The position numbers were made by a program, and so were the translations under genes. 64,000 nucleotides of DNA from a phage, in the NCBI GenBank assembly GCA_036930585.1, contig GCA_036930585.1_3066.1; one strand, written 5' to 3'. This document shows, piece after piece, positions 1-64,000 of this stretch; within the stretch, counting starts at the first letter, position 1, and each line of letters starts with the position of its first letter. Under the pieces are notes generated by a model. The model was not told the origin of the DNA and made no database searches. It saw nothing but the letters and a program-made list of their open reading frames with translations.

Positions 1-226
1 CATATTCAAGAGGACCTTTTTCTGTTTCAATAAAGAAATCAAAATTTACTGTATTAAATTTACGTTCTTCCTTCACTAATTTAACTTGAGAAGATGAACG
101 GTCAATGTAAACCTTTTCAACTTCAAAACATGTTAAAATGCCATAATCATCAATCAAAGCTTTAGCCGCGTCTTGATCATATTTATATCCATTTTCAATG
201 GATGATACTTTCGCATAAAGAATCAT
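1..226 (-). CDS. hypothetical protein, partial (3' end beyond window start); start ATG at 226 overlaps upstream stop (ATGA)
   Basis: Open minus-strand frame from ATG at 224-226 running to position 1 (MILYAKVSSIENGYKYDQDAAK...); translationally coupled to ORF 229..627. Confidence 0.4.
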   Translation of the reverse strand, partial: MILYAKVSSIENGYKYDQDAAKALIDDYGILTCFEVEKVYIDRSSSQVKLVKEERKFNTVNFDFFIETEKGPLEY

Positions 227-228
227 TA

Positions 229-627
229 TCAGCCTTCATCAACAATAGTGTGAGTATTAGCATTTACGATTTGCCACCAATCAAAGCGATTAGAATCCAT
301 CGGTTTGTTTTCATTTTCTTTGATAATGTCACGGAGTTCATCTTCAGAGAATGCTTTAGCGATTAAATCGGTATACCCACCACGTGGATAATAATTATCA
401 CCTGCAAACAAAAGGAAATTTACCTTCCCGGAAGGAACATACGCTTCCTTAGGATACTTGTTTCCTGCGTGGTCAACCACTTCAATATAACGGTAAGGAA
501 TATCGGTTCTTTCAACCCATTGCCATGCCGCTGCAGGGGAATCGAAAGCATCTACACCTAAACGATTATCTTCATCTTTAGACGGATTATTTTCGTAATC
601 CGCATATACATAATATTCAACGTTCAT
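229..627 (-). CDS. hypothetical protein (132 aa)
   Basis: ORF track; start overlaps stop of upstream ORF (TAATG); no recognisable motif. Confidence 0.5.
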   Translation of the reverse strand: MNVEYYVYADYENNPSKDEDNRLGVDAFDSPAAAWQWVERTDIPYRYIEVVDHAGNKYPKEAYVPSGKVNFLLFAGDNYYPRGGYTDLIAKAFSEDELRDIIKENENKPMDSNRFDWWQIVNANTHTIVDEG

Positions 628-812
628 TATTCACCTTTAGAAATTTTATCCATAACAATAGCAATTAAACCAATTAAAAATGCTACTACAAGTGAAAACA
701 CATTTTCTGCTGTAGTCAATAATCCACATATAAATCCAACAAACATTGAAAAACTAAAAGCGGAAGCAGAAATTGCAATAGCAACATTTCGAATTAATTC
801 ACAACGTTTCAT
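627..812 (-). CDS. small hydrophobic protein, two predicted transmembrane helices (61 aa)
   Basis: ORF track; two hydrophobic stretches; RBS GAGGAGAATAAAATG; sits directly downstream of an early-promoter stem-loop. Confidence 0.5.
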   Translation of the reverse strand: MKRCELIRNVAIAISASAFSFSMFVGFICGLLTTAENVFSLVVAFLIGLIAIVMDKISKGE

Positions 813-870
813 TTTATTCTCCTCAGTAGTAGATAGGGTAATAGTATCACTACCCTATCTAAAAGTAAAC
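813..870 (-). promoter_or_regulatory. early-promoter stem-loop module (PeSL-like): GTTTAC -35, extended -10 TGATACTAT inside a 10-bp inverted repeat
   Basis: Plus-strand gtaaac at 865-870; inverted repeat agatagggta/taccctatct (831-860) with loop atagtatcac; orientation matches downstream minus-strand gene. Confidence 0.45.
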
Positions 871-1104
871 TTATTTTTTACGAAAAATTGATTTATTTTC
901 TGCTGCCCATTTTTCAATAACTGCAGCAGGACCAGTAACAACAATTTTATCACCGTAATCTTCTGCGGCGAGTTGACCGAAATTATCTAATGCATCACGA
1001 AGAACTCCATGAGGCATTTCACCCATTTTATCTTTCTTGCCAGTGTAAATAAACTCAACTTTTACATCAGCAGTTTCAGCAATAAATTCTTGGTAAGTTT
1101 TCAT
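871..1104 (-). CDS. internal-protein-like small protein with capsid-targeting-sequence-like N-terminus (MKTYQEFIAE); track ORF extends to 1116
   Basis: N-terminus MKTYQEFIAE matches the T4 internal-protein capsid targeting sequence as I recall it; ends in I-A-E, a gp21-protease-type site; located in the IP position next to 57B. Confidence 0.6.
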   Translation of the reverse strand: MKTYQEFIAETADVKVEFIYTGKKDKMGEMPHGVLRDALDNFGQLAAEDYGDKIVVTGPAAVIEKWAAENKSIFRKK

Positions 1105-1116
1105 TTTGATTTCCAT

Positions 1117-1180
1117 TTGGTTTTGTTTTGATAGGGTAATAGTATCACAACTAAAACCCTATGTAAACAACTTTGTGAAA
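1117..1180 (-). promoter_or_regulatory. early-promoter stem-loop module (PeSL-like)
   Basis: gtaaac at 1163-1168 (minus-strand GTTTAC), TGATACTAT -10 in loop of inverted repeat atagggt/accctat; near-identical 35-bp box tgtaaacaactttgtgaaattattttaaatcttct shared with 1491-1525. Confidence 0.45.
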
Positions 1181-1438
1181 TTATTTTAAATCTTCTAATC
1201 GTTTCTTCATCTTAGAACCATTTTTAGCAATTTCTCCTGCATCGGAGCATAATGCTAAAAGTGCTTTAACTTTAGTTTGGTCTCCTTTAAAAGATGAAGG
1301 ATCGACCGCAGCAGCAAGTTCTTTAATACGAGAGAAAAGACGCTCAGCTTCAGCTAAAGCCATTCCAAGCTTTACTTCCATACCGTGGGAAGATTCAGTG
1401 ATAGTAGTTTTTGTAGCAAACTCTTTGAAAGTTTTCAT
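1181..1438 (-). CDS. internal-protein-like small protein (85 aa) with CTS-like N-terminus MKTFKEFATK...ITE
   Basis: ORF track; N-terminal similarity to CTS pattern MKT(Y/F)(Q/K)EF; I-T-E candidate gp21 cleavage site; RBS AGGAAA upstream. Confidence 0.55.
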   Translation of the reverse strand: MKTFKEFATKTTITESSHGMEVKLGMALAEAERLFSRIKELAAAVDPSSFKGDQTKVKALLALCSDAGEIAKNGSKMKKRLEDLK

Positions 1439-1455
1439 TTTTATTTTCCTAATTA

Positions 1456-1511
1456 ATTTTGATGAGGTAATAGTATCACTACCTCATCAGTATGTAAACA
1501 ACTTTGTGAAA
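1456..1511 (-). promoter_or_regulatory. early-promoter stem-loop module (PeSL-like)
   Basis: gtaaac at 1494-1499; inverted repeat gatgaggt/acctcatc (1461-1488) enclosing GTGATACTATTACC. Confidence 0.45.
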
Positions 1512-2196
<685 letters not shown>

Positions 2197-2197
<1 letters not shown>

Positions 2198-2922
2198 TAT
2201 AGTACCTTTAGTGTATTTTTAATTTTAGAAAAAAGTTCTTCAAGAGAACCATCGTTTGTAATTACTAAATCGCCATCACGAATTGGCAATCCAGCTTCTG
2301 TAATATGTGTATCATTGGATTTTTGACCAGGACGAACTACATGAATTACTGTAGCACCCATCGCCCTAGCCGCATCCATTTCATGATCTTGACGGGTATC
2401 AGGAACGATATAATAATCATAACCTGAGTTAAATTTATCAAGATAATCTAAAGCAAATAATTTTACCCAGTACATGCGGTCGAAGTTATTAACAATCAAA
2501 TCCGTACCTAGGGCTTGCATCAGACGACGGACTGACCATTGATCTTCAATATTATTTATAACGTCAATAATCTTGTTAAATGCTACGGAATTAACTGATT
2601 CTTGTCCTTCGTCATCAAAAACAAACACACCTTTAATTGGGCTTTTACCATTAAGATAGCAAAATGCTTGTTCCATAATCGTGATTACTTCTAATTTAGT
2701 TAGATTTAAATTAGTCTCACGATCATAGTCAATTCCTTCAAACTCTTTACGAGTTAAGCAAGGATAGTCGGTATTTGCTGCAAATACTCCCCATGCATAA
2801 GCCAATGCATCCTTAATAGGACCAGCAAGTTGGTATTTAACTGCAGAATAATTGCTCATGATAAAATCAGCAGTAGTATCTTTTCCACTACGCTTTACAC
2901 CGCTTAAAAAGATTAGTTTCAT
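2197..2922 (-). CDS. 1: deoxynucleoside monophosphate kinase
   Basis: 241 aa, P-loop GVKRSGKDT near N-terminus, matches T4 gp1 length and position. Confidence 0.85.
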
Positions 2923-2971
2923 ATGTTTCTCCTCAAATTTAGTTAAGATTATAACACATGAAACTGAAGCA

Positions 2972-3502
2972 TTAAACTTCCGCTATAATTTTTCCATCTT
3001 TTTCTACTTGAAAATACGTATAAGGAATCGTTGCTGTACATACTAAAGCCGGGTCTGAATCTTCTGTGTAGCTAAATTCTACTTCAGATAGGTCAGAAAC
3101 CCAAGGCTTATAAAAATTTATTGACATCACGATTTCAGTTTTGCTATTATCTAAAATGTAAAGCGTAATGTATTCAGGACCTGTTTTTTGGGCAGTATTT
3201 TCACCTGTAAGATAGTTGCTAGTTCCTAGCATCCATTCATACATTCCTATCCATGACTTAAGTTCTTCATCAACTATAAATCTCACGATGAGTGGATCGT
3301 ACTCAAATGTAGCACCTGGACGTTGTGCTCGGCCCAGTCCAAACGGCCCAGTCACGGTATCAGTAACAGGTATTCTAATTCCTGGAATAGGAACTGACTG
3401 AGCATTTAAAGTAAAAGCAGATGTAGTATTACTATGTGGTATTGATACTACAAAGTTAGTTGTATTTGCTTGGTTAAAAATTTGTTGCAGTGCTTGCGAC
3501 AT
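2972..3502 (-). CDS. 3: tail completion / sheath stabiliser protein gp3
   Basis: 176 aa from internal ATG at 3502 (MSQALQQ..., RBS GAGGAA); track ORF starts 27 codons upstream at 3583; T4 order 1-3-2-4. Confidence 0.7.
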   Translation of the reverse strand: MSQALQQIFNQANTTNFVVSIPHSNTTSAFTLNAQSVPIPGIRIPVTDTVTGPFGLGRAQRPGATFEYDPLIVRFIVDEELKSWIGMYEWMLGTSNYLTGENTAQKTGPEYITLYILDNSKTEIVMSINFYKPWVSDLSEVEFSYTEDSDPALVCTATIPYTYFQVEKDGKIIAEV

Positions 3503-3608
3503 ATATTCCTCATAATGCTTTATAACTGTTGGTGGTATAATGGGTCTAAGTCCCTTCCATTCAATTCCATTTAGAACAAACAACAGAAAAGAATGGAAGA
3601 TAATAGAA

Positions 3609-4433
3609 TTAGATATTTGACCAGACTTTGTTTGCAGAGAAACGTTTTCCTTTGGAGTAGAAGCTTTGGAGTGGCATCAACACAACGTTCGCCCAGTCTT
3701 TCGGGGCGATTTCAACAAGGCTACCCATAATATTACCAGGTATATATGCCTTAATCATTTGGTCTGCACCCCTAAATCCTTTCACTTGACTCCAATCAAT
3801 TTTTAATTTCGTTTTATTAGTAATAGTAGGTGTATTTGCATATTGCTTTAAAAGCTCTTCTAGAAACTGTTGACGAGCTTTAGGTGGAATATAGTGCAAG
3901 TTCAATCCGTACATTAAATTATGCTTACCTAAACCAAGGTAAATTATCAAAGGAAATTTATCCCAGTAAGGAAGAGTTTCCTTGTGTTTAGCATCATAAG
4001 CAAAAGCATATATTCGTCCCGGCTGCGGGCGAACAACTTTATGTCCTTTTACTTGCTTAATAGTTTCAGCAAACCACTTTCTGGTTTTATTATTAATTGC
4101 TGCGCCTTCATTACGAATTTTATCGCGCAATGTTTGTCTGAATGAATTTATCATAAGCAGTTGTCTTTCTTGCTTATTGAGTTTATTCATTGGTTTTGAT
4201 TCAAGCTTTTGAATCTTTTCAGCCGTTTTAATTCCTGAAGCATATTTTGACATTGCTGAAGTAAACGTAGAGTATTTGATTCCTCTTTCTTCAGCAAATT
4301 GCTTTCCTGTCATTCCTTTTGCTTTGGCCTTTTTATATTCAAGACCTATCTGAATCCATTTCTTTTCGTTTAATGATTGCTTAACCTTTGGAACTTGGGG
4401 AGTGCTTTCATTAATTATTTGAAAAATAGCCAT
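3609..4433 (-). CDS. 2: DNA end protector protein gp2
   Basis: 274 aa, same length and position as T4 gp2. Confidence 0.8.
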
Positions 4434-4885
4434 TATGCCCCCTTAAAGCCAAGAGCTCGTAATCCATCTTCTGTCAGAATTCTAAATTTTATTCCACGCT
4501 TTTCAGCTAAAGCTTGCGCTGCTTTCCATTTGTCGGTATTAACGGAATATGTATAAATTTCATTCATAAATCTTTTCTTCGCTGCGGTTGTTAGATGTGC
4601 TGGTTTAACTGGTGGTTGTGTTTCTTTTTTAGGCTTTATTTCAATAAAAAATTCTTGCCCAGAAGAATCTTTCATCCAAATATCCATGAAGTATCTACGT
4701 TTTTTCCCTTCGGCATTACAAAAATAAGGAATTACTGCTGTTTCACTACCCCATGCAATAATTTCTGGATTTTTATCTAACCATTCAAAAAAGAATTTTT
4801 CCCAATTTGATCTATACGTAATTTTTTTAGGGTCACCTCTATACTTTGATATATTTTTAGGAACCCATTTTCCAGAATATGCCAT
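4433..4885 (-). CDS. 4: head completion protein gp4
   Basis: 150 aa, overlaps gene 2 start (ATGA), position as T4. Confidence 0.8.
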
Positions 4886-4896
4886 TGGATTCTCCT

Positions 4897-4919
4897 TATA
4901 AATAGATAATATATTTATA
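4897..4919. promoter_or_regulatory. divergent T4-type late promoters (TATAAATA) for gene 53 (+) and gene 4 (-)
   Basis: tataaata at 4897-4904 (+) and tatttata at 4912-4919 (= TATAAATA on minus). Confidence 0.55.
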
Positions 4920-4932
4920 AACAGGAGGGCCC

Positions 4933-5523
4933 ATGCTCTTTACATTTTTTGATCCGATTGAATATGCGGCCAAAACGGTGAATAAAAACGCGCCGACTAT
5001 TCCTATGACAGATATTTTTAGAAACTATAAAGACTATTTTAAACGCGCTCTTGCGGGATACCGCTTACGTACTTATTATATCAAAGGTTCACCACGCCCG
5101 GAAGAATTAGCAAATACTATATATGGAAATCCACAGTTGTATTGGGTTTTATTGATGTGTAATGATAATTATGACCCGTATTATGGATGGATTACTTCAC
5201 AAGAAGCAGCTTATCAAGCATCTATACAAAAATACAAAAATGTAGGTGGAGACCAAATAGTATATCATGTGAATGAGAACGGTGAAAAATTTTATAATTT
5301 AATATCATACGATGATAATCCATATGTTTGGTATGATAAAGGTGATAAAGCTAGAAAATATCCTCAATATGAAGGAGCACTTGCTGCTGTTAATACGTAT
5401 GAAGATGCTGTTCTTGAAAATGAAAAACTTCGTCAAATAAAAATAATAGCAAAATCAGACATTAATTCATTTATGAACGACCTTATACGTATAATGGAGA
5501 AATCTTATGGAAATGATAAGTAA
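4933..5523 (+). CDS. 53: baseplate wedge protein gp53
   Basis: 196 aa, position before gene 5. Confidence 0.8.
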   Translation: MLFTFFDPIEYAAKTVNKNAPTIPMTDIFRNYKDYFKRALAGYRLRTYYIKGSPRPEELANTIYGNPQLYWVLLMCNDNYDPYYGWITSQEAAYQASIQKYKNVGGDQIVYHVNENGEKFYNLISYDDNPYVWYDKGDKARKYPQYEGALAAVNTYEDAVLENEKLRQIKIIAKSDINSFMNDLIRIMEKSYGNDK

Positions 5524-7237
5524 TAACCTTAATTGGTTTGTTGGTGTTGTTGAAGATAGAATGGACCCATTAAAATTAGGTCGTGTTCGTGTTCGTGTGG
5601 TTGGTCTGCATCCACCTCAAAGAGCACAAGGCGATGTAATGGGTATTCCAACTGAAAAATTACCATGGATGTCAGTTATTCAACCTATAACTTCTGCAGC
5701 AATGTCTGGAATTGGAGGTTCTGTTACTGGACCGGTAGAAGGAACTAGAGTTTATGGTCATTTTTTAGACAAATGGAAAACTAACGGAATTGTCCTTGGC
5801 ACGTATGGTGGAATAGTTCGCGAAAAACCTAATAGACTTGAAGGATTTTCTGATCCGACTGGACAGTATCCTAGACGTCTAGGAAATGATACTAACGTAT
5901 TAAACCAAGGCGGAGAAGTAGGATATGATTCGTCTTCTAATATTATCCAAGATAGCAATCTAGACACTGCGATAAATCCTGATGATAGACCACTATCAGA
6001 GATTCCAACTGATGATAATCCAAATATGTCAATGGCTGAAATGCTTCGCCGTGATGAAGGATTAAGACTAAAAGTTTATTGGGATACCGAAGGATATCCG
6101 ACAATTGGTATTGGTCATCTTATCATGAAGCAGCCAGTTCGTGATATGGCTCAAATTAATAAAGTTTTATCAAAACAAGTTGGTCGTGAAATTACTGGAA
6201 ACCCAGGTTCTATTACAATGGAAGAGGCGACAGCTTTATTTGAGCGTGATTTGGCTGATATGCAACGTGACATTAAATCACATTCTAAAGTTGGCCCAGT
6301 CTGGCAAGCTGTCAACCGTTCTCGTCAAATGGCATTAGAAAATATGGCATTTCAGATGGGTGTTGGTGGTGTAGCTAAATTTAACACAATGTTAACTGCT
6401 ATGTTAGCCGGAGATTGGGAAAAGGCATATAAAGCTGGTCGTGATTCATTGTGGTATCAACAAACAAAAGGCCGTGCATCCCGTGTTACCATGATTATTC
6501 TTACGGGGAATTTGGAATCATACGGTGTTGAAGTAAAAACCCCAGCTAGGTCTCTATCAGCAATGACTGCTACTGTAGCTAAATCTTCTGACCCGGCTGA
6601 TCCTCCTATTCCAAATGACTCTAGAATTTTATTCAAAGAACCAGTTTCTTCATATAAAGGCGAATATCCTTATGTGCACACAATGGAAACTGAAAGTGGA
6701 CATATTCAGGAATTTGATGATACTCCTGGGCAAGAACGATACAGATTAGTTCATCCAACTGGAACTTATGAAGAAGTATCACCGTCAGGAAGAAGAACAA
6801 GAAAAACTGTCGATAATTTGTATGATATAACCAACGCTGATGGTAATTTTTTGGTAGCCGGTGATAAAAAGACTAACGTCGGTGGATCAGAAATTTATTA
6901 CAACATGGATAATCGTCTTCACCAAATAGATGGAAGCAATACAATATTTGTACGTGGCGATGAAACTAAGACAGTTGAAGGCAATGGAACTATCCTAGTT
7001 AAAGGTAATGTTACTATTGTAGTTGAAGGTAATGCTGACATTACAGTTAAAGGAGATGCTACCACTTTAGTTGAAGGAAATCAAACTAACACAGTAAATG
7101 GAAATCTTTCTTGGAAAGTTGCTGGGACAGTTGATTGGGACGTTGGTGGTGATTGGACAGAAAAAATGGCATCTATGAGTTCTATTTCATCTGGTCAATA
7201 CACAATTGATGGTAGCCGTGTGGATATTGGGTTATAA
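5507..7237 (+). CDS. 5: baseplate central spike / tail lysozyme gp5
   Basis: 576 aa; lysozyme domain DEGLRLKVYWDTEGYPTIGIGHL (T4-lysozyme-like E/D/T); C-terminal VxGxxxxx beta-helix repeats. Confidence 0.92.
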   Translation: MEMISNNLNWFVGVVEDRMDPLKLGRVRVRVVGLHPPQRAQGDVMGIPTEKLPWMSVIQPITSAAMSGIGGSVTGPVEGTRVYGHFLDKWKTNGIVLGTYGGIVREKPNRLEGFSDPTGQYPRRLGNDTNVLNQGGEVGYDSSSNIIQDSNLDTAINPDDRPLSEIPTDDNPNMSMAEMLRRDEGLRLKVYWDTEGYPTIGIGHLIMKQPVRDMAQINKVLSKQVGREITGNPGSITMEEATALFERDLADMQRDIKSHSKVGPVWQAVNRSRQMALENMAFQMGVGGVAKFNTMLTAMLAGDWEKAYKAGRDSLWYQQTKGRASRVTMIILTGNLESYGVEVKTPARSLSAMTATVAKSSDPADPPIPNDSRILFKEPVSSYKGEYPYVHTMETESGHIQEFDDTPGQERYRLVHPTGTYEEVSPSGRRTRKTVDNLYDITNADGNFLVAGDKKTNVGGSEIYYNMDNRLHQIDGSNTIFVRGDETKTVEGNGTILVKGNVTIVVEGNADITVKGDATTLVEGNQTNTVNGNLSWKVAGTVDWDVGGDWTEKMASMSSISSGQYTIDGSRVDIGL

Positions 7238-7240
7238 ATA
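7233..7240 (+). promoter_or_regulatory. T4-type late promoter TATAAATA overlapping gene 5 stop, upstream of GIY-YIG gene
   Basis: tataaata at 7233-7240, about 15 nt before ATG 7256. Confidence 0.5.
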
Positions 7241-7255
7241 ATTCAGAGGTAAATT

Positions 7256-8119
7256 ATGAAGAAATCCAAAACCATACAATTCCGTTACATTTATAAATCA
7301 ACAGTAACCAACCCAAAGGGGTTGGTTCGAATATATATAGGAAAGCATGAATCCAGATATTTTAATCTAGAGGATGATAATTACGTAGGAAGCGGGGATT
7401 ATATACAAAAGATTAAAAACAAACCAGGCTATGCTATAGATTTCGAAATTATCGAATTCGTTTCAACACTCGATGTTTTAAATGAAAGAGAAAAATTTTG
7501 GATATCTGAATATAGAAAAACGGGCCAGTGTGTTAATATAAAAGACGGTGGAGATGGATTTTCTTCAAACGATTTAAAACGAATGTGGTCTAATCCTGAG
7601 TATCGAGAAACTCAACTTAAAGCTTTGGCAAAAGGAAAATCTACAAAAGAATTTTCAGAAAAAATTTCAAAAATTAATAAACTTAGATGTTCGGAATCGG
7701 AATATCGAAAGAAAATGAGTAATGCGATGAAAACTGCTTTTGAAAATGATCCCACATTAAAAATTCGTATTTCTAATACTGTCAAATCTTTATGGAAATC
7801 CGATGAATATAGAAACAAATTAATTAATCATCCAGGAAAAATAGAAGGAACGAAAAAATCCTGGAATAATCCTTTAATAAGAAAATCAAGATTAGATACT
7901 AGAAATAAAAAACTAAGATCAGTTGAACCTTGGATTAGTATTGAAAAAGTCAAAAAACTTTGGGAGGATTTGGGAAAACCTCATCCGCAGAAATATAAAT
8001 GGTTTAGAGAAAAAGCAATTGAACATAATCTACCGGATGTAAGTTATAACGCAATTTTAAAAGCATTGAAAAAATGTGATTATAAATTTACACCATTGGA
8101 GAATTCAATAATTGGCTAA
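7256..8119 (+). mobile_element. GIY-YIG homing endonuclease (Seg-like) with NUMOD3-type repeats
   Basis: N-terminal YIY...YIGK...E...N catalytic pattern (RYIYKSTVTNPKGLVRIYIGK, EREKFWISEY, NIKDGG); repeated SNPEYRETQL / SESEYRKKMS / KSDEYRNKL modules. Confidence 0.8.
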
Positions 8120-8153
8120 TATACTTCCTTTAAATACCGACTTAGGAGAATCC

Positions 8154-8648
8154 ATGGAAGGTTCTTCTATCGACGTCACCTTTACCGCTCAATTAGAAAC
8201 AGGTGAAACGTTAGTATCTATAAATATAACTAGTTACGAAGAAACTCCTGGGGTTTTAGTAGAAGAAAATCGCTTATACGGAACATATGAATCTGTGTTT
8301 GGATTTGGAAATGACGCGTTGAAATATCGTTTAGGCGATGAATTTAAAACTGCTGCTTCATGGGAAGAACTTCCTACTGATTCTGATACTCAGTTGTATT
8401 TATGGAAAGCTCCTCAAAACCTCCAGAAGACATTCACTTACGAAGTAACATTAATATATGACTACCAAGAACAAAGTGAATCTGGAGGTTCTGGCAGTAA
8501 TTCTAGGTCATCTTCTGATACTACTGAACCGACAGATCCTCCTGCTCCAGTAAGAAAAACTCTCGTTAAAAATTATACTAAAACTATAGTTGGAAATTGG
8601 AGTCGTTGGGCTAATAAATTAAGAAGCTATGTGTATGAGAGGTCATAG
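8154..8648 (+). CDS. hypothetical protein (gene 5.x region); track ORF starts at TTG 8112
   Basis: ATG at 8154 with GGAG RBS; acidic, Ser/Thr/Pro-rich C-terminal half. Confidence 0.5.
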
Positions 8649-8942
8649 ATGTCAGGATTAAGTTATGATAAATGTGTTACTGCTGGTCATGAAGCATGGC
8701 CTCCAACAGTTGTGAATGCTACACAAAGTAAAGTATTCACTGGAGGAATTGCTGTTCTCGTAGCAGGTGATCCAATTACAGAACATACAGAAATTAAAAA
8801 GCCATATGAAACACATGGCGGAGTGACACAACCTAGAACTTCTAAGGTATATGTCACTGGAAAGAAAGCTGTTCAAATGGCTGATCCAATATCATGCGGT
8901 GATACTGTGGCTCAGGCATCATCTAAAGTATTCATTAAATAG
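8649..8942 (+). CDS. 5.4: PAAR-like central spike tip protein gp5.4
   Basis: 97 aa, immediately upstream of gene 6 as in T4. Confidence 0.75.
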
Positions 8943-8950
8943 GATTCAAA

Positions 8951-10933
8951 ATGGCAAATACCCCTGTAAATTATCAATTAACAAGAACAGCAAATGCTAT
9001 TCCCGAGATATTCGTCGGGGGTACGTTTGCTGAAATAAAACAAAACCTCATTGAATGGCTTAATGGCCAAAATGAATTTTTGGATTATGATTTTGAAGGC
9101 TCAAGATTAAACGTTCTGTGTGACCTTTTAGCTTATAATACATTGTACATTCAACAGTTTGGTAATGCTGCTGTGTATGAAAGCTTTATGCGTACTGCTA
9201 ACTTACGAAGTTCAGTTGTTCAAGCTGCACAAGATAACGGATATTTACCTACTTCAAAATCCGCTGCGCAGACCGAAATTATGTTAACATGCACCGACGC
9301 ATTGAATAGGAATTACATTACTATTCCTCGCGGAACTCGCTTTTTAGCATATGCAAAAGATACTTCTGTTAATCCATATAACTTCGTTTCTACCGAAGAC
9401 GTTATTGCTATTCGTGATAAAAATAACCAATATTTTCCGCGTTTAAAATTGGCCCAGGGACGTATAGTAAGAACTGAAATCATTTATGATAAATTAACAC
9501 CTATTATCATTTATGATAAAAATATTGATAGAAACCAGGTTAAATTATACGTTAATGGAGCAGAATGGATTAACTGGACAAGAAAGTCAATGGTTCATGC
9601 TGGTTCTACATCGACAATTTACTACATGCGTGAAACTATTGATGGAAATACTGAATTCTATTTTGGTGAAGGTGAAATTTCTGTTAATGCTTCTGAAGGA
9701 GCTTTGACCGCTAATTATATCGGAGGTCTTAAACCTACTCAGAACTCTACGATTGTTATTGAGTACATCAGTACTAATGGTGCTGACGCGAACGGAGCAG
9801 TCGGATTTTCATACGCAGATACATTAACAAATATAACTGTCATCAATATTAATGAAAATCCAAACGATGACCCAGATTTTGTTGGGGCAGATGGCGGCGG
9901 TGATCCAGAAGATATTGAGCGTATCCGCGAATTGGGTACTATTAAACGCGAAACCCAGCAACGCTGCGTAACTGCGACTGACTATGATACATTCGTTTCA
10001 GAGAGATTTGGTTCTATTATTCAAGCAGTTCAGACTTTCACTGATTCTACTAAACCTGGTTATGCATTTATTGCTGCTAAACCTAAATCAGGCCTGTATT
10101 TAACTACTGTACAGCGTGAAGATATTAAAAATTATCTCAAAGACTATAATTTAGCTCCTATTACGCCATCAATTATTTCTCCTAATTATCTTTTTATTAA
10201 GACTAATTTAAAAGTCACATATGCTTTAAATAAGCTGCAAGAATCCGAACAGTGGCTCGAAGGTCAAATAATTGATAAAATTGATCGTTATTATACCGAA
10301 GACGTAGAAATTTTTAATTCATCTTTCGCTAAATCTAAGATGTTGACATATGTAGATGATGCAGATCATTCTATCATTGGCTCATCAGCGACAATTCAAA
10401 TTGTTCGTGAAGTACAAAACTTCTATAAAACGCCTGAAGCAGGTATTAAATACAATAATCAAATAAAAGATCGTTCTATGGAATCTAATACGTTTTCATT
10501 TAATTCTGGACGAAAGGTTGTAAATCCTGATACTGGTTTAGAAGAAGATGTATTATATGACGTTCGCATAGTATCAACAGACCGAGATTCTAAAGGAATT
10601 GGTAAAGTTATTATTGGTCCATTTGCTTCTGGCGATGTTACAGAAAATGAAAACATTCAGCCATATACAGGCAACGATTTTAACAAATTAGCAAATTCTG
10701 ATGGACGCGACAAATACTATGTTATCGGTGAAATAAATTATCCAGCTGATGTGATTTATTGGAATATCGCTAAAATTAATTTAACATCTGAAAAATTTGA
10801 AGTTCAGACCATCGAATTATATTCTGACCCAACCGATGATGTTATCTTTACTCGCGACGGTTCACTGATTGTATTTGAAAATGACTTACGTCCACAATAC
10901 TTAACTATCGATTTGGAGCCTATATCACAATGA
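8951..10933 (+). CDS. 6: baseplate wedge protein gp6
   Basis: 660 aa, same as T4 gp6; overlaps gene 7 start (ATGA). Confidence 0.9.
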   Translation: MANTPVNYQLTRTANAIPEIFVGGTFAEIKQNLIEWLNGQNEFLDYDFEGSRLNVLCDLLAYNTLYIQQFGNAAVYESFMRTANLRSSVVQAAQDNGYLPTSKSAAQTEIMLTCTDALNRNYITIPRGTRFLAYAKDTSVNPYNFVSTEDVIAIRDKNNQYFPRLKLAQGRIVRTEIIYDKLTPIIIYDKNIDRNQVKLYVNGAEWINWTRKSMVHAGSTSTIYYMRETIDGNTEFYFGEGEISVNASEGALTANYIGGLKPTQNSTIVIEYISTNGADANGAVGFSYADTLTNITVININENPNDDPDFVGADGGGDPEDIERIRELGTIKRETQQRCVTATDYDTFVSERFGSIIQAVQTFTDSTKPGYAFIAAKPKSGLYLTTVQREDIKNYLKDYNLAPITPSIISPNYLFIKTNLKVTYALNKLQESEQWLEGQIIDKIDRYYTEDVEIFNSSFAKSKMLTYVDDADHSIIGSSATIQIVREVQNFYKTPEAGIKYNNQIKDRSMESNTFSFNSGRKVVNPDTGLEEDVLYDVRIVSTDRDSKGIGKVIIGPFASGDVTENENIQPYTGNDFNKLANSDGRDKYYVIGEINYPADVIYWNIAKINLTSEKFEVQTIELYSDPTDDVIFTRDGSLIVFENDLRPQYLTIDLEPISQ

Positions 10934-13900
10934 CAGTAAAAGCACCTTCAGTCACTAGTCTCAGAATTTCCAAGTTATCCGCAAATCAGGTGCAAGTACG
11001 CTGGGATGACGTTGGTGCTAATTTCTACTATTTTGTAGAAATCGCTGAGACAAAAACGAACTCGGGGGAAAATCTCCCGAGTAATCAATACAGATGGATT
11101 AACTTAGGATATACTGCAAATAACAGCTTCTTTTTTGATGATGCTGACCCATTGACATCATACATTATCAGAGTAGCTACAGCTGCGCAAGATTTTGAGC
11201 AGTCTGATTGGATTTATACCGAAGAGTTTGAAACTTTTGCTACAAATGCTTATACATTTCAAAACATGATTGAAATGCAATTAGCCAATAAATTCATTCA
11301 GGAAAAATTTACTCTTAATAATTCTGATTATGTTAATTTTAACAATGACACTATAATGGCTGCATTGATGAATGAATCATTTCAATTCAGCCCATCGTAT
11401 GTTGATGTTTCATCAATAAGTAATTTTATTATTGGTGAAAATGAGTATCATGAAATACAAGGTTCTATTCAGCAAGTATGTAAGGATATTAACCGAGTTT
11501 ATTTGATGGAATCAGAAGGGATTCTATATCTTTTTGAGCGCTATCAGCCTGTAGTTAAAGTATCCAATGATAAAGGACAAACCTGGAAAGCTGTAAAGCT
11601 CTTCAATGACCGTGTAGGATATCCTTTATCTAAGACAGTATATTACCAATCTGCAAACACAACATACGTTCTAGGATACGACAAGATTTTCTATGGCCGT
11701 AAATCGACTGACGTTAGATGGTCAGCAGATGATGTCAGATTCAGTTCGCAGGATATAACATTTGCTAAACTTGGCGACCAGTTACATTTAGGATTTGATG
11801 TAGAAATCTTTGGTACTTATGCGACTTTACCAGCGAATGTATATCGTATAGCTGAAGCCATTACTTGTACGGATGATTATATCTATGTTGTTGCCAGAGA
11901 TAAAGTTAGATATATAAAAACGAGCAATGCACCTATAGATTCTGATCCATTATCTCCAACATATTCGGAAAGGCTATTTGAATCTGATACAATGACTATA
12001 ACTGGAAATCCTAAAGCAGTATGCTATAAAATGGATTCTATTGGTGATAAAGTTTTTGCTCTTATTATCGGTGAAGTTGAAACATTAAATGCTAATCCTA
12101 GAACGTCAAAAATAATTGATTCTATTGATAAAGGAATATATGTTTTAAATCATGACACAAAAACGTGGAAAAGAGTTTTTGGCAACACTGAAGAAGAAAG
12201 AAGACGTATTCAACCTGGGTATGCGAATATGTCAACTGATGGTAAATTAGTTTCTCTATCTTCGAGTAATTTTAAATTTTTAAATGATAACGTTGTTAAT
12301 GACCCTGAAACTGTAGCAAAATATCAGTTAATCGGTGCCGTTAAATATGAATTTCCTCGTGAATGGTTAGCTGATAAGCAGTATCATATGATGGCATTTA
12401 TAGCAGATGAAAAGTCTGATTGGGAAACTTTTACGCCTCAGCCAATGAAATACTATGCAGAACCATTCTTTAACTGGTCTAAAAAGTCTAATACACGGTG
12501 CTGGATAAACAACTCTAATAGGGCTGTGGTAGTTTATGCAGATTTAAAATATACTAAAGTTATTGAAAATTTTCCAGAAACATCGCCAGATAGATTAGTT
12601 CATGAATACTGGGATGACGGCGATTGCACTATAGTAATGCCAAACGTTAAATTCACGGGATTTAAAAAATATGCGTCTGGGATGCTTTTTTATAAATCTT
12701 CTGGTGAAATAATTTCTTATTATGATTTTAACTATCGTGTGAGAGATACAGTAGAAATTATTTGGAAGCCGACTGGAGTATTTTTAAAAGCATTTTTACA
12801 AAACCAAGAGCATGAGACTCCTTGGGCACCAGAAGAAGAGCATGGATTAGCTGACCCTGATTTAAGACCATTAATTGGCACAATGATGCCTGATTCTTAT
12901 TTGTTGCAGGATTCGAATTTTGAGGCATTTTGTGAAGCATATATTCAATATCTTTCTGACGGATACGGAACTCAGTATAATAATTTACGAAATTTAATTC
13001 GTAATCAGTATCCACGAGAAGAGCATGCGTGGGAATATTTGTGGTCAGAGATATATAAAAGAAACATTTATTTAAATGCTGACAAACGTGATGCTGTTGC
13101 AAGATTTTTTGAATCACGTAGTTATGATTTTTATTCTACTAAAGGAATTGAAGCATCATACAAATTTCTTTTTAAAGTTCTTTATAATGAAGAAGTTGAA
13201 ATTGAAATTGAATCTGGAGCTGGTACTGAATATGATATAATCGTTCAATCTGATTCTTTGACTGAGGATTTAGTAGGACAAACGATTTATACAGCTACAG
13301 GAAGATGTAATGTTACTTATATAGAAAGAAGTTATTCTAATGGTAAATTGCAATGGACCGTGACTATACATAATCTTTTGGGGCGTTTAATAGCAGGGCA
13401 AGAAGTTAAAGCAGAAAGACTTCCTAGTTTTGAAGGCGAAATTATTCGTGGGGTTAAAGGAAAGGATTTGCTTCAAAATAATATAGACTATATTAATAGA
13501 AGTCGATCATATTATGTAATGAAAATTAAATCCAATTTACCTTCTTCTCGTTGGAAATCTGACGTTATTCGTTTTGTTCATCCAGTAGGATTTGGATTTA
13601 TAGCAATCACGCTTTTAACTATGTTTATTAATGTCGGTTTAACTCTTAAACACACAGAGACAATAATTAATAAATATAAAAACTACAAATGGGATTCTGG
13701 ATTGCCTACTGAATATGCTGATAGAGTAGCTAAATTAACTCCAACTGGCGAAATTGAACATGATTCAGTAACAGGAGAAGCAATTTATGAACCTGGCCCA
13801 ATGGCTGGTGTAAAATATCCTCTTCCTGATGACTATAATGCTGAAAATAATAATTCAATATTTCAAGGTCAATTGCCTTCTGAACGACGCAAGTTAATGA

Positions 13901-14028
13901 GTCCTCTATTTGACGCATCTGGAACAACATTTGCACAATTTAGGGATTTAGTTAATAAACGTCTAAAAGATAATATAGGAAATCCAAGAGACCCTGAAAA
14001 TCCAACACAGGTTAAAATAGATGAATGA
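10930..14028 (+). CDS. 7: baseplate wedge protein gp7
   Basis: 1032 aa, same as T4 gp7. Confidence 0.9.
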   Translation: MTVKAPSVTSLRISKLSANQVQVRWDDVGANFYYFVEIAETKTNSGENLPSNQYRWINLGYTANNSFFFDDADPLTSYIIRVATAAQDFEQSDWIYTEEFETFATNAYTFQNMIEMQLANKFIQEKFTLNNSDYVNFNNDTIMAALMNESFQFSPSYVDVSSISNFIIGENEYHEIQGSIQQVCKDINRVYLMESEGILYLFERYQPVVKVSNDKGQTWKAVKLFNDRVGYPLSKTVYYQSANTTYVLGYDKIFYGRKSTDVRWSADDVRFSSQDITFAKLGDQLHLGFDVEIFGTYATLPANVYRIAEAITCTDDYIYVVARDKVRYIKTSNAPIDSDPLSPTYSERLFESDTMTITGNPKAVCYKMDSIGDKVFALIIGEVETLNANPRTSKIIDSIDKGIYVLNHDTKTWKRVFGNTEEERRRIQPGYANMSTDGKLVSLSSSNFKFLNDNVVNDPETVAKYQLIGAVKYEFPREWLADKQYHMMAFIADEKSDWETFTPQPMKYYAEPFFNWSKKSNTRCWINNSNRAVVVYADLKYTKVIENFPETSPDRLVHEYWDDGDCTIVMPNVKFTGFKKYASGMLFYKSSGEIISYYDFNYRVRDTVEIIWKPTGVFLKAFLQNQEHETPWAPEEEHGLADPDLRPLIGTMMPDSYLLQDSNFEAFCEAYIQYLSDGYGTQYNNLRNLIRNQYPREEHAWEYLWSEIYKRNIYLNADKRDAVARFFESRSYDFYSTKGIEASYKFLFKVLYNEEVEIEIESGAGTEYDIIVQSDSLTEDLVGQTIYTATGRCNVTYIERSYSNGKLQWTVTIHNLLGRLIAGQEVKAERLPSFEGEIIRGVKGKDLLQNNIDYINRSRSYYVMKIKSNLPSSRWKSDVIRFVHPVGFGFIAITLLTMFINVGLTLKHTETIINKYKNYKWDSGLPTEYADRVAKLTPTGEIEHDSVTGEAIYEPGPMAGVKYPLPDDYNAENNNSIFQGQLPSERRKLMSPLFDASGTTFAQFRDLVNKRLKDNIGNPRDPENPTQVKIDE

Positions 14029-15025
14029 TTCAAGTGTTATCTATCGTGCGATAGTTACTTCAAAATTTAGAACAGAAAAAATGTTGAATTTTTATAATTC
14101 AATTGGGAGTGGTCCGGATAAAAACACTATCTTTATCACATTTGGAAGGTCAGAACCGTGGTCATCAAATGAAAATGAGGTGGGCTTTGCCCCACCTTAT
14201 CCAACCGATTCTGTATTAGGCGTAACTGACATGTGGACGCATATGATGGGAACAGTAAAAGTTCTTCCATCAATGCTTGACGCTGTTATTCCTCGCAGAG
14301 ATTGGGGAGATACTAGATATCCGGATCCATACACATTTAGAATTAACGATATTGTAGTGTGTAACTCAGCTCCTTACAACGCTACTGAATCAGGCGCAGG
14401 CTGGTTAGTATATCGTTGTTTAGATGTTCCTGATACCGGAATGTGTTCAATAGCATCTTTAACTAATAAGGATGAATGCCTCAAATTAGGCGGAAAATGG
14501 ACTCCTTCTGTTAGGTCAATGACTCCTCCTAAAGGTCGAGGAGATGCGGAAGGAACAATCGAACCTGGAGACGGATATGTTTGGGAATATCTTTTTGAGA
14601 TTCCGCCCGATGTATCTATAAATAGATGCACAAATGAATATATCGTAGTTCCTTGGCCTGAGGAATTAAAAGAAGATCCAACTAGATGGGGGTATGAAGA
14701 TAATCTCACTTGGCAACAAGATGATTTTGGATTAATTTACCGGGTTAAGGCAAATACTATCCGTTTTAAAGCATATTTAGATTCAGTTTACTTTCCTGAT
14801 GCTGCATTGCCAGGAAATAAAGGATTTAGACAAATATCAATAATCACAAATCCTCTTGAAGCTAAAGCTCATCCAAATGACCCAAATGTTAAAGCTGAAA
14901 AGGATTATTATGATCCAGAAGATTTAATGAGGCATTCGGGCGAAATGATTTATATGGAAAATAGGCCACCTATTATCATGGCAATGGATCAGACAGAAGA
15001 AATCAATATTCTGTTTACATTTTAA
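14021..15025 (+). CDS. 8: baseplate wedge protein gp8
   Basis: 334 aa, same as T4 gp8. Confidence 0.9.
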   Translation: MNDSSVIYRAIVTSKFRTEKMLNFYNSIGSGPDKNTIFITFGRSEPWSSNENEVGFAPPYPTDSVLGVTDMWTHMMGTVKVLPSMLDAVIPRRDWGDTRYPDPYTFRINDIVVCNSAPYNATESGAGWLVYRCLDVPDTGMCSIASLTNKDECLKLGGKWTPSVRSMTPPKGRGDAEGTIEPGDGYVWEYLFEIPPDVSINRCTNEYIVVPWPEELKEDPTRWGYEDNLTWQQDDFGLIYRVKANTIRFKAYLDSVYFPDAALPGNKGFRQISIITNPLEAKAHPNDPNVKAEKDYYDPEDLMRHSGEMIYMENRPPIIMAMDQTEEINILFTF

Positions 15026-15028
15026 ATT

Positions 15029-15056
15029 AAGGGAGCCCATGGGCTCCCTTTTTTCT
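15029..15056 (+). terminator. rho-independent terminator after gene 8
   Basis: hairpin gggagcccatgggctccc followed by tttttt. Confidence 0.6.
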
Positions 15057-15057
15057 T

Positions 15058-15065
15058 TATAAATA
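15058..15065 (+). promoter_or_regulatory. T4-type late promoter TATAAATA for gene 9
   Basis: tataaata about 25 nt upstream of ATG 15090. Confidence 0.55.
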
Positions 15066-15089
15066 CTATAAACTCATAAGGAAACCGCT

Positions 15090-15956
15090 ATGTTCATTCA
15101 AGAACCAAAGAAATTGATTGATACCGGCGAAATTGGTAACGCTTCTACTGGTGATATCTTATTCGACGGTGGTAATAAAATTAATAGTGATTTTAACGCA
15201 ATTTATAATGCGTTTGGCGATCAGCGTAAAATGGCAGTAGCAAATGGCACTGGAGCAGATGGTCAAATTATCCATGCTACTGGATATTATCAAAAGCACT
15301 CTATCGCGGAGTACGCAACTCCAGTGAAAGTTGGCACTAGACATGATATTGATACCTCTACTGTAGGTGTTAAAGTTATTATTGAAAGAGGAGAACTTGG
15401 CGATTGTGTTGAATTCATTAACTCTAATGGATCAATATCAGTTACTAATCCTTTAACGATTCAGGCTATTGATTCAATTAAAGGCGTTTCAGGTAATTTA
15501 GTAGTAACTAGTCCATATAGTAAAGTTACTTTACGTTGTATTTCATCTGATAATTCTACGTCGGTTTGGAATTATTCTATTGAAAGTATGTTTGGTCAAA
15601 AGGAATCACCTGCTGAAGGTACATGGAATATTTCTACATCTGGGTCAGTTGACATTCCATTGTTTCATCGTACTGAATATAACATGGCTAAATTGTTAGT
15701 TACATGCCAATCAGTAGATGGAAGAAAAATTAAAACGGCAGAAATAAATATTCTTGTAGATACTGTTAATTCAGCGGTCATTTCTTCTGAATATGCTGTC
15801 ATGCGGGTTGGAAATGAAACAGAAGAAGACGAAATCGCTAATATTGCATTTAGTATTAAAGAAAATTACGTAACGGCGACTATAAGTTCTTCAACTGTCG
15901 GTATGAGAGCAGCAGTTAAAGTTATCGCTACGCAGAAAATCGGGGTGGCTCAATAA
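15090..15956 (+). CDS. 9: baseplate wedge / long tail fiber connector gp9
   Basis: 288 aa, same as T4 gp9. Confidence 0.88.
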   Translation: MFIQEPKKLIDTGEIGNASTGDILFDGGNKINSDFNAIYNAFGDQRKMAVANGTGADGQIIHATGYYQKHSIAEYATPVKVGTRHDIDTSTVGVKVIIERGELGDCVEFINSNGSISVTNPLTIQAIDSIKGVSGNLVVTSPYSKVTLRCISSDNSTSVWNYSIESMFGQKESPAEGTWNISTSGSVDIPLFHRTEYNMAKLLVTCQSVDGRKIKTAEINILVDTVNSAVISSEYAVMRVGNETEEDEIANIAFSIKENYVTATISSSTVGMRAAVKVIATQKIGVAQ

Positions 15957-17761
15957 TGAAACAAAATATTAATATCGGTAATGTTGTAGATGATGGTACC
16001 GGTGACTACCTGCGTAAAGGTGGTATAAAAATAAATAAAAACTTTGATGAGCTTTATTATGAACTCGGTGATGGTAATGTTCCATATTCAGCCGGTGCTT
16101 GGAAAACTTATAATGCTTCATCTGGGCAAACATTAAAAGCTAAGTGGGGAAAATCATACGCTATTAATACTTCGTCTGGAAGAGTAACTTTACAACTTCC
16201 TAAAGGAACTGTTAATGATTATAATAAAGTAATTAGAGCTAGGGATGTATTTGCAACATGGAACATTAATCCAGTTACTTTAGTAGCTGCTTCTGGGGAT
16301 ACAATTAAAGGGTCGTCATCGTCAGTTGAAATTAATATTCAATTTAGTGATTTAGAGCTCGTTTATTGTGCTCCAGGACGTTGGGAATATGTCAAAAACA
16401 AACAAATTGACAAAATTATTAGTTCAGATATTAGTAATGTAGCACGTAAAGAATTTTTAGTCGAAGTTCAAGGACAAACAGACTTTTTAGATGTTTTCCG
16501 CGGAACTAGCTATAATGTTAATAACATCCGAGTAAAACACCGTGGTAATGAATTATATTACGGCGATGTATTTAGTGAAAACAGTGACTTTGGCTCTCCT
16601 GGGGAAAATGAAGGAGAATTGATTCCTCTTGATGGATTTAATATTAGGTTAAGACAGCCTTGTAATATTGGTGACACTGTTCAAATTGAAACATTTATGG
16701 ATGGTATATCACAATGGAGAAGTTCATATACAAGACGCCAAATAAAAGTATTAGATTCAAAATTAACGTCAAAAACTTCTTTAGAAGGAAGTATTTACGT
16801 TACTGATTTATCAACAATGAAATCAATTCCATTCTCTGCGTTTGGATTAATTCCTGGAGAACCTATTAATCCTAATTCTCTTGAAGTTCGTTTTAATGGA
16901 ATTTTACAACAACAAGCTGGAACAGCAGGATATCCTCTGTTTTTGTGTGAAGGTGCTAACTCAGATACGCAAGCAGGATGTATATCTCTTGGTGGTGAAT
17001 GGAAAGAATCTAACACAGATTATTCTATAGAATATGAAGATGGAAAACCTGTCAGTCTTTTATTTGATAGAAAATTTGAATCAGGTGATATAATCGTTAT
17101 AACATGGTTTAATAATGATTTAGGAACTCTTTTAGAAAAAGATGACATTATTGAATTAACTGATGACCGTTATGTTAGTAAAGGATCATCTACTGAAGTT
17201 ACTGGGGATGTAGCCTTAACAGATTTTGATAAAATCGGTTGGCCAAATGTTGAAAAAGTTGATTCTTATACTAGAACGTATAATTCAATATCATCTATTT
17301 TCGATAGCATTTATCCTGTAGGTTCAATTTATGAAAATGCTATAAACCCAAATAATCCGGTGACTTATATGGGGTTTGGTTCGTGGAAATTATTTGGTAA
17401 AGGACAAGTTTTAGTAGGATGGAATGATGATGTTACAGATCCAAACTTTGCATTAAACAATAATGATTTAGATTCTAGCGGAAATCCTTCACACACTGCC
17501 GGTGGAACAGTTGGAACAACGTCAGTAACGCTTGAAAATGCAAATCTTCCTGCGACTAAAACTGACGAAAGAGTTTTAATTGAAGATGAAAATGGATCAG
17601 TTATTATTGGAGGTTGTCAATATGACCCAGACGAAACTGGTCCTATATATACAAAATATCGTGAAGACTACGCAACAACAAACTCTTCACATACTCCTCC
17701 TACTAATATTAGTAATATTCAACCGTCTATTACTGTATACCGTTGGATAAGGATTGCATAA
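15956..17761 (+). CDS. 10: baseplate wedge / tail pin gp10
   Basis: 601 aa (T4 602). Confidence 0.88.
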
Positions 17762-18420
17762 TGAGTTTACTTAATAATAAAGCGGGAGTTATTTCCCGCT
17801 TAGCAGATTTTCTTGGTTTTAGAACTAAGAAAAATGATATTTCGATTATGAATAATCAGCCAGTAGGCGCTGTAACAATTTCACAAATATCAAAAGGTTT
17901 TTATGATTCAAATGTAGAATCTGCTATCAATGACGTTAGAAATATGGCAGAGCAACCGGTTGGAGCTGTATTAGTTAATATAAGCGGCGTATCTCCTACT
18001 GGCGTGCAACAAACCGACTATTGGTCATTTGAAGGAACTGTTACTGATACTTCAGTCAAATCAGGTGACCCAGTTATTGTTAACATGTTTGGTATTCCAG
18101 TTAAAGCTACTAATGGAATGACTTCAATTGAATTTACTAGTGCCGTTAGAATAGCTCTACAGGAAATGGTTGTAAAATTTATTGCAATTGATTCATTTGA
18201 AGACCATCCTACCATAGGAAATAAAATACAAGTTAAGTATTTAGATAACCAAGAACATATCTTAGAACAATACTCTGATAAAGGAATTACTTTCAAACAG
18301 GAAATAATTTCTCCTTCTAAACCTGGGTATGGAACTTGGCAATTATTAGGTGCGCAAACTGTTACGCTAGATAGTCACACACAACCTACAGTATTTTATT
18401 ATTTTGAGAGAGTAGCATGA
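17761..18420 (+). CDS. 11: baseplate wedge / short tail fiber attachment gp11
   Basis: 219 aa from ATG 17761 (TAATG overlap with gene 10); track ORF extends 6 codons upstream. Confidence 0.85.
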
Positions 18421-19973
18421 GTAACAATACATATCAGCACGTATCAAATGAATCAAAATATGTTAAATTCGATCCTACTGGATCGAATTTTCCTGGCACT
18501 GTTACGACAGTACAGTCTGCATTATCAAAAATAAGTAATATCGGCGTAAATGGTATTCCTGATGCAACTATGGAAGTTAAAGGAATAGCAATGATTGCGT
18601 CAGAGCAAGAGGTTTTAGATGGAACTAATAATTCTAAAATCGTTACACCAGCTACATTAGCAACAAGATTATTGTATCCAAATGCTACTGAAACTAAATA
18701 TGGTTTAACGCGTTATTCAACAAATGAAGAAACATTAAAAGGCTCAGATAATAATTCATCAATAACACCACAAAAACTGAAATACCACACTGACGATGTG
18801 TTCAAAAATAGATATTCGTCTGAGTCATCAAACGGGGTTATTAAAATATCATCTACACCTGCAGCTTTGGCTGGAGTTGATGATACTACTGCGATGACTC
18901 CGCTAAAAACCCAAAAACTTGCAATAAAATTAATTTCGCAAATAGCTCCTTCAGAAGACACTGCAACAGAATCGGTGAGAGGAGTAGTTCAATTATCTAC
19001 TGTTGCACAAATTCGTCAAGGAACTCTCCGCGAAGGATATGCAATTTCCCCGTATACCTTTATGAATTCTGTTGCAACACATGAATATAAGGGTGTTATA
19101 CGCCTAGGAACGCAGACTGAAATTAATAATAATTTGGGTGGTGTTGCAGTAACAGGTGAAACACTAAATGGTCGAGGAGCTACCGGTTCTATGCGTGGAG
19201 TAGTTAAATTAACGACGCAAGCCGGTATTGCCCCTGAAGGTGATAGCTCTGGAGCATTAGCATGGAACGCAGATGTAATTAATACTCGTGGTGGACAAAC
19301 TATTAATGGTTCTTTAAATTTAGACCATCTTACAGCAAACGGAATTTGGTCACGCGGTGGAATGTGGAAAAATGGCGATCAACCTGTTGCCACTGAAAGA
19401 TATGCGTCAGAAAGGGTTCCAGTTGGAACTATTATGATGTTTGCGGGTGATTCAGCACCTCCAGGTTGGAGTATGTGTCATGGTGGAACCGTGTCAGGTG
19501 ACCAATTTCCTGATTATAGAAACGTAGTTGGAACAAGATTTGGTGGGGATTGGAATAACCCTGGCATTCCTGATATGCGAGGTCTTTTCGTCAGAGGAGC
19601 TGGCACAGGAAGTCATATTTTAAATCAACGAGGACAAGATGGTTACGGGAAGGATAGACTTGGTGTAGGATGTGACGGAATGCATGTCGGTGGTGTTCAG
19701 GCACAACAAATATCATACCATAAACATGCTGGTGCCTGGGGGGAAAATGGAAATAACAGAGGTTATGCACCGTTTGGCGCATCTAATGGCAATGGATATT
19801 TGGGCAATGGTAGAAGCGCCGACTGGGACAACCATTTGTTCTTTACTAATGACGGATCTGAAATGGGTGGTCCTCGTGACTCGTTCGGCACGTTAAATCG
19901 TGAAGGATTAATTGGTTATGAAACTAGACCATGGAATATATCATTAAACTATATTATTAAAGTTCATTACTAA
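18417..19973 (+). CDS. 12: short tail fiber gp12
   Basis: 518 aa; N-terminus [13 protein letters not shown] as T4 gp12; C-terminal [18 protein letters not shown]. Confidence 0.9.
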
Positions 19974-19982
19974 GGATTACAA

Positions 19983-21440
19983 ATGATTGAATTAAAAGAT
20001 TTACCTTTTGTTGATAGCGTTCCTGACGAAGGTCAGGAACGTATTTCATGGATTAAAAATGGTGAAGAAATACTAGGAGCTAGCACTAAGTATGGAAACG
20101 ATGGATCAATGAATAGACCAATTGTTTCCGTGTTTAAAAACGTCGAGGTTCTTGATGAAAATGTGGGAATTCTTAAAACTGCCATTGAAACATCGCAGAA
20201 AGATATTAAAACAATTCAAGGAGTTTTAGATGTATCAGGAGATATAGAAGCACTATCGCAGATCAGTGTTAATAAAAATGACATATCGAATTTAAAGACA
20301 CTTACCAGTGAACACACTGATATATTAACTGGAACTAATAATACAGTTGACAAAATTATTGCTGATATAGGTCCATTTAATGATGAAGAAAACTCTGTTT
20401 ATAGAACAATTAGAAATGATTTATTGTGGATTAAACAAGAACTAGGGCAATATTCTCACCAAGACATTAACGGTCTTCCTGTTGTTGGTAATGCTAGCAC
20501 AGGAATGAAACACAGAATAATAACAAATAGTACATTATTATCTTCACAAGGCATTCGTTTAAGTGAATTAGAAAATAAATTTACTGAATCTGACGTAGGA
20601 TCATTGACGGTTAAAGTTGGTAAATTACGCGATGAACTTGGTAATAAACCAGTAGATTTTGGGCCAAATATTTATAATAGATTAAACACCATAGATGATA
20701 AACAAACTTTAATAATTTCTGATATAGCAGAAATTAAATCTTCTATTGGATACCCAGAAAATGTTTCTATAATAACAGAAATTAATAATAACAAAAGTAG
20801 CATTGAAGCTATTAATAATGAATTAAATCAGAGTGAAGGTGTTAAACAGCGCTTAACGGCTATTGAAACTTCTATAGGTTCAGATGATATTCCTTCTAGT
20901 ATTAAAGGAAAAATTAAAAATCACACAACTTCTATTGAGTATTTAAACGGAATTGTTGGTGAAAACACTTCGTCTGGTTTAAGAGCGAATGTTTCGTGGT
21001 TAAATCAAATTGTTGGAACTGACTCCAGCGGAGGACAACCGTCTCCTTCTGGATCTCTATTAAATAGAGTTTCAGTGCTTGAAGGAGAAGTTTCAGTTTT
21101 AAACAATAATGTTCAAAATATACAAGTTGAAATAGGAAATAATAGAACAGGAATTAAAGGTCAAGTTATTGAACTTACTTCACTTATAAATGGAAATAAT
21201 CCTGACGGATCAACTGTTGAAGAACGAGGATTAACTAATTCTATAAAAACGAATGAAACCAACATTGCGGCAGTCACACATGAAGTAAATACAGCTAAAG
21301 ACAATATATCCTCTTTACAGAGCAGCGTTCAAGCTCTACAAGAAGCAGGTTATATTCCTGAAGCTCCAAAAGATGGCCAAGCTTACGTTCGTAAAGACGG
21401 CGAATGGGTACTACTTTCTACCTTTTTATCACCAGCATAA
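19983..21440 (+). CDS. wac: fibritin (whisker antigen control)
   Basis: 485 aa coiled-coil; C-terminal foldon [27 protein letters not shown]. Confidence 0.92.
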
Positions 21441-21471
21441 CACGGGGCCGCAAGGCCCCAAAGGATTTTAA

Positions 21472-23173
<1,702 letters not shown>

Positions 23174-23214
23174 TAAATATTATAAACTAATTAAAGCCCA
23201 GATTAGGAGAAATC

Positions 23215-26355
<3,141 letters not shown>

Positions 26356-26383
26356 TATTAAAGCATATTAAAGAGGATTAAAA

Positions 26384-28363
26384 ATGACTTTATTATCTCC
26401 GGGCATTGAGCTCAAAGAAACTACGGTTCAAAGCACCGTGGTTAATAACTCTACTGGTACAGCAGCTTTGGCCGGTAAATTCCAGTGGGGTCCTGCTTTT
26501 CAGATTAAACAGGTTACAAATGAAGTAGATTTAGTTAATACTTTTGGTCAACCAACCGCTGAAACTGCTGACTATTTTATGTCTGCGATGAATTTCTTGC
26601 AGTACGGAAATGACTTACGAGTAGTTCGTGCTGTTGATAGAGATACCGCTAAAAACTCATCACCAATTGCTGGTAATATTGAATACACAATTTCTACCCC
26701 AGGTAGTAACTACGCGGTTGGAGATAAAATCACGGTCAAATATGTTTCAGACGTTATTGAAACTGAAGGTAAAATTACTGAAGTAGACGCAGATGGAAAA
26801 ATTAAGAAAATTAATATTCCTACTGCAAAAATTATCGCTAAAGCAAAAGAAGTCGGTGAATACCCGAAATTAGGTTCTAACTGGACTGCGGAAATTTCTT
26901 CATCTTCCTCTGGTTTAGCTGCAGTAATAACTCTTGGAAAAATTATTACTGATTCTGGTATTTTATTAGCTGAAATTGAAAATGCTGAAGCTGCTATGAC
27001 AGCGGTTGACTTTCAAGCAAATCTTAAAAAATACGGAATTCCAGGAGTAGTAGCTCTTTATCCAGGCGAATTAGGCGATAAAATTGAAATTGAAATCGTA
27101 TCTAAAGCTGACTATGCAAAAGGAGCTTCTGCATTACTCCCAATTTATCCAGGTGGTGGTACTCGTGCATCTACTGCCAAAGCAGTGTTTGGATATGGAC
27201 CGCAAACTGATTCACAGTACGCTATTATAGTTCGTCGCAATGATGCTATTGTTCAAAGCGTTGTTCTTTCAACTAAGCGTGGTGAAAAAGATATTTACGA
27301 TAGTAACATCTATATTGATGACTTTTTCGCAAAAGGTGGTTCAGAATATATTTTCGCAACTGCGCAAAACTGGCCAGAAGGCTTCTCTGGAATTTTAACT
27401 CTGTCTGGTGGATTATCATCAAATGCTGAAGTAACAGCAGGAGATTTAATGGAAGCCTGGGACTTCTTTGCTGACCGTGAATCTGTTGACGTTCAGTTGT
27501 TTATTGCGGGTTCTTGTGCCGGTGAATCTTTGGAAACAGCATCTACTGTCCAAAAACACGTCGTTTCAATTGGGGATGCTCGCCAGGATTGCTTAGTATT
27601 GTGCTCACCACCGCGCGAAACTGTAGTTGGAATTCCTGTAACTCGTGCAGTAGATAATTTAGTTAACTGGAGAACTGCGGCAGGTTCATATACTGATAAT
27701 AACTTTAATATTAGTTCAACCTACGCAGCAATTGATGGTAACTACAAATATCAGTATGACAAATATAATGATGTCAATCGCTGGGTTCCATTAGCAGCTG
27801 ATATTGCCGGTTTATGTGCAAGAACCGATAACGTTTCTCAGACTTGGATGTCTCCAGCTGGTTATAATCGTGGTCAGATTCTTAACGTTATTAAACTTGC
27901 TATTGAAACTCGCCAAGCTCAGCGCGACCGTTTATATCAAGAAGCTATCAACCCAGTAACTGGTACAGGTGGTGATGGTTACGTATTGTATGGTGATAAA
28001 ACAGCTACTTCTGTTCCTTCTCCATTTGATCGTATTAACGTTCGTCGTCTGTTTAATATGTTGAAAACGAATATCGGACGTAGTTCAAAATATCGTTTGT
28101 TCGAATTAAACAACGCGTTTACTCGTTCATCATTCCGCACAGAAACTGCCCAATACTTACAGGGAATTAAAGCTCTCGGTGGAATTTATGAATATCGTGT
28201 AGTTTGCGATACAACAAATAACACTCCGTCAGTAATTGATAGAAATGAGTTTGTTGCAACATTCTACATTCAACCGGCGCGCAGTATAAATTATATCCAG
28301 CTTAACTTCGTAGCAACTGCTACTGGTGCAGATTTCGATGAGTTAACTGGTCTTGCTGGTTAA
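26384..28363 (+). CDS. 18: tail sheath protein gp18
   Basis: 659 aa, same as T4. Confidence 0.93.
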   Translation: MTLLSPGIELKETTVQSTVVNNSTGTAALAGKFQWGPAFQIKQVTNEVDLVNTFGQPTAETADYFMSAMNFLQYGNDLRVVRAVDRDTAKNSSPIAGNIEYTISTPGSNYAVGDKITVKYVSDVIETEGKITEVDADGKIKKINIPTAKIIAKAKEVGEYPKLGSNWTAEISSSSSGLAAVITLGKIITDSGILLAEIENAEAAMTAVDFQANLKKYGIPGVVALYPGELGDKIEIEIVSKADYAKGASALLPIYPGGGTRASTAKAVFGYGPQTDSQYAIIVRRNDAIVQSVVLSTKRGEKDIYDSNIYIDDFFAKGGSEYIFATAQNWPEGFSGILTLSGGLSSNAEVTAGDLMEAWDFFADRESVDVQLFIAGSCAGESLETASTVQKHVVSIGDARQDCLVLCSPPRETVVGIPVTRAVDNLVNWRTAAGSYTDNNFNISSTYAAIDGNYKYQYDKYNDVNRWVPLAADIAGLCARTDNVSQTWMSPAGYNRGQILNVIKLAIETRQAQRDRLYQEAINPVTGTGGDGYVLYGDKTATSVPSPFDRINVRRLFNMLKTNIGRSSKYRLFELNNAFTRSSFRTETAQYLQGIKALGGIYEYRVVCDTTNNTPSVIDRNEFVATFYIQPARSINYIQLNFVATATGADFDELTGLAG

Positions 28364-28457
28364 TACGGTGCATTCTAAAGGCCTGTTTCGGCAGGCCATA
28401 TAAATACACTATATCCTTAATTCTTTAATTCTATATGCCCTAGGTTAAACATAGGGA

Positions 28458-28465
28458 TATAAATA
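28458..28465 (+). promoter_or_regulatory. T4-type late promoter TATAAATA for gene 19 (second copy at 28399-28406)
   Basis: tataaata about 15 nt upstream of ATG 28480. Confidence 0.55.
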
Positions 28466-28479
28466 CTACAGAGGCTAAT

Positions 28480-28971
28480 ATGTTTGTAGATGATGTAACA
28501 CGAGCGTTTGAATCTGGTGATTTTGCTCGACCTAACTTATTCCAAGTAGAAATTTCTTATCTTGGACAAAATTTTACATTCCAATGTAAAGCCACTGCTT
28601 TACCAGCTGGTATTGTAGAAAAAATTCCAGTCGGATTTATGAACCGTAAAATTAACGTAGCAGGCGATCGTACATTCGATGACTGGACTGTTACAGTAAT
28701 GAACGATGAAGCTCATGATGCTCGCCAGAAGTTTGTTGATTGGCAAAGCATTGCTGCTGGTCAAGGAAACGAAATTACTGGTGGAAAACCTGCAGAGTAT
28801 AAAAAGAGCGCTATTGTTCGTCAATATGCTCGTGATGCTAAAACAGTAACAAAAGAAATTGAAATTAAAGGTCTGTGGCCTACTAACGTGGGTGAACTTC
28901 AATTAGATTGGGATTCAAACAATGAAATCCAAACCTTTGAAGTAACTCTTGCTCTCGATTATTGGGAATAA
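28480..28971 (+). CDS. 19: tail tube protein gp19
   Basis: 163 aa, same as T4. Confidence 0.92.
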   Translation: MFVDDVTRAFESGDFARPNLFQVEISYLGQNFTFQCKATALPAGIVEKIPVGFMNRKINVAGDRTFDDWTVTVMNDEAHDARQKFVDWQSIAAGQGNEITGGKPAEYKKSAIVRQYARDAKTVTKEIEIKGLWPTNVGELQLDWDSNNEIQTFEVTLALDYWE

Positions 28972-29003
28972 AATGAATGGGGAGAAATCCCCATCCTGCT
29001 TAA

Positions 29004-30628
<1,625 letters not shown>

Positions 30629-30629
<1 letters not shown>

Positions 30630-30868
30630 TGGAAGGTTTAATTGAAGCTATTAAATCAAACGACCTCGTAGCCGCTCGTAAATTATTTGCTGAAGCCATG
30701 GCTGCAAGAACGACTGATTTAATTAAAGAAGAAAAAATCGCTATCGCTCGTAATTTCTTAATCGAAGGTGAAGAACCTGATGACGAGGATGATGACGAAG
30801 ACGAAGATAGTGATGATAAAGACGACAAAAAAGACAAGGACTCTGACGAAGACGAGGATGATGAATAA
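30629..30868 (+). CDS. 67: prohead core protein gp67
   Basis: 79 aa with poly-acidic C-terminus ([16 protein letters not shown]...). Confidence 0.85.
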
Positions 30869-31293
30869 TGCTTCTGATCCCTGAAACTCATGAATTAGTT
30901 CTCGAGAATGTCGAAGCACTTATTCCTGAAGCACAGGGTCGCTTTGACGAATTGTCTTCTGCTTTAAATAAAGACGATATAAATACAATTGTCGAGAATA
31001 TGCTTGATGATGAAACTGATTTAGCGGTTGCATTAGCTTCTATTAATGAAAATATGCCGTTAAATGAATTTATCGTTAAACATGTTTCTGCCCGTGGTGA
31101 AATTACTCGCACTAAAGATCGCAAAACCCGCGAACGTAATGCATTTCAAACTACCGGGTTGTCTAAAGCAAAACGTAGACAAATTGCTCGTAAAGCTACC
31201 AAAACGAAGATTGCCAATCCAGCAGGTCAATCTCGTGCTCAGCGTAAGCGTAAAAAAGCTCTTAAACGCCGTAAAGCATTAGGATTAAGCTAA
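30868..31293 (+). CDS. 68: prohead core protein gp68
   Basis: 141 aa, same as T4. Confidence 0.85.
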
Positions 31294-31931
31294 TGAATGA
31301 ACCCCAATTACTAATTGAAACTTGGGGTCAACCTGGCGAAATTATTGATGGCGTACCAATGCTTGAATCTCATGATGGAAAAGACTTAGGTTTAAAACCT
31401 GGTTTATACATCGAAGGAATATTCATGCAAGCGGAAGTCGTCAATAGAAATAAACGTCTTTATCCAAAACGTATATTAGAAAAAGCGGTAAAAGACTATA
31501 TTAATGAGCAAGTTTTAACTAAACAAGCTCTCGGAGAATTAAATCATCCTCCACGCGCTAATGTTGACCCGATGCAAGCCGCTATCATTATAGAAGATAT
31601 GTGGTGGAAAGGAAATGACGTATACGGACGAGCTCGTGTTATTGAAGGTGACCATGGTCCTGGAGATAAATTAGCAGCTAATATTCGTGCCGGATGGATT
31701 CCAGGAGTTTCTTCTCGTGGATTAGGTTCATTGACTGACACAAATAAAGGTTATCGTATCGTAAACGAAGGATTCAAATTAACTGTAGGTGTTGATGCAG
31801 TATGGGGTCCAAGTGCTCCAGATGCATGGGTAACTCCTAAGGAAATTACCGAATCACAGACGGCGGAAGCCGATACAAGTGCCGATGACGCCTATATGGC
31901 TCTCGCAGAGGCCATGAAAAAAGCGTTATAA
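31293..31931 (+). CDS. 21: prohead core protease gp21
   Basis: 212 aa, same as T4. Confidence 0.9.
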   Translation: MNEPQLLIETWGQPGEIIDGVPMLESHDGKDLGLKPGLYIEGIFMQAEVVNRNKRLYPKRILEKAVKDYINEQVLTKQALGELNHPPRANVDPMQAAIIIEDMWWKGNDVYGRARVIEGDHGPGDKLAANIRAGWIPGVSSRGLGSLTDTNKGYRIVNEGFKLTVGVDAVWGPSAPDAWVTPKEITESQTAEADTSADDAYMALAEAMKKAL

Positions 31932-31934
31932 ATA
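31927..31934 (+). promoter_or_regulatory. T4-type late promoter TATAAATA for gene 22
   Basis: tataaata overlapping gene 21 stop. Confidence 0.5.
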
Positions 31935-31961
31935 TTATTATCTAAACAACAGGACTACAAA

Positions 31962-32771
31962 ATGCTTAAAGAACAACTGATTGCTGAAGCGCAGAAAATT
32001 GATGCTTCCGTTGCTCTTGATAGTATTTTCGAATCAGTTAATATTTCTCCGGAAGCAAAAGAAACTTTCGGCACTGTATTCGAAGCTACCGTCAAGCAGC
32101 ACGCCGTTAAATTAGCTGAATCTCATATCGCTAAAATTGCTGAAAAAGCAGAAGAAGAAGTAGAAAAAAATAAAGAAGAAGCAGAAGAAAAAGCTGAGAA
32201 GAAAATCGCTGAGCAAGCTTCTAAATTCCTTGACCATCTTGCAAAAGAATGGCTCACTGAAAATAAATTAGCAGTAGATAAAGGTATCAAAGCCGAACTG
32301 TTTGAATCCATGCTTGGTGGATTGAAAGAGCTCTTCGTTGAACACAACGTTGTTGTTCCAGAAGAATCAGTTGATGTTGTAGCTGAAATGGAAGAAGAAC
32401 TGCAAGAACATAAAAAAGAATCAGCTCGTCTGTTCGAAGAACTCAATAAGCGTGACGCATATATCAATTATGTGCAGCGTGAAGTGGCATTGAGCGAAAG
32501 TACTAAAGATCTGACTGAGTCTCAAAAAGAAAAAGTCTCTGCTCTGGTCGAAGGTATGGATTATTCAGATGCATTCTCAAGTAAATTGAGTGCAATCGTA
32601 GAAATGGTGAAGAAATCTAATAAAGATGAAAGCACTATTACTGAGAGTATAAATACTCCTGATACTGAAGCAGCCGGACTGAATTTCGTCACTGAAGCTG
32701 TAGAAGATAAATCTGCACAAGGTGCAGAAGATATTGTAAGTGTATATGCGAAAGTCGCATCTCGTTTCTAA
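31962..32771 (+). CDS. 22: prohead core scaffold protein gp22
   Basis: 269 aa, highly charged helical, same length as T4. Confidence 0.9.
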   Translation: MLKEQLIAEAQKIDASVALDSIFESVNISPEAKETFGTVFEATVKQHAVKLAESHIAKIAEKAEEEVEKNKEEAEEKAEKKIAEQASKFLDHLAKEWLTENKLAVDKGIKAELFESMLGGLKELFVEHNVVVPEESVDVVAEMEEELQEHKKESARLFEELNKRDAYINYVQREVALSESTKDLTESQKEKVSALVEGMDYSDAFSSKLSAIVEMVKKSNKDESTITESINTPDTEAAGLNFVTEAVEDKSAQGAEDIVSVYAKVASRF

Positions 32772-32789
32772 TTTTAAAGGTTAACACAA

Positions 32790-34355
32790 ATGACTATCAA
32801 AACTAAAGCTGAACTTTTGAACAAATGGAAGCCATTACTGGAAGGTGAAGGTTTACCGGAAATTGCTAATAGCAAACAAGCGATTATCGCTAAAATCTTT
32901 GAAAACCAGGAAAAAGATTTCCAGACAGCTCCAGAGTACAAAGACGAAAAAATCGCCCAGGCATTTGGTTCTTTCTTAACAGAAGCTGAAATCGGTGGTG
33001 ACCACGGTTACAATGCTACCAACATCGCTGCAGGTCAGACTTCTGGAGCAGTAACTCAGATTGGCCCAGCTGTTATGGGTATGGTACGTCGTGCTATTCC
33101 TAACCTGATTGCTTTCGATATTTGTGGTGTTCAGCCAATGAACAGCCCGACTGGCCAGGTATTCGCACTGCGCGCAGTATATGGTAAAGACCCAATCGCT
33201 TCCGGTGCTAAAGAAGCATTCCACCCAATGTATGGTCCAGATGCAATGTTCTCTGGTCAGGGTGCTGCTAAGAAATTCGCTGCTTTGAAAGCAAGTGATA
33301 CTCTTGAAGTCGGAACTATTTACACTCACTTCTTCCAGGAAACTGGTACAGTATATCTGCAAGCTACAGCAGCTAAACAAATTGATTCAGGCGCATCTGA
33401 CGCAGACAAATTAGATGCTGAAATTAAGAAACAAATGGAAGCTGGTGTACTGGTAGAAATCGCTGAAGGTATGGCTACTTCTATCGCTGAACTTCAAGAA
33501 GGTTTTAACGGTTCTACCGATAACCCATGGAATGAAATGGGCTTCCGTATCGATAAACAAGTTATCGAAGCTAAATCTCGTCAGCTGAAAGCTGCTTACT
33601 CTATTGAATTAGCACAAGACCTCCGCGCTGTTCACGGTATGGATGCTGATGCTGAACTGTCTGGTATTCTGGCTACAGAAATTATGCTGGAAATCAACCG
33701 TGAAGTTGTTGATTGGATTAACTACTCCGCTCAGGTTGGTAAATCTGGTATGACCCTGACTCCGGGTTCTAAAGCTGGTGTATTTGACTTCCAGGACCCA
33801 ATCGATATTCGTGGTGCTCGCTGGGCAGGTGAATCCTTTAAAGCTCTGTTGTTCCAGATTGACAAAGAAGCAGTTGAAATTGCTCGTCAGACTGGTCGCG
33901 GCGAAGGTAACTTCATTATCGCTTCCCGTAACGTAGTTAACGTTCTGGCTTCAGTTGATACCGGCATTTCTTATGCTGCACAAGGTCTGGCTACTGGCTT
34001 TAACACTGATACTACCAAGTCAGTATTTGCTGGTGTTCTGGGTGGTAAATACCGTGTATATATCGACCAGTATGCTAAACAGGATTATTTCACCGTAGGT
34101 TATAAAGGTCCGAACGAAATGGATGCTGGTATTTACTATGCTCCATATGTAGCTCTGACTCCGCTGCGTGGTTCTGATCCGAAGAACTTCCAACCGGTAA
34201 TGGGATTCAAAACTCGTTACGGTATCGGTATCAACCCATTTGCAGAATCCGCTGCTCAGGCTCCGGCTTCTCGCATCCAGAGCGGTATGCCTTCTATTCT
34301 GAATAGCCTTGGTAAAAACGCTTACTTTAGACGTGTATATGTTAAAGGTATCTAA
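32790..34355 (+). CDS. 23: major capsid protein gp23 precursor
   Basis: 521 aa; N-terminus MTIKTKAELLNKWKPLLEGEGLPEIANSKQAIIAKIFENQEKDFQ as T4 gp23. Confidence 0.95.
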   Translation: MTIKTKAELLNKWKPLLEGEGLPEIANSKQAIIAKIFENQEKDFQTAPEYKDEKIAQAFGSFLTEAEIGGDHGYNATNIAAGQTSGAVTQIGPAVMGMVRRAIPNLIAFDICGVQPMNSPTGQVFALRAVYGKDPIASGAKEAFHPMYGPDAMFSGQGAAKKFAALKASDTLEVGTIYTHFFQETGTVYLQATAAKQIDSGASDADKLDAEIKKQMEAGVLVEIAEGMATSIAELQEGFNGSTDNPWNEMGFRIDKQVIEAKSRQLKAAYSIELAQDLRAVHGMDADAELSGILATEIMLEINREVVDWINYSAQVGKSGMTLTPGSKAGVFDFQDPIDIRGARWAGESFKALLFQIDKEAVEIARQTGRGEGNFIIASRNVVNVLASVDTGISYAAQGLATGFNTDTTKSVFAGVLGGKYRVYIDQYAKQDYFTVGYKGPNEMDAGIYYAPYVALTPLRGSDPKNFQPVMGFKTRYGIGINPFAESAAQAPASRIQSGMPSILNSLGKNAYFRRVYVKGI

Positions 34356-34369
34356 TCTTTGACGATTTA

Positions 34370-34400
34370 AGGGACCTTCGGGTCCCTTTAGTTGTTTTTA
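34370..34400 (+). terminator. rho-independent terminator after gene 23
   Basis: hairpin gggaccttcgggtccc followed by T-rich tract. Confidence 0.6.
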
Positions 34401-34403
34401 TGG

Positions 34404-34411
34404 TATAAATA
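34404..34411 (+). promoter_or_regulatory. T4-type late promoter TATAAATA for gene 24
   Basis: tataaata about 28 nt upstream of ATG 34439. Confidence 0.55.
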
Positions 34412-34438
34412 AATCATATAAACCAAAAGGAAAGCGCA

Positions 34439-35722
34439 ATGGCTAAAATCAACGAACTTCTGCGCGAATCAACCACAACGAATAGCAACTCAATCGGTCG
34501 CCCAAATCTCGTTGCTTTGACTCGCGCTACCACTAAATTAATATATTCTGACATTGTAGCAACGCAAAGAACTAATCAACCTGTTGCTGCTTTTTATGGT
34601 ATCAAATACCTTAATCCAGATAACGAATTTACTTTTAAAACTGGTGCTACTTACGCTGGCGAAGCTGGATATGTAGACCGAGAACAAATCACAGAATTAA
34701 CAGAAGAGTCTAAATTAACTCTCAATAAGGGCGATTTATTCAAATATAATAATATCGTTTATAAAGTATTAGAAGATACACCATTTGCTGATATTGAAGA
34801 AAGCGATTTAGAATTAGCTCTTCAGATTGCAATTGTTCTTTTAAAGGTTCGTCTATTTTCTGACGCAGCGTCAACAAGCAAATTTGAAAGCTCTGATAGT
34901 GAAATTGCGGATGCTAGATTCCAGATTAATAAATGGCAAACCGCAGTTAAATCTCGTAAACTTAAAACTGGCATCACAGTTGAATTAGCACAAGATTTAG
35001 AAGCAAATGGATTCGATGCTCCTAATTTCTTGGAAGATTTGCTTGCAACTGAAATGGCGGATGAAATCAATAAAGATATTCTACAGTCTTTGATTACAGT
35101 ATCAAAACGCTATAAAGTTACAGGAATTACTGATACCGGTTTCATTGATTTGAGTTATGCATCTGCACCTGAAGCTGGTCGTTCATTATACCGAATGGTA
35201 TGTGAAATGGTTTCGCATATCCAAAAAGAATCAACTTATACAGCAACGTTCTGTGTTGCTTCAGCTCGTGCTGCTGCGATTCTTGCTGCATCAGGTTGGT
35301 TAAAACATAAACCAGAAGATGACAAATATCTTTCACAAAATGCCTACGGGTTCTTAGCTAATGGTTTACCGCTTTATTGCGATACCAACAGTCCATTAGA
35401 TTATGTAATCGTTGGCGTAGTAGAAAATATTGGTGAAAAAGAAATTGTTGGATCAATTTTCTATGCTCCGTATACAGAAGGTCTTGACTTAGATGACCCT
35501 GAACATGTAGGTGCATTTAAAGTTGTAGTTGACCCAGAAAGCTTACAACCGTCTATAGGTTTATTAGTTAGATATGCTTTATCAGCAAATCCTTATACCG
35601 TAGCAAAAGATGAAAAAGAAGCGAGAATAATTGATGGTGGAGACATGGATAAAATGGCGGGTAGTTCAGATTTGTCTGTTTTATTAGGTGTTAAGTTACC
35701 AAAAATTATTGTTGATGAATAA
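34439..35722 (+). CDS. 24: capsid vertex protein gp24
   Basis: 427 aa, same as T4. Confidence 0.92.
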   Translation: MAKINELLRESTTTNSNSIGRPNLVALTRATTKLIYSDIVATQRTNQPVAAFYGIKYLNPDNEFTFKTGATYAGEAGYVDREQITELTEESKLTLNKGDLFKYNNIVYKVLEDTPFADIEESDLELALQIAIVLLKVRLFSDAASTSKFESSDSEIADARFQINKWQTAVKSRKLKTGITVELAQDLEANGFDAPNFLEDLLATEMADEINKDILQSLITVSKRYKVTGITDTGFIDLSYASAPEAGRSLYRMVCEMVSHIQKESTYTATFCVASARAAAILAASGWLKHKPEDDKYLSQNAYGFLANGLPLYCDTNSPLDYVIVGVVENIGEKEIVGSIFYAPYTEGLDLDDPEHVGAFKVVVDPESLQPSIGLLVRYALSANPYTVAKDEKEARIIDGGDMDKMAGSSDLSVLLGVKLPKIIVDE

Positions 35723-35726
35723 AACA

Positions 35727-35751
35727 AAGGGACCTTTCGGTCCCTTTTTAT
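35727..35751. terminator. bidirectional terminator between convergent gene 24 and rnlB
   Basis: hairpin agggacctttcggtccct flanked by A-run and T-run. Confidence 0.6.
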
Positions 35752-36756
35752 TTAACTTACCAATTCAATCCAAGCCGGACGAAGTACATCTTGTACCATT
35801 TTAACTAATTCCTTTTTAATCAGAGAAGGATTATCCGCTTGAGTTAGAGTAATACCTTCACGAGAAGTTTCTTCCAAAATATCTTGAACAGTTAGTCCCA
35901 TCACCTTTCCAAAATCCTTCGGACCAATTTCGCCAATTTTAGAAATAACGTTATTTACTCGGTTCAGTGTAACGTAGCAAGCTAAAATTCCCAGCAATTT
36001 ATTATCAGCTTCTGACAGCTCAACTTTAGCTTTAATAGGCTTATCAGACTTTTTCTTTTCACTAAATTTAGAGTTCTTGCATTTAATCGCTACGCGATTG
36101 CCATTAGGCATCCAAGAAGGATAACAAGGTTTCAATACATAACCTTCAGCGGTAAATACTTCGCCTTTTGCTTCGGCATTCCAGACGTATTTATTTGCAT
36201 CAACTAATCCAGCATGGTCTACTGTAAAATTATAATCTTGAACGACAGAATCTAAATCATTCGGCAATTTAATAAGTTCTTCAAATTTACCACGACCCAA
36301 AAGTGGAGCCATTTTAAATTTAAATGTATTACAGAATGATTCCATCATATAATCATCGACATAAGTCACATCACCACTTTCGGTAGTAACAATAATGTCA
36401 AATACATAAAAATCTTTATCGCCATAATCGACATTCTTCTGAATGCCAGGTCCAGCGAATTCGCCAAAGACTTGATAAGATACAACCGCTGAGGTTTCCA
36501 TAATATCTTGTACTGCTTTAATAGAATCTTCGTAATTCTTTAGAATAATTTCATACCCAAAGAAATCTTCAGCAGGAAGAATCGGTCCAGTACGTTTAGC
36601 ACAAGTAGCTTTATCACGCTCAATAATCAGTGAGAAATTTGTGCCATGAATCTTTTCACGAGCTACCCATTCGCCGCAAGTCAATCCCAAGCTATAAAGT
36701 TTTTCAATAAATTTAGAGTTGTAATGATTTTCAAGACTGCTATACTTTTTAAACAT
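35752..36756 (-). CDS. rnlB: RNA ligase 2
   Basis: 334 aa; nucleotidyltransferase motif I EKIHGTN. Confidence 0.9.
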
Positions 36757-36765
36757 AATTAATCC

Positions 36766-37044
36766 TCAAAATGTAATTTCTAACCAATCACCATCACGCT
36801 GATCACTATTGACTTTAAAACTAAATCCTTCTTTTCTCAGCCAATCACCAATTTCTTCAGTAATCAATTTATCGCGAGCAATACAATAATAACTAAAATG
36901 TGTTTTACCTTGTTCAGCTGCTTTATTAGCAAGTTCCGAAAAATCTTTAATAAAACACTCTAGCTTAAACTGTTTACTTTTAAGTGCTTTTTCGCGTAAT
37001 TGATTAGCAAAAGATTCATTTTCATAAAGATCATACTGTTCCAT
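36766..37044 (-). CDS. hypothetical protein (92 aa)
   Basis: ORF track; position of T4 24.2. Confidence 0.55.
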   Translation of the reverse strand: MEQYDLYENESFANQLREKALKSKQFKLECFIKDFSELANKAAEQGKTHFSYYCIARDKLITEEIGDWLRKEGFSFKVNSDQRDGDWLEITF

Positions 37045-37246
37045 TTTTCACCTTTTTATTAATATGTCTTTTTCTATAGACAACTTTTTCTCGAGTCTCA
37101 AATTTATTCTTAGCAGTCATAGCTCGAGCCCATAATACAGCCACTTCTTTCGCCTGTAAGTTCAATTCACGAGCAATTTCAATGAATGACTTTCCAGACT
37201 CATGGAGTGTAAACACCACAACCTCAGTTCTCATAATCAATCTCAT
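37031..37246 (-). CDS. small putative helix-turn-helix protein (71 aa)
   Basis: ORF track; HTH-like segment SFIEIARELNLQAKEV; position of T4 24.3. Confidence 0.5.
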   Translation of the reverse strand: MRLIMRTEVVVFTLHESGKSFIEIARELNLQAKEVAVLWARAMTAKNKFETREKVVYRKRHINKKVKNGTV

Positions 37247-37304
37247 GTTATCGAGTTGGTGCCATTATATACATCATTTTCTGATTGTGTTTTGTGTGCT
37301 TTCA

Positions 37305-37334
37305 AAATGAAGAAAGGGGCCGAAGCCCCTACGA
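37305..37334 (-). terminator. rho-independent terminator after hoc
   Basis: minus strand GGGGCTTCGGCCCC followed by TTTCTTCATTTTG. Confidence 0.55.
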
Positions 37335-37727
37335 TTATGGATAGGTATAGATGATACCAGTTTCTAAAGCAGTTTTATGAATGATGTATCCATTGCGCGA
37401 TTCTTGGACATCAACTTCTGGATAGTCTTTCATCATCTTCTGGAGAGTGTAACGATGCAAGTAGTACTTACTATCTGGATCGTCAGTTTTCCAATCTTTA
37501 CCTTCTTCAGTCATTTTTTGGATTTCATCCATAACCCACCAACCGCACCAGATATAAGCTGAAGTACGATGTGGAAGAGGATGAACATAAGGCAATTCGC
37601 CATCAACGGTCCAGACAAATGATTCGGTACCTTCAGCTGCAGCACCGGAGCCGGTCGCAGTGAAATTGGTTGTTGCTCCAATAACGGCCGTAGCCGCCAA
37701 AGGAGAAATATTTGCGGTATAAGCCAT
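37335..37727 (-). CDS. hoc: Hoc (highly immunogenic outer capsid protein), shortened form
   Basis: 130 aa; C-terminal ELPYVHPLPHR...GIIYTYP matches the Hoc capsid-binding domain; only about 40 aa of Ig-like N-terminal sequence. Confidence 0.8.
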   Translation of the reverse strand: MAYTANISPLAATAVIGATTNFTATGSGAAAEGTESFVWTVDGELPYVHPLPHRTSAYIWCGWWVMDEIQKMTEEGKDWKTDDPDSKYYLHRYTLQKMMKDYPEVDVQESRNGYIIHKTALETGIIYTYP

Positions 37728-37736
37728 AAGTTATCC

Positions 37737-38417
37737 TTATTTTAATGTTACGAAAGAAGAATTGCGTGTTTCACGAATTAGAACTGATCCGTCACGGTTA
37801 ATGTAATAAATTAAGCTAAATAAAGTTTGGTGTGCTGACGCGTGTTCAAAACTAGTTGGGTGAGATTTCCAATCCGGAGTTTCAGCAATCCATTGATAAA
37901 TCCACCAAGGAACAGTGCAGAATCCTGGATTTTTTCCAATCAGCTGAAGATTCGGACTAAAGTTTTCCGGAAGAGTAAATACAGACGGCTTTTCAGATTC
38001 AATAATCTCAGCTACAGCTTGTTCAAATTTTTCTTCAACAAAAGGAGTATCTTCAATCAAAACATCGGTATTTTCAGGAATTTTATCCGTTTCTACTACT
38101 TCAATTTTAATGTCAGATTTAACCGGAGAATCAATCAGAAGTGCTGCCTCTGGATTGACTTCTTCATCGTCATATTTTAATCCGTCTGCAGCATCAGCAG
38201 CATCAATTAAGTCTTTAATAGATAACCCATCAGTCTCTGGCATAGGTTCACTAGCGAGCTTCTGGAGAGCTTCTTCAATATCAGCAACGATATTATCAAA
38301 AGATTTATTCTTTTTGACCTTTATACCAAACTGTTCAGCATATTCAGCTAATTTAGCTTTAGCTTCTTTGTTATCATCAAGAGCCTTCAGCTCTGCAATA
38401 TAATCTTTATCTATCAT
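37737..38417 (-). CDS. inh: Inh, inhibitor of prohead protease gp21
   Basis: 226 aa, acidic; position between hoc and uvsW. Confidence 0.7.
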   Translation of the reverse strand: MIDKDYIAELKALDDNKEAKAKLAEYAEQFGIKVKKNKSFDNIVADIEEALQKLASEPMPETDGLSIKDLIDAADAADGLKYDDEEVNPEAALLIDSPVKSDIKIEVVETDKIPENTDVLIEDTPFVEEKFEQAVAEIIESEKPSVFTLPENFSPNLQLIGKNPGFCTVPWWIYQWIAETPDWKSHPTSFEHASAHQTLFSLIYYINRDGSVLIRETRNSSFVTLK

Positions 38418-38430
38418 AATATTTCCTCAG

Positions 38431-38438
38431 TATAAATA
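38431..38438 (+). promoter_or_regulatory. T4-type late promoter TATAAATA for uvsW
   Basis: tataaata about 30 nt upstream of ATG 38468. Confidence 0.5.
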
Positions 38439-38467
38439 TAGATATATTTATTACATGGTATTTAGAC

Positions 38468-39979
38468 ATGACTGACATTAAAGTACATTTTTATGATTTT
38501 AGTCACGTGAGAATTGATTGTGAAGAAAGTACATTTCATGAACTCCGTGATTTCTTTAGCTTTGAAGCTGATGGGTATCGTTTTAATCCGAAGTACAGAT
38601 ATGGCAACTGGGATGGACGAATCCGTCTTTTAGATTATAATCGTCTTCTTCCATTCGGCTTAGTCGGGCAAATTAAAAAGTTCTGTGATAACTTTGGCTA
38701 TAAAGCCTGGATTGACCCACAAATTAACGAAAAAGAAGAATTATCAAGAAAAGATTTTGATGAATGGCTTTCTAAATTAGAAATCTATTCAGGAAATAAA
38801 AGAATTGAACCACACTGGTATCAAAAAGATGCAGTGTTCGAAGGATTAGTTAATCGTCGTAGAATTCTTAATCTTCCAACATCCGCTGGTAAATCTTTAA
38901 TTCAAGCTTTGCTTGCGCGATATTATTTGGAAAATTATGAAGGTAAAATTCTTATCATTGTTCCAACAACTGCTCTGACAACTCAGATGGCTGATGACTT
39001 TGTTGACTATCGTTTATTCAGTCATGCAATGATAAAGAAAATCGGTGGTGGAGCATCAAAAGATGATAAATATAAAAATGATGCACCGGTCGTTGTTGGT
39101 ACATGGCAAACTGTAGTAAAACAACCGAAAGAATGGTTCTCACAGTTTGGAATGATGATGAATGATGAATGTCATCTTGCTACAGGAAAAAGTATTTCAT
39201 CTATCATATCAGGTTTAAATAACTGCATGTTCAAATTCGGTTTGTCTGGTTCATTACGTGATGGCAAAGCCAATATCATGCAGTATGTTGGAATGTTTGG
39301 TGAAATATTTAAGCCAGTAACGACTTCTAAGTTAATGGAAGATGGACAAGTAACTGAGCTAAAAATTAATAGTATTTTTCTTCGCTATCCCGATGAGTTC
39401 ACTACTAAATTAAAGGGAAAAACTTATCAAGAAGAAATAAAAATTATTACGGGGCTTAGTAAAAGAAATAAATGGATCGCTAAATTGGCTATTAAGCTTG
39501 CACAAAAAGATGAAAACGCTTTTGTCATGTTTAAACATGTATCGCATGGTAAAGCTATTTTCGATTTAATTAAAAATGAATACGATAAAGTTTATTACGT
39601 ATCAGGGGAAGTTGATACCGAAACACGCAATATAATGAAAACCTTAGCTGAAAATGGTAAAGGAATAATTATAGTAGCTAGTTATGGTGTATTTTCTACT
39701 GGTATTTCAGTTAAAAATCTGCATCACGTTGTTTTAGCACACGGTGTTAAATCTAAAATTATTGTATTGCAAACAATAGGTCGTGTATTACGTAAGCATG
39801 GTTCTAAAGCTGTTGCTACAGTTTGGGATCTTATAGATGACGCGGGCGTAGTTTCTAAATCAAAAACATCTTCTAAAAAATACTCGCATTTAAACTATCT
39901 TTTAAAACACGGCATTGATCGTATTCAGCGCTACGCAGATGAAAAATTTAATTACGTAATGAAAACAGTTAATTTATAA
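38468..39979 (+). CDS. uvsW: UvsW SF2 helicase
   Basis: 503 aa; Walker A TSAGKSL, DECH box MNDECH. Confidence 0.92.
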   Translation: MTDIKVHFYDFSHVRIDCEESTFHELRDFFSFEADGYRFNPKYRYGNWDGRIRLLDYNRLLPFGLVGQIKKFCDNFGYKAWIDPQINEKEELSRKDFDEWLSKLEIYSGNKRIEPHWYQKDAVFEGLVNRRRILNLPTSAGKSLIQALLARYYLENYEGKILIIVPTTALTTQMADDFVDYRLFSHAMIKKIGGGASKDDKYKNDAPVVVGTWQTVVKQPKEWFSQFGMMMNDECHLATGKSISSIISGLNNCMFKFGLSGSLRDGKANIMQYVGMFGEIFKPVTTSKLMEDGQVTELKINSIFLRYPDEFTTKLKGKTYQEEIKIITGLSKRNKWIAKLAIKLAQKDENAFVMFKHVSHGKAIFDLIKNEYDKVYYVSGEVDTETRNIMKTLAENGKGIIIVASYGVFSTGISVKNLHHVVLAHGVKSKIIVLQTIGRVLRKHGSKAVATVWDLIDDAGVVSKSKTSSKKYSHLNYLLKHGIDRIQRYADEKFNYVMKTVNL

Positions 39980-40004
39980 GGGCTTTGGCCCTTTGGAGAA
40001 AAAG

Positions 40005-40235
40005 ATGTTACTAGGATTTAAACAATTTCTTTATGAAGCTTCTATTGATGAATTTATGGGTAAAATTGCCTCTTGTCAAACATTAGAAGGTTTAGAAGAA
40101 CTTGAAGCTTATTATAAGAAAAGAGTCAAAGAAACTGAATTAAAAGATACTGATGACATCTCTGTGAGAGATGCTTTGGCAGGAAAAAGAGCTGAATTAG
40201 AAGATTCAGACGATGAAGTAGAAGAAAGCTTTTAA
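40005..40235 (+). CDS. uvsW.1: UvsW.1 small acidic protein
   Basis: 76 aa from ATG 40005 with GGAG RBS; track ORF starts at TTG 39993. Confidence 0.7.
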   Translation: MLLGFKQFLYEASIDEFMGKIASCQTLEGLEELEAYYKKRVKETELKDTDDISVRDALAGKRAELEDSDDEVEESF

Positions 40236-40289
40236 ATTAAAAAAGGCCCAACCAAAAAGGAAGGGCCAAAACTATAGACTAAAGGTCAC

Positions 40290-40457
40290 ACTATAGCAAA
40301 AGTTGCGTTTCATTTAATTGTTCTTCCGAACTTTCTGAAACTGGTAGTTCTTTAATGTAATTATAGCAAGGCCCAGGATGTACAGGACCTTTGTCTGTTT
40401 CAACAACCAATGCAGAATCGATTGGAGTTTTACAGACAACACAAATCTTATCTGACA
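40290..40457 (-). CDS. small Cys-containing hypothetical protein (55 aa), below track cutoff
   Basis: Hand-translated minus ORF MSDKICVVCKTPIDSALVVETDKGPVHPGPCYNYIKELPVSESSEEQLNETQLLL; fills gap between uvsW.1 and uvsY region. Confidence 0.45.
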
Positions 40458-40486
40458 TGATTGTCTCCTCTGAATTATATATCTAT

Positions 40487-40711
40487 TTATACAACTCTCA
40501 TATGCATATCAATGCCCATATCTTTAGAATAAAAATATTCATCAAGATATCCGGCAAATTTTCCTTTAATATAAAGAACATCTTCACCGCACGGGTGGTC
40601 GGCCAGGATACGAATATCCTGACGCTTAAGATTATGCTTTTTCATTAAGAATTGAATTTCCGTTTCAAATTCTTCTTCATAATTAAAAGCATCATCAATG
40701 TTATATCTCAT
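40487..40711 (-). CDS. hypothetical protein (74 aa) adjacent to uvsY
   Basis: ORF track; start overlaps uvsY stop. Confidence 0.55.
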   Translation of the reverse strand: MRYNIDDAFNYEEEFETEIQFLMKKHNLKRQDIRILADHPCGEDVLYIKGKFAGYLDEYFYSKDMGIDMHMRVV

Positions 40712-41124
40712 TATTTTCCAGCCTCAAATGCCCGCATGTCTTGAATATGCTTAATAGCAAATCCGCGTGATTTAATAGCATCAAGAGCTCCGCTACAGAA
40801 ATCCAATAAAATCCCCCAATACTGCAACGAGGTATCAACCTTTAAAACATCCTTATCAGCTGATAGAACTGTCTTCATTTCTGATTTCTCGTAACGATCC
40901 ATACTAAATTCATCACCATCTCCTCGTCCCGAGTAGTAGTCTAATTTAGCTTTAAGAGCAACTTTTTTCTGTGCATCAATTCTAAGCATTTCCTTTTTAA
41001 TACTTGAATGCTTATTAAGCCATTTACTATATAACATCACATTATTAGCTGCTTCATACTGTAATTTAGTCGAATCTATAAATACATCTTTCTTCAATTC
41101 TTCTTGAAGATCTTCTAATCTCAT
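40711..41124 (-). CDS. uvsY: UvsY recombination mediator
   Basis: 137 aa, same as T4; MRLEDLQEELKKDVFIDSTKLQYEAANN. Confidence 0.9.
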   Translation of the reverse strand: MRLEDLQEELKKDVFIDSTKLQYEAANNVMLYSKWLNKHSSIKKEMLRIDAQKKVALKAKLDYYSGRGDGDEFSMDRYEKSEMKTVLSADKDVLKVDTSLQYWGILLDFCSGALDAIKSRGFAIKHIQDMRAFEAGK

Positions 41125-41159
41125 ATTGTTCTCTATTCAATTGTTATTGGATGGACTTA

Positions 41160-41195
41160 GATTCATTATACCACGTTTATACGTGAAGCATTATA
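41160..41195 (-). promoter_or_regulatory. candidate MotA-dependent middle promoter for uvsY
   Basis: minus strand aatGCTTCA then 13 nt then TATAAT (plus tgaagca 41184-41190, attata 41165-41170). Confidence 0.45.
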
Positions 41196-41589
41196 CTCTA
41201 TTACTGGAAGCCAGTTGTAGTTTTATCTGCTCAATATCATCAGGGTTATCGATGACTGAAAAGCGTATTTCTACTATCAAAGTATAATCATCATAAACCG
41301 GCATTACATTAACTGCTAATTTATCAATACGTGGCTCATAGTTTCTTACTGCGCTTTCGATATTACGCTCAACCGTGTCAGCAGTAAGAGGAGTCATATT
41401 CTCAAAAAGTTGGTCAGATAAATCGCATCCAAATTCAGGGTCAAACGGTCTTGAACCTTTTCTTGTTGTAATAATTCCTAAAAGACTATTTTTAATTGAC
41501 CTTAATCCAAGTGATCTTGAAACGTCTTTGTTCCAATCCATTTTCATCTCTGGGTCAATATCAGAATAAAGCTTATTAATATTTGCCAT
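41191..41589 (-). CDS. 25: baseplate wedge protein gp25
   Basis: 132 aa, same as T4. Confidence 0.88.
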   Translation of the reverse strand: MANINKLYSDIDPEMKMDWNKDVSRSLGLRSIKNSLLGIITTRKGSRPFDPEFGCDLSDQLFENMTPLTADTVERNIESAVRNYEPRIDKLAVNVMPVYDDYTLIVEIRFSVIDNPDDIEQIKLQLASSNRV

Positions 41590-42215
41590 TACAATAGCTC
41601 AAAGAATTCTTTGAGTCCTCTTATTACATGAGCGTGAGTTTTTCCACACTCTGGACACTTAATTGGAACAGCCAAATAAACAGTAGGCTTTAAAAGCATA
41701 TCTTTTATAGCTACAATATCTGACTCTGTGATGATAGAATATAAATCTTCCAATTCTTTTTCATTTAAGTCTTCAACTGGAATGCTTTCACCGTTAGCAT
41801 GAATCGTTTCTATACATGATACTATCATGTGGGCTATATTTTTATCATCAAAAATTTTAGGGTAATGGAATTTAATTTTAATGTCACCCAGTGTATACCA
41901 GAGGTCTTCTGGTGCATCTATTTGTGTATGTAATAGATTTATATGGGTTGGTATTTCAGTTCCACAGGTGCACTTCCAGGAGTTTTCGTGATTAACTTCT
42001 CCAAGAGAATGCGCCCATAAATGAATCAGCAGTAGTTCTGATTCTTGGCGGTTTAAATCTTTTGCATTTGTACAGTCTTTGATTAGCTTTTTAACAATCT
42101 CTTCTACTGAACCATTCTTTTTAGCAGTAATAAGTTCTAGATATTCTTTAAGAGTAAATGCGCGACAGTTGATTATTTTAGAACCAACTCTCACATCAAA
42201 TTTGTATTCATACAT
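41589..42215 (-). CDS. 26: baseplate hub protein gp26
   Basis: 208 aa, same as T4. Confidence 0.85.
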
Positions 42216-42232
42216 ATTTAGCTCCTTTATTT

Positions 42233-42248
42233 ATCATATTTATAAATA
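42233..42248. promoter_or_regulatory. overlapping divergent late promoters for gene 26 (-) and gene 51 (+)
   Basis: tatttata 42233-42240 and tataaata 42241-42248. Confidence 0.5.
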
Positions 42249-42265
42249 GAATAAAAGGAGCATCT

Positions 42266-43015
42266 ATGGCAAACATTATTCGTTGTAAATTACCAGATGG
42301 TGTTCATCGTTTTAAACCATTTACGGTAGAAGATTATCGAGATTTTTTGTTAGTTCGAAACGATATAGAACATCGGTCACCACAAGAACAAAAAGAAATA
42401 ATTGCTGATTTAATTGCCGATTATTTTGGAGACTATCCGAAGACTTGGCAACCATTTATATTTTTGCAGGTATTTGTAGGGTCAATAGGTAAAACTAAAG
42501 TACCGGTCACATTTGTGTGTCCAAAATGTAAAAAAGAAAAAACAGTTCCATTTGAAATATATCAAAAAGAATTAAAGGAACCTGTTTTTGATGTAGCTAA
42601 TGTTAAAATTAAATTAAAGTTTCCTTCTGAGTTTTATGAAAATAAAGCAAAGATGATTACTGAAAATATTCATTCTGTTCAAGTAGATGAAATGTGGTAT
42701 GATTGGAAGGAAATTAGTGAATCGAGTCAAATAGAACTTGTTGACGCCATCGAGATAGAAACATTAGAAAAAATTCTCGATGCAATGAATTCTATTAATT
42801 TAACTCTACATATGTCATGCTGTAATAAGTACATTAAAAAATACACTGATATAGTAGATGTGTTTAAGCTATTAGTTAATCCAGATGAGATATTTACTTT
42901 TTATCAAATTAATCACACGCTTGTAAAAAGTAATTATAGCTTAAATTCAATAATGAAAATGATTCCTGCCGAGCGCGGATTCGTATTAAAACTGATTGAG
43001 AAGGATAAACAATAA
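42266..43015 (+). CDS. 51: baseplate hub assembly catalyst gp51
   Basis: 249 aa, same as T4. Confidence 0.85.
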
Positions 43016-44190
43016 TGAGTATGTTGCAACGCCCCGGATATCCAAATCTCAGCGTTAAATTATTTGAGAGTTATGACGCTTGGAGTAATAATAGATTTGT
43101 TGAATTAGCTGCTACTATTACCACATTAACTATGCGTGACTCTCTTTATGGTCGAAATGAAGGAATGCTACAATTTTATGATTCTAAAAACATTCATACA
43201 AAAATGGATGGAAATGAAATAATTCAGATTTCTGTAGCTAATGCAAACGATATTAATAATGTTAAAACACGAATTTATGGATGCAAGCATTTTTCCGTGT
43301 CAGTAGATTCAAAAGGCGATAACATCATTGCTATTGAATTGGGAACTATTCATTCTATAGAAAATCTTAAATTTGGTAGACCATTTTTCCCTGATGCAGG
43401 TGAATCTATAAAAGAAATGCTTGGTGTCATTTATCAGGATCGCACGTTATTAACTCCAGCAATAAATGCTATAAATGCTTATGTTCCTGATATTCCATGG
43501 ACTAGTACATTTGAAAATTATTTGTCCTATGTAAGAGAAGTTGCTCTAGCTGTAGGAAGTGACAAATTTGTATTTGTATGGCAAGACATCATGGGAGTTA
43601 ACATGATGGACTATGATATGATGATAAATCAAGAACCGTATCCAATGATTGTCGGTGAGCCATCTTTAATAGGTCAATTCATCCAAGAATTAAAATATCC
43701 ATTAGCATATGATTTCGTTTGGTTGACTAAATCAAACCCGCATAAACGTGATCCAATGAAAAATGCTACTATCTATGCTCATTCATTTTTAGATTCTTCA
43801 TTGCCAATGATTACTACAGGAAAGGGCGAAAACTCTATTGTAGTGTCAAGGTCAGGTGCTTATTCTGAAATGACTTATAGGAATGGCTATGAAGAAGCTA
43901 TTCGTCTTCAAACTATGGCACAATACGATGGCTATGCTAAATGTTCTACTGTCGGTAATTTTAACTTGACTCCTGGCGTTAAAATTATTTTTAATGATAG
44001 TAAAAACCAATTTAAAACAGAATTTTACGTTGATGAAGTTATCCATGAATTATCCAATAATAATTCAGTAACTCATCTATATATGTTCACTAATGCAACG
44101 AAACTGGAAACAATAGACCCAGTTAAGGTTAAAAATGAATTTAAATCTGATACTACCACTGAAGAAAGTAGTTCTTCCAATAAGCAATAA
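43015..44190 (+). CDS. 27: baseplate hub protein gp27
   Basis: 391 aa, same as T4. Confidence 0.9.
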
Positions 44191-44668
44191 AGAAGTTTCT
44201 ATTCCTAAAATGGGTCTTAAACATTATAACATTTTAAAAGATGTTAAAGGTCCTGATGAAAATTTAAAACTTCTTATTGATTCTATTTGCCCGAATTTAT
44301 CACCGGCAGAAGTTGATTTCGTTTCCATTCATTTATTGGAATTTAATGGAAAGATTAAATCTCGTAAAGAAATAGATGGTTATACTTATGACATTAATGA
44401 TGTTTATGTATGCCAAAGATTAGAATTTCAATACCAAGGAAATACATTTTATTTTAGACCGCCTGGAAAATTTGAACAATTTTTAACGGTGAGCGATATG
44501 TTATCCAAATGCTTGCTTAAGGTCAATGATGAAGTTAAAGAAATTAATTTTCTTGAGATGCCAGCATTCGTTTTAAAATGGGCAAATGATATTTTTACAA
44601 CTTTAGCAATTCCTGGCCCTAATGGTCCAATAACTGGAATTGGTAATATTATTGGATTATTTGAATGA
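44135..44668 (+). CDS. 28: baseplate hub distal protein gp28
   Basis: 177 aa, same as T4; overlaps end of gene 27. Confidence 0.8.
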
Positions 44669-46437
44669 AAAAGCCACAAGAAATGCAAACGATGCGTAGA
44701 AAAGTTATTTCAGATAATAAACCAACACAGGAAGCGGCTAAATCCGCTTCCAACACTTTATCTGGGCTTAACGATATATCTACGAAATTGGATGATGCTC
44801 AAGCTGCTTCTGAATTAATTGCTCAAACTGTCGAAGAAAAATCGAATGAAATAATTGGAGCAATTGACAATGTAGAAAGCGCAGTGAGTGATACTACTGC
44901 TGGTTCTGAGTTAATTGCTGAAACTGTTGAAATTGGCAACAATATTAATAAAGAAATCGGTGAATCACTCGGGAGCAAATTAGATAAATTAACAAGTTTA
45001 CTAGAGCAAAAAATCCAGACAGCTGGAATTCAACAGACTGGAACTAGTTTAGCCACGGTTGAAAGCGCTATTCCTGTTAAAGTTGTTGAGGACGATACAG
45101 CTGAATCTGTTGGTCCTTTATTACCGGCTCCTGAAGCAGTTAATAATGATCCTGATGCTGATTTTTTCCCTACCCCTCAGCCAGTTGAACCTAAACAAGA
45201 ATCGCCAGAAGAAAAACAGAAAAAAGATGCATTTAACTTAAAATTATCTCAAGCTTTAGATAAATTAACAAAGACTGTTGATTTCGGATTTAAGAAATCT
45301 ATTTCAATTACTGATAAAATATCAAGCATGCTATTTAAGTATACAGTCAGTGCTGCTATTGAAGCTGCTAAAATGACTGCAATGATATTGGCTGTTGTTG
45401 TCGGAATAGACCTGCTGATGGTTCATTTTAAATACTGGTCAGATAAATTTTCACAGGCTTGGGATTTGTTTAGTACAGACTTTACTAAATTCTCTAGCGA
45501 AACCGGAACATGGGGCCCTTTATTACAGAGCATCTTTAGTTCTATTGATGAAATTAAAAAATTCTGGGAAGCGGGAGATTGGGGCGGTTTGACGGTAGCT
45601 ATTGTAGAAGGGCTTGGAAAGGTTCTTTATAATTTAGGAGAGCTTATTCAATTAGGTATGGCTAAATTATCTGCAGCAATTCTTCGAGTCATTCCTGGCA
45701 TGAAGGATACTGCTGATGAAGTAGAAGGAAGAGCATTAGAAAATTTCCAAAATTCTACTGGAGCATCTCTTAATAAAGAAGACCAAGAAAAAGTAGCAAA
45801 TTATCAAGATAAACGAATGAATGATGATCTTGGCCCAATAGCAAAAGGATTAGACAAAATTGCGAACTGGAAAACTCGTGCATCTAACTGGATTCGTGGT
45901 GTAGATAATAAAGAAGCACTAACTACCGACGAAGAGCGTGCGGCAGAAGAAGAAAAATTAAAGCAACTTTCACCGGAAGAAAGAAAAAATGCTTTAATGA
46001 AGGCTAATGAAGCTCGTGCTGCGATGATTCGTTTTGAAAAATATGCCGATTCAGCTGATATGAGTAAAGACTCAACGGTTAAATCAGTTGAAGCTGCCTA
46101 TGAAGACCTTAAAAAACGGATGGATGACCCGGATTTAAATAATTCACCGGCAGTTAAAAAAGAACTTGCTGCTAGATTTTCTAAAATTGATGCTACTTAT
46201 CAAGAGCTCAAGAAAAATCAGCCTAATGCCAAACCTGAAACTTCTGCTAAATCACCAGAAGCAAAACAAGTCCAGGTAATAGAAAAGAATAAAGCACAGC
46301 AAGCTCCTGTTCAACAAGCATCTCCTTCGATCAATAATACTAATAATGTTATTAAGAAAAATACTGTCGTTCATAATATGACACCCGTAACGAGCACGAC
46401 TGCTCCTGGTGTATTTGATGCGACTGGAGTTAATTAA
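44665..46437 (+). CDS. 29: baseplate hub / tail length determinator gp29
   Basis: 590 aa, same as T4. Confidence 0.9.
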   Translation: MKKPQEMQTMRRKVISDNKPTQEAAKSASNTLSGLNDISTKLDDAQAASELIAQTVEEKSNEIIGAIDNVESAVSDTTAGSELIAETVEIGNNINKEIGESLGSKLDKLTSLLEQKIQTAGIQQTGTSLATVESAIPVKVVEDDTAESVGPLLPAPEAVNNDPDADFFPTPQPVEPKQESPEEKQKKDAFNLKLSQALDKLTKTVDFGFKKSISITDKISSMLFKYTVSAAIEAAKMTAMILAVVVGIDLLMVHFKYWSDKFSQAWDLFSTDFTKFSSETGTWGPLLQSIFSSIDEIKKFWEAGDWGGLTVAIVEGLGKVLYNLGELIQLGMAKLSAAILRVIPGMKDTADEVEGRALENFQNSTGASLNKEDQEKVANYQDKRMNDDLGPIAKGLDKIANWKTRASNWIRGVDNKEALTTDEERAAEEEKLKQLSPEERKNALMKANEARAAMIRFEKYADSADMSKDSTVKSVEAAYEDLKKRMDDPDLNNSPAVKKELAARFSKIDATYQELKKNQPNAKPETSAKSPEAKQVQVIEKNKAQQAPVQQASPSINNTNNVIKKNTVVHNMTPVTSTTAPGVFDATGVN

Positions 46438-46445
46438 GGAATAAT

Positions 46446-47540
46446 ATGGCAATTGTTAAAGAAATAACTGCTGATTTAATTAAAAAGTCCGGTGAGAAAA
46501 TTTCAGCCGGACAGAGTACTAAATCAGAAGTAGGAACTAAAACATACACAGCCCAGTTTCCAACTGGGCGTGCTAGTGGTAATGACACTATAGGGGACTT
46601 CCAGGTAACAGATCTATATAAGAATGGATTATTATTTACTGCATACAATATGTCATCTAGGGATTCTGGAAGTCTTAGAACGATGAGATCTAACTACTCT
46701 TCTTCATCTTCGAGTATTTTACGTACAGCCAGAAACACTATCAGTAATACAATATCAAAACTATCAAATGGACTAATATCAGATAATAATTCAGGAACAA
46801 TAAGTAAAGTTCCTGTTGCAAATATTCTTTTACCTAGATCTAAATCTGACGTCGATACGTCATCACATAGATTTAATGATGTTCAAGATAGTCTTATTAC
46901 AAGAGGTGGAGGTACTGCTACTGGTGTGCTAAGCAATATGGCTTCAACCGCAGTATTTGGAGCGCTGGAAAGTATAACACAAGGTATAATGGCTGATAAT
47001 AATGAACAGATTTATACGACAGCCAGAAGCATGTACGGCGGTGCTGAAAATAGAACTAAAGTGTTCACTTGGGATTTGACTCCGCGCTCAACAGAAGATT
47101 TAATGGCTATTATTAATATCTATCAGTATTTTAACTATTTTTCTTACGGTGAAACTAGTAAATCTCAATATGCTGCTGAAATAAAAGGATATTTAGATGA
47201 GTGGTACCGTTCTACTTTTATTGAGCCGTTAACTCCAGAAGATGCAGTTAAAAATAAGACGTTATTTGAGAAAATGACATCGAGTTTAACTAACGTTCTT
47301 GTAGTTTCAAACCCGACAATTTGGATGGTGAAAAACTTTGGTGCAACATCTAAGTTTGATGGAAAAACGGAAATATTCGGTCCATGTCAAATCCAGAGTA
47401 TCAGATTTGATAAAACACCTAATGGTAACTTTAACGGATTAGCTATTGCTCCAAATCTCCCTAGTACATTTACTCTCGAGATTACTATGAGAGAAATTAT
47501 CACGTTAAACCGTGCTTCTTTATATGCGGGGACTTTTTAA
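46446..47540 (+). CDS. 48: baseplate tail tube cap gp48
   Basis: 364 aa, same as T4. Confidence 0.88.
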   Translation: MAIVKEITADLIKKSGEKISAGQSTKSEVGTKTYTAQFPTGRASGNDTIGDFQVTDLYKNGLLFTAYNMSSRDSGSLRTMRSNYSSSSSSILRTARNTISNTISKLSNGLISDNNSGTISKVPVANILLPRSKSDVDTSSHRFNDVQDSLITRGGGTATGVLSNMASTAVFGALESITQGIMADNNEQIYTTARSMYGGAENRTKVFTWDLTPRSTEDLMAIINIYQYFNYFSYGETSKSQYAAEIKGYLDEWYRSTFIEPLTPEDAVKNKTLFEKMTSSLTNVLVVSNPTIWMVKNFGATSKFDGKTEIFGPCQIQSIRFDKTPNGNFNGLAIAPNLPSTFTLEITMREIITLNRASLYAGTF

Positions 47541-48505
47541 TGTATTCTTTAGAGGAATTTAATAATCAAGCAATAAACGCAGATTTCCAACGTAATAATA
47601 TGTTCAGCTGTGTTTTTGCTACAACTCCATCAACTAAAAGCTCTTCGTTGATAAGTTCAATTAGCAACTTTTCTTATAATAACTTGGGCCTAAATTCAGA
47701 TTGGTTAGGATTAACTCAAGGCGATATTAATCAGGGAATTACTACGCTAATTACAGCTGGCACACAAAAACTGATAAGAAAATCAGGGGTTAGTAAATAT
47801 CTTATTGGTGCCATGAGTCAACGTACAGTTCAAAGTTTATTAGGCTCATTTACAGTTGGTACATATTTAATTGACTTCTTTAACATGGCATATAACTCAT
47901 CTGGATTGATGATATACTCTGTAAAAATGCCAGAGAATAGATTATCCTATGAAACTGACTGGAACTATAATTCTCCTAATATTCGTATAACTGGGAGAGA
48001 ATTAGACCCTTTGGTTATTTCATTCAGAATGGATTCAGAAGCTTGTAACTATCGTGCAATGCAAGACTGGGTTAACGCTGTTCAAGACCCAGTAACTGGA
48101 TTGCGTGCTTTGCCGCAAGATGTCGAGGCAGATATTCAGGTTAATCTTCATTCTCGCAATGGATTACCACATACTGCGGTGATGTTCACTGGATGCATTC
48201 CAGTGTCCGTAAGCGCTCCTGAGTTATCATATGATGGAGATAACCAAATAACTACATTTGATGTTACTTTTGCGTATAGAGTGATGCAGGCTGGAGCAGT
48301 TGATAGACAAGCTGCGCTTGAATGGCTTGAATCTGCTGCTATAAATGGTATTCAAAGCGTTCTCGGAAATAGTGGAGGTGTTACTGGACTATCTAATTCG
48401 CTTTCACGACTCAGTAGATTAGGTGGAACTGCAGGAAGCATTTCAAACATTAATACTATGACAGGAATTGTCAATTCGCAAAGTAAAATATTAGGAGCAA
48501 TATAA
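47540..48505 (+). CDS. 54: baseplate tail tube initiator gp54
   Basis: 321 aa (T4 320). Confidence 0.88.
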   Translation: MYSLEEFNNQAINADFQRNNMFSCVFATTPSTKSSSLISSISNFSYNNLGLNSDWLGLTQGDINQGITTLITAGTQKLIRKSGVSKYLIGAMSQRTVQSLLGSFTVGTYLIDFFNMAYNSSGLMIYSVKMPENRLSYETDWNYNSPNIRITGRELDPLVISFRMDSEACNYRAMQDWVNAVQDPVTGLRALPQDVEADIQVNLHSRNGLPHTAVMFTGCIPVSVSAPELSYDGDNQITTFDVTFAYRVMQAGAVDRQAALEWLESAAINGIQSVLGNSGGVTGLSNSLSRLSRLGGTAGSISNINTMTGIVNSQSKILGAI

Positions 48506-48508
48506 CAA

Positions 48509-48540
48509 TGGGGACCTTTCGGTCCCCATATTTTTATTTA
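48509..48540. terminator. bidirectional terminator between gene 54 and the alt-side genes
   Basis: hairpin ggggacctttcggtcccc followed by atatttttattt. Confidence 0.6.
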
Positions 48541-48824
48541 CGGAATGAAATGAAAGCAGCAACTGAAGCAACTAAACTGTCTTCAATATAAACTTCAATT
48601 TTTACCGGAGCTTCTGACTCAAATTTACCTGTTACTACACCCTGAAAAATACTTTCAGTCTGTTCTGGCTTTGAAAAATTTTCAGAAGGAAAAATTCCAA
48701 ATTTTTTATCTGTTCCGAAAATTTTGATAAATTCATCATAAACTGCTTCATTAAAAGCGTTATCAGCAGGAATAACGCCTTCAACTACAAGTTCTTGACC
48801 TAAAAAGCGTAAAGAAGATTTCAT
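48534..48824 (-). CDS. hypothetical protein (96 aa), alt.-3 position
   Basis: ORF track; RBS GAGGAA; preceded by duplicated promoter element. Confidence 0.55.
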   Translation of the reverse strand: MKSSLRFLGQELVVEGVIPADNAFNEAVYDEFIKIFGTDKKFGIFPSENFSKPEQTESIFQGVVTGKFESEAPVKIEVYIEDSLVASVAAFISFRK

Positions 48825-48832
48825 TTTGTGTT

Positions 48833-48887
48833 CCTCATGTTATGTCAGTAAGACTACTATAACACAACACGAGGGACTTGTAAACTA
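48833..48887 (-). promoter_or_regulatory. early promoter within stem-loop; 53-bp element duplicated at 62881-62933
   Basis: minus strand GTTTAC (plus gtaaac 48881-48886), 17 nt, TATAGT; imperfect inverted repeat spanning the RBS. Confidence 0.5.
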
Positions 48888-49242
48888 CATTTTGAACTTT
48901 TTAGTACGCGTAATAGGCATGCGTCGATTTTATACTGTTTCATTGTTTGAAGAGCAGTATCAAAAACAGCATTAATGACACCAATTGGATTTCCACCCAA
49001 GTTTTTAAGCTTAACTAATGATAGTTTCTCATTAACACCTATCATTACGATATGCATCATTTTGTCGCCTGGTTTAACGTTTTATCTGTATCACCGCCAG
49101 AGGTGTATGTACAAAATCTAAATCCAGGAAGCACGCTTTCTTCGCCGGCTTGAATAGCAAAAATTTGTGGTATTTTATGCTTAGGATTTAAGTTAACAAC
49201 CGGCGCCGAAGCGCCGTCAAATAATTATGTAATAAGTTCCAT
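48857..49242 (-). pseudogene. decayed partial duplicate of the alt 5' region (alt.-1/alt.-2 position)
   Basis: MELIT then stop at 49242-49225 mirrors Alt MMELITELFD; in-frame 67-aa piece MMHIVMIGVNEKLSLVKLKNLGGNPIGVINAVFDTALQTMKQYKIDACLLRVLKS parallels Alt residues about 65-120. Confidence 0.6.
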
Positions 49243-49245
49243 GAT

Positions 49246-51297
49246 TTATCCTTGAACGAACTTGTAAGGCATGTTTGCAATATCTATGCAAGACGCAATA
49301 ATTCCAAGAGATGATTCTACTTTCTGTTTAACATTTGATGAAACAAATGATGCAAAGTCAACTCTGTCTTCTATATCACCTGTCATTGTAACCAATTCAC
49401 CAGTTTCCATTAAATGGTCTCCGTCATAGATTACCGATTCGGTGAGTTCTTCTGTGGTCATAACTTCAGCTTGAATAAGCTTGTTGTTAGTTCTAACTGT
49501 TCCATCGTTGTAAGATGCATCGGTTATTTTATTAACTTTGACCATTAATCCACGTGGCAAAATGACTTCCATTTCATTTGAAGGCGCTAAACTTCCACCG
49601 GGTAAAACAACATTAACCTTATCAGCCCCAGTAATAACCCATCCAATTCCAACTAAATTATCGCTAGAATTTACTAGTCCTTCATCAGTTTTATCAATAG
49701 AAACACTTAGACGCTTTTCGTCCGGTAAAACACCCACAGATGAATCAGTCATCCAAGTACCAAAAATATTTGGATATAATGGTGTTGACACAAAGTTTCT
49801 AAAATAAAAAACTCGATTTTTTACCATTGCTTCGTATATTGAAGGTAACATTCGTTGTGAACGATACAAAGTAATACCTTTTGGTAATCGTTCACCATTT
49901 TTAAAGGCTGAATCTAAATTATCAATGGCTTGTTCTATTTCAGGTGCTGTTAAAATACTTGTACGCTCATCTGGATTATATAATCCCAAAAGAGCATTAT
50001 TCATGTCTACATATCCTGAACCTACATATTCACGAATTCCGCGTTTTTGCGCTGGTGTGTATTTAGATGAATCTTTATTTTCGACTATAGGATGTAATGA
50101 CCATCCAGCGGTAAGAGCATATCCACGTAATTCTCTTCGAATAATCTTTGTTTTTATTGCATTCCAAGAATTTTGTACTAACTCATTCGCAGCATCTTGA
50201 TTTAAATGCGAATGCTTGTTAATGTTTCTTTCTAACCAAGCACCTTTATATTTTTCTAAAGTATCATCAACTATAGAAGCAATAGTTTCTAAAGTTTTTA
50301 TTGAAGTAATAGATTCTTTTCGTAATCTTTCTAAAGCTTTATTTTTTATTTCTGCATTAACATCAGATTCTTTATCTTCAGGAATTATAGAAGCTTCTCT
50401 GAATGCCATTCCAGCTGTAACACTGCTAAGAGCATTCTCTAGTGCAAATCCTGAAGTAGAAATAACAGTTAATTCATTAGCGTCAGAAATTAAAGGAGCG
50501 TCAGCGGGTTTATTTAATTCTGCTGCTGAAGCCTCAAATTTTTGAAACATCGGCGTTTCAAATCTAGAAGATTCCAATGATTGACTTTGCGCAATTGCTC
50601 TACGGGAAATTTTAACTTTAACGATTACGGCTTGGTCAGAACGTTTATCATTTTCTTGTGCAATTGATGCTGCAATTGCCTCATTTTTAGTTACTTGGGC
50701 TCCAGTATCTTTATTGATATAAACATCACCGACTTTCGATTCAACTTTAGTAAAGAGCTCGGTACTAATTTCCGGAACTCCTGGAATGTCTTCTAGTGAT
50801 ACATTTTTGCGATGTATAAGAATATATGCATACTTTTTATCATAATCCCAGAGTTCCTTAAGAAGGACGTATCTGCCACCTGAACGACTACGGATAAGTC
50901 TATCAGCAATAACTTGAATTTGTCGAGCTTGACCGGCGGTTTTAGACTTAAGAATACGAAGCATGCAGGCATCAATTTTATATTGACGCATTGTTTGCAT
51001 TGCAACAGTAAAAACTGAATTGATATAATTAATCGGGCTTGGACCAAGACCTTTTAATTTAGCAATTGAACCTTTAGCAGTTAATGTAAAAGGAACAATA
51101 TGCATCATTTTATCGCCCATCTTTAAATCACGATTAGTATCACCTCCAGATGTATAGGTACATAAACGAAAGCCTGGTTGTTCAATTGCATCATCAACAT
51201 GAACTGAAAAAATTTGTGGTATTTTCTTCTTTGGATTTAAGTTTGTAATCGGAAGAGTAGTATCTTCGTCAAATAATTCTGTAATTAGTTCCATCAT
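49246..51297 (-). CDS. alt: Alt ADP-ribosyltransferase (packaged, injected)
   Basis: 683 aa (T4 682), position between gene 54 and DNA ligase. Confidence 0.85.
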   Translation of the reverse strand: MMELITELFDEDTTLPITNLNPKKKIPQIFSVHVDDAIEQPGFRLCTYTSGGDTNRDLKMGDKMMHIVPFTLTAKGSIAKLKGLGPSPINYINSVFTVAMQTMRQYKIDACMLRILKSKTAGQARQIQVIADRLIRSRSGGRYVLLKELWDYDKKYAYILIHRKNVSLEDIPGVPEISTELFTKVESKVGDVYINKDTGAQVTKNEAIAASIAQENDKRSDQAVIVKVKISRRAIAQSQSLESSRFETPMFQKFEASAAELNKPADAPLISDANELTVISTSGFALENALSSVTAGMAFREASIIPEDKESDVNAEIKNKALERLRKESITSIKTLETIASIVDDTLEKYKGAWLERNINKHSHLNQDAANELVQNSWNAIKTKIIRRELRGYALTAGWSLHPIVENKDSSKYTPAQKRGIREYVGSGYVDMNNALLGLYNPDERTSILTAPEIEQAIDNLDSAFKNGERLPKGITLYRSQRMLPSIYEAMVKNRVFYFRNFVSTPLYPNIFGTWMTDSSVGVLPDEKRLSVSIDKTDEGLVNSSDNLVGIGWVITGADKVNVVLPGGSLAPSNEMEVILPRGLMVKVNKITDASYNDGTVRTNNKLIQAEVMTTEELTESVIYDGDHLMETGELVTMTGDIEDRVDFASFVSSNVKQKVESSLGIIASCIDIANMPYKFVQG

Positions 51298-51317
51298 ATC
51301 CTCTCTAGTGTTTATTC

Positions 51318-51325
51318 TATTTATA
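51318..51325 (-). promoter_or_regulatory. T4-type late promoter TATAAATA for alt
   Basis: plus tatttata 51318-51325, about 20 nt upstream of alt ATG. Confidence 0.5.
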
Positions 51326-51346
51326 AAATTAAAGGCCCGAAGGCCT

Positions 51347-51535
51347 TTAATAATCTATTGGTAAGAGAGTACGATATATTTCAAACTTTGGTCCTTTTTC
51401 ATAGGCATCAAATGTTTCTGTGAATTTATTATAAGCGTATGCATCTACAAATTCGAGAATGACTTGTGATACAGAAGTAGAAACATCTCCACCTTCTTTT
51501 TGAGCAATGACAATTGTTTCTAAGTAAGCTTTCAT
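51347..51535 (-). CDS. hypothetical protein (62 aa)
   Basis: ORF track; overlaps stop of gene 30. Confidence 0.45.
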   Translation of the reverse strand: MKAYLETIVIAQKEGGDVSTSVSQVILEFVDAYAYNKFTETFDAYEKGPKFEIYRTLLPIDY

Positions 51536-52995
51536 AAACCAGTTACCTCATGAAAATCACCAAATACATCTTCGAACGTATTAGCTTTAGTTTTATCTTC
51601 GCGTAAACGAATCGCAATCGGAAGAAATAATTTAACGTAATCAGTGCGGCCATCAGATTTTAACCAACCGTTGCATTCGCACTCTAGAATTTTTCCAATA
51701 TAATAATTTTGGTTTTCCATAATGCGAGTACGGTCAAGTTCATGCGATTTTACACCGGCTTTATCTTTTAAGCCTGAACCAGCATTTACCTTAATTTTTC
51801 CACACTCTGACTCAAGAATAAATCCACCTGCTTTAGTAGGGTCTTTACGGTGAGGATAAATTCCTACAATTTTTAAATCAACATCAATTACTTCTTTAAA
51901 TTTATAGAGATTTTTTGAACGAGCATTTTCCCATAATCCATCGATATTTTTGAGAATAATACCTTCAAGACCTTGGTCAATATACTTTTTATAAATTACC
52001 TTGGCTTCGTCTAGGTTATTTACTACCTGGTTTTCAATTAAAATTACTTTATCATAGCCTGATGTCATTTGTTCTAGTTTAGAAAAACGTACATCATATT
52101 TCAAACGAAATGCAGGAAGACCGTATATTTCTACCAACGGTACATAATCCCAGACCTGAAACTTCATGCATTGTGCTTCTTTTTCAGAAATGGTTCCCTT
52201 TAAAGATTTATTGGCGATGCCATTAGATGCAGTACGTGATTCAGCTACTTCGGCGAATTCTTTAGCTTTACTGTTTTCAGGATAAGCATCAAAAAGAAAA
52301 TCTAGGCCTTCTGGCTCCTTTTCAACTTGCTCATGGTATACCAATTCGCCATCAATTAACACGCCTTCTGGATGAATCTGGCGGGCTTCAGCGGTCATTT
52401 TGATTAATTCTTCCTTAAGAAGATCTAATCCTAGATATTCATTACCAGCTCGTGATAAAAGACGAACGTCATCTAATTCATCACCTCTGACTTCGGCAAA
52501 GCACCGAGCTCCATCAGCTTTTAACTGGGCAAAGGCTGGAAATTTGATATTCTTATTAATGCCTTTTTCATCATAAGAACTTGCGAGCATTTGAGGTTGT
52601 TCAGGAATTAAACCTGGCCAAACTTTGTTTGCAATAGATACTGAAGCACCGCATTCAAGGTCTCGCATCATCACCCGACGCAAAACTTCAACATCATCTT
52701 TTTTACCGTCAGTAATATATCCAGTTAATTCCTCAATTGCCGCATTTCCAGTCAATTTCCGAGTAGCTAACGTGAATTCAATGAAGTCAAGCATATCGGT
52801 AAGAGTCAACATTCCAAAACTCTGGGTAGCAATACCCGGTTTAGGCCATTTCTTGATATAATACTGTAACCCACGAGAATAAGTCAGACGATATACTCGT
52901 TTAAGCAATTCATTATCTTTATTCTTTTCAAGAATTGCTTGCTTCTGCTTAGTTGAACCAATAGATGCTATTTCGTTCAGAATTTTAAGAATCAT
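51532..52995 (-). CDS. 30: ATP-dependent DNA ligase
   Basis: 487 aa; adenylation motif KADGAR; N-terminus MILKILNEIASIGSTKQKQAILEKNKDNELLKRVYRL. Confidence 0.95.
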   Translation of the reverse strand: MILKILNEIASIGSTKQKQAILEKNKDNELLKRVYRLTYSRGLQYYIKKWPKPGIATQSFGMLTLTDMLDFIEFTLATRKLTGNAAIEELTGYITDGKKDDVEVLRRVMMRDLECGASVSIANKVWPGLIPEQPQMLASSYDEKGINKNIKFPAFAQLKADGARCFAEVRGDELDDVRLLSRAGNEYLGLDLLKEELIKMTAEARQIHPEGVLIDGELVYHEQVEKEPEGLDFLFDAYPENSKAKEFAEVAESRTASNGIANKSLKGTISEKEAQCMKFQVWDYVPLVEIYGLPAFRLKYDVRFSKLEQMTSGYDKVILIENQVVNNLDEAKVIYKKYIDQGLEGIILKNIDGLWENARSKNLYKFKEVIDVDLKIVGIYPHRKDPTKAGGFILESECGKIKVNAGSGLKDKAGVKSHELDRTRIMENQNYYIGKILECECNGWLKSDGRTDYVKLFLPIAIRLREDKTKANTFEDVFGDFHEVTGL

Positions 52996-53261
52996 TGTTC
53001 ATCCTTTAGAGTTTGGTTTACAGCTCTATTATAAATCAATTCATCATTAAGCTCAGTCAAAGACCTGTGGTACGTGGTTCTAACTTTATTTCCTTGCATC
53101 CAGTGCTTGACGTAAATGAAACCTTGCTCTACACATTTTTTAAAAATTCGTTCGTCTTTTTGAGCTCGGAATTCTGGATTGCATCTAAAAAATTGATTTA
53201 CGTGACCGTAATCACGTGTAGTATTACCTTCATTTTCATAAATAGTGTGAACAACAAACAT
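52992..53261 (-). CDS. hypothetical protein (30.1 position)
   Basis: ORF track, 89 aa. Confidence 0.55.
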   Translation of the reverse strand: MFVVHTIYENEGNTTRDYGHVNQFFRCNPEFRAQKDERIFKKCVEQGFIYVKHWMQGNKVRTTYHRSLTELNDELIYNRAVNQTLKDEQ

Positions 53262-54088
53262 TAGAATGCTCCTTGGAAAATATTATTAGCACCAGTAGGT
53301 CTATTATACAAATACTCTATGCCACCGGGTTTAATATAGTTCCATGTCTGAAACGGATGCGTCTGATATGGATTATAAGGATTAAATCCAGGAGTTCTCC
53401 AGGTAGTGTTCCAAGGAAAAGAATCGTTTTTAATCATCTTTTCAATTACATCTTTTATAGCTTTTTCACTATCAAAACTTTCTTTATTTTCCTTCGGTGA
53501 AAAAAGCTTATTTTCTACATCATTCCATGTATAAACTCGCTGAGCAGTTTTTGGAATATTGTCACGCTCTCCTCGAGCCATCCAATAAACAGGAACATTT
53601 AATATTTCACTCGCATGATCGCAATGGTGAGCGAGATCGTCAATATAACAAATCACGTTATATTTCTCTTTTGCCTTTTTAAACAACTCTTCTTTTGAAG
53701 AATCATGACCACACATCAGTACTTCTGAGAAGGCACCAGGAAAAAGAGCGTTTAAATTAAATTGACGATTCAGCAGAGCGTCAATAGAATCACCCAATGC
53801 TGTAACAGCTACAAAATTATAATCTTCTTTTAATTTGTTAATTACACACAGGGCATCTTTATACGGAGACAAGTAACGAATAAAATCTGAACGATTGTAT
53901 TTTTCAATTAGCTTGACGCCAAGTTCTTCGTCACAATTAAAGAGTTTACCTGGAGAAATAAATTTCTCATCCTGGATCATTTTTAAAATATGTTCTAACG
54001 GAAGATTATATTTCTGAGCAAAATAAGGAAGGCCCGATTGCCAGCTTAAACATACTCCATCAATATCAGTTAAAATAGTAGGCTTCAT
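53261..54088 (-). CDS. putative HAD-superfamily hydrolase (30.2 position)
   Basis: 275 aa; N-terminal motif ILTDIDGV (DxDG[TV]). Confidence 0.6.
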   Translation of the reverse strand: MKPTILTDIDGVCLSWQSGLPYFAQKYNLPLEHILKMIQDEKFISPGKLFNCDEELGVKLIEKYNRSDFIRYLSPYKDALCVINKLKEDYNFVAVTALGDSIDALLNRQFNLNALFPGAFSEVLMCGHDSSKEELFKKAKEKYNVICYIDDLAHHCDHASEILNVPVYWMARGERDNIPKTAQRVYTWNDVENKLFSPKENKESFDSEKAIKDVIEKMIKNDSFPWNTTWRTPGFNPYNPYQTHPFQTWNYIKPGGIEYLYNRPTGANNIFQGAF

Positions 54089-54549
54089 AGAGAGTCTCTT
54101 AATAGGTTTAACACATCAATAAATTCAGCTTCGGTTAGTATTGTATCATCTTTTGTTAGACCACTGGCCATGCTGTGCTTCAAAACTTTTCCTTTCGAGG
54201 CTTGTAATGCATCACGAAAGCCCTTGTTTTGAATCGCTGCTTCAAAATATGCATTTGTGTATAATTCTTTCCACGCCGGGGAGTATCTTGAAAATGGAAC
54301 TCCAAGCCAGAAGAGGGTCCCACGGTCCTGAGCTCTAGCATAAGACCTTCCAGCTTGTTGAGCGGCAAGCCCGGATAACCCAAATACACGACGTTGTTGT
54401 TCAACGTTTTTCACCTTGCATCCTTGGAGGAATCCTTCAAGACCTCCAAATTGAATACCATCCATAACGAAAGGCCAATGGGCGAAATTACTTAATGCAC
54501 ATGATGGCCACCTAAAATTACTTCTAATCTCTAACTCAGACATTTTCAA
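54085..54549 (-). CDS. hypothetical protein (30.3 position)
   Basis: ORF track, 154 aa. Confidence 0.55.
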   Translation of the reverse strand: MKMSELEIRSNFRWPSCALSNFAHWPFVMDGIQFGGLEGFLQGCKVKNVEQQRRVFGLSGLAAQQAGRSYARAQDRGTLFWLGVPFSRYSPAWKELYTNAYFEAAIQNKGFRDALQASKGKVLKHSMASGLTKDDTILTEAEFIDVLNLLRDSL

Positions 54550-54742
54550 TGCTTATAATTTCAACATCAGCCCAATGACCATAGTTTGGTAGACGAAATT
54601 CAACTGGCCAGTCACTGCCTTTTTCTAATATAATAGACTCAATTTGTGGTTCTTCATGTTCATCGGTATATGGATTTTTATCTGTTACTTTATATGTGAC
54701 CTTAATGTACTGAATTCCAAAAATCTTATTAATTATATTCAT
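54536..54742 (-). CDS. hypothetical protein
   Basis: ORF track, 68 aa, overlapping neighbours. Confidence 0.5.
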   Translation of the reverse strand: MNIINKIFGIQYIKVTYKVTDKNPYTDEHEEPQIESIILEKGSDWPVEFRLPNYGHWADVEIISIENV

Positions 54743-54936
54743 ACTAATTCCTTTAATCCGTAGATAGGAGATAATTCATCACCCATACGAAGGTCTTCAT
54801 TTCCATCTACCCAAGAAACAATATAAGCCTCTTTTACTTGAACATCTCCCAATTTAAATGCAGGTAAAACCTTAGAAATTAATCCAGGTATACCAACTCC
54901 CTTTAATTCAACGGTTTGATCTAAAAAGAATTTCAT
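54739..54936 (-). CDS. hypothetical protein
   Basis: ORF track, 65 aa. Confidence 0.5.
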   Translation of the reverse strand: MKFFLDQTVELKGVGIPGLISKVLPAFKLGDVQVKEAYIVSWVDGNEDLRMGDELSPIYGLKELV

Positions 54937-55223
54937 TAGAACCTCATCTGAAAACCATGCGATTTAACATTACCTCCACCAATATCAGAGATATTAATTT
55001 CGCGCGCAATTGAGGGGTCAATGTCAATTTCACGATTGAGTTTAGTGATAGCTAAAGTATCGCGCCCATTTACAGTACGAAACTCTAAAGGACAAACCAC
55101 ATCAACGTAGTTTTTAATCGATTCGCTAGTAGGCTGCAAATGTGCAGGAAGGTCTTTAGGCGCCTTTGAGAAAACTACTTCGCAGAAGTTTTTACGAGTA
55201 TCAAAATAAGTGGTCATAAACAT
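54936..55223 (-). CDS. hypothetical protein
   Basis: ORF track, 95 aa. Confidence 0.5.
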   Translation of the reverse strand: MFMTTYFDTRKNFCEVVFSKAPKDLPAHLQPTSESIKNYVDVVCPLEFRTVNGRDTLAITKLNREIDIDPSIAREINISDIGGGNVKSHGFQMRF

Positions 55224-55264
55224 AATAATTTCCTCAATAAGGGGCTGAAGCCCCTCATTTTATT

Positions 55265-55630
55265 TTAAATATCAAATTCGTTAAGAACTACATCAAAGAT
55301 TGCTTCAAGATGCTCAGGTTTAGCTCTGTTACTCAGAATATGACGAATCCAAGTTTTAACTAAGAGTTTACGATTAGCACCATTCCAGCAAGGATGAGTC
55401 CCTAAATCGCGTTGACGGAAATCATCATCCAGAGCGATTTTAAAGTTGGAACCTTCCATCGTGATTGAAACCGTGATACCGTTTTCAAATCGCATATAAA
55501 CGTAATTAGGAGTCATATACTGTTCAATTTCGCATACTGATCCATTTTGATGTTTCCAAAGGCAGATGGTATCAATAGAACCTGTAATACCATTAGAAAC
55601 ATATTTACGTTCAAAGTTAATGTAGTTCAT
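55265..55630 (-). CDS. hypothetical protein (30.7 position); track ORF starts at TTG 55642
   Basis: ATG at 55630 with RBS GGAGAATAAAATG. Confidence 0.55.
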   Translation of the reverse strand: MNYINFERKYVSNGITGSIDTICLWKHQNGSVCEIEQYMTPNYVYMRFENGITVSITMEGSNFKIALDDDFRQRDLGTHPCWNGANRKLLVKTWIRHILSNRAKPEHLEAIFDVVLNEFDI

Positions 55631-55642
55631 TTTATTCTCCAA

Positions 55643-55697
55643 GATGTTTAATTGCGGTACAGGTATATAATATCATGTCCTGTACCAAAGTAAACAA
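55643..55697 (-). promoter_or_regulatory. early-promoter stem-loop module (PeSL-like)
   Basis: minus GTTTAC (plus gtaaac 55690-55695), 17 nt, TATTAT inside inverted repeat gtacagg/cctgtac. Confidence 0.45.
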
Positions 55698-56030
55698 TTA
55701 TTTTACTACTTTCCAATACTGCATGTCAAGTTTACCGACTTTTTTCATCTTCTTAATTAAGCGTTCGGCACGTTGGCGAGCTGTAACATAATGCCATTCG
55801 CCTAATTCATTTTGTTCAATTTTTCCAACGATTACTGTATTCAATTCATAAATCCAACCAGTAAAGAAATTATGAACTTGAATTGTAAAGGTGAAATCTG
55901 TTCCCATACCTTCTGTTGTTTCTACTTCAATAATATCACCTTCAACTGCCATTAAGAACCACATAGTTTCATTATATTTACCGTTGAAGCATTTAGTTTT
56001 AACTGCAGCGTTCAGATTAATCGTTTTCAT
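55698..56030 (-). CDS. hypothetical protein (30.8 position)
   Basis: ORF track, 110 aa; RBS AAGGAGAATAAAATG. Confidence 0.55.
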   Translation of the reverse strand: MKTINLNAAVKTKCFNGKYNETMWFLMAVEGDIIEVETTEGMGTDFTFTIQVHNFFTGWIYELNTVIVGKIEQNELGEWHYVTARQRAERLIKKMKKVGKLDMQYWKVVK

Positions 56031-56040
56031 TTTATTCTCC

Positions 56041-56095
56041 TTTGTTTGTGTAAGATAATACTATCACAAAGGAACCGTACTGTAAACAACTTTGT
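56041..56095 (-). promoter_or_regulatory. early-promoter stem-loop module (PeSL-like), same family as 813-1511
   Basis: gtaaac 56083-56088; shares the box tgtaaacaactttgtg and the loop motif TACTATC with the IP-locus modules. Confidence 0.45.
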
Positions 56096-56104
56096 GCAAT
56101 CTTT

Positions 56105-56140
56105 GGAAAATAAAAAAGGACTCCCGAAGGAGTCCTCAAC
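56105..56140 (-). terminator. rho-independent terminator
   Basis: minus strand AGGACTCCTTCGGGAGTCCT followed by TTTTTATTTT. Confidence 0.65.
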
Positions 56141-56317
56141 TTATGCTTTCTGCTTACCAAAACGAGAAGCATCATCTCGAAGAACCGCACGTGCTCGGCG
56201 CATGATCTTCTCAACAGTTTGATTGATACGAGAGTTCGACCCACGCTTGTAGCCAGCGCGTTTAGAATCACCAACTTTCTTTTCAACTGCTTTCTTTGCT
56301 TTAGCTTGTTTTGCCAT
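56141..56317 (-). CDS. small basic protein (58 aa from MAKQAK; track ORF extends to 56359)
   Basis: Lys/Arg-rich MAKQAKAKKAVEKKVGDSKRAGYKRGSNSR...; start choice uncertain. Confidence 0.5.
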   Translation of the reverse strand: MAKQAKAKKAVEKKVGDSKRAGYKRGSNSRINQTVEKIMRRARAVLRDDASRFGKQKA

Positions 56318-56561
56318 TATAAATTCTCTTTTAAATGAAAATGCAGGACTTATTGGCATTGCCTGCGCAAGCCCTCAAGGGGAACATAGGTTTTGTATAT
56401 TTACCGACAGGATAACCATAAACCTCGTCATCATTCACATTCAAGAGGTACACCGTAAAACTGCCGGGGTCTTAAAACTATAATGATTCGCAAATCATTA
56501 ATCAGACAGTTCGACGGCTCCTCGATTTTAGCTCACACTAAGGCAGTGAATCTCCAATAAA

Positions 56562-56810
56562 TTACTTCAGTGTTACCACAAAGTGACGAACTGCTTTTCG
56601 TGCAGCAGAAGCCAGAGGCTTAGCATATTTAAGTTCATCTTTTTCCTGAAGCTCAGCAGCTAATGCAGTTTGAGCAGGATTCAGATGTTTGAAATAACGC
56701 AGGATTTCAAGAGCTTCGGCTTCAACATCAATAGATGCGCCATAGTTTTCGTGACCATTATTCCATGCGTTTCGTTGCAGTTCAAGAGCGTGTTGTAATT
56801 GTTTAATCAT
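56562..56810 (-). CDS. rIII: rIII lysis inhibition accessory protein
   Basis: 82 aa, MIKQLQHALELQRNAWNNGHENYGASIDVEAEALEIL; position before gene 31. Confidence 0.85.
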   Translation of the reverse strand: MIKQLQHALELQRNAWNNGHENYGASIDVEAEALEILRYFKHLNPAQTALAAELQEKDELKYAKPLASAARKAVRHFVVTLK

Positions 56811-56957
56811 TTAAAAATTCTCGTTAGAGATTAAAACTCGGTAGTCACGTTCTTCTGAATTTCATCTTCTTTCGACAGATCTCTCAGTTGTAGACTACCA
56901 CATAGAATTGTTCGGTTAACTTATTATTCCGACACCCAATTCATATTATTATTTATA

Positions 56958-57293
56958 TCACTTATAAAGACACGGAATAGCTTTATAGTGACAGGTAACG
57001 AATTTTTGTTTAATTTCTTTTGGCTGCTTAAGACCCAGAGCTACAAAAGGATGCGGAACATTTCGAATTTGACCAACTGGAAGAGAAGTCAAATCGCCAA
57101 CTTCGCAGAAACCTTCAGGAACATCAGGACCGACAGAGTGAACTACACACAGTTCAGGAACTTCACCTTGAACACGTTTACCGATAATAAGTCCTGATTC
57201 TGTAACTTCTTCATCACCGGCTTGTGCAGGTTCAGAAACTAAAATAACATATTCACCGACAGCACGAATTGGTAGCTGTTGTACTTCAGACAT
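56958..57293 (-). CDS. 31: gp31 co-chaperonin (GroES-like)
   Basis: 111 aa, [39 protein letters not shown]. Confidence 0.9.
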
Positions 57294-57324
57294 CGTTTTT
57301 TCCTTTTTGTTAACAGATGAATTA

Positions 57325-57349
57325 ATAATAACAAATAATTCTTAAAGCA
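57325..57349 (-). promoter_or_regulatory. candidate MotA-dependent middle promoter for gene 31
   Basis: minus aaaTGCTTTAag then 12 nt then TATTAT (plus taaagca 57343-57349, ataata 57325-57330). Confidence 0.45.
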
Positions 57350-57350
57350 T

Positions 57351-57659
57351 TTATTTACCAATAAATTGGAGCAAATGCTCAACTTTCATACCATTAACGG
57401 AAATCAATTTGTCAATAGAAAAACCTCGCCATGCACCAAGCTCAACATCAAATACCGGAATCATGTCAGTAGATTCTTTCCGAGTAGATTCAGTCAATTT
57501 GCCAGTTTGCATGGTTGGCATAAAGTCCGCGTCGCGAGTACCTTTCATAACACGAATAGTACCGTCAGACTTTTCAAAAACTACGTTTGAAACACCCATG
57601 GACAATTTAGTTTTCAAAATTTCACGAATTGCTACTTTTTGTTCAGTCGTCAGTTTCAT
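57351..57659 (-). CDS. hypothetical protein (102 aa)
   Basis: ORF track. Confidence 0.5.
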   Translation of the reverse strand: MKLTTEQKVAIREILKTKLSMGVSNVVFEKSDGTIRVMKGTRDADFMPTMQTGKLTESTRKESTDMIPVFDVELGAWRGFSIDKLISVNGMKVEHLLQFIGK

Positions 57660-57896
57660 TTATTTACCTATTACAGTTTTAATATGAGTTGTTCCACGTT
57701 CTTTAAGAGTGGAAAGTAATTTTTGGCATTTTTCTAAATCAGATTTCCAACTATATGGTCTATCAATACAAACCCATTCTGACTTATAATACTGCTTCCA
57801 TTTAGAGAAAAAATATTTCTTATACTCTACAGCAAATGAAATATTCTCATTAGAATAAGAACTAATTGCTGTGAGCTGTACCAAACGAAATTTCAT
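57660..57896 (-). CDS. hypothetical protein (78 aa)
   Basis: ORF track; start overlaps cd stop. Confidence 0.5.
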   Translation of the reverse strand: MKFRLVQLTAISSYSNENISFAVEYKKYFFSKWKQYYKSEWVCIDRPYSWKSDLEKCQKLLSTLKERGTTHIKTVIGK

Positions 57897-58477
57897 TATT
57901 CACCACAGAATTCGTTGATATTTTCCCAGTTTAACTTATTCAAGTTTTTCTTAGGAACATTAAACACTTCAATACCTGCATTTCGCAGAATATCATCCCA
58001 GCCAGGTTTATTTTTATCGTATGTTTCGCAATAAACCAGTTTTTTAATTCCAGACTGAGCTATCGCTTTTGCGCAATCCGGACAAGGAGAAAGTGTTACA
58101 TACATAGTAGCACCTTCAATTGAAGAACCATTTCGTGCAGCAAACAAAATCGCATTTAGTTCAGCATGAATTTCATTTTTAGATGACCATTCCGAGTGAG
58201 CACTACGATGTTCTTTCGCCAAGACAAAGCGATCAGTTGAACCAAATGATACACATTCAGGCTTATGACCTTGAATGATAGTATGTTTAGGCTTATTCAG
58301 CAACCAACCTTGCTCAGCAGCATAATCACAGCAGTTCACACCACCTGCAGGTGAACCATTATATCCAGTAGAAATAATACGTCCATTCTTTTCAATTACT
58401 GCTCCTACTTTCCAGGAGCAACATTTTGATTCTTGTGATACTAAATATGCAATTTGAAGTACTGTACTCGCTTTCAT
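57896..58477 (-). CDS. cd: dCMP deaminase
   Basis: 193 aa; zinc-binding deaminase motifs HAELNAI and PCPDCA. Confidence 0.92.
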   Translation of the reverse strand: MKASTVLQIAYLVSQESKCCSWKVGAVIEKNGRIISTGYNGSPAGGVNCCDYAAEQGWLLNKPKHTIIQGHKPECVSFGSTDRFVLAKEHRSAHSEWSSKNEIHAELNAILFAARNGSSIEGATMYVTLSPCPDCAKAIAQSGIKKLVYCETYDKNKPGWDDILRNAGIEVFNVPKKNLNKLNWENINEFCGE

Positions 58478-58812
58478 TTCATAATCACCAGATAAGCAGA
58501 TTTAGCAGTTTCAACACGATAAATTTCGTGACGAAGTTTAGTTATACTTTTAATAACAGAACTAATTATATTCTGCCCATCTTTAAAGCGGTTTTTCTTA
58601 TCAATAAAAATTGCGCCAACCATCTTTTTGTGAAGCTCAACCGGATACTTCGTCACAATAATAGCATCATACACAGAAGGATGAATACTATTCACCAGAG
58701 TATCATTCATTAAAGTTATTCTAATGAACTTTGCTGTTTCAGAGTCAAGCGCTCTATGATCGCCAGTATCATTTTTAATACAATTATCAATTATATCAGT
58801 TAAATTCATCAT
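58474..58812 (-). CDS. hypothetical protein (cd.1 position)
   Basis: ORF track, 112 aa. Confidence 0.5.
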   Translation of the reverse strand: MMNLTDIIDNCIKNDTGDHRALDSETAKFIRITLMNDTLVNSIHPSVYDAIIVTKYPVELHKKMVGAIFIDKKNRFKDGQNIISSVIKSITKLRHEIYRVETAKSAYLVIMK

Positions 58813-59048
58813 AGTACGCCATACACCCTTTGTGCTTCAACTAATCCATCAAAATCCAATTTGAGATGTGTTATTTGGTCACCATCACCTGGATTCACAA
58901 TTACTAATACTGAACGAGGAGTTTCGGTAATAACACGAACCGATGTTTCGGGAAATCGTTCAGAAACCTTATTTACTAATTCCTGCGCAAATAGTTTAAC
59001 TTTTTCTTCTTGGAATTCTTTAACAGTAATTGGTTTTTCACTTAGCAT
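58809..59048 (-). CDS. hypothetical protein (cd.2 position)
   Basis: ORF track, 79 aa. Confidence 0.5.
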   Translation of the reverse strand: MLSEKPITVKEFQEEKVKLFAQELVNKVSERFPETSVRVITETPRSVLVIVNPGDGDQITHLKLDFDGLVEAQRVYGVL

Positions 59049-59569
59049 GTTGATCCCAGCTCCTTACTTTCAACGTTTTTAACTAATTTGACAGAAACTA
59101 ATTCAGCATCTTGGGTAATCATTACCGGGCCTTCTTCATACTCTTCAAGATATTCTAGAGCTTTCTTTTTAGCTTCTTCCTTTGTATCAGTTTGAGCATA
59201 GATATAAAACATGCAACCAGTAATACCTACTACTTTCCACTTAATTTCTTTATCAGTTTTAATTTCAAATTTACTGACAGAATCATCTTTTTGAACTTCT
59301 TCGAAAAAAGAATATTCTAACATATAAGCAATTGAAAATAACGGGCTAACTTTATAGGATTCACCCATTACATCAACAGCTTTATACCAACAATCATCAA
59401 TTTCGCGTTTAATGCTAATAACATTCTTTGCAGGGTCAATTTTTACTTTAAATGAATTTTCCCCAATAAACTGGGCGATTCGTTTATTAGCCCCGCAAGT
59501 TTCATTAAAAATATCTTTATACCCAGTTTTAAAGCGATAAACCTTATCTTCTTCAAACCATTCGCTCAT
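59042..59569 (-). CDS. hypothetical protein (cd.3 position)
   Basis: ORF track, 175 aa; RBS GAGGAA. Confidence 0.55.
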   Translation of the reverse strand: MSEWFEEDKVYRFKTGYKDIFNETCGANKRIAQFIGENSFKVKIDPAKNVISIKREIDDCWYKAVDVMGESYKVSPLFSIAYMLEYSFFEEVQKDDSVSKFEIKTDKEIKWKVVGITGCMFYIYAQTDTKEEAKKKALEYLEEYEEGPVMITQDAELVSVKLVKNVESKELGSTC

Positions 59570-59574
59570 TTCAA

Positions 59575-59631
59575 TTTCCTCATTTGTTTTGGTAGAGCTA
59601 TAATATCACAACTCTACCGTAAAGTAAACCA
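59575..59631 (-). promoter_or_regulatory. early-promoter stem-loop module (PeSL-like)
   Basis: gtaaac 59624-59629; inverted repeat ggtagag/ctctacc enclosing TGATATTAT. Confidence 0.45.
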
Positions 59632-59937
59632 TTAAATCGCTTTGAATTCCGCAGTTTGAGATTCAAAGCAAATGTCGCCTTTGATAACTAGCTCAGCATC
59701 AAGACCGAATACAACAATGATATGCGCGGAACCTGGATACAACGTAATGGCAATAGAATCCACCTGGTCTGGAAGCAAAGTGTTCAATACATGAGTCACT
59801 TGAGCGTGGATTCGAAGCTCAGCTGTGTTATCAAGTTTTTCAAACATATTATTAGCGATAATTTGGCTAAACACTACTTCTACGATTTTAGAGTAAGTCG
59901 GAAACATATTTACCTCACATAATTTTCTTCGAGCCAA
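59632..59937 (-). CDS. hypothetical protein (cd.4 position)
   Basis: ORF track, 101 aa. Confidence 0.5.
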   Translation of the reverse strand: MARRKLCEVNMFPTYSKIVEVVFSQIIANNMFEKLDNTAELRIHAQVTHVLNTLLPDQVDSIAITLYPGSAHIIVVFGLDAELVIKGDICFESQTAEFKAI

Positions 59938-60102
59938 TCAATAACATCCAAAGCGTTATCAAAAGTTGCGCCATCTACTTTGTCTTCTGTTTCATAATCA
60001 AGAACATCTAGGCCTACTCTTCCGTCAACAATAGGCCATAGACAAAATAGATATTTCTTTTCTTTTTCAATTTTATCACAAAGACGATAAATCTTTTCTA
60101 GG

Positions 60103-60110
<8 letters not shown>
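59910..60110 (-). CDS. hypothetical protein
   Basis: ORF track, 66 aa. Confidence 0.45.
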
Positions 60111-61500
<1,390 letters not shown>

Positions 61501-61504
<4 letters not shown>

Positions 61505-61731
61505 TTATTTTTCTCAACCAATGATTGAATATAATCATGCAGGTCTTTAGATGCTTTACCCCACTTATTTTGATATTCATTTTTAAGATTAGCACGTGAT
61601 TGAGCTAATAAAACATCATTAGTTGGAGGTAAAGATTCTAATCGCTGAATCTGGCGTCCATAAATCATTGCAGCCATCTCGGATTCATAAATCAATCCTT
61701 TGAGATGTTCAAATTGATGCCATGAAATCAT
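61501..61731 (-). CDS. hypothetical protein
   Basis: ORF track, 76 aa. Confidence 0.5.
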
Positions 61732-62027
61732 TTACATTTATCCTCTTTTAACTCTTGACGATAATAACATATCATAGTTTTCTGATCATGTACATATCGT
61801 TTTACATCATTAAGCCAAATACGAAATTCCTGGGAATCTTCGAATGGCATACCGACCCAAGCTTTACCATCAATAACTTTAACTTGCCAAGATAATTTAG
61901 CTTCGTCATATGACTTTATTTGTACAGGCCAATTAGGATGAACTGTTTCTTTCTTTACTTCTAGAGGCTTTGTCGAACAACCAACTAGAAGACCAATAGA
62001 TAATATTACTGCTGATAGTTTAATCAT
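61728..62027 (-). CDS. putative lipoprotein (99 aa)
   Basis: N-terminal signal with lipobox MIKLSAVILSIGLLVGCSTKP. Confidence 0.55.
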   Translation of the reverse strand: MIKLSAVILSIGLLVGCSTKPLEVKKETVHPNWPVQIKSYDEAKLSWQVKVIDGKAWVGMPFEDSQEFRIWLNDVKRYVHDQKTMICYYRQELKEDKCK

Positions 62028-62377
62028 TTAGAAAGGTCCTGGATGTCTTCTGCGAACTTGTTGAAGGAGTTGTTGATTTGTTTTTCAACCAATCCTGGCT
62101 TATGAGCCACCACATCCGCCTTCTTTGCATCTTTGCGCAGTTTTTCATTTTCACGCTCAATAGCAGCAATTGCCTCACGATTTTTATTATTCATCGCATC
62201 AATATAATTATACTGAATTCGCAAATTATTTAATGCTAAGGCGTTTTCATTGGCCGTTTTTGTAATTTCAGTAACTGATGTTTCTAATCTTTCTACCTTA
62301 TTTTTTAAAATAATAGATGTTCCGCCAAATGCTATTACAAGTAATAGCAATCCAGCTGTAAAATTACTTACATGCAT
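62024..62377 (-). CDS. membrane-anchored coiled-coil protein (117 aa)
   Basis: N-terminal hydrophobic helix LLLLVIAFGGTSIIL then charged helical region. Confidence 0.5.
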   Translation of the reverse strand: MHVSNFTAGLLLLVIAFGGTSIILKNKVERLETSVTEITKTANENALALNNLRIQYNYIDAMNNKNREAIAAIERENEKLRKDAKKADVVAHKPGLVEKQINNSFNKFAEDIQDLSK

Positions 62378-62874
62378 AAAGTTTTAATAACCTCTATAAT
62401 ATCGTCTTGAGAAAGACCGTTAATTAAAATATGATGTTCAGCCGGAGATTTAGAAATTTTAAAGCACGCCGCAACATCTTCTGCCATATCCGATGCGCTA
62501 CGATTTGGATTACTAATTCCAAGACGATGCTTTCCTGTCAAAGGATTAACGATGATATAGCATTTGCAGCTATTGATATGAACATTAGGTTGAGTCTGAT
62601 TAATAAACACTTCACAATCATACTTAGCGAGTTGATTTTCTAAAAAGACTTTCATCTCCTCAACCGCATCAGGAAGCATATCACGGGCTTGCTCAAGACG
62701 ACGATTTCGATATTCTTTAATGGTTGTTTTCCGCTTTACTTGCTTAGCTAAATCTTTCTTAAGATCGGTGATATATCCAACTCGACGATTTCCTTTGAAT
62801 ACAGAAATCCCATCTGTAGTATCACCGTATGCTTCAACGACCATTTCAGTAGTAATGAGCTGCAAATCCATCAT
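62368..62874 (-). CDS. alc: Alc, inhibitor of host transcription; track ORF starts 4 codons upstream at 62886
   Basis: Position immediately downstream of rnlA as in T4; about 167-168 aa from MMDLQLITTEMVVEAYGDTTDG with GAGGGA RBS. Confidence 0.7.
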   Translation of the reverse strand: MMDLQLITTEMVVEAYGDTTDGISVFKGNRRVGYITDLKKDLAKQVKRKTTIKEYRNRRLEQARDMLPDAVEEMKVFLENQLAKYDCEVFINQTQPNVHINSCKCYIIVNPLTGKHRLGISNPNRSASDMAEDVAACFKISKSPAEHHILINGLSQDDIIEVIKTLCM

Positions 62875-62880
62875 AAAGTC

Positions 62881-62933
62881 CCTCATGTTATGTCAGTAAG
62901 ACTACTATAACACAACACGAGGGACTTGTAAAC
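62881..62933 (-). promoter_or_regulatory. early promoter within stem-loop; second copy of the 53-bp element at 48833-48885
   Basis: identical run cctcatgttatgtcagtaagactactataacacaacacgagggacttgtaaac in both places. Confidence 0.5.
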
Positions 62934-62936
62934 AAC

Positions 62937-64000
<1,064 letters not shown>

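Follow-up and report, generated by a model that had tools for sequence, protein, structure and literature searches.

The window, a 64,000-nucleotide stretch of phage DNA (GenBank assembly GCA_036930585.1), comes from the genus Tequatrovirus and is 97–99% identical to many T4-like coliphages. Its minus strand carries all eight canonical T4 early promoters of the window (GTTTAC, N17, TGnTAnnnT), each within a recurrent module (Table 1). We focus on the three modules of the 30.x and cd.x regions, which, unlike the others described here, lie outside both the internal protein (IP) locus and the alc-type sites. The intrinsic terminator that follows gene 30.9 stands immediately upstream of the 30.8 promoter, is present as the same element in T4, and is the sole terminator-like site adjoining a module between 54.5 and 64 kb; a weaker minus-strand terminator-like match lies inside the 30.9 open-reading frame (56179–56163). 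In the cd.x region, a 175-aa open-reading frame without a Pfam match fills exactly the stretch from the module SD to the cd.2 start codon.

Table 1 Early promoter modules of the window and their neighbouring features. Modules are numbered as in the text.
Feature	Position	Strand	−35	−10	Arms (5'; 3')	SD, box or start	RNA fold (kcal/mol; z)	Remarks
Module 870 (IP locus)	810–870	−	865–870	TACTAT 841–846	TAGATAGGGTA 851–861; TACCCTATCTA 830–840	GGAGAATAAAATG 810–822	−19.8; −3.43	Upstream of 61-aa membrane ORF (T4 trna.4 position)
Module 1168 (IP locus)	1114–1177	−	1163–1168	1139–1144	ATAGGGT 1156–1162; ACCCTAT 1131–1137		z = −4.14	Upstream of internal-protein-like gene (MKTYQEF...)
Module 1499 (IP locus)	1436–1508	−	1494–1499	1470–1475	TGATGAGGTA 1480–1489; TACCTCATCA 1460–1469		z = −4.14	Upstream of second internal-protein-like gene (MKTFKEF...)
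96-aa ORF after alt	48534–48824							Downstream of alc-type module copy
Module 48885 (alc-type copy)	48822–48888	−					z = −4.65	97% identical to alc promoter/hairpin
Gene 30.7	55265–55630	−						121 aa, PF06919; downstream of module 55695
Module 55695 (upstream of 30.7)	55628–55697	−	GTTTAC 55690–55695	TG + TATTAT 55667–55675, in loop	GGTACAGG 55679–55686; CCTGTACC 55656–55663	SD/RegB box + ATG GGAGAATAAAATG 55628–55640, start of 30.7	−16.3; −3.15	Early promoter/stem-loop
Gene 30.8	55698–56030	−						110 aa, PF06019; cassette gene with module on either side
Module 56087 (upstream of 30.8)	56028–56096	−	56082–56087; UP/−35 box CACAAAGTTGTTTACA 56081–56096	TAGTAT 56058–56063	TCCTTTGT (anti-SD) 56066–56073; ACAAAGGA 56038–56045	RBS box GGAGAATAAAATG 56028–56040, start of 30.8	−12.6; −1.26 (weak, not significant by energy)	Early promoter; repeat family D1 with IP-locus modules
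Canonical intrinsic terminator after 30.9	56116–56137	−						GAGGACTCC-ttcg-GGAGTCCTT, then TTTTATTTT
175-aa ORF	59042–59569	−						phrog_3710, function unknown
Module 59629 (downstream of cd.3)	59567–59631	−	59624–59629	TATTAT 59600–59605	GGTAGAG 59612–59618; CTCTACC 59591–59597	SD gaggaaa 59575–59581; ATG 59567–59569	−16.3; −3.72	Early promoter/stem-loop
Module 62933 (alc)	62868–62936	−			5' arm AAGTCCCTC 62919–62927, pairs with SD region	SD region GAGGGACTT 62876–62884	−31.6; −7.9	Early promoter in long hairpin

Early promoters, inverted repeats and the shared start box

The pattern GTTTAC-N15-TGnTAnnnT occurs seven times in the window against 0.07 expected, always on the minus strand, the coding strand of the early genes; the eighth copy has a 16-nt spacer. 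The layout, an A/T-rich UP region, the −35 GTTTAC, a 17-nt spacer, TGn and the −10, marks these sites, as judged from sequence, as strong sigma-70 promoters that would be used by the host RNA polymerase right after infection. Every recognition element of the T4 early ‘uber’ promoters (UP/−35/TGn/−10; Hinton 2010, PMC2988021) is present and the sites are orthologous to promoters of T4. The three focal promoters match sites of T4 itself, including Pe133295, which is named in the T4 record at the matching site between cd.3 and cd.2. The same review describes extra consensus regions and no inverted repeat, whereas the window modules carry one: a perfect inverted repeat of at least 7 bp surrounds the −10 in seven of the eight promoters (mean 0.25, maximum 2, in 2000 shuffles of the spacer and downstream bases), with one arm within the spacer and the other directly past the −10. 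Downstream of the hairpin follow an unstructured CA-rich leader and the SD and start codon of a small accessory gene. T4 itself has the stem in 10 of 30 early promoters against 0.67 expected, a count reached in none of 1000 shuffles. Overall, the share of T4 early promoters with the hairpin is between about a third and a half, and since about half lack it, it is dispensable for promoter function. Among IMG/VR T4-like contigs there were 95 distinct modules, and many of their stems (7–12 bp) are unrelated.

The first-pass annotation had placed a GTTTAC box and an extended −10 within a hairpin loop at 55643–55697, 56041–56095 and 59575–59631, and the mapped −35, −10 and arms confirm this design. 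In a multiple alignment the eight modules do form a family, with a mean column identity of 62% and invariant columns at GTTTAC, TG and TA..T. The largest direct-repeat family of the window (D1) comprises 828–898, 1126–1196, 1457–1527 and 56045–56115, and the 16-mer TGTAAACAACTTTGTG is found exactly at 1162, 1493 and 56081 (0.10 expected), so that the second focal module does share a box with the IP locus, as claimed. Modules 55695 and 59629 have the design and promoter consensus in common with the rest, whereas their stem sequences are not shared. What makes the modules alike is mostly the UP/−35/TGn/−10 consensus of all T4 early promoters, and the stem sequences differ.

The identical RBS-start described for three cassette genes is likewise present, the 13-mer GGAGAATAAAATG being exact at all three sites against 0.23 expected. 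It is made up of the 11-nt sequence GGAGAAUAAAA, given as the optimal target of the RegB/S1 endoribonuclease by Durand et al. 2006 (PMC1702504), plus UG, and the three boxes are the only RegB consensus matches within the window. In early genes, the mapped RegB/S1 sites reported there lie at the SD, where the shared box is also found, and RegB probably cleaves at all three. As the box is the RegB/S1 optimum, function explains its identity across genes, which is not evidence of the portable RBS unit that had been proposed.

Relation to published stem-loop promoters

The module design is the published PeSL (promoter-early stem-loop) of T4-type phages; the finding is real and already known. The design and a gene-swapping model were set out for RB49/phi1 (Arbiol et al. 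2010, PMC2839356), and PeSLs were described in PST/T4 and nt-1/KVP40 (Comeau et al. 2014, PMC4122927). In both papers, PeSLs share with the window modules an AT-rich upstream region, an early promoter, a stem-loop and an SD with start codon, a position between small ORFs of hyperplastic regions, and a link to indels and replacements between close relatives. The PST/T4 consensus TTTACW-N17-TAYWAT (PMC4122927) fits all eight modules, and the RB49/phi1 stem-loops are said to lie mostly between the −35 and −10 or to overlap the −10 (PMC2839356), as here. In the PST legend (PMC4122927), however, the stem-loops are located immediately before the promoter and have the consensus AGNA-loop-TCNT, which fits real terminators such as 56116–56137 rather than the window hairpins that enclose the −10. 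The window stems are A/T-rich and without a U-tract, whereas the RB49 stem reported as tested was G/C-rich and stronger (PMC2839356). A sense-strand G·U bias, an anti-SD subclass and exclusivity with terminators are not mentioned in the available text of these papers (PMC2839356, PMC4122927), figures aside.

A related arrangement is found in the polymorphic IP loci of T-even phages, where interchangeable IP genes (Repoila et al. 1994, EMBO J 13:4181, as related in Arbiol et al. 2010, PMC2839356) are kept apart by early promoters whose AT-rich stem-loops are weak. One such locus is the 57B-IP-IP-trna.4 region of the window (about 800–1520), with which module 56087 shares the 16-mer, and module 1499 has an identical copy in T4 upstream of ipI. 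In the T4 genes e, soc, 49 and I-TevI, transcripts initiated upstream fold and sequester the SD, whilst transcripts from a promoter inside the hairpin lack the 5' arm and are translated, and these late or middle internal promoters switch late genes on. Modules 56087, where the 3' arm overlaps the SD, 62933 and 48885 share the geometry, with an internal promoter that is early here.

The embedded hairpins at the RNA level

All embedded hairpins examined lack a U-tract and have A/C-rich 3' flanks; they are not canonical terminators, and their modest stability adds to the doubt that they truly terminate transcription. Among single stem mismatches, 31 were G·T or T·G and 4 were A·C or C·A, and deeply internal, non-redundant mismatches were G·U-compatible in 13 cases vs. 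1. Counting G·U pairs, the hairpins lengthen to 12–14 bp and are closed by a tetraloop, with z-scores from −3 to −8. Compensatory changes are seen in orthologous stems: that of module 59629 covaries (GGTAGGAC/GTCCTACC in Dhakavirus, GTAGAGTT/AACTCTAC in Mosigvirus). The stem of module 55695 is retained in the T4, Mosigvirus and Dhakavirus orthologues. The sense-strand G·U compatibility of the mismatches points to a stem that acts as RNA in read-through transcripts. An upstream intrinsic terminator accompanies 1 of 44 hairpin promoters compared to 24 of 87 other promoters (p = 2.7e-4; the promoter clusters behind the statistics come from related phages, so that their independence is imperfect), and 1 of 15 compared to 7 of 15 in T4 alone. 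Embedded hairpins and upstream intrinsic terminators thus exclude each other; module 56087 already has a real terminator upstream.

Such exclusivity, together with mismatches selected on the sense strand, would also fit the strict PeSL claim, that the hairpins are true terminators which halt upstream RNA polymerase and isolate each cassette transcriptionally; an RB49 PeSL stem-loop is reported to have cut lacZ expression as much as the rrnB T1 terminator (PMC2839356/PMC4122927). We consider it unlikely for the window modules, given the missing U-tracts and A/C-rich 3' flanks, stems weaker than the RB49 one, and the reliance of T4 delayed-early expression on early transcripts extending through such regions (PMC2988021).

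Variation among relatives and gene exchange

The flanked genes were expected to vary between relatives and they do. In AV116 (Mosigvirus) 30.8 is missing and a single chimeric module takes its place; its 5' half corresponds to that of the upstream module and its 3' half to that of the downstream module, and the two cross over within the 3' stem arm. In ESh17 (Tequatrovirus) a 38%-identical 30.8 allele sits between near-identical modules (flanks about 97% identical), ChristianSchoenbein has 30.8 likewise replaced by a 38%-identical allele, and in Dhakavirus the 3' halves of the modules are directly repeated on both sides of 30.8. The 175-aa ORF is missing in T4, whereas 303 of about 540 close relatives have it, and Dhakavirus MX01 carries a 31%-identical homologue in that slot. 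In SP21535 a stretch of 1.78 kb is deleted, beginning inside module 56087 and ending, within coding sequence, at a microhomology of 8 nt; this endpoint, and the 175-aa ORF indel with a module on one side only, indicate that module-to-module recombination is not behind all variation here.

The view that the repeats are a footprint of modular gene shuffling is supported by the chimera, allele swap, deletion and indel. Over short time scales the cassettes are not very mobile: the order 30.9-30.8-30.7 is unbroken in 474 records, which is about all of the close Tequatrovirus relatives. That intact order, the orthologous module positions in Tequatro-, Mosig- and Dhakavirus, the match of invariant alignment columns to exactly the promoter elements, and the RegB optimum in the RBS box would all suit pure functional convergence, in which fixed regulatory sites are alike through promoter and SD/RegB needs and have no role in gene exchange. 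This we hold to be quite improbable, as the AV116 chimera lies precisely at the site of the missing 30.8, the ESh17 allele lies within conserved flanks, mini-circles were detected by PCR by Arbiol et al. 2010 (PMC2839356), and identical blocks exceed the functional elements, in the IP locus reaching about 37 nt into the 3' ends of the coding sequences and elsewhere forming a 59-nt block, 97% identical, between the alc-type module copies 14 kb apart. It is highly improbable that the repeat works as DNA, either as a cruciform or hairpin showing the −10 single-stranded (cf. phage N4) or as an endonuclease VII-type target and recombination hot spot: the −10 sits precisely in the loop, the AV116 crossover falls within an arm, and RB49 crossovers are placed in or beside the stem-loop, with a stem-binding recombination protein speculated upon (Arbiol et al. 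2010, PMC2839356), yet a cruciform needs pairing on both strands whilst the mismatches are nearly all G·T on the sense strand, G·U pairs add 4–6 bp in RNA only, the repeat is absent from about half of the T4 early promoters that are just as canonical, and a DNA-level structure gives no reason for the exclusivity with terminators.

In our assessment, the three focal modules and the five others are very probably T4-type immediate-early promoters built as PeSL-type composite cassettes. From its sequence, transcription of each module would start ~7 nt past the −10, within the 3' arm, so that its own mRNA would lack the hairpin and be freely translated; both arms would be present only in RNA from upstream promoters, where the hairpin may serve as an RNA-level boundary element. 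In a tight class (870, 1168, 1499, 55695 and 59629) the hairpin would replace an intrinsic terminator, with attenuation or protection of the upstream mRNA 3' end as its likely roles. In an anti-SD class (56087, 62933 and 48885) it would mask the SD, and read-through RNA would therefore be neither translated nor cut by RegB. The sequence GGAGAAUAAAA, as SD and optimal RegB/S1 site at once, would allow early mRNAs to be inactivated within minutes. Because parts of the consensus are repeated at intervals of a few hundred bases between small non-essential genes, the modules would also act as homology patches for T4 recombination, through which cassettes may be lost or gained and alleles replaced.

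Early-promoter modules and their enclosing hairpins

Three intergenic intervals on the minus strand, named here by the position of the −35 element as modules 55695 (55643–55697, upstream of 30.7), 56087 (56041–56095, upstream of 30.8) and 59629 (59575–59631, downstream of cd.3), had been described in the first-pass annotation as copies of one promoter stem-loop unit, and this description holds. Each consists of GTTTAC, a 16- or 17-nt spacer, TGn, a −10 hexamer, an SD and an ATG, with an inverted repeat whose 5′ arm lies within the spacer and whose 3′ arm comes right after the −10. The pattern GTTTAC-N15-TGnTAnnnT occurs seven times in the window (0.07 expected), all seven on the minus strand, and an eighth promoter has a 16-nt spacer. 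These eight modules, at the IP (internal-protein) locus, after alt, beside alc and in the focal region, align as a family in which GTTTAC, TG and TA..T are invariant. Module 56087 shares its UP/−35 box, TGTAAACAACTTTGTG, exactly with two sites in the IP locus, as had been noticed, and 56045–56115 belongs, together with the three IP-locus modules, to the window's largest family of direct repeats.

A perfect stem of 7–11 bp surrounds the −10 in seven of the eight promoters, compared with a mean of 0.25 and a maximum of 2 when the bases of the spacer and downstream region were shuffled (2000 shuffles). Predicted RNA folds of the modules range from −12.6 to −31.6 kcal/mol; z-scores for the focal modules are −3.15 (55695), −1.26 (56087, the weakest focal hairpin) and −3.72 (59629). 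Two stem geometries are found (see table): tight hairpins, which reach 12–14 bp with an AUAC or AUAU tetraloop when G·U pairs are counted, and an anti-SD class, with arms TCCTTTGT/ACAAAGGA in module 56087 and AAGTCCCTC/GAGGGACTT in module 62933. Two members of the latter class, at 48830–48888 and 62878–62936 on the minus strand, are 97% identical although 14 kb apart, each with a long hairpin (−23 and −31.6 kcal/mol) in which the SD is buried; the 62878–62936 copy precedes alc, the other a 96-aa ORF (48534–48824) after alt. In the same area, the opening stretch of alt, roughly 160 nt (start 51297; 51137–51297), recurs at 72–90% identity just downstream of the alt stop (49088–49245), and a 67-aa ORF (48857–49060) resembles the N-terminal part of Alt, which together look like a truncated alt paralogue or the remnant of a duplication.

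A 5-kb query around the focal region matched 970 phage records, more than 500 of them Tequatrovirus at 95–99% identity, with Pinarejo, MLP2 and fPS-65 as the best matches. Gene identities in this region, where all genes lie on the minus strand, were taken from comparison with the annotated T4 record. The neighbours of the modules (30.7, 30.8, the 175-aa ORF and cd.3) are small genes of 61–175 aa and unknown function, and the modules lie between genes and end in an SD and start codon. The window starts in the 57B/internal-protein locus.

Positions of promoter modules, sequence boxes, terminators and genes in the window (promoters are placed by their −35 element)
Feature	Position	Strand	Basis
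Early promoters, tight class (loop approximately the extended −10)	870, 1168, 1499, 55695, 59629	−	GTTTAC-N16/17-TGnTAnnnT; stem geometry
Early promoters, anti-SD class (spacer arm pairs with downstream SD)	48885, 56087, 62933	−	GTTTAC-N16/17-TGnTAnnnT; stem geometry
RBS-start box GGAGAATAAAATG	810–822, 55628–55640, 56028–56040		exact match
UP/−35 box TGTAAACAACTTTGTG	1162, 1493, 56081		exact match
Intrinsic terminator just upstream of the 30.8 promoter	56137–56116	−	G+C-rich hairpin and U-tract, terminator scan
Weaker 5-bp terminator hit inside the 30.9 ORF	56179–56163	−	terminator scan
30.7	55265–55630	−	T4 comparison
30.8	55698–56030	−	T4 comparison
30.9, rIII, 31, 31.1, 31.2, cd, cd.1	between 30.8 and cd.2	−	T4 comparison
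cd.2	58809–59048	−	T4 comparison
175-aa ORF, not in T4	59042–59569	−	phrog_3710, no Pfam hit
cd.3	59632 onward	−	T4 comparison

The hairpin design is also present outside this genome. In T4 early regions, a stem of at least 7 bp encloses 10 of 30 canonical early promoters (0.67 expected), a count reached in none of 1000 shuffles; the hairpin is therefore a feature of some early promoters, between about one third and one half of them, and not of all. Hairpin-less T4 early promoters (AF158101) often carry another conserved downstream block, tatacaactatcaactactgatacgga. Sampling was broadened with degenerate DNA patterns in IMG/VR and with the GenBank phage collection: a scan of IMG/VR for GTTTAC...TAnnAT...GGAGAATAAAATG recovered 95 distinct modules, the majority in T4-like genomes about 170 kb long, with stems of up to 12 bp and many unrelated sequences (for example TTGGTACAGGT, TAGATAGGGTA, TGGTGTAAGAT, TGATGAGGTA, AGGGCTAT and ACAGCCAT), whilst a search based on gp30.8 found nine related IMG/VR loci. 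As the centre of the hairpin shifts by as much as about 2.5 nt from one module to another, paralogous pairs fall out of register, and the evidence for the stems comes from the shuffle tests and from orthologue comparisons in place of column-wise covariation across paralogues. In the module after cd.3 the stem has changed in a compensatory manner between genera, being GGTAGAG/CTCTACC in Tequatrovirus, GGTAGGAC/GTCCTACC in Dhakavirus and GTAGAGTT/AACTCTAC in Mosigvirus. No structured-RNA family in Rfam matched anywhere in the window at the gathering score.

The RBS box and exchange of the flanked genes

The 13-nt RBS-start box GGAGAATAAAATG is, as first described, common to three genes. It had been taken as a portable RBS, which is not needed to account for the identity and which we set aside: in all three genes the box is exactly the optimum of the RegB/S1 site, GGAGAAUAAAA, followed by TG. 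This site, the 11-nt GGAGRAYARAA, is intergenic in early transcripts (Durand et al. 2006, PMC1702504), and within the 64-kb window its only three matches are the three boxes. The 13-mer is thus identical because it combines an SD and a predicted RegB site at a fixed distance from the start codon. In other phages the same box lies downstream of about 95 different promoter/hairpin sequences, and its position behind unrelated promoters and hairpins is as would be expected under functional constraint. RegB sites are expected to be single-stranded in the RNA. In the predicted folds of modules 55695 and 870 the RegB box is unpaired; in that of the read-through RNA of module 56087 its GGA is paired, and would be free in the transcript of the module's own promoter.

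The second part of the first-pass interpretation, that the modules mark gene shuffling, is supported by indels and replacements in relatives. The flanked genes do vary, though not often among the closest relatives, and the block 30.9-30.8-30.7 is intact in 474 records. In the Mosigvirus ChristianSchoenbein a 30.8-like gene lies between two modules; in the Mosigvirus AV116 this gene is absent and a single, chimeric module is left, with its 5′ part (GTTTACtctcctgtaggatgtgttactatagacttgtacca) from the upstream module, its 3′ part (acaaacaacttaaacatc) from the downstream one, and the crossover in the 3′ stem arm. The Tequatrovirus ESh17 has modules nearly identical to those of the window around a 30.8 allele with only 38% protein identity. 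In Shigella phage SP21535 1.78 kb are deleted, one end of the deletion lying in module 56087 (window 56045) and the other in 30.3 (window 54261), with 8 nt of microhomology at the junction; in this phage (2860–2900) 30.8 through part of 30.3 has been lost, and the 30.8 early promoter now drives a truncated 30.3 frame. In Dhakavirus-type genomes the 3′ halves (about 38 nt) of the two modules flanking 30.8 are identical, so the 30.8 cassette is bracketed by direct repeats. A module on the cd.3 side in a Dhakavirus-like genome (IMG/VR 2974741249, about 5740–5765) is directly preceded by the −10/leader remnant of another early promoter (aaggatactatagacctatcaactt|GTTTAC), an arrangement which suggests that an intervening gene has been lost and the modules are left in tandem or fused.

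The 175-aa ORF is an insertion relative to T4, placed precisely between the SD of module 59629 (gaggaaa) and the cd.2 ATG. It is present in 303 phage records, about 540 close relatives matching the region. The Dhakavirus MX01 has a 31%-identical homologue in the same slot; no such ORF occupies it in ChristianSchoenbein, which also carries an aldolase gene at the position of T4 cd.1. Phage PaulHMueller matches the ORF in two separate pieces, beside a putative homing endonuclease. At the other end of the window, after 57B (871–1520, minus strand), the position filled in T4 by ipI alone is taken up by a pair of genes resembling internal-protein genes (MKTFKEF..., 85 aa; MKTYQEF..., about 77 aa). 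The final codons (..EDLK*) of both 57B and the first of these two genes belong to a stretch of about 37 nt (agaagatttaaaataatttcacaaagttgtttacata) that is identical in the two places and continues into the promoter that follows; it has the look of a recombination joint with coding sequence in it.

Relation to published stem-loop elements

Elements of this kind are known. The promoter-early stem-loops (PeSLs) of RB49 and phi1 comprise an AT-rich region, an early promoter, a stem-loop, an SD and an ATG, with the stem-loop most often between the −35 and −10 or overlapping the −10; PeSL-PeSL recombination was proposed as the origin of cassette indels, and mini-circles were detected (Arbiol 2010, PMC2839356). 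Analogous elements in T-even IP loci, as far as that paper relays them, consist of a T4 early promoter and a weaker, AT-rich stem (Repoila 1994, via PMC2839356). PeSLs were later described for PST and T4 as well, where the promoter consensus is TTTACW-N17-TAYWAT, and the PST legend places stem-loops of the form AGNA-loop-TCNT just upstream of the promoter (Comeau 2014, PMC4122927); this placement fits true terminators such as 56116–56137, but not the −10-enclosing hairpins of the window. The PeSL promoter sequence, with AT-rich DNA upstream, is found in the three focal modules and the five others; the focal modules also share the PeSL position between small ORFs of a hyperplastic region, and the indels and replacements described for PeSLs have their counterparts in the AV116 chimera, the ESh17 allele swap, the SP21535 deletion and the 175-aa ORF. 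The T4 record itself names an early promoter, Pe133295, between cd.3 and cd.2. The analysis has therefore come upon an already known type of element, at promoter sites which are themselves known, and contributes little novelty; the first-pass interpretation is essentially the published model, excepting the point about the RBS.

What has been re-identified here, from sequence alone, is the set of elements by which, in the proposal of the Krisch laboratory, T4-type phages link the accessory genes that they exchange as modules. For annotation, the gain for this genome is the placing of eight early promoters, three RegB sites and one terminator. The 30.8 slot, the cd.3-cd.2 junction and the IP locus are the places at which host-adaptation genes would most likely differ between therapeutic T4-like phages, and as these junctions tolerate cassette replacement the modules would be useful for phage engineering.

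Role of the embedded hairpin

In a set of 206 distinct early promoters of T4-like phages, the stems that have one mismatch show G·T/T·G on the sense strand in 31 cases vs. A·C/C·A in 4; a stricter count (at least three pairs on each side, relatives collapsed) gave 13 vs. 1. Transitions in a perfect stem are expected to yield both types equally, therefore the bias is a sign of selection acting on the sense strand, for which a role as RNA is the simplest account. The hairpin and an upstream intrinsic terminator are mutually exclusive: in T4 such a terminator precedes 1 of 15 hairpin promoters vs. 7 of 15 others (p = 0.035), and across 131 promoter clusters 1 of 44 vs. 24 of 87 (p = 2.7e-4).

The best reading of these patterns is that the hairpin would be an RNA-level boundary element of read-through transcripts. 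As the sigma-70 start, we infer, lies about 7 nt past the −10, a module's own transcript would begin in the 3′ arm and lack the hairpin, which would be present solely in read-through RNA from upstream promoters. There it may act in attenuation, in protection of 3′ ends or, in the anti-SD class, in masking the SD, and could be a compact RNA element in place of an intrinsic terminator at tightly packed gene junctions. A literature search for mapped transcript ends in T4 (cappable-seq, Term-seq) found nothing usable.

A DNA cruciform, or an N4-like hairpin promoter, is unlikely, as both mismatch types would harm a cruciform and the mismatches are strand-asymmetric. Canonical intrinsic termination by the module hairpins is rejected on sequence, since no T-run, and hence no U-tract, lies 3′ of any of them; the terminator scan (minus strand, 54.5–64 kb) listed the two sites given in the table, neither of them a module hairpin. 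Elsewhere in the window, a terminator-like hairpin, GGGACC-tttc-GGTCCC with a T-run, occurs twice on the plus strand, 12.8 kb apart (35729–35775 and 48511–48557; repeat family D8).

Returning to the RNA element, the excess of G·U-type mismatches on the sense strand and the mutual exclusion with terminators lead us to propose, tentatively, that the hairpin is neither a terminator nor a DNA recombination signal, and that it may be an RNA substitute for a terminator, lacking a U-tract, whose anti-SD form possibly gates translation and RegB cleavage in a promoter-specific manner. Downstream translation and RegB cleavage would then depend on which promoter made the RNA. The bias and the exclusivity could settle the role of the stem-loop. 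If the proposal is right, T4-like early regions in general would be subject to a layer of post-transcriptional, promoter-specific gating that had not been quantified before, which would be of moderate interest.
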